A DNA stretch of 26,065 nt, taken from Raphidiopsis brookii D9 (GTDB lineage: Bacteria > Cyanobacteriota > Cyanobacteriia > Cyanobacteriales > Nostocaceae). A model generated the notes under the pieces. That model was not told the origin of the DNA. It saw only the letters and a list, made by a program, of their open reading frames with translations, and did no database searches. Of this stretch, positions 1-26,065 are shown one piece after another (the stretch's first letter is position 1; each line of letters begins with the position of its first letter). Made by a program: the position numbers and the translations under genes. The DNA is taken from contig ACYB01000008.1 in the NCBI GenBank assembly GCA_000175855.1, forward strand, positions 1 to 26,065. The letters are read 5' to 3'.

Positions 1-7
1 GTTACGC

Positions 8-1528
8 TTACTGCGACTGAAAAATTAACCCCACTTCATGACTGTTTTTCCCTGGTTCTCCTCTATATTTTTGTGCATAGTTACATTCCCGTATCTGTTT
101 GAGAGCTAGGTTCTCTTTCACATTCTCTCCATCTACTACTTTGATTTCCATCACGTAAATATGATCACCTAAGATGGCAGTTATGTCCACTTGACCATAA
201 TTGGTGATATCTTCGGGGATGATGCGCGCATTTAAGGAACTCAAGAAAGCATATAGTACAGAAGCGTAGTAGCCCTCGAAATTAGTCAGGTCGTTGTTGG
301 TGAAGTTGCGCCATGGTATGGAAGCAAATAGTCGTCTGACCGTGTCCAAAAACCCATTCACATTACCTTGAAACAAGTATTCATATAAAGGTCTCTGAAT
401 ACCCAATTTCTCTTCTACAAAGTCGGTGTAGGCATTGACTAATTGGTCTCCCAGGGCGACTTTCACTTCCTGATTGGGGATTTTCAGTCGGAACATGTAA
501 CGTTCCATAGCAATAAAGGTGCTCTCAATAGTCAAATACCCCGATTGGAATAATAGGGTGACTGGGTTAATTCGTTCTATTTCAAAGGACTTTAAAATCT
601 CCTCGGTTACTTCCAGATGCTCCAGGTTGGGGAGGAAGTAGCGGTTGGTCTGAAACAGCTTAATTAAAAAGGTGGGGTTCCCTGTCTCAAACCAGTAGTT
701 CCCATACTCCATTCCCTCCCGGATAAACAGTAGGATATCATAGGGGTTATATACGGAATCACCACGCCACGAGTATCCATTATACCAGAGGCGCAGTTTG
801 TCCCAGTCTACTCCTTGTAAGTGCTGGGCAAAGGTTTGCTCCAAATCTTCCTGGGTGTACCCACAAATGGTGGAAAAGTCCCTACTGATGGTAATGTCGG
901 TGAGTTGATTTAACCCACTAAAAAGACTGACTTTGGAGAATTTGGTGACCCCAGTCATGAAGATGAACTGAATGTTGGCATCCTGTTGCTTGAGAACGGA
1001 GTATAGATTCTTGAGTCCTTCTCTCATTTCACCAGCAATAGATGGATTGTCGATGTTGTCCAGGATGGGTTTATCGTATTCATCTACCAGTACCACAGCA
1101 CGTTCTCCATATTTTGCCATGGCTTTACGAATCAGAGTTCCTAATTTTCCTGGTATATCTGTTGACTCGTAGGATACACCCAGATGCTCTGCATTTTCCT
1201 GCAGAATATCCAGTATACGCAGATCTAACTCTTGTCGGTTTTTTAATACCCCGCCAGCAAAGTCTATTTTAATGACTGGGAATTTTCTGCTCCAGTCCCA
1301 CTGGTCATAGATATAAAGCCCCTCAAACAATTTCTGATTCCCCTCGAAAATCTCCTTCAGGGTATCTACAAACAGACTTTTGCCAAAACGCCGAGGACGA
1401 GATAAAAAGAAGCGTCCAGGAATACGTATCAGACGGTGAGCTATTTCCGTTTTGTCCACATAGACGCAATTGTTTTCCCGCAGCACACTCAGAGTGTTAA
1501 TTCCCAATGGGAGATTTTTGGGGTTCAT
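8..1528 (-). CDS. Orphan ATPase-nuclease: AAA-ATPase-like N-terminal domain plus C-terminal PD-(D/E)XK (PDDEXK_9-like) domain
   Basis: 506-aa ORF with stop at 8-10. The N-terminus has LSRPRRFGKS (P-loop-like) and AVVLVDEYD (Walker-B-like). The C-terminus has GQVDITAILGDHIYVMEIKV (D...ExK core) followed by ALKQIRECNYAQKY. The architecture is recalled from memory, not searched. Confidence 0.8.
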   Translation of the reverse strand: MNPKNLPLGINTLSVLRENNCVYVDKTEIAHRLIRIPGRFFLSRPRRFGKSLFVDTLKEIFEGNQKLFEGLYIYDQWDWSRKFPVIKIDFAGGVLKNRQELDLRILDILQENAEHLGVSYESTDIPGKLGTLIRKAMAKYGERAVVLVDEYDKPILDNIDNPSIAGEMREGLKNLYSVLKQQDANIQFIFMTGVTKFSKVSLFSGLNQLTDITISRDFSTICGYTQEDLEQTFAQHLQGVDWDKLRLWYNGYSWRGDSVYNPYDILLFIREGMEYGNYWFETGNPTFLIKLFQTNRYFLPNLEHLEVTEEILKSFEIERINPVTLLFQSGYLTIESTFIAMERYMFRLKIPNQEVKVALGDQLVNAYTDFVEEKLGIQRPLYEYLFQGNVNGFLDTVRRLFASIPWRNFTNNDLTNFEGYYASVLYAFLSSLNARIIPEDITNYGQVDITAILGDHIYVMEIKVVDGENVKENLALKQIRECNYAQKYRGEPGKNSHEVGLIFQSQ

Positions 1529-1731
1529 ACTAATTAATATCTGCTTATTAGTTCATCCTATTTTATCTTAATTTATTTCCAACTCGCTTGAATGAGATTA
1601 CTTTTGCTGCAGCTGAACCTGCATTATTTGTCAGGTGGATTGCGGGTTTTAACTATTTTTGTTAAGATACTGGGTGAAACTAGCAAATAAATAGCAGATA
1701 AATATTCAAACTCTTAACACCAGTAGGATTA

Positions 1732-2569
1732 ATGATGAATACAAACGAGTTAAAATTTATGCTCAAGTTATTGGGGTATCAAACTTATCGCGGTAACTGG
1801 AGTTTGTTTAAAGATAAAGAAAAGACAAAAGTTTGCCAAGAGTTGGAGAGAAGAGAATACGTAGATTACTCGCGGGAAATCGTTTCAGCACAAATATTGC
1901 CTGCCGGTAAAGCTTTATTACAAATTGAAACATCTCAATTACCCATAACAGCAGAAGAACTCAAAGTGCTGGAAAAAATAGCTAAAGCTGGTAAAAAAAT
2001 TGCCCCCAGTGCAATAAAAATTACAAAATTAAAAGTCCGATCAAAAAGAGGTAATCCTAAAAACCCTAGGTGAAAGGGGTTTGATTAAAACAGAATTGAA
2101 GATTAAAAAAAACCAAGCCGAGGTTTGGTTAACGGATAGGGGATTGGAGTTTTTACGGAGTGAGTATATACCCAGTAAAACTTATAACCCAGCAATAAGT
2201 TTGGAACTTCTCGGTAATTACATACGGTTTTTACGTAAGAATGCAATCCCAGCAGACCCATCAGGAGCTAAACCGGTAGTTGATAAAATCACCGACAGAA
2301 AAATCACTGACGAGGAAATTTTACAAACTATTAAAAATCTAGATAGAGAACTGGGTACGGAAAATTATTTACCCATCTTCCATCTTAGGGAAAAACTACA
2401 ACCACCCCTATTAAGAGATGAAGTGGATCAGGCATTATATAGATTACAAAAAAGTGACAAGATCGACTTTAGTTCCCTGCAAGAGGTCACTGCTTATACT
2501 CCAGAGCAGATTGATGCGGGAATTCCCCAGAATATTGGTGGTCAACTATTTTTCATTATGGTTAATTGA
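1732..2569 (+). CDS. Hypothetical protein made of three winged-helix-like units. It is split into ORFs 1732..2073 and 2081..2569 by a 1-nt frame change in the A-run 2031-2034, and reconstructs to ~278 aa
   Basis: The frame of ORF 2081 is open back to 2033 and reads KSDQKEVILKTLGERGLIKTELK. This continues ...AIKITKL of ORF 1732 if one A is removed. Three repeated units look like wHTH: VCQELERREYVDYS..LPAGKALL; VILKTLGERGLIKT..LTDRGLEFL; ILQTIKNLDREL..ALYRLQKSDKIDF. No family recognised. Confidence 0.55.
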
Positions 2570-2607
2570 CACCTTAAGCACTTTCATTTTATGCTTTTTT
2601 AGTTGGT

Positions 2608-2637
2608 TTACTTTTAGTTACTTTTAGTTACTTTTAA
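2608..2637 (+). repeat. Three tandem copies of the 10-nt unit TTACTTTTAG (last copy ends in A) in the gap between the wHTH gene and the NTPase gene
   Basis: Read directly: ttacttttag ttacttttag ttacttttaa at 2608-2637, ~30 nt upstream of the ATG at 2669. Confidence 0.8.
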
Positions 2638-2668
2638 TCCTGTTTACCCTTTTCATTAAGGTCCCTCT

Positions 2669-4807
2669 ATGACACACATCGATGAGATTATCAAACGCCA
2701 GGTTAACCCCTTTGACTCTATAGAGTTAAAGCCCAGTGATTTTTGGGAAGAAGAGCAAGACTCTGCAGGAATGGTGGAATCAATTCACCAAGAAGCAATA
2801 GACCAAATTACAGAGTTACTTAACCTGGTAGCTCAGGATCATCGTAGTCGGACAGTCTTGTTACAAGGTAATTCCGGATCTGGTAAAAGTTACCTCTTAG
2901 GTCGGCTGAAGCGAAAACTGAATTCCAAGGCATTTTTCGCCTATATTTTCTGTAATTGGAGTAGCTCTGGTTATATCTGGCAACATATTCTGCGTCGTAC
3001 TGTGGATAGTTTACTTCAAGTTCCCGATGGTGAAAAAGAATCCCAGTTAATGTTGTGGTTACAAAGTTTGACTGCATTTACCACTATGGGTAATACGAAA
3101 AAACAACCAATACTTAATCTCAACTTTTGGCAAACCCTAAAAAGCGATCGCCAAAAATTCATCAAACACCTAAAGGACACTTACAAAAAAGTCAGGATTT
3201 ATAATCCCGATGCCTTTTTCGGAGTATTGCATGATCTAACAAATCCTGACTTATATGATATAGCTGCTGAATGGCTAAGGGGAGATGACCTGAGTGAAGA
3301 GTCAATGAAGCTAATTAAAGTTAAGAGTTCTATTGACACAGAAGAAGGTGCCAAGAATATTTTGGCAAACTTTGGCAAAATTTCCAGCCAAACCCAACCA
3401 ATAGTCCTATGTTTTGATAATTTGGATACCATGCCTCAATTACCCGGTGGTTTACTAGATATCCAACCATTTCTGAATGTTAACACCAGCATCCACGGTG
3501 ATAAGCTAAAAAATTTCCTAGTAATTATCAGTGTTATTACCAATACCTGGAACAGGCATAAGGACCGGATTTATCAAGCGGATACAGCGCAAATACATCC
3601 AGTAATTGGACTGAAGAATATTAGTATAGAGCAAGCAGAGGCACTATGGGAGTATCAACTAAAACCATTACACAAACTAGCCCATCCCATACCTAAATCT
3701 CGTCTTTTCCCGCTAGATAGAGGCATTTTAGAAGAATACTGCCCTGGTGGCAAAACCATGCCTAGAAATGTATTAGAGCTGGGTCGGAGCGAATATCAAA
3801 GATATAAGAAGACATTAGTTGAGGGTGGAAATTATCGAGATAAAAGCCAAGAGCAAAAATATACAAATACATCAGTCCAGAATGGAAATGATGGTAATAA
3901 GAAGCAAGATCAAGAATCTAATAGTACATTAGTTGAGAGTGGAAATAATGGTGAAAAACCAGACAACAAAACAGAGAAACACTTTCTTTTATCATGGCAA
4001 AGTGAATATAAAAAAACTCAGACAAAATTCACCAAAATCTCTTTGTTGTCATCATCTGACCTAACCCAGATGCTAGAATATGCCATCTGTGCCTTGAATG
4101 TTCCTGGAATTGAAACCAAATTGATCAGTGGTAAATATGCTACCTATTCCTTTAGTTATATTCATCCTGAAAATAATCAAAGAATTGGTATTGTCTGGAC
4201 AGAAGATCCTAATATGAACAGCTTCTATCATATTATGAATGCTTGTCAAACAGCGATCGGAGGAAAGTCTTGTCAAACCATATACCTAATTCGGAATGGG
4301 GATGTGGGAAAACCTCACACATCTGGCAATCAAATGTACAGACAGATTTTCGTAAATACCAATCATCGTCATGTTAAGCCGAATTTAAAATCGGTTCAGT
4401 ATTTAGCAACCTACCAAAGTTTGGTAAACTCTGCCAAATCGCAAGATCTAGTGGTTAATGGTGAAACAATTGATTTACCGAGATTAGAAGAATTGATTAG
4501 AGAGTTAAAAGTTCTGCACAAATGTGATTTATTACAGGATTTAGGAATTGTTGAGAAAAAGAATGTTGATAGAGAGGTTAATGATGGAGGGAATCGACAC
4601 GAAGTGAAAGAATACATATTTACTTTGCTTGGAACCCAGCAAATGATGTCCGTGAGTGTTTTGATTTCTACTACTAGCAGTCATTTTTCCGACATTCAAA
4701 GAGATGAGATTGAACAGTTAATTAATTCATTGTGTCAAGAAAACAAAGCTAAAATTATTGACCCAACATGCAAACAAGAGGAGCAAATAATTTGTTGGTG
4801 TGCTTAA
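2669..4807 (+). CDS. 712-aa P-loop / AAA+-like NTPase with an unassigned C-terminal domain
   Basis: Walker A GNSGSGKS (2867-2890), Walker-B-like IVLCFDNLD (aa 245-253), sensor-like LVIISVITNTW. An N/Q/K-rich linker contains an internal DNA duplication. The C-terminal ~270 aa have no motif I recognise. Same strand as the wHTH gene, 99 nt downstream of it. Confidence 0.75.
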   Translation: MTHIDEIIKRQVNPFDSIELKPSDFWEEEQDSAGMVESIHQEAIDQITELLNLVAQDHRSRTVLLQGNSGSGKSYLLGRLKRKLNSKAFFAYIFCNWSSSGYIWQHILRRTVDSLLQVPDGEKESQLMLWLQSLTAFTTMGNTKKQPILNLNFWQTLKSDRQKFIKHLKDTYKKVRIYNPDAFFGVLHDLTNPDLYDIAAEWLRGDDLSEESMKLIKVKSSIDTEEGAKNILANFGKISSQTQPIVLCFDNLDTMPQLPGGLLDIQPFLNVNTSIHGDKLKNFLVIISVITNTWNRHKDRIYQADTAQIHPVIGLKNISIEQAEALWEYQLKPLHKLAHPIPKSRLFPLDRGILEEYCPGGKTMPRNVLELGRSEYQRYKKTLVEGGNYRDKSQEQKYTNTSVQNGNDGNKKQDQESNSTLVESGNNGEKPDNKTEKHFLLSWQSEYKKTQTKFTKISLLSSSDLTQMLEYAICALNVPGIETKLISGKYATYSFSYIHPENNQRIGIVWTEDPNMNSFYHIMNACQTAIGGKSCQTIYLIRNGDVGKPHTSGNQMYRQIFVNTNHRHVKPNLKSVQYLATYQSLVNSAKSQDLVVNGETIDLPRLEELIRELKVLHKCDLLQDLGIVEKKNVDREVNDGGNRHEVKEYIFTLLGTQQMMSVSVLISTTSSHFSDIQRDEIEQLINSLCQENKAKIIDPTCKQEEQIICWCA

Positions 4808-4838
4808 TCTTTTAAGCAATTAATTTGCCTTCATTTAA

Positions 4839-5217
4839 CAAAGGATGTACAATAATAGAGGTGAAGCAAAAACTTTGTTGCCTAGGGGTATACAAATGCA
4901 TATTTCAGATGGTGAAAGGTTTATGATTTCCATGGTTAGCGATTTGGCTCGCAGAATGGCCATTGCCAACCCTAAAATTAGAAAATCCATTGAAAGGCAA
5001 GGGGATTATTTTAATTGATGAAATTGACCTGCATTTACACCCCCGCTGGCAAAGAATGATAGTACCAAAATTAGCAGAAATTTTTTCAGCTTGTCAGTTC
5101 ATCTTTTCCACTCATTCCCCTAGTATTATAACACATGTTCACCCGGAAAATATTTTGTTATTGAAATTGGAAAAAGGAGTTATTTCAGTTAGTAACCCAT
5201 CAAATTCCTATCTTTCT
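4839..5217 (+). pseudogene. 3'-terminal third of an ABC/AAA_21-type (OLD/abortive-infection-like) ATPase gene; the N-terminal ~2/3 is missing
   Basis: The frame opening at 4839 reads GIQMHISDGERFMISMVSDLARRMAIANPK, which includes an ABC signature-like SDGE. After a 1-nt shift in the A-run 4974-4977 it continues as LENPLKGKGIILIDEIDLHLHPRWQ (Walker B/D-loop) and FIFSTHSP (H-loop). No Walker A region lies upstream; the 712-aa gene ends at 4807. Confidence 0.6.
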
Positions 5218-5250
5218 GCTATTTATCAAATGATTGATAATAATAATGTA

Positions 5251-5460
5251 GCTTTAGGTAGCACCAAAGAGCAATTTGAGCGGGAGGTTAAATGGGCAAT
5301 GGCAATCAAACTTTTTGAAATGAAGTGGCTTTCATCGGGCATGGCTGCCAGTTTATTAGGGGTAAACAGGACTACCTTTTTAATGAAACTTGCTGATTAC
5401 AATATTCCGCTTATTGACCTAACAGAAGAAGAATTATTATCTGATTTAGCAAATGCCTAA
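5251..5460 (+). CDS. UPF0175-family antitoxin-like module, forming the C-terminal part of the chimeric ORF 4963..5460
   Basis: EREVKWAMAIKLFEMKWLSSGMAASLLGVNRTTFLMKLADYNIPLIDLTEEELLSDL matches my memory of the UPF0175 HTH antitoxin pattern. It is fused in frame to the ATPase remnant, and its own N-terminal ~20 aa are absent. Confidence 0.55.
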   Translation, partial: ALGSTKEQFEREVKWAMAIKLFEMKWLSSGMAASLLGVNRTTFLMKLADYNIPLIDLTEEELLSDLANA

Positions 5461-5542
5461 AACCGAGAAAATTGTCATCAACACATCTCCCTTAATTGCC
5501 CTAGTTGCTGCTTGGGGTGATTTAAGTATTTTATCATGTTAA
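5453..5542 (+). pseudogene. Truncated PIN-like (DUF3368-type) toxin gene, with only 29 codons left
   Basis: The ATG overlaps the antitoxin stop (aaATGcCTAA). It encodes MPKTEKIVINTSPLIALVAAWGDLSILSC*, whose IVINTSPLIAL resembles the N-terminal acidic-pocket strand of PIN toxins paired with UPF0175. The ORF ends ~10 nt before repeat R1. Confidence 0.5.
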
Positions 5543-5551
5543 TCTATCGCA

Positions 5552-5607
5552 TTACGTCTAATCTAACCTTGACGTTAAGGGCAGAGCTGCCTATAATTAT
5601 AGCAGTA
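5552..5607 (+). promoter_or_regulatory. Repeat copy R1, carrying a near-consensus sigma70 promoter: TTGACG at 5569-5574, 17-nt spacer, TATAAT at 5592-5597
   Basis: Boxes and spacing read directly. It points rightward at the exonuclease-Cas4-FtsK gene, ~140 nt upstream of the ATG at 5748. About 80% identical (40 of 50 aligned columns, manual count) to R2 at 8406. Confidence 0.6.
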
Positions 5608-5747
5608 ATAGCAAAAGCTGTTTTAACCACTTTTTCTATCAATAAGTTGCCAGAATAAAGCAAGTTATAGGTGATGATCCTGTCACCGTAATACTCCTCT
5701 CCTTGTTATACTTAAATTATTAAATTCTTTGTTAAGATGTCCCAAAA

Positions 5748-6280
5748 ATGCACTACCTAACAGATGTCACGGAAATCTACCGGCAAATTTCTCAGCTCAC
5801 CAGATTTAGGACCTTGTGGTTAGATACAGAAATAGCTAACTGGAATACTCCATACCCAAGATTATCCCTCATTCAAGTACTGGCTTATCCCAGTGATTTA
5901 ACGGGTGAATTCGCCTATATTTTTGATGTCTTAGATAAACCTGATTTGACCGCCTATTTTATCCAGCATATCATGGTTAATTCTAACATTCAGAAAGTAT
6001 TTCATAATGCAGATTTTGACTTAAAATACTTAGGCAAAAATCAAGCTCAAAATGTTGTTTGCACCTTCAAACTAGCCAAAAAAATTAATCGGAAAGTTCT
6101 CCAAACTACTAACCTAAAACTTAAAAACCTTAGCTGTTGAACTGTGCCAATTTTCCGATGTAGATCCAGAAATGGGGACAAGTGATTGGGGAGAACGTCC
6201 TCTTTCTTCCAGACAACTAAAGTATGCTGCCATGGATGTGATCTATTTAGCAGCTGTTCATCATCGTTTACTGGAAATAT
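5748..6280 (+). CDS. Domain 1 of the composite: RNase D/WRN-like DEDDy 3'-5' exonuclease
   Basis: ExoI LWLDTEIA, ExoII FHNADFDLKYL, ExoIII LKYAAMDVIYL. The ExoIII motif lies after the frame break at 6123-6127. Confidence 0.75.
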
Positions 6281-6408
6281 CTGACCCCAATGCTGTCAGT
6301 ACTATTTTTAGTATTAGTTTTGATAGTAGTTTTAATGGCAATTTTGATAATAGTAACGATAGTAATCTTAATAACTGGGATAACCGGGTAAATCTCGAAA
6401 GAGAAAAT

Positions 6409-7266
6409 TCTCCTTTCAGTCCCACAAAACTGAGATTAGCTTTTGAGTGTCCTCGGCTATTTTATCTCAATTACAAATTTAATTGTAAGTCCATATTTAT
6501 TCCAGCAGATTCCACTCCTGGGATTGGTAATATTTTTCATCAATTGGCAGATAATTTAATTGATGTATTACTTACCGATCCGAGCTTTACAAATTTATTT
6601 ATTCCGCCTTCAGACCAACTAGATGTGGAGAAATTGGCAGCTCAAATTCAGAGATTATTCTATCAAATTAGCTTTTTCCCCTATTTACAAACAACTATCT
6701 CACAGGAAAAAAGTAAAGGAGTCTTATTATATAAAGTTTGGGCTAGATTACAAGAGCTAATTAAAAAGATCACTAAGTTGCTAGTTGATAATCGACGTTA
6801 TTGTACTGCCAAAGCATTAATGGCTAATACTTTTATTAATGAAGATCGCAATTTAGAATATGATTTCAATTTACCAGACGGTACAAAGGAACTAATTAGG
6901 GGTAAATATGACTGCTTAGTGTTTAGTTTTGCCAGCCAAAGGCTTTCAGTCATAGAATTTAAAACTTATCAACCGATGGATATATCGGGACAATTAGCTC
7001 AGACTGCTATTTATAGCTATATGCTATCCCAGCGAAAAAAAATGCCTGTTGATTCTGCTGTTTATTGTTTTTTGCCTGAGTTTCAGGAATATACATATAC
7101 ATGGGAACAGCTAGAAAATACTACTCATCAAATAATTCATCACAAGTTATTACAAATGCGACAGTGGTCGGGTTGGGAATCCCCTCAACCAAATCCACCT
7201 CCAATGACAACCCAGACCCATTTGTGTCAAATTTGTCCTGAACAACAAAGGTGTCAAACTTTTTTT
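6409..7266 (+). CDS. Domain 2 of the composite: Cas4/AddB-like PD-(D/E)XK nuclease with a 4-Cys (Fe-S type) signature
   Basis: N-terminal Cys in LAFECPRLFYL; D in RGKYDCLVF; ExK in VIEFKTY; QxxxY in QTAIYSY; C-terminal CX2CX5C in HLCQICPEQQRCQ. Confidence 0.7.
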
Positions 7267-7353
7267 GCTGCTGAGGTTACCACTCCCCAATCCACTCAAG
7301 CTATTCAATCTATTCAACTCCCTAAAATCAATGAAATCCCAGAACCTAAAATT

Positions 7354-8404
7354 GTTGACGCAAATGCAATAGAAGTGAAACTAGTCAACACCTTGGCATC
7401 TTTTGGTATTGGTGTAGAGTATCAAGGTACTATGGTAGGACCAGCATTTATACGAGTAAAACTGAAACCTCATTTGGGTGTCAAAGTCAATTCTTTTGTT
7501 GAAATTGTCTAAAGATTTACAGGTGCAATTAGAGCTAGAAAACCCACCCTTAATAGCATCCCAAGCTGGCTACGTCAGTGTTGATTTACCTCGTAAAGAC
7601 CGACAAATTGCCAGGTTTGAAGATTATATCCAAAGGAATTTTTACCTCCAACCGCTAAGTTAGAAATTGCCCTTGGTGTGAACATTGATGGTCATTTACT
7701 AGAAGCAGATTTGTCTGATTCTAACACCTGTCATTTTTTGGTGGGTGGAACAACAGGAAGTGGCAAAAGCGAGTTTTTAAGATCCTTGCTGCTCAGTTTA
7801 CTCTATCGACATTCTCCTCAACACCTAAAAATTGTTTTAGTGGATCCTAAAAGAGTGACTTTTCCTGAATTTGAACGAATTCCCTGGTTGTATTCACCAG
7901 TTGTCAAAGATAGCGATCGCGCTGTAGAAATAATGGGTGAATTAGTAGCAGAAATGGACTCTCGATATCAAAAATTTGAGCTAGTTAAATGTCCGAACAT
8001 AACGACTTATAATCAAAATTCAGGTAAAATTTTACCCCGTTTAGTTTGTATATTTGACGAATATGCGGACTTCATGGCAGAAAAAGAAATCCGAAGTGTT
8101 TTAGAGCAGAGTATCAAACGTTTAGGAGCAATGGCCAGAGCAGCGGGAATACATCTAATTATTTCCACCCAGCGTCCAGAAGCTGGTGTTGTCACCCCCA
8201 TCATTCGTTCAAACCTCCCCGGAAGAATTGCCCTGCGCACCTCAAGTGCTGCGGACTCTCAGATTTATTTTAGGTGCCAAGATATCACAAGCAGCAGATT
8301 TATTGGGTAAAGGGGATTTAGTTTATCCAGTTGGTTCCCAATTACAAAGAATCCAAAGCCTATTTGCCGAAAAAATCCATCTTGACATGTTCACAAGTAT
8401 TTAA
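7354..8404 (+). CDS. Domain 3 of the composite: FtsK/SpoIIIE-like DNA translocase motor (alpha+beta), with no TM region and no gamma domain
   Basis: GPAFIRVKLKPHLGVKV (alpha-domain-like), Walker A VGGTTGSGKS, Walker B LVCIFDEYADFM, GIHLIISTQRP, RIALRTSSAADSQ, LLGKGDLVY. The protein ends ~25 aa after GKGD. Confidence 0.75.
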
Positions 8405-8405
8405 C

Positions 8406-8460
8406 TTACGTCTGATCCAACCTTGACATTTAAGGAAAGACGCGCCTATAATGATTGGAA
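8406..8460 (+). promoter_or_regulatory. Repeat copy R2, carrying a consensus sigma70 promoter: TTGACA at 8423-8428, 18-nt spacer, TATAAT at 8447-8452
   Basis: Read directly. It starts 2 nt after the stop of the FtsK-like gene and points into the 3' end of the convergent nitrile hydratase operon. No rightward gene follows. Confidence 0.55.
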
Positions 8461-8494
8461 ATTAGTAACAAAAAATGCCTAAAATCAGTGAAAA

Positions 8495-8535
8495 CCCTGA
8501 AAAGTAGAAATCAGGGGCAAGGGGAATCTCTCCCC
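8495..8535 (-). terminator. Probable rho-independent terminator of the minus-strand nitrile hydratase operon (two hairpins)
   Basis: On the minus strand, ~30 nt after the stop at 8567: GGGGAgagatTCCCC (8535-8521), then CCCTGAtttctactttTCAGGG (8516-8495), followed directly by TTTTcactgaTTTT. Confidence 0.5.
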
Positions 8536-8566
8536 AAGCGTGAGTTCTGTCCATGGGTGGGGAGTG

Positions 8567-8923
8567 TCAAAGTTCAGAAGTTTTGCAATTCAATAATTGC
8601 GCCAGTTGTGTCTCTAATTCACCCGCAGTGATGACTCCGACATCCACCATGACCCTTTCTAGGGCGGTTAGCCAGCACTGGTAATAGTCCCAGTCAGGGT
8701 CGTCCAGTGCATGGGTGGTCTCCCACTCTTTGATGGTGGCCATGAGGGTTTGCCGAAAGTCTTCCCACTCGTAATAGCCCTGTTTAGAGAGGGCGATCGC
8801 CACACCAAAGGCCATCTTTTTCCAATCGCGATCAAAATGGAGATGCCCATCCTTGCGCGGTGGTGCTTCTTTAGGATTTCCCATTAGGCTGGTAGCCGCA
8901 AAATGCTCAAATTTAGTAAACAT
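8567..8923 (-). CDS. Nitrile hydratase accessory (activator, P14K/NhlE-like) protein
   Basis: 118 aa. PRKDGHLHFDRDWKKMAFGVAIALSKQGYYEWEDFRQTLMATI matches the remembered accessory-protein pattern (..FeePWeaRAFAlavaL...G.F.WdeFR..Li). It lies immediately downstream of the alpha subunit. Confidence 0.75.
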   Translation of the reverse strand: MFTKFEHFAATSLMGNPKEAPPRKDGHLHFDRDWKKMAFGVAIALSKQGYYEWEDFRQTLMATIKEWETTHALDDPDWDYYQCWLTALERVMVDVGVITAGELETQLAQLLNCKTSEL

Positions 8924-8998
8924 CGGTGGTGTCTCTCACTATTGAGGGGCAGAGTCCGGGGGAATGTCAAAGACCTAGACTCCGCATTGATAAGGGGG

Positions 8999-9622
8999 CT
9001 AAACCTGCACTGTGGCGACGCCCATCATGGCTTCTGGCGTGAGCAGTGCAGCCAGTTCTACTTCGCTCATGCCTTCAGTACCGGCAGGGCGCAGGGGCAA
9101 AACCCACCAGCGAATCTGAGCGCTACTATCCCACACCCGCACTTCGACGGAGTCATCAAGCTCGACGCCAAACTCTGACAGTACTTTACGCGGTTCCCGG
9201 ACAACACGGGCACGAAAAGTCGGGTCTTTGAACCAGTAGGGCGGCAGTCCTAAGGTGGGCCAGGGATAGCAAGAACACAAGGTACACACAATGATGTTAT
9301 GGACTTTAGGTGTGTTCTCGACAATACGCATGTGCTCGCCTTCGGCCCCTGACATACCCTGAGGAAAGTCCATTTCTTCGCAGGCAGCATTACAATCTGC
9401 CAGCAAGCGTGCCTTAAATTCAGGGTCAACCCACGCTCGGGCAACTAGTTTTGCCCCATTAAACGGTCCCATTTGCGTTTCAAAATAGCTGAGGATATTA
9501 TCAACAGTGTCGCCTGTGATGATCCCCTTTTCAATCAACAATGACTCCAGCGCTTTGACCTTCGCGGTACTAACGGCTTCGCGATTCGCTGCGTACTTAA
9601 ATCCAGAATAGTTACTAGGCAT
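8999..9622 (-). CDS. nthA: Nitrile hydratase alpha subunit, cobalt type
   Basis: 207 aa with the metal-binding claw VCTLCSCYPWP. Thr in C-T-L-C-S-C is the cobalt-type signature. An SD-like GGGGAG lies ahead of the ATG. Confidence 0.9.
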   Translation of the reverse strand: MPSNYSGFKYAANREAVSTAKVKALESLLIEKGIITGDTVDNILSYFETQMGPFNGAKLVARAWVDPEFKARLLADCNAACEEMDFPQGMSGAEGEHMRIVENTPKVHNIIVCTLCSCYPWPTLGLPPYWFKDPTFRARVVREPRKVLSEFGVELDDSVEVRVWDSSAQIRWWVLPLRPAGTEGMSEVELAALLTPEAMMGVATVQV

Positions 9623-9634
9623 AGAGATCTCCCC

Positions 9635-10213
9635 TTACGCGGCTTCGATATACACTTCAAAAATGTCGTTGTAGTAGAATGAATTGGGCTCAGTCAACGA
9701 TTCTGGCCAAATATCCTCATTCTTGAAGGCGAGACTATACACAGGCATGGGTGTGCCAATCCCGTCTTCCGTGGGAAAGAAATAGGTAAACGCTCCTTCG
9801 TACACTCGCACCACTTCCGCCACATACCCCTTCAGATGCCCAGGCAACCGGCTATGGTCAGCTGGTGAGACATTTTTGATGCGAACCCGATCTCCCACAC
9901 TAAATTTTGGTGGGGTGGGAAGCTCTCGCATCGGTGAGTCCCCTTCTCGCAAATACTTCAAGACTTGGGCGTCGATTTCGGGAGCATCTCTAACTGGTAA
10001 GGGTGCCGCCGCTTTTTCGCTGTTCTCTAGCATTTCAGCCGTGCGAGCGTCCAGTTCTTCCTGGGTGATGTACCCCTCGGAAATAAAGAAACTGGAAATC
10101 CCCCCTAACCATTTTTCGTAGTAGCGCAAACGGAAGTAGTCAAAGGGGTGCATGCCTTCAGCTCCCATGCGCAGATGTCCCCAGGTCCAAAAGCTCTTAA
10201 AGGTGGTGGGCAC
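9635..10213 (-). CDS. nthB: Nitrile hydratase beta subunit, apparently lacking ~35 N-terminal residues
   Basis: LRMGAEGMHPFDYFRLRYYEKW, PPKFSVGDRVRI and FYYNDIFEVYIEAA align with remembered beta-subunit blocks. The canonical M(N/D)G(I/V)HD.GG...GP...EP.F..WE start is absent. The only start is GTG 10213, with poor SD spacing, and it lies inside the upstream ORF. Confidence 0.7.
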   Translation of the reverse strand: MPTTFKSFWTWGHLRMGAEGMHPFDYFRLRYYEKWLGGISSFFISEGYITQEELDARTAEMLENSEKAAAPLPVRDAPEIDAQVLKYLREGDSPMRELPTPPKFSVGDRVRIKNVSPADHSRLPGHLKGYVAEVVRVYEGAFTYFFPTEDGIGTPMPVYSLAFKNEDIWPESLTEPNSFYYNDIFEVYIEAA

Positions 10214-11034
10214 GTCCTCGATTGCATAGTACGGTTGGCGTTGTCCATGTCGAGAATACCTTTCATACGGAAAAGATCAGGCCCACGGGCCTGCACCAAT
10301 CGATAGAGCCAGCGATTAAATTGTTCGCCGTTGACGACTCCTGCTTCCTGAATCGAAATCGAGGTCACGGTTTCGTCGTGGTCATGGGCAGCTTCGTTGA
10401 GAAACTCTGGATCAATAGTGAGGGCATTCTTTAGATCGAAGGCACTCAACCCCAATACCTTATCCAGTGAGATTTGACAGTGTTGTGTCCGGTGGATTTT
10501 GGTGAGCCCATTCATAATCCGAATGCGCTGCTCTAGCTCTTCTAGAATAGGTGGTGACACCAGATCGACTTTATTCAGCAAAATCACATCAGCGAAAGCA
10601 ATTTGTTCTTGGGCTTCGCTACTGTCCCAATGCTCCCAGATGTATTTGGCATCGACGACGGTGACAATGGCATCTAGCAATAGGCGAGATTGCATCACCT
10701 CATCCACCAAAAACGACTGAATGACGGGAGCTGGATCGGCTAACCCCGTCGTTTCAATTATCAGGTAGTCAAAATCTTTAGAGCGCTCCATCAAATTGCT
10801 GACAATGCGGATTAGGTCACTCCGCACTGTGCAACAGATACAGCCATTGTTCATCTCAAAGATTTCTTCATCAGCATCAATCACCAATTGATTATCAATG
10901 CCAACCTCTCCAAACTCGTTCACAATAACGGCGATGCGCTTACCGTGCTGAGCTGTCAAAATATGGTTGAGCAGCGTGGTCTTACCAGCCCCTAAATACC
11001 CGGTTAAAACAGTAGTCGAAATTAGACTTTGCAA
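10105..11034 (-). CDS. COG0523 (CobW/Nha3-like) metallochaperone GTPase whose C-terminal domain is cut short and runs out of frame into nthB
   Basis: TTG start with GGAGG 9 nt upstream. P-loop GYLGAGKTTLLNHIL and the CICC metal motif (GCICCTV) are present. The CobW_C-like part reaches ...FRMKGILDMDNANRT. The last ~45 aa (MQSRTCPPPLRAFGPG...) are an off-frame read of nthB. Confidence 0.75.
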   Translation of the reverse strand: MQSLISTTVLTGYLGAGKTTLLNHILTAQHGKRIAVIVNEFGEVGIDNQLVIDADEEIFEMNNGCICCTVRSDLIRIVSNLMERSKDFDYLIIETTGLADPAPVIQSFLVDEVMQSRLLLDAIVTVVDAKYIWEHWDSSEAQEQIAFADVILLNKVDLVSPPILEELEQRIRIMNGLTKIHRTQHCQISLDKVLGLSAFDLKNALTIDPEFLNEAAHDHDETVTSISIQEAGVVNGEQFNRWLYRLVQARGPDLFRMKGILDMDNANRTMQSRTCPPPLRAFGPGDICAWELKACTPLTTSVCATTKNG

Positions 11035-11247
11035 AGATTGTAGCCTCCATAAGACACCTGTCCAGCTCTAAATCTCTATACTTTCTGGTAAATGTCATAA
11101 CTCTCCCATCCTAGACTAATTTTAGTAAATTTGTGTAGCTTATACTACTATTTATACTGAATTTTATAACTTTAAATTTATCTTTTTGAATAATGTGTAT
11201 AAAAATTAACTTGTCTGGTTTCTTCCAGGAAGTGGAATTAATGGAAA

Positions 11248-11305
11248 TCCGTCTCTAAACAATGGTTTAAGGGAAGACGCTTTTGATCTATAACCGCTAG
11301 CAGTC
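11248..11305 (+). repeat. Repeat copy R3: a degenerate third copy of the R1/R2 element with eroded promoter boxes
   Basis: CCGTCTC (11249-11255), TTTAAGGGAAGACGC (11266-11280; 14 of 15 identical to R2 TTTAAGGAAAGACGC), CTATAA (11288-11293), TAGCAGT (11298-11304, as in R1). Same order and orientation as R1/R2. The weakest of the three copies. Confidence 0.4.
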
Positions 11306-11335
11306 TAAATGCGATCGCGCTTACCAAGTTTATAA

Positions 11336-12616
11336 TCAAACCTTTGTTTGCCAAAGATCATGCAAATTATCCCACTGTTTTCTGTGGGGCCAAATTGCCA
11401 TGGTTGCTAATACTACTATAATTGTAGCCATACCCCCACCAACTACAGAAACAATGGGTCCAAATAAAGCTGCTGCTAACCCAGACTCAAATCCTCCCAA
11501 TTCATTGGATGCACTGATAAACACTGTATTTACTGCTGCTACTCGACCTCTTAAGTGATCTGGGGTCTTAATTTGAACTAAAGTATGGCGAATTACTACA
11601 CTAATACTATCTAAGGCACCACTTAATGCTAACATTACCAAAGATAACCAAACAGAGCGGGATAACCCAAAAATAATAGTTACCACCCCAAATCCAAATA
11701 CTGACCACAGTAGGGTAGTCCATGCTTTGCGGATGGGTGGAAGGTATACTAGCAATGCGGCCATGATTAATGCTCCTATGGATGGTGCAGCTTGTAAGTA
11801 TCCCAGATCCACTGCACCTACTTTCAAAATATCTTTGGCATAGACTGGTAATAGTGCTACTGCACCACCAAATAAAACTGCAAATAAATCTAGGCTGATT
11901 GCTGCAAGAATGATTTGATTATTCCAAATAAATTCTGCTCCAGCAGATAGGGATTTTAGGGATATTGGCTCCTTTACCAGAGTCTCCTGGGACGGTTTAA
12001 TTGTGGCTACACAAATGAAAAATAATAAGTTGGCGATCGCCGCTAATATATAAACATGAGAGGATTTGCCAAACAAAGCAATGGCAAACCCTCCCAGTGT
12101 TGGTCCAATCACTGATGCTGATTGAAAGCTAGCACTGACCCAGGTTGCCGCATTTGCAAATACATTAGTTGGTATTAATTGCCACATCATAGCATCACTG
12201 GCAGGTTTCAAGAATGCCCTAGCCAGACCCATAAGAAGCAGACAGGCATAAATTAAAACAATTTTTCCCTCAGTGTAAGAAATTACTGCTAATCCTACGG
12301 AACAAACTGTCAATAGAAAAATTGAGAGCAAAGTGGTGCGTTGACGATTGTATTTGTCAGCAACATGACCTGATATTAGTGTTAATAAGATTATTGGTAG
12401 GACTTGTGCTAGTCCTACCCCACCTAGAGCTATGGTGGAATTAGTACGCTCATATAGTTCCCAACCAATAGCTACGGACTGCATTTGTCCTCCTGTAAAC
12501 AACAGAAAGCGCCCAATCGTAAATAAACGATAATCTCTAAATCTTAAAGCAGCGAATGGATCGTGTGCTTTGCTTTGGTCTTCAGGTGGGTTTTGATTCT
12601 GTTGGTTTAAGGACAT
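11336..12616 (-). CDS. MFS transporter (12-TM, DHA3/EntS-like)
   Basis: 426 aa, hydrophobic throughout, with an MFS-like loop motif GHVADKYNRQR between TM2 and TM3. Confidence 0.8.
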   Translation of the reverse strand: MSLNQQNQNPPEDQSKAHDPFAALRFRDYRLFTIGRFLLFTGGQMQSVAIGWELYERTNSTIALGGVGLAQVLPIILLTLISGHVADKYNRQRTTLLSIFLLTVCSVGLAVISYTEGKIVLIYACLLLMGLARAFLKPASDAMMWQLIPTNVFANAATWVSASFQSASVIGPTLGGFAIALFGKSSHVYILAAIANLLFFICVATIKPSQETLVKEPISLKSLSAGAEFIWNNQIILAAISLDLFAVLFGGAVALLPVYAKDILKVGAVDLGYLQAAPSIGALIMAALLVYLPPIRKAWTTLLWSVFGFGVVTIIFGLSRSVWLSLVMLALSGALDSISVVIRHTLVQIKTPDHLRGRVAAVNTVFISASNELGGFESGLAAALFGPIVSVVGGGMATIIVVLATMAIWPHRKQWDNLHDLWQTKV

Positions 12617-12632
12617 TTTTCAATTTTGTTGG

Positions 12633-12857
12633 TTATTCCTTGCCAAATAACCCGCCTAAATTAAGGTTTCCTAGCTGTTGCTCAACCAGGTTTACTACAT
12701 CCCCAACCGAACCACCCGTCAAGAAATTATCGACCTGAGTAGCAATAGGAGCGGGTAACTTCTCTTTCATAAAGGATATGACAATAGTTACAACTTGCCG
12801 TGCCTGCTCTTCTGAAATACCTGTTTTAGCTGTGATCAGATTAATAAGTTCATCCAT
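12633..12857 (-). CDS. Small conserved hypothetical protein (74 aa)
   Basis: Clean ORF 16 nt upstream of the MFS gene on the same strand. Helical, acidic, with no motif I recognise. Confidence 0.5.
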   Translation of the reverse strand: MDELINLITAKTGISEEQARQVVTIVISFMKEKLPAPIATQVDNFLTGGSVGDVVNLVEQQLGNLNLGGLFGKE

Positions 12858-12953
12858 GATTGTTTGATTAAGTGAGAATAGTTACTTAGAACATTACCAG
12901 ATAGAATACTCATTTTCAATAGTTGACAGCTAATAGTTTTGGTTAAAAGGGTG

Positions 12954-12984
12954 GGGAGGAGACTAAATGTATAAACTCCCTCCC
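12954..12984 (-). terminator. Possible hemL terminator hairpin
   Basis: GGGAGG (12954-12959) pairs with CCTCCC (12979-12984) across a 19-nt loop, ~15 nt downstream of the hemL stop. On the minus strand it is followed by cacccTTTTaacc. Confidence 0.35.
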
Positions 12985-12997
12985 ATAAGTTTAAACT

Positions 12998-14297
12998 CTA
13001 CAAATTACTGAGTACCTCTTTCACCACTTCCAAAGTGTGATTTATATCTTCTTCTGTATGAGCTAGGGAAGTAAAACCAGCTTCAAATTGGGAAGGAGCT
13101 AGATAAATACCACGTTCCAACATGGCCCGATAAAACCTACCAAATTTGACTGTGTCTGATTTTTTTGGCATCCTCATAATTATGCACGGGACCTGATGTG
13201 AAAAATAGACCAAACATAGCGCTGATACTACCACCACACACACTGTGTCCCGCTTCCTTGGCAATTGTTAGCATCCCATTAACCAATTTCTGGGTGATTC
13301 TCTCTAAATAATCGTAGGTTCCTGGTTTCTGTAATAGTTCTAATGTTTTAATTCCAGCAGTCATGGCCAGGGGATTTCCAGACAGGGTTCCTGCTTGATA
13401 TACTGGACCTGCTGGAGCAATCATGGACATGATTTCTCGACGACCTCCATAAGCTCCTACGGGTAATCCCCCACCTATCACTTTCCCTAGGGTGGTTAAA
13501 TCAGGGGTAATGCCAAATTTTGCTTGGGCCCCACCATAAGCAATTCGGAACCCGGTCATTACTTCGTCAAATACTAGTAATGCTCCGTTTTCTTGAGTAA
13601 TTTCTCTTAACCCTTCTAAAAACCCCGCGTCGGGAGCAATAAATCCAGCATTCCCTACTACTGGTTCTAAAATTACCCCAGCTATTTCTCCTGGGTTTTG
13701 TTGAAATAGTGCTTTTACCGCTTCTAAATCATTAAAAGGGGCTGTTAATGTACCTTTAGTGGCAGATTTTGGCACTCCCGGTGAATCTGGTAACCCTAGG
13801 GTAGCTACTCCTGAACCTGCTTTGACTAAAAACATGTCCGCGTGCCCATGGTAACAACCTTCAAACTTGATAATTTTTTCCCTATTGGTGTAAGCTCGCA
13901 TTAGTCTCAGCACTGCCATACAAGCTTCTGTACCAGAATTAACGAATCTTACCATTTCAATACTGGGGACAGCATCAATTACCATTTCTGCTAGGATATT
14001 TTCTAGCACACAGGGAGCGCCAAAACTTGTACCTTTTTCTAGAGCTTGGTGTAGGGCACTAATTACTTCTGGATTGGCGTGTCCACAAATAGCCGGACCC
14101 CATGTGCCTACATAGTCAATGTATTTGTTACCATCCACATCCCAAATATGGGCACCTTTAACCTTATCAAATACTATTGGTTGTCCACCAACTGATTTAA
14201 AGGCGCGTACGGGTGAGCTAACTCCTCCTGGCATTAAATTTTGAGCTGCTGCAAAGATTTCTTGGGATTTTGTAGTTTGAATAGTAGTGTCTACCAA
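12998..14297 (-). CDS. hemL: Glutamate-1-semialdehyde 2,1-aminomutase, interrupted by one extra nt in the 7-nt homopolymer at 13160-13166
   Basis: N-terminal 386-aa ORF ([22 protein letters not shown]...) plus ORF 12998..13264 (..[41 protein letters not shown]). Removing one A gives ...[18 protein letters not shown].., 432 aa. TTG start with AGGAG upstream. Confidence 0.9.
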
Positions 14298-14431
14298 GGT
14301 GATCTCCTAATAAGTGGTGATTAATTTCAGTTTCTATGAAAGAATAGAATAAACTCACCCTATTGTTTTACCCCATATTTTGATATGGTTTGATTATTGA
14401 GATGATTCTTAAATAAAGTCCCTCGCACATT

Positions 14432-15091
14432 ATGCTATCCCCCCAATCTCTATCTTTAGAATCCTCTATCCCGGTGGAAAAAATCCGCTACGACCAACAT
14501 GGTCTTGTACCAGCAATCATCCAAGACTATCTTGATGGTACTGTGTTAATGATGGCTTGGATGAACCAAGAATCGTTACAACGAACTTTAACTACCGGAG
14601 AAACCTGGTTTTGGAGTCGTTCCCGTCAGGAATTTTGGCACAAGGGAGCTACTTCCGGTCATATTCAAAAGGTAAAAACTGCTCGCTATGATTGTGATAG
14701 TGATGCTCTACTATTTAGTGTAGAACAGATCGGTGATATCGCTTGTCACACAGGAGAACGTAGTTGTTTTCATCAGTTGGATAACCAGGTTGGCAAAATT
14801 ATTCCCCCTCCCCCAGATTCCCTATCCCAGCTTTTTCAGGTGATATGCGATCGCCGGGATTATCCTGCTGAAGGTTCTTACACCTGTAAGTTATTAGCAG
14901 GGGGGGATAATAAAATCTTAAAGAAGATAGGTGAAGAAAGTGCGGAGGTAGTCATGGCTTTTAAAGATGATGACCCAGATGCGATCGCGGGTGAAGTGGC
15001 GGACTTGTTTTATCATACTCTTGTGGCTTTGGCCCATCACCAAGTAGATTTAAGATCGGTTTATCGCAAGCTAGAAGAGCGGAGGAAGTAG
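14432..15091 (+). CDS. hisIE: Bifunctional phosphoribosyl-AMP cyclohydrolase / phosphoribosyl-ATP pyrophosphatase
   Basis: HisI block [51 protein letters not shown]. HisE block [25 protein letters not shown]. Confidence 0.9.
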
Positions 15092-15106
15092 GGGAGAAAA
15101 TTTCCA

Positions 15107-16060
15107 ATGAATCAAAAACGAATTTTAATCACGGGTGCCAGTGGTTGTATCGGTCACTACATTAGTGAAACACTAATAGAAAACACCAATCATCAACTTT
15201 ATTTACTGGTAAGAAATCCTAGCAAATTGCAAGTTAATACTGATATGCGTCCTGGCGTGACCATATTACAAGGCGACATGGGGGAAATTAGTAGTTTGGG
15301 GAATTTGCTTAAAACTATTGACACAGCGGTTTTAACAGCTACTTCCTGGGGGGGAAATAATATCTTTGATATTAATGTCAATAAAACCATACAACTAATG
15401 AATCTATTAAATCCTGACAGGTGTGAACAGGTAATTTATTTTTCCACTGCTAGTGTTTTAAATCATCAAAATCAACCCTTAAAAGAAGCTGGAGAAATTG
15501 GCACCGACTATATTAGCTCCAAATACAAGTGTTTGCATAAAATTGAGGATTTAGAGATTTTCCCCAAAATCACCACAGTATTCCCCACCCTAGTCCTGGG
15601 AGGAGATGAAAACAAACCCTATTCTCACCTGACCTCCGGTATTCATGAAGTAACAAAATATCTGGATATAATTCGGTTTTTAAAAACCGATGGTAGTTTT
15701 CACTTTATCCACGGTAAAGACATTGCCAAGGTCGTAGAACATTTGATTGATCACCCACCAAAAAAAGGAGACCCCAGAAGACTGGTTTTAGGTCAAGCAC
15801 CACTAACAGTAAATCAAGCTATAGAAGAGGTGTGTGAATACCTAAACAAAAAGATTTACTTTCGCATTCCCCTTTCCCTAGCTTTAGCAGATGTAATTAT
15901 CAAAGTCTTTAGAATTCAAATGGCCACCTGGGACAGATTCTGCATGAAATATAGACATTTTACCTATAACAATCCCATTAACCCAGCAATTTTTGACTTA
16001 CCCAACTATTGTCCCACCATGACCGATGTTCTCAAAACCAGCGGAATCAGCAAAGGTTGA
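15107..16060 (+). CDS. NAD(P)-binding SDR (epimerase/dehydratase family) protein
   Basis: N-terminal Rossmann motif ILITGASGCIGHY; 317 aa. Confidence 0.7.
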   Translation: MNQKRILITGASGCIGHYISETLIENTNHQLYLLVRNPSKLQVNTDMRPGVTILQGDMGEISSLGNLLKTIDTAVLTATSWGGNNIFDINVNKTIQLMNLLNPDRCEQVIYFSTASVLNHQNQPLKEAGEIGTDYISSKYKCLHKIEDLEIFPKITTVFPTLVLGGDENKPYSHLTSGIHEVTKYLDIIRFLKTDGSFHFIHGKDIAKVVEHLIDHPPKKGDPRRLVLGQAPLTVNQAIEEVCEYLNKKIYFRIPLSLALADVIIKVFRIQMATWDRFCMKYRHFTYNNPINPAIFDLPNYCPTMTDVLKTSGISKG

Positions 16061-16156
16061 GGAATGTTGAGTTTTATAAAGATATAAGAGAGAACGGTAA
16101 GCTGGGGATGATAAGCTAAACATGAAATATAAAAGTGACTTAGGATGAAGTGTTAA

Positions 16157-17208
16157 ATGGGTGTTTCCTCAACGGTTCCTCTCCTGCTCAGAGCTGCACG
16201 GGGTGAAAAGGTAGATCGTCCCCCGTGTGGATGATGCGTCAAGCGGGACGTTACATGAAAGCTTATAGAGATCTGCGGGAGAAATATCCTTCCTTTCGGG
16301 AACGCTCAGAAATTCCTGAGGTGGCCATTGAGGTCTCCCTCCAACCCTGGAGAGCTTTCCAACCCGACGGAGTAATTTTATTTTCCGATATTGTCACTCC
16401 CTTACCTGGAATGGGTATTGACATGGATATTGCGGAAGGAAAAGGGCCAATTATTTTTTCGCCTATTCGCACTCAAAAACAAGTTGATGGGTTACACCCA
16501 CTAGATCCAGAAACCGCTTTACCTTTTATTCGTCAGATTTTAGGAGCGTTACGTCAGGAAGTAGGTAGTGCATCGACCGTACTAGGCTTTGTTGGCGCAC
16601 CCTGGACTTTAGCAGCTTATGCAGTGGAAGGAAAAGGCTCTAAAACCTATTCTATAATTAAGAATATGGCTTTCTCAGATTCTAATATTCTCCATCAGTT
16701 ATTAGACAAGTTGGCAGAATCTATAGCCGTATATATCCGCTACCAAATAGATTGTGGCGCCCAAGTAGTACAAATGTTCGATTCCTGGGCAGGGCAATTA
16801 AGTCCCCAAGATTATGATATCTTTGCCTTACCCTACCAGAAAAAGGTGTTTGAGTTAGTGAAAAGAACCCATCCACAAACACCCCTAATTTTGTTAGTTA
16901 CGGGTAGCGCGGGACTGTTGGAAAGAATGGCCACCTCTGGTGCGGATATTCTCACCATTGACTGGACTGTGGATATGGCAGATGCACGTAGAAGATTAGG
17001 TAATAACGTTAAGGTCCAGGGAAATTTAGATCCAGGGGTGTTATTTGGGTCAAAGCAGTTTATCCGCGAGAGAATTTTAGATACAGTTCGCAAAGCTGGC
17101 AATTGGGGACACATACTTAATTTGGGACACGGAGTGTTACCAGAAACACCAGAAGAGAATGTGGCTTTTTTCTTTGAGACTGCCAAAAACCTTCATGTTT
17201 CGGTGTAG
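16157..17208 (+). CDS. hemE: Uroporphyrinogen decarboxylase, with one nt missing in the C-run 16220-16224
   Basis: ATG 16157 gives [23 protein letters not shown] and then goes off frame. ORF 16225 continues [11 protein letters not shown]. The canonical motif is ..[22 protein letters not shown]. Adding one C gives a 350-aa protein. Confidence 0.9.
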
Positions 17209-17232
17209 TTTCCATTTTGGTTGGCAATTTAG

Positions 17233-17251
17233 GGGGAGGGAATATCTCCCC
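17233..17251. terminator. GC-rich hairpin between convergent hemE and the GT2 gene (possible bidirectional terminator)
   Basis: GGGGAG (17233-17238) pairs with CTCCCC (17246-17251) across a 7-nt loop. There is no clear U-tract on either side. Confidence 0.35.
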
Positions 17252-17276
17252 AAATTACATCCAAACGTTCCTGAGC

Positions 17277-17939
17277 TTATATAGAACGCAGCATGTTATT
17301 AGTAAACTCTTTAGTTATACTAACTTCAGCTCTGGTGTAAATATAGGTTTCCGGTTGGGAGAGTTTGTGGGTTCTAACCAGCTTCTCTGCTCTGTCCCAA
17401 AAGTCTGTATCTTCACCATAGGGAAGATTATTAAACCCCTGTAAATCAAAAAATACTTTGCGTTTGCCAAAAAATGTCGGACCCAAAATACAATCTCGCA
17501 GGTTAATGATTTTCCCAGGTTGGAAAAAATCCGCTACAAATATATCCTCGTCACAAACAAATCCACCTGCAATCAAATCCACCTCCGGATTGCTTTCCAT
17601 ATACTTTAAGCGTGTGGTCAGGTGATTTGGTAGGTAAGTATCATCACTATCAATAAATGTGATATACTTTCCGAAGCAAGCCTGGATCCCAACGTTTTTG
17701 GCATAGGGTGATTTGCGATTTTGATGTTTTAGATAACGTATATTGCCATATTTTAATAGATATTCATTGATTATGGTAAAAGTTTCATCCTCACTACCAT
17801 CATCAACAACTAAAAGTTCCCAATTGTGATGTGTTTGATTTATTACACTTTCAACACAATTCACCAAATATTTGGCGCGGTTAAATGTACATAGAATAAT
17901 GCTGATTTCTGGTTTGAGATCAAATTTGATGGGACTCAT
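17277..17939 (-). CDS. Family 2 glycosyltransferase
   Basis: ISIILCTFNRAKYLVNCVESVINQTHHNWELLVVDDGSEDET and a DSDD motif (FIDSDDTY). Confidence 0.8.
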   Translation of the reverse strand: MSPIKFDLKPEISIILCTFNRAKYLVNCVESVINQTHHNWELLVVDDGSEDETFTIINEYLLKYGNIRYLKHQNRKSPYAKNVGIQACFGKYITFIDSDDTYLPNHLTTRLKYMESNPEVDLIAGGFVCDEDIFVADFFQPGKIINLRDCILGPTFFGKRKVFFDLQGFNNLPYGEDTDFWDRAEKLVRTHKLSQPETYIYTRAEVSITKEFTNNMLRSI

Positions 17940-17944
17940 AGTTC

Positions 17945-18125
17945 TGGTGAATGGTTGAAACTGGGGATAGGCGATCGCTCAAGACTTCCTGTATACTCAA
18001 ATTTGGTATATTAGGTAGTGGTTGACAAATAGTGGAGTTTTCTCAAAGAATACCACTTAAATTGCCATCGAGTCAATATAATGAGACTTTTCAACGAAAC
18101 TGTTGAACTGTAAACACTTCCTAAA
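17945..18125 (-). pseudogene. Decayed fragment of an LD-carboxypeptidase (ldcA-like) 3' region, now forming the GT2/GT4 divergent intergenic region
   Basis: 17966-18024 vs 19491-19549 gives 49 of 59 identical by manual count, including a shared HIP1 site. Similarity continues with a ~22-nt deletion through AATACCACTTAA..GCCAT.GAGTCAA to ~18125 vs ~19665. The minus-strand translation is full of stops. Confidence 0.7.
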
Positions 18126-18136
18126 CCCGAAAAATT

Positions 18137-19321
18137 ATGAAATCTAATCAGCATATTTGTCATTTAGTTTTAAGTAATATTGGGGGAGCAGCCAGAACTG
18201 CAAATTCTCTAATTTCCACTCATTCTCAAGCTGGTTATAAAGTATCTACAATAGTATTGACTGACTTGGATTTACAATGGATGGTTGATTTCAAAGCTGC
18301 TGAAAAACTCATAATTTTGAAAGTTGCCGGCAATTTATTTCATATTGGTGGAGCCATACATCAAATATGGATAGCTATAAAATTAAGTAAAGTAATTGCG
18401 GAATTAAATCCGGATATTATTGTTTGCCATACTGCATTTATCACCAAACTTTTTTATCTTTCTCAATTGATTACAGGAAGTGTAAAAACTCCCTATATCA
18501 GTTATCTGCATACAGATTTCATTTCTGAATTACAGGGTGAAAGTAAAAACAACTCATTGATAAAAATATTTCAAAATTTATTTATAGGTGTTGATCAGCG
18601 CATTAGTCTGAGTAGTCTTCAGCAAGCTAGTGGATTAGTATTTGTTTGTAAAAGTATCTATGAAAGATTATTAAATCTGGGATTAAATCCCCGTCAGATG
18701 GAAGTCTCCTATAACCCTGCTATAAATGATACAAGTAATCAGCCATTAAATCCTATAGCTAAGTCATGGTTAAAAAACCAGGGGTTAATTACTTTTGTAT
18801 CTGCTGCTAGATTCCATTATCAAAAAGATCATCCAACTTTATTGAAAGCATTTGCTCTAGCTAGTCAGCATTATTCCAACATCCGTTTAATTTTACTAGG
18901 AGATGGCAATTTAGAAACAGAAATGCAAGAATTTGCAAATTCTTTAAACATTAGTGATATTGTTCTGTTCGCAGGTACTGTTACTAATCCTAGAGCCTAC
19001 TTTTTATTATCTAGAGCAGTAATCCTCGCTTCTCATTATGAGGGATTTGGGATGGTGTTGGTAGAAGCTGTCGCTAGTGGAGTAACCTTTATTGCCAGTG
19101 ATTGTCCAGTTGGACCACGTGAAATTTCTAAAGTATTAGAATGTGGATGTTTAGTACCACCAAATGATGTGGATGCTTTGTCAAAAGCAATTATTAATCA
19201 TATAGAAACTCCTAAAGAGATAATAGACCGTTCTGAAAAAATAGAACGACTATTTAGTGAGTCTAGTTGTGCCAGGAAATTAGAGATATTAATCGACAAA
19301 GTTTTGCAAGAAAAAACCTGA
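18137..19321 (+). CDS. Family 4 (GT-B) glycosyltransferase
   Basis: C-terminal EGFGMVLVEAVASGVTFIASDCPVGPREI motif typical of GT4; 394 aa. Confidence 0.8.
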   Translation: MKSNQHICHLVLSNIGGAARTANSLISTHSQAGYKVSTIVLTDLDLQWMVDFKAAEKLIILKVAGNLFHIGGAIHQIWIAIKLSKVIAELNPDIIVCHTAFITKLFYLSQLITGSVKTPYISYLHTDFISELQGESKNNSLIKIFQNLFIGVDQRISLSSLQQASGLVFVCKSIYERLLNLGLNPRQMEVSYNPAINDTSNQPLNPIAKSWLKNQGLITFVSAARFHYQKDHPTLLKAFALASQHYSNIRLILLGDGNLETEMQEFANSLNISDIVLFAGTVTNPRAYFLLSRAVILASHYEGFGMVLVEAVASGVTFIASDCPVGPREISKVLECGCLVPPNDVDALSKAIINHIETPKEIIDRSEKIERLFSESSCARKLEILIDKVLQEKT

Positions 19322-19369
19322 ACCTTGCAAACTAAATTTATGAAGTTTTTTATCACAAATGGTCTTAAC

Positions 19370-20290
19370 TCAGAGAATTTCTAATGTTCCTCGCACCGCA
19401 TCTAATCTTGCTCGTACTCCCACAGGTAAAGCAGCATTGGGACTATCATGACCAAAAGGTAAGTCAGAAACAACAGGTATACCTAAATCAGATAGGCGAT
19501 CGCTCAAAACCTCGTCTACACTGAGACTTGGTATATTAGGGGGTGGTTGGCAATTGGTAAATCCTCCCAAAGCAACACCTCTGACTTGGTTAAGAATACC
19601 ACTTAATCGCCATTGAGTCAACATTCTGTCAATTCGATAAGGTGCTTCAGTAACATCCTCCAAAGCTAATATTACACCATCCATTGGTGGTAAGAGGGGT
19701 GTTCCCAAAAGATGGGTAGCTACAGTCAAGTTTCCAGGAAGTAATATTCCTGTTACCTGACCGCTTCCCCAACCTTTACCCTGTAATTGCTGAATAGCTC
19801 TACCCTCTACCCAGTCAAATAACCTTGTAATTGACCATGGTGGTTCATCACATAAAGTAGTCAGTACAGGTGCATGTACACCAGAAATTCCCCCTTTATA
19901 TAGACTCCAGAGTAGAGCGGTAATATCAGAGAATCCAATTAGCCATTTTGGGTCTGGTGGATTTTGTTCCCAGTGCCAATTTTCCAAAATACGAGCAGTA
20001 CCAAATCCCCCCCTAGCACAAATAATTCCGCGACATTGGGGATCTTGCCATGCTGCACCCAATTGGTGACGACGGTGGTCATCAGTGCCCGCGAGATAAC
20101 CATGTCGGTTTTCTATATTGTCACTGATTTGAACATTATAACCACGGTCTCGCCAAATTTTCACACCCTTTTCAAAAGCTGTAATTTCTCTGAGTCCACC
20201 ACTAGGAGCAATAACACGTAATAGATCTCCCGGTTTCAGGGGAGACGGTAATAAAGTTGGAACAATCTTAGAGGAGTTTACATTGTGCAT
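19370..20290 (-). CDS. ldcA: LD-carboxypeptidase (peptidase S66, muramoyltetrapeptide carboxypeptidase)
   Basis: [14 protein letters not shown] and the nucleophile motif GFSDITAL; 306 aa. Its start overlaps the aroC 3' end by 23 nt. Confidence 0.8.
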
Positions 20291-21356
20291 AGTGTCTCAA
20301 TAGATGATCACATAAAACCAAAGCTACCATTCCATCCACCATAGGTACTGCACGGGGTAAAACACAAGGATCATGTCTTCCCTTTCCTGCTAAGATGGTT
20401 TCCTCCCCCTCCTTGGTGACTGTTTTTTGTTCCTTTCTAATAGTCGCAGTTGGTTTAAAAGCAACTCTTAAAATAATATTTTCACCATTAGAAATTCCCC
20501 CTTGAATTCCACCTGAACGGTTAGTAACAGTTCTAATATCACCATGGGGATCTATATAAAATTCATCATTATGTTCAAAACCCGTTAATAACGTTCCTGC
20601 AAAGCCAGAACCAATTTCAAAACCTTTACTAGCAGGTAAAGACATAACAGCTTTAGCTAAATCAGCTTCCAACTTGTCAAAAACCGGTTCTCCTAAACCT
20701 TTAGGAACATTGCGCACCACGCACTCCACCACCCCACCAATAGAATTACCATCCCTACCGGTTTTCTCAATTAGTTCTATCATCTGGGGGGCAATTTCCG
20801 GGTCAGGACAGCGGACAATATTACTCTCCACATCTGCTAAAGTGACAATATTAGTGTCAACAGTTCCCTCCAAATCTTTAATACGTTTAACGTAAGCAAT
20901 AATTTCCACACCTGCTACTTGAAGTAAAATCTTCTTGGCGATCGCCCCTGCTGCTACCCTACCTATGGTTTCACGCGCAGAAGACCTACCACCACCTTGC
21001 CAATTTCTGAATCCATATTTAGCGTCGTAGGTAGCATCCGCGTGGGAGGGACGATATTTTTCAGACATTTCGTCATAATCCTGGGACCGGGTATCTTTAT
21101 TCCTCACCAGAATGGCAATTGGTGTTCCTAGGGTCTTACCCTCAAATACCCCGGATAAAATCTCACAGCTGTCTGCTTCTTTGCGAGGTGTGGTGATTTT
21201 GCTTTGTCCTGGTCTTCTTCTATCCAGTTCAAATTGAATTTCTGCGGGAGAAATCTCTAGTCTAGGAGGACAACCATCAATTATAACTCCCACACCACCA
21301 CCGTGAGATTCACCAAATGTCGTAATTCGGAAAAGATGACCAAATGTGCTACCCAT
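20268..21356 (-). CDS. aroC: Chorismate synthase
   Basis: [31 protein letters not shown]..., [17 protein letters not shown]; 362 aa. Confidence 0.95.
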
Positions 21357-21570
21357 GTGAATGTTATTTTTGGAAAAATACTTTCTATAACTGATTTTAC
21401 CAAAAAGCGAAACAAAGTCCCTGGCTTTAGGTTGACTATTTCCTCCTGGTATGCTATCAATTAGAAATATCTCACTTCATAACCCCCTATCTACCCATGA
21501 AGGGTCGAAAGTGGGTGTGAAGTTCTTGGAATCAAGTGAATAAACCGATTAAGAAATAAATTGGATTTTT

Positions 21571-21873
21571 ATGGCTAAGAAGAGCATGATTGAGCGCGAG
21601 AAGAAACGCGCTGGGTTAGTCGCGAAGTATGCTGCCAAGCGGGAAGCACTATTGGAAGAGTTTAGAACTACAGAATCTCCTCTAGAAAAACTAGAGGTGC
21701 ATCGAAAAATTCAACAACTACCTCGTAACAGTGCACCTACCCGTCGTCAAAACCGTTGTTGGTTGACCGGTCGTCCTCGGGGTGTTTACCGGGACTTTGG
21801 ACTGTCTCGTAACGTTCTTCGAGAATGGGCACACCAAGGTTTATTACCTGGAGTTGTCAAGTCTAGTTGGTAA
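21571..21873 (+). CDS. rpsN: 30S ribosomal protein S14
   Basis: [13 protein letters not shown]...[24 protein letters not shown]...LPGVVKSSW; 100 aa. Confidence 0.95.
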
Positions 21874-22027
21874 TCGGGAGCTAGAAGCTGAAACTAACCT
21901 AGAAGCCACAAATCTCCCACCAGAAGTTTTGTTGCCTAGGTTCTGACTCCTAAGTACATACTGGCAATGTTGTATTGATTATTGCTTTATGATATATTGT
22001 TATTATTCTTAATACGCATATGATTAC

Positions 22028-22702
22028 ATGAGCCAGGTAATTTGGATTGCTAGACATGCTAACAGACTTGATTTTGTAAACCCTGACTGGTTTACTACAG
22101 CTGAGAGGCGTTATGATCCGCCCTTATCGGATGATGGTATAATTCAGGCACAGCAACTGGCAAAACGACTGAAAGGTGAGGGAATAAAGCATATTTTTGC
22201 TTCTCCTTTTTTAAGGACCGTACAAACAGCTAATGCAGTAGCGGAAATCTTGGACTTAGATATTAAATTAGAGACAGGACTCAGTGAGTGGTTGAATCCG
22301 GAGTGGATGACAGAAGAACCGGAAAAAATGTCAACCTTGGAGCTAGTGAAATTGTTTCCTAGAATAGATAGGAGCTATACACCTAGGATTGCTGCCAAAT
22401 ACCCTGAAACCCATGAACAGGTGAGACATCGTTCAGGACAGACTGCCAGGTGTTTGGCGGCGGAATTTTGGCCTCAAGATATCTTGTTAGTAGCACATGG
22501 AGCTTCTGTATTGGGTGCTGCTATGGGGTTTGTAGGAGACATAGCCAAAGAGGAAGTAAAGGCCAAATTATGTTCCCTGGTTAAATTAGTGCTTCGGGAA
22601 TCACAATGGTTCTTAGAACTTAAGGGAGATACTTCCCATTTAGAAGAAATACCGGGACTGCAACCAGAGTATTCTAGTTTATGGCAAAGACCAACACCAT
22701 AG
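22028..22702 (+). CDS. Histidine phosphatase (phosphoglycerate mutase-like) family protein
   Basis: N-terminal IWIARHANR catalytic motif, SPFLRTVQTA, and a distal VAHGASV histidine; 224 aa. Confidence 0.75.
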   Translation: MSQVIWIARHANRLDFVNPDWFTTAERRYDPPLSDDGIIQAQQLAKRLKGEGIKHIFASPFLRTVQTANAVAEILDLDIKLETGLSEWLNPEWMTEEPEKMSTLELVKLFPRIDRSYTPRIAAKYPETHEQVRHRSGQTARCLAAEFWPQDILLVAHGASVLGAAMGFVGDIAKEEVKAKLCSLVKLVLRESQWFLELKGDTSHLEEIPGLQPEYSSLWQRPTP

Positions 22703-22785
22703 GGCAAATTGACCCCAGATATCAACGCACCAACCTCCGGTTATCATTCTTGTGTCTGGGGTAGTGATTTGGAATAAAGACTAAC

Positions 22786-23232
22786 TTAAGATCCCTTAGG
22801 CCAATTTCCTAGCCATTCCCCACCGCGAAATCGCCACCGGGGAAACAACAATCGCATGACTATCCATGCGGATAAATAAACCCCTAACCACACCATTCCA
22901 TAATGTTGAATAAATGTTACTAACTGAAATTCTGCTCGAGGAATTTTTGGTAATCCTATGGTCCCCAGAATTATACCCAAAAACACCCCTTCCACAATTC
23001 CTGCATAGAATTGAAACACACCTGGCCAATCATGATCCCATAAGTATTTCTGCAGGAAATCATATACTACATCCCAGGCTAACCCAAATAATCCCACATA
23101 AAACACAACCCAAAAGTAAATGGCAGACCCATGTCCTAAAAATCCCCGAGCAAAAGGTAAAGAAACTAAATTGCCTACGGTCAATAATAACAAAACCCGT
23201 GTTTGCCAGCGCCCTAATAATGTTGGAGTCAT
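22786..23232 (-). CDS. Hypothetical integral membrane protein (about 4 TM)
   Basis: 148 aa with several long hydrophobic stretches and Trp-rich loops. No motif recognised. Confidence 0.6.
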   Translation of the reverse strand: MTPTLLGRWQTRVLLLLTVGNLVSLPFARGFLGHGSAIYFWVVFYVGLFGLAWDVVYDFLQKYLWDHDWPGVFQFYAGIVEGVFLGIILGTIGLPKIPRAEFQLVTFIQHYGMVWLGVYLSAWIVMRLLFPRWRFRGGEWLGNWPKGS

Positions 23233-23258
23233 AACACCTAATTGCTAATTAAAGTTGA

Positions 23259-25355
23259 TTAAAGCTGATTAAAATTCCCAGTACCAATTAAGGTTTTTAA
23301 ATTTAAAGCCCATTTGAGCCATTGCCAAACAGAATAAACACCCTGAATGTATTTTACACCTGGTGCTTTAATTGCTGCTAGAGCTTCCACTGATCTATGG
23401 GCGGCGTATTGTAGTCCTAAAAATGTATCCACCGGTGCATAGGGACCCCCTAGAGTAATAATCCCTGCTGCATACACACGAGATTGAGAATCTCTGGGGT
23501 GACGCAATTGTCTAATTTCAAAATTGTTTTTTACATACAACCTTCTATCGGGATTTAAATCTAAATCATAGTGATTAATTAAATCCTTCAAAAATGGACT
23601 CTGGAGCGGGTCAGAAATTAACCCAGTACAATCAATGACAAAATTAGCCTTTATTTCTTTATATCCCTCATTAGTTACTAAAGAAGCAACTATTTTGCCT
23701 TCCGCACCACGCTGTATTTTATCCGCTAGACCATAATACAGCTTATACCATCCCTGTTGTTTACCCTCCCGCACAATTTTACGCCATTGTTGGCGACTTG
23801 CAGTGGTTGTACCGCCCCAAATATCTAATAATTCCCTCCGCTTAAACGGTTCCGCTGCTTCCAATTGTTTTCGCATATCCCCGCCCCAGGTAGCTTTAGG
23901 CCAATTATATGGTTGAAACTCCCAATCATTTTCTACATATCTTTGGGATTTCTCAAACCTGTTCCCACTACGTGGATTACGATTCAAATGAATGACATCA
24001 ATATTGTTATTCCTTTTACGAGCTTGGTATATTCTATCCAACACCTGTGATGCTACAATTCCCGACCCTCTTAAAATTAGAGTTCCACCATGTTTCTCCA
24101 AATGAGTGTAAATGTGGTCGTGTTCCTCATAACCCTGGACTACTGTTCGACTATTTCCCGTCTCTTGAGGATATTCCTGACGGTATTTTTCTAGATCCGG
24201 TAATAGTTTCAGTCCGGGATAACCAGTACAAATGTGAATATACCTAGCTAACAAAAATTGGTAATGCTTACGATTTTGTGTATCGCTACAGTATGCAATA
24301 CAATATCTCCCATCCTCTGTTTGACGTAAACTGAGAATGGCTCCAGGCTCTAACATTTTGTGCCAATTTATGCGTTCCGCTTCCCGATCCATAGAGTCAA
24401 ATACATCTCCAGCTATAGGAGTATAAGTATCAGCATGAACAGGTTCTGCAAATACCTGCCATAAAAATCCTATGGCAGCACCTATTTGTCCAGAAAACAA
24501 AGCTTTTTTAGCATCTCTTAGTCCATATCCTGGCCATCCCCAAATATTATCAGGACAAGAATCAGAACCGGAGCGAATGCGTTTATCTTCAGAGATTTGG
24601 CAGTTTTTAAGCAGGGTTTTATATCGTTGATAGGGTTTTTCTTGATTGCTGAGGATCTTAATATTTTCTGTTTTAACCCCTGCAATTCTCAACATATCCA
24701 CCCAGACAAAACTGCCCATTCCTCCCCCACAGGCGAGATATTCGGTTTCTCGCACTAGAAACCCACTACTCTCAATTTCTCTTAGGGAAATCTGTGGTCT
24801 GTGCCAAAAGCTCAAATTATAAGGGAATTCAGAACGGGAAATAGATGGGGATGAACTTACTTGTTGTTCTAAAATCCCCGTATGAGGATTGAAAGAAATA
24901 GATGAGGCAACATTTGCTACAGGTTCCAGTCGTGATGCTGGTAATACTTGACTTTGGGGATCAAAGTTAAAAACCGTTCCCACATCACCCACAATAACTG
25001 TTCCCTCATCCTGACCACTACCTTCAAGAATCACCACAGTTATGGTGTAACTACCAATGATTATAGTATCACCAGTGTTTAAAATCTCACCTTGTCTTAA
25101 GAGTAGTTTGCCGTTTAGCTTGGTACCATTACTACTTTTATCTTCTACGTAAACCTGATTATTATTTAATCTGATTTGAGCGTGAAATCGAGAAATTTGG
25201 CGATTACTATCTAATAACACTATTGGACTAACCGGTTCATTGTTCAAATTGGGAGGTAAAGCAGATAAATCTCTACCAATGGCGATGGGCAAGTTAAAAA
25301 CCTGCTCTACCTGTTCTTGAGTAATTTTATTTTCAGAAACCAGTTTTATTTGCAT
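23259..25355 (-). CDS. FHA-domain protein fused to a large domain with two dinucleotide-binding-like motifs (flavoprotein/oxidoreductase-like)
   Basis: FHA: IGRDLS...ISRFHAQIRLNNNQVYVEDKSSNGTKLNGKLL..GDTIIIG. C-terminal part: YLACGGGMGSFVWVDML and LILRGSGIVASQVLD (GxGxxG/A-like). 698 aa. Confidence 0.7.
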   Translation of the reverse strand: MQIKLVSENKITQEQVEQVFNLPIAIGRDLSALPPNLNNEPVSPIVLLDSNRQISRFHAQIRLNNNQVYVEDKSSNGTKLNGKLLLRQGEILNTGDTIIIGSYTITVVILEGSGQDEGTVIVGDVGTVFNFDPQSQVLPASRLEPVANVASSISFNPHTGILEQQVSSSPSISRSEFPYNLSFWHRPQISLREIESSGFLVRETEYLACGGGMGSFVWVDMLRIAGVKTENIKILSNQEKPYQRYKTLLKNCQISEDKRIRSGSDSCPDNIWGWPGYGLRDAKKALFSGQIGAAIGFLWQVFAEPVHADTYTPIAGDVFDSMDREAERINWHKMLEPGAILSLRQTEDGRYCIAYCSDTQNRKHYQFLLARYIHICTGYPGLKLLPDLEKYRQEYPQETGNSRTVVQGYEEHDHIYTHLEKHGGTLILRGSGIVASQVLDRIYQARKRNNNIDVIHLNRNPRSGNRFEKSQRYVENDWEFQPYNWPKATWGGDMRKQLEAAEPFKRRELLDIWGGTTTASRQQWRKIVREGKQQGWYKLYYGLADKIQRGAEGKIVASLVTNEGYKEIKANFVIDCTGLISDPLQSPFLKDLINHYDLDLNPDRRLYVKNNFEIRQLRHPRDSQSRVYAAGIITLGGPYAPVDTFLGLQYAAHRSVEALAAIKAPGVKYIQGVYSVWQWLKWALNLKTLIGTGNFNQL

Positions 25356-25572
25356 AGGTTTAATGATTTTTACTTATTTTCCCCGATATAACCAAAACCA
25401 ACACTAGTTTAGCATACCAGTATCCGCACTGAAATTGAAGTCACTCCTTATTGATAAATATTCTGTTTTCTACCAAGGGGAAATGCGATCGCACCAGTGC
25501 TTCGCAATCATTTGTGCCTAACTGCGAATAACGGTAATAGTACGTCTCCCTGGACTAATAGCTTTCTCCGTA

Positions 25573-26065
25573 CTAATTCTCTCTCCCATAGGTTTGCGGT
25601 AGACTATCCTGACTACCCTGGGACAAAACACGAGGAATCACTTCCTGGTAAATGGGATTGGCAATGGTCAGTCCGCCCAAAGGACTTCGCTTTACCAAGC
25701 CTAAATCTAACAAGAAACGGCGATCATCCTCCGGGGTATCCGGTAAGTCGGATCCAGATAACATCGGTTGAATAATAGCCTTGACCCGATCTTCCCGCAA
25801 TCTTTCTGCTAAACTATCCAAATGAGTATCCTGGCGCTGAATCAGAATCTCTTTGGCTCGGTTAATGACTTCAGTAGTAATGGGTTGGGTTACATCTTTA
25901 ACTAAAACTTGGGTAGCTTGACGAGCTAGGGCATTTACTAACCACGGTTGTCCGTCGGTTAAATAATATGCGCGTTGAATTGCTTCTGTGGTAAAAACTT
26001 GTCCCGTAGCTTGTGTGTGTTGTAAATAAAGTTCTTCTACTTCGGGTAAAGAAAAATTACTTAGA
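25573..26065 (-). CDS. C-terminal part of an ORC/Arch-ATPase-like AAA protein with a terminal winged-helix; its 5' end lies beyond the window edge
   Basis: The frame stays open from 25821 to 26064, reading LSNFSLPEVEELYLQHTQATGQVFTTEAIQRAYYLTDGQPWLVNALARQ..., so the listed 82-aa ORF is only the tail. The motif TDGQPWLVNAL followed by LLDLGLVKR resembles ATPase lid plus wHTH. Confidence 0.6.
   Translation of the reverse strand, partial: LSNFSLPEVEELYLQHTQATGQVFTTEAIQRAYYLTDGQPWLVNALARQATQVLVKDVTQPITTEVINRAKEILIQRQDTHLDSLAERLREDRVKAIIQPMLSGSDLPDTPEDDRRFLLDLGLVKRSPLGGLTIANPIYQEVIPRVLSQGSQDSLPQTYGREN

Follow-up and report, generated by a model that had tools for sequence, protein, structure and literature searches.

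Five consecutive ORFs lie between positions 5748 and 8404 of a contig (ACYB01000008.1) from Raphidiopsis brookii D9 (GCA_000175855.1), and together they raise three questions: whether they are parts of one gene, whether that gene acts by itself, and what its product would do to DNA. The window, that is, the whole stretch analyzed, has 26,065 nt.

One gene and its three catalytic modules

The ORFs (5748-6140, 6172-7512, 7478-7663, 7678-8310 and 8186-8404) are in frames 0, 1, 2, 1 and 2, respectively, and three-frame translation placed every junction between them within a homopolymer. Deleting the A at 6123 (in A5), the T at 7494 (in T4) and the T at 8264 (in T3), and inserting a T at 7639 (T5 to T6), gives one frame of 2655 nt encoding 884 aa and a stop codon. 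In the alignment to the contig NBYN01000032 of Cylindrospermopsis raciborskii CENA303 (L001) and to a Logan contig (L002), these four sites are the sole indels found between 5539 and 10230. The corrected protein differs from the intact CENA303 protein (P0001) in 3 of 884 residues (V165I, Q529E and K639E), and intact orthologues, whose existence a previous sequence-only reading had left to be checked, number in the hundreds. The five ORFs together form a single gene, here called C, as that reading had proposed from the same four single-nucleotide corrections.

5748..8404, forward strand: gene C, Exo-Cas4-FtsK fusion, 884 aa when corrected (indels at 6123, 7494, 7639 and 8264)
5748..6276, forward strand: DEDDy 3'-5' exonuclease domain, RNase D/NrnC-like (aa 1-176; PF01612, 91 bits)
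6415..7257, forward strand: Cas4/AddB-type PD-(D/E)XK nuclease domain with four-Cys motif (aa 223-503; PF12705, 60 bits)
7372..8329, forward strand: FtsK alpha and beta (RecA-like motor), gamma absent (aa 542-860; PF17854 and PF01580)

Matches over the curated Pfam cut-offs were obtained for DNA_pol_A_exo1 (residues 4-176), PDDEXK_1 (223-503), FtsK_alpha (542-614) and FtsK_SpoIIIE (635-810). The exonuclease domain, which scores far above its cut-off of 23.6 bits, contains the motifs LDTEI (25-29), HNADFD (86-91) and YAAMD (159-163), and its matches in PDB are NanoRNase C/diDNase proteins, with E-values down to 1e-12. The corresponding residues D26/E28 (Exo I), D91 (Exo II) and Y159/D163 (Exo III) are invariant in 19 orthologues.

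The second domain has C234, D388, E403/K405, Q418/Y422 and C493/C496/C502. The residues D388, E403, K405, Q418 and Y422 are invariant among 19 close orthologues and the four cysteines among 18 diverse family members, down to 27% identity; the Cas4 catalytic residues have been lost in family members P0128 and P0131. This nuclease has the four-Cys pattern (an N-terminal Cys plus CX2CX5C) of the Cas4/AddB-type Fe-S nucleases, with a putative cluster. Its best profile match in PDB is the Cas4 protein SSO0001 (4ic1, E=1e-3). A CRISPR-associated Cas4 proper was rejected, as the TIGR00372 score is 18.3 bits, far from the cut-off (65), and no cas genes are present in L001 or in the other loci examined. 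The Rfam scan of the window had no matches, CRISPR-related RNA families included.

The motor carries Walker A (666-674), Walker B (769-775) and ISTQRP (805-810), scores 37 bits with FtsK_alpha and 145 bits with FtsK_SpoIIIE, and matches the FtsK structure 2iuu with E=1.7e-49. G667-K673, D770/E771 and T807-P810 (Walker A, Walker B and TQxP) are invariant in 18 diverse family members. Its nearest kin are cellular FtsK and the C-terminus of SspH. The alpha and beta regions align with the FtsK proteins of P. aeruginosa and E. coli (E≈1e-49), with TQRP intact, but C lacks the 4TM anchor, the linker and the gamma domain (KOPS/XerD) of FtsK/SpoIIIE/SftA and has two N-terminal nuclease domains instead. 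No transmembrane segment was detected in C (the top 19-aa Kyte-Doolittle mean is 1.09), FtsK_4TM and FtsK_gamma had no Pfam matches in it, and the protein stops about 25 residues past GKGD...RxQ, where the conserved motor ends. The sequence-only reading had listed the same catalytic signatures and had noted the missing anchor and gamma domain, and both descriptions agree with the corrected protein; as the correction leaves all three catalytic modules intact, the natural interpretation of C is, as it suggested, a nuclease coupled to a translocase. The AlphaFold2 model, built on a shallow alignment (at least 60% identity), had a mean pLDDT of 32.5.

Databases label the orthologues of C as 'DNA translocase FtsK'. 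Since C has no anchor, linker or gamma domain and carries two nucleases, calling it a 'cell division protein FtsK' is misleading, and hundreds of cyanobacterial genes so named are probably mis-annotated, being soluble translocase-nucleases with two partners.

The partners of gene C and the distribution of the cassette

Two genes, A and B, precede C in the window.

1732..2569, forward strand: gene A, RcaD-like, ~277 aa; a 1-nt homopolymer indel at 2031 divides it into two ORFs (1732-2073 and 2081-2569)
2669..4807, forward strand: gene B, 712-aa Orc/CDC6-type (AAA_16/KAP/NACHT-like) P-loop NTPase, intact, in the RcaG position

An intact 277-aa orthologue of A is found in L001 at 460-1293. The winged-helix matches of A are sub-threshold (HTH_45, seen in 16 of the 24 members; in PDB, MarR and Z-alpha types), and they suggest that the protein is probably a multi-winged-helix, DNA-binding one. 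Gene B matches Pfam AAA_16 with 37.5 bits (cut-off 32.6); AAA_16 is present in all 24 orthologues compared and BrxC_BrxD in 12 of them, family matches that point to the Orc/CDC6 clade. No significant match to PDB sequences came from profile searches with A or B. In the AlphaFold2 model of B, again from a shallow alignment (at least 60% identity; mean pLDDT of 43), only residues 640-712 reach 65-83; they follow an H-E-H-H-E-E pattern, tentatively a C-terminal wHTH. Residues 482-541, modeled with low confidence as strand-strand-strand-helix-strand, would be compatible with the inactive REase that, in the Orc/CDC6 protein of the capture systems described below, is inserted between the AAA+ core and a C-terminal wHTH.

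The NCBI product name of A is 'transcription factor RcaD', and this name, the length of ~280 aa and the ATPase gene next to it, in the order given in PMC2799420, suggest that A is RcaD and B the counterpart of RcaG from Tolypothrix (Calothrix) PCC 7601. The published role of that pair is different, being the regulation of phycobiliprotein operons: according to PMC2799420 (citing Noubir 2002), the cpc2 promoter is bound by RcaD, with the putative ATPase RcaG proposed as a helper in this binding. We found no paper naming a third, FtsK-nuclease gene. The product of C could then be a co-transcribed DNA remodeller that assists RcaD and RcaG at promoters. Besides the published binding and the name of gene A, a phycobiliprotein lyase gene adjoining the cassette of Pseudanabaena speaks for this possibility, to which we give very little credence: the cassette is kept in many genera, with the B-C pair present even in a distant MAG (L092); two nucleases predicted to be catalytically intact fit promoter regulation poorly; and in Lyngbya a pull-down showed the RcaD homologue 7968 bound to a promoter region that is unrelated (PMC2799420).

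The order A-B-C, with A of ~280 aa and B of ~700 aa, occurs in 75 of 80 cyanobacterial species loci. Gene B adjoins C in 77 of the 80, at a median distance of 27 nt and frequently with overlapping stop and start codons, and C has at least 830 aa in 76. Gene C is the third gene of a conserved and widespread cyanobacterial cassette, carried by Tolypothrix, Dolichospermum and Anabaena strains among others. Judging from Table 2 of PMC2799420, RcaD is apparently absent from model strains and PCC 7120 seemingly has no cassette. Across Nostocales the locus keeps most of its synteny; it is single-copy, vertically inherited and flanked by housekeeping genes, features that resemble a resident cellular function more than a defence island.

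The megaplasmid pPSE7367.01 of Pseudanabaena PCC 7367 also carries the trio, with the stop codon of B overlapping the start of C and with A and B recovered by hhalign at 100% probability and 40-41% identity each. Among 72,556 plasmids this copy is the best match to C; it covers 74% of the query, and no other plasmid match extends to the Cas4 region. The distant metagenomic relative L092 has kept the B-C pair, its C being ~30% identical and its B matching the RcaG-like profile with 97.8% probability (E=1e-12). One lineage has C beside recR. A metagenomic lineage has C with neither A nor B within 5 kb, an observation against the constancy of the trio, and other C. raciborskii strains have a second A-B pair that lacks C; the locus varies among strains of this species.

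A ParA-like gene (D), 77-95% identical among loci, lies at most 1 kb downstream in 44 of the 80. It is unlikely to be a fourth subunit, being far more conserved than A-C and that close in just those 44 loci.

These data bear on the idea that C is a self-contained, single-gene effector against plasmids and phages, or a DNA-processing enzyme of a mobile element, which was the proposal of the sequence-only reading. The metagenomic lineage just mentioned would favor it, as would the situation in Cylindrospermopsis, where C stands apart from B and has its own promoter-like element. Even so, we consider it most improbable. The adjacency of B, often with overlapping codons, contradicts a self-contained C; the best plasmid copy also has A and B; and scanning IMG/VR with the Cas4 region yielded no relative, which together with the vertical, syntenic inheritance in Nostocales goes against a mobile-element enzyme in the simple sense. 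The defensive part of the proposal is still plausible; the single-gene form is not supported, as A and B accompany C.

The three genes do not evolve alike. Between close species, B is 47-57% identical where C is 90-97% and D 95-99% identical; B is, for example, ~48% identical between species with a translocase 97% identical. At 70% identity B falls into 22 clusters and C into 7, and breakpoints of recombination lie within A, B and C. Gene B is thus a hypervariable cassette exchanged between close relatives, which is new; its replacement among nearly identical neighbors points to B as the seat of target specificity or of escape from inhibitors. The N-terminus of C also varies across the family, being an exonuclease, YbjN, an exonuclease plus a kinase, or none of these. 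Distant loci adjoin Schlafen/AlbA_2-HATPase_c_4 genes and IS66, and the neighbors of the Cylindrospermopsis copy include PtuA-like and PF09820/PDDEXK_9 genes. These traits, along with the second A-B pairs of other C. raciborskii strains, are signatures of the conflict type and speak for the capture reading given below.

Possible functions: capture of foreign DNA or processing of DNA ends

Judging by matching domain lists, A-B-C appears to belong to the class of Orc/CDC6-coupled HerA/FtsK capture systems. The passages of PMC10853773 (NAR 2024) drawn on here describe neighborhoods of Orc/CDC6, REase and HerA/FtsK genes (with FtsK-alpha), with a multi-wHTH protein too, and in some of them a 3'-5' exonuclease is fused to the translocase. 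Their role against invaders is a comparative-genomic prediction, restated in the passages used of PMC12839542 (NAR 2026). The cassette resembles these systems, as so described, in its Orc/CDC6-type AAA+ protein, active REase fold and FtsK-alpha motor, a domain said there to be 'captured from cellular FtsK', in the optional 3'-5' exonuclease fusion and probably in a separate multi-wHTH protein; the logic proposed for them, to localise on DNA, pump it and cut it, would suit A-B-C as well. In our loci the FtsK-alpha translocase stands beside the Orc/CDC6-type ATPase, and REase and exonuclease are both fused to the motor. The three-domain combination, which the sequence-only reading did not recognize from any named defence or conjugation system, therefore has a matching architecture reported in those passages.

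There are differences as well. The published systems are termed 'mobile gene neighbourhoods', whereas the Nostocales cassette is syntenic and vertical, and the nuclease of C is of the four-Cys Cas4/AddB type. Neither cyanobacteria nor an Fe-S Cas4-type REase is mentioned in the passages used of PMC10853773, and the RcaD/RcaG link and the hypervariability of B are absent from those of both papers. The cassette is of an already predicted type, for capturing and destroying foreign DNA, rather than a stand-alone novelty, and what it adds is the hypervariability of B.

We suggest, with a probability of about 55%, that the conserved cyanobacterial cassette of three genes is of the capture type and directed against plasmid or phage DNA, with C as its effector subunit. 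Gene A would recognize DNA, and B would be an Orc/CDC6-like switch or loader that localises or licenses the complex. A hexameric FtsK ring of C would pump duplex DNA to its own N-terminal nucleases, which would degrade the two strands with opposite polarities. In this way A-B-C would intercept plasmid or phage DNA, as predicted for capture systems in the passages used of PMC10853773 and PMC12839542. No experiment on any member of the cassette was found in the literature.

Other systems resemble parts of the cassette. DndFGH/SspFGH are likewise tripartite, with wHTH, NTPase and translocase-nuclease subunits, and the SspH models of PADLOC reach E=2e-65 over residues 540-861 of C. This match covers the motor only (model positions 1408-1739 of 1766, in models of ~1560-1770); the other DndH/SspH domains are absent from C, no dnd/ssp modification genes are near, neither PADLOC nor PDB relates A to DndG or SspB, and B matches SspF at the P-loop only (E=0.005). 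Membership in SspFGH/DndFGH was rejected, as the motor alone matches. With PADLOC 2.0, no system model fits A-B-C and only single-protein matches were obtained (SspH, mad8, HerA, Cas4 and PtuA); per gene, C has domain-level matches only, A none, and B little beyond the P-loop region.

Known end-resection machines combine a motor with nucleases of both polarities. HerA-NurA and AddAB/AdnAB/RecBCD resemble C in coupling an ATP-driven DNA motor to nucleases for both strands, and AddB/AdnAB and Cas4 also in a nuclease domain predicted to be of the Fe-S type. However, the motor of C is an FtsK-type ring, not an SF1 helicase or HerA, and is part of a single polypeptide; A-B-C has no Mre11/Rad50 or NurA, its partners being wHTH and Orc/CDC6 proteins. 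By this likeness, the cassette could be a resident machine for DNA-end processing or chromosome maintenance in polyploid filamentous cells, resecting or clearing double-strand ends or trapped chromosome copies, many such cells being without RecBCD. Such a housekeeping role is supported by the dual-polarity nucleases with a ring translocase, by the vertical, syntenic inheritance in Nostocales beside the highly conserved ParA-like gene, by the lineage with C beside recR, by the viral contigs without relatives and by the frequent absence of recBCD from larger cyanobacterial genomes, e.g. Anabaena sp. 90 (PMC5101192). We still regard it as unlikely, since a hypervariable B and swapped N-termini of C are atypical of repair genes, the distribution is patchy (C. 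raciborskii strains vary, and model strains apparently have no RcaD according to Table 2 in PMC2799420), the Cas4 catalytic residues were lost in some lineages, and one copy is on a plasmid.

RcaD, for its part, is published as a DNA-binding factor of phycobilisome operons, which does not favor defence. Going back to the capture-type reading, a tentative extension, to which we lend limited confidence, assigns DNA recognition to RcaD and the part of an Orc/CDC6-type loader to RcaG within a three-part FtsK-nuclease capture machine. It would be an immune-like locus resident in filamentous cyanobacteria and passed on vertically, its specificity residing in a hypervariable, recombining cassette of B and the C-terminus of A, and the phycobilisome effects would be secondary or a later domestication. 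The rcaD-rcaG literature, with more than 20 years of work on chromatic-adaptation regulators, would gain a new context. The cassette is a tractable test case for the 'HerA/FtsK capture' hypothesis, so far purely computational, and may be one of the obstacles that conjugation and plasmid maintenance meet in cyanobacterial genetics.

State of the locus in this assembly

Relative to CENA303, the window has 8 single-base indels (2031, 4974, 6123, 7494, 7639, 8264, 13160 and 16220), all of them changes in homopolymer length. Those at 16220 and 13160 break hemE and hemL in the same kind of homopolymer as in gene C. Tetrapyrrole synthesis is expected to depend on both genes as essential ones, so the assembly contains errors of this type, and for the same reason the pseudogene status of C is not readable from it. 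The four indels of C stem either from errors in sequencing or from decay that is very recent, the CENA303 gene being intact.

Under decay, the cassette would be a relic here, C having four genuine frameshifts and A one, next to neighbors with deletions, and we take this to be nearly an even bet. C has 4 of the 8 indels in 16% of the aligned sequence (P≈0.03), base-calling errors are an improbable source of the three large deletions (720, ~504 and 918 bp) that adjacent genes show, and loss is common among defence-type loci. On the other hand, every indel is of the homopolymer type, including the two in hemE and hemL, C has 6 synonymous and 3 non-synonymous substitutions relative to CENA303 and no premature stop codons, and the indel test of the island versus the rest is not significant (P=0.09-0.21).

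Between B and C, Cylindrospermopsis has a lineage-specific insertion of a PtuA-like/UPF0175 plus DUF3368 module, and two copies of a direct repeat flank C.

4845..5460, forward strand: remnant of the PtuA-like AAA_15/AAA_21-UPF0175 gene (720-bp deletion at 4903; 1-nt indel at 4974)
5552..5600, forward strand: ~70-nt direct repeat, upstream copy (TTGACG-17-TATAAT at 5569-5597)
8406..8455, forward strand: ~70-nt direct repeat, downstream copy (perfect TTGACA-18-TATAAT at 8423-8452)

The two inserted genes are intact in L001 (444 and 166 aa), and the PtuA-like one matches PADLOC PtuA with E=6e-36; in the window the partner DUF3368 gene was lost through a deletion of ~504 bp at 5537/5539. Both repeat copies recur in L001 and L002, but in no locus among the other 94. 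The upstream copy is a candidate lineage-specific promoter of C, which had been credited with a promoter of its own: the element is there, but such sites are no commoner in the region than in shuffled sequences (12 against 12.4±3.8). In Cylindrospermopsis, a toxin-antitoxin-like module was inserted between B and C, and C gained the promoter-like repeat. As described before, C sits between the upstream toxin-antitoxin-like debris and a downstream GC-rich (48-53%) nitrile-hydratase island.

A single gene coding for three enzymatic modules

Gene C, on the forward strand of the window, is read as five consecutive ORFs:

5748-6140, +, ORF in frame 0
6172-7512, +, ORF in frame 1
7478-7663, +, ORF in frame 2
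7678-8310, +, ORF in frame 1
8186-8404, +, ORF in frame 2

All frame changes occur within short A or T runs, and the three-frame translation shows a sensible peptide resuming in the next frame. Removing one base at 6123 (A5), 7494 (T4) and 8264 (T3), and adding one T at 7639 (T5), yields a 2655-nt frame of 884 codons plus stop. The corrected protein matches near-perfectly an intact 884-aa protein (P0001) of Cylindrospermopsis raciborskii CENA303, confirming that the five ORFs are one gene, as the sequence-only reading had claimed. The window aligns with about 99.5% DNA identity to the CENA303 contig (NBYN01000032) and to an independent Logan contig, and between 5539 and 10230 the only indels against them are the four inferred edits. 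Nine substitutions were found inside C, 6 of them synonymous and 3 not.

Four Pfam domains exceed their curated cut-offs (DNA_pol_A_exo1, PDDEXK_1, FtsK_alpha and FtsK_SpoIIIE), and all the motifs named in that reading are at the expected positions. Neither a hydrophobic segment nor, by Pfam, an FtsK 4TM or gamma domain was found, in agreement with the absence of a membrane anchor and gamma domain noted before. Among PDB sequences, C matches FtsK motors (E≈1e-49) and also NrnC/RNase D-type exonucleases, while a profile of its nuclease region picks up Cas4 SSO0001 plus a weak match to the AdnAB nuclease, with the alignment extending over the C-terminal Cys motif. C was rejected as a CRISPR Cas4, as a cell-division FtsK, for lack of an anchor and a gamma domain, and as a DndFGH/SspFGH member, where the motor alone matches SspH.

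In a search of 1.84 billion representatives, the family core was Cas4-FtsK, preceded by a variable N-terminus (exonuclease, YbjN, exonuclease plus protein kinase, or nothing). Members as distant as 27% identity keep the four cysteines and the ATPase motifs unchanged; a few lineages have lost the catalytic residues of the nuclease. The variants P0123, P0131, P0126 and P0128 have a YbjN-like domain replacing the exonuclease or an added Ser/Thr kinase domain; in P0128 and P0131 the D/ExK residues of the nuclease are gone but all four cysteines are retained, suggesting a separate structural or sensing function for the Fe-S module. Two Cylindrospermopsis phages, RM-2018a and Cr-LKS4, have a gene for an FtsK protein made up of the motor alone, 39-40% identical to that of C (MH636380.1, 44020-45009; OQ625504.1, 44929-45942).

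The A-B-C cassette and its proposed relationship to capture systems

Two genes precede C in the window:

1732-2569, gene A, RcaD-like, split by an indel at 2031
2669-4807, gene B, Orc/CDC6-type ATPase, intact

Scanning one genome per species with the Cas4-like region, we found a relative encoded in 306 genomes, the best 80 being all from cyanobacteria (Nostocales, Microseira, Argonema and Plectonema). In these 80 loci, examined by tblastn and ORF calling, B adjoins C in 77 and the order A-B-C is kept in 75, so the description of C as self-contained does not hold. The median gap between B and C is 27 nt, with overlaps in some loci. C has at least 830 aa in 76 loci, and its intact orthologues number in the hundreds. 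A ParA-like gene (D) lies up to 1 kb downstream in 44 loci. Trichormus variabilis and Dolichospermum compactum have A, B and C side by side, with D next in line.

The conjugative megaplasmid of Pseudanabaena PCC 7367 carries the same trio, with clear orthologues of A and B, a C without the exonuclease domain, and the B stop overlapping the C start. In the distant metagenomic relative L092, whose C is about 30% identical, a 291-aa ORF is followed by a 669-aa KAP/AAA_16 protein, matching the cyanobacterial B profile with 97.8% probability, and then by C, all with overlapping ends. In two other distant loci, Schlafen/AlbA_2-HATPase_c_4 genes adjoin C, one of them with an IS66 insertion. The exception is a metagenomic lineage (P0003, 71% identical) with C next to recR and no A or B within 5 kb.

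D encodes a ParA/CbiA-type ATPase of 294 aa whose Walker A is the classical KGGVGKT. It follows C closely in about half of the species (L003:12682-13566; L004:12662-13546; 42 further loci) and is far more conserved (77-95% identity) than A-C. The Cylindrospermopsis locus has no D, and a GC-rich nitrile-hydratase island takes its place. Other C. raciborskii strains (L086-L088, e.g. GCA_002893185) contain a second A-B-like pair at a different chromosomal site (RcaD-like, 272 aa, 70% identical; AAA_16, 706 aa) with no FtsK-nuclease gene, followed by an AAA+ gene and a Y4kK/S8-peptidase gene or by a DDE transposase fragment.

In NCBI, A is always called "transcription factor RcaD", and JGI sometimes lists it as a Holliday-junction resolvase or ArsR-type regulator; winged-helix matches are only sub-threshold, at two or three places. 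B matches AAA_16 (UniProt "Orc1-like AAA ATPase domain"), AAA_22, NACHT and KAP, and BrxC/BrxD in half of the members. PMC2799420 describes RcaD of Tolypothrix PCC 7601 (285 aa) as a cpc2 promoter binder, and the downstream rcaG as a putative ATPase thought to aid its binding. In Lyngbya, gel shifts showed DNA binding by an RcaD homologue that has an RcaG-like neighbour (PMC2799420). Our literature search found no paper tying rcaD-rcaG to C as the third gene.

The "HerA/FtsK capture systems" described in PMC10853773 (NAR 2024) include a class with an Orc/CDC6 AAA+ ATPase, where an inactive REase is inserted before a C-terminal wHTH, plus an active REase, a HerA/FtsK motor and a wHTH domain. 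One set of motors there carries an FtsK-alpha domain "captured" from cellular FtsK, and in the authors' proposal Orc/CDC6 brings the restriction apparatus into position and the translocase intercepts the selfish element. A-B-C match this inventory point for point, except for the predicted inactive REase and wHTH of B and the predicted fold of A; therefore the three-domain build of C is not the unrecognised combination it was taken for. The class is still purely computational, with no member backed by experiment, and is not among the models of PADLOC 2.0.

Divergence of gene B and the function of the cassette

Over 83 loci, pairwise identity in C tracks that in A (r=0.81) and D (r=0.73) but scarcely that in B (r=0.32). 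Among 171 species pairs with C at least 80% identical, 69 have B below 55%; two Dolichospermum species share 96.7% in C, 95.2% in D, 83.7% in A and 48.0% in B. Clustering at 70% identity gives 22 clusters for B and 7 for C. Sliding windows delimit a divergent tract covering all of B and the last 40-80 residues of A, sometimes the first 40 of C; in some pairs it stops inside B, whose last ~100 residues return to 90-100% identity. Across L006-L085, B, together with the 3' end of A, is a recombining hypervariable cassette; B is about 48% identical between species whose flanking genes share 95-97%. A pattern of this kind marks an old polymorphism passed around by recombination; it is typical of the specificity or sensor modules found in conflict systems and would be unusual in a repair or cell-cycle gene.

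The most likely reading, with a probability of about 0.55, makes C the translocase-nuclease effector in a "capture" cassette of the RcaD-like/Orc-CDC6-like/FtsK type. A defence-type reading is preferred because of the hypervariable B, the N-terminal domain swaps of C, the plasmid copy and the variability of the cassette between C. raciborskii strains, although its synteny and vertical inheritance in Nostocales count against it. A resident role in DNA-end processing, the main functional rival, seems rather unlikely, given how unusual the exchange at B would be for a repair gene. The interpretation proposed from sequence, a single-gene anti-plasmid/anti-phage effector, is partly supported: gene, domains and motifs hold, isolation and novelty do not. 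The cassette belongs to a computationally known kind, for which equating the partners with rcaD-rcaG and the hypervariability of B may be new.

State of the locus in Raphidiopsis brookii D9

In CENA303 the order is A (277 aa, no Pfam match), B (712 aa, AAA_16), a 444-aa AAA_15/21-UPF0175 gene, DUF3368 and C, followed by a nitrile-hydratase cluster on the other strand. Compared with it, the window contains:

4845-5460, remnant of a toxin-antitoxin-like insert, reduced by deletions
4903, 720-bp deletion inside the PtuA-like AAA_15/21-UPF0175 gene
5537/5539, ~504-bp deletion, DUF3368 gene gone
10230/10231, 918-bp deletion, nitrile hydratase beta N-terminus, DUF1097 gene and CobW C-terminus gone, leaving truncated ORFs 9635-10213 and 10105-11034
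~13000-14297, -, Aminotran_3 gene, indel at 13160 (T7 versus T6)
16157-17208, +, hemE (uroporphyrinogen decarboxylase), indel at 16220 (C5 versus C6)

All 8 single-base indels against CENA303 are homopolymer-length changes. One leaves the first 23 hemE codons in a different frame from the conserved VWMMRQAGR motif. Through another, the Aminotran_3 gene, which from its sequence we take to be hemL (glutamate-1-semialdehyde aminomutase), has its conserved C-terminus exchanged for a different sequence. HemE and HemL are both required for chlorophyll and haem synthesis and expected to be essential, so the D9 assembly very probably contains homopolymer-length sequencing errors. That the frameshifts in C are nevertheless real, this copy being dead, has roughly even odds. 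C makes up 16% of the aligned sequence and holds 4 of the 8 indels (P≈0.03), when about 0.7 would be expected from a Poisson estimate on the housekeeping part, and the three large deletions in neighbouring genes are hard to explain by base calling; however, the same kind of indel breaks hemE and hemL, and the difference between island and rest is not significant (P=0.09-0.21). Either way, what C is stays the same, since sister strains carry it intact.

C is flanked by a direct repeat of ~70 nt:

5552-5600, upstream copy, near-perfect sigma-70 consensus TTGACG-17-TATAAT at 5569-5597
8406-8455, downstream copy, perfect sigma-70 consensus just past the C stop codon

The candidate promoter previously assigned to C belongs to this repeat, which has no Rfam match and, among 96 loci, occurs only in those of Cylindrospermopsis. 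The repeat is therefore best seen as a consequence, specific to this lineage, of the insertion by which C was separated from B. The downstream copy faces a stretch that has no long ORF and runs antisense to the accessory gene of the nitrile hydratase; transcription from it might yield a small RNA.

Directly upstream of A, on the opposite strand (8-1528, -), another uncharacterised ATPase-nuclease gene encodes a 506-aa protein with PF09820 (predicted AAA-ATPase) and PDDEXK_9. Between A and B, a 5-nt insertion (TTTAG, 2623-2627) relative to CENA303 adds a unit of a short tandem motif and is probably a real strain difference, since it is not a homopolymer change.
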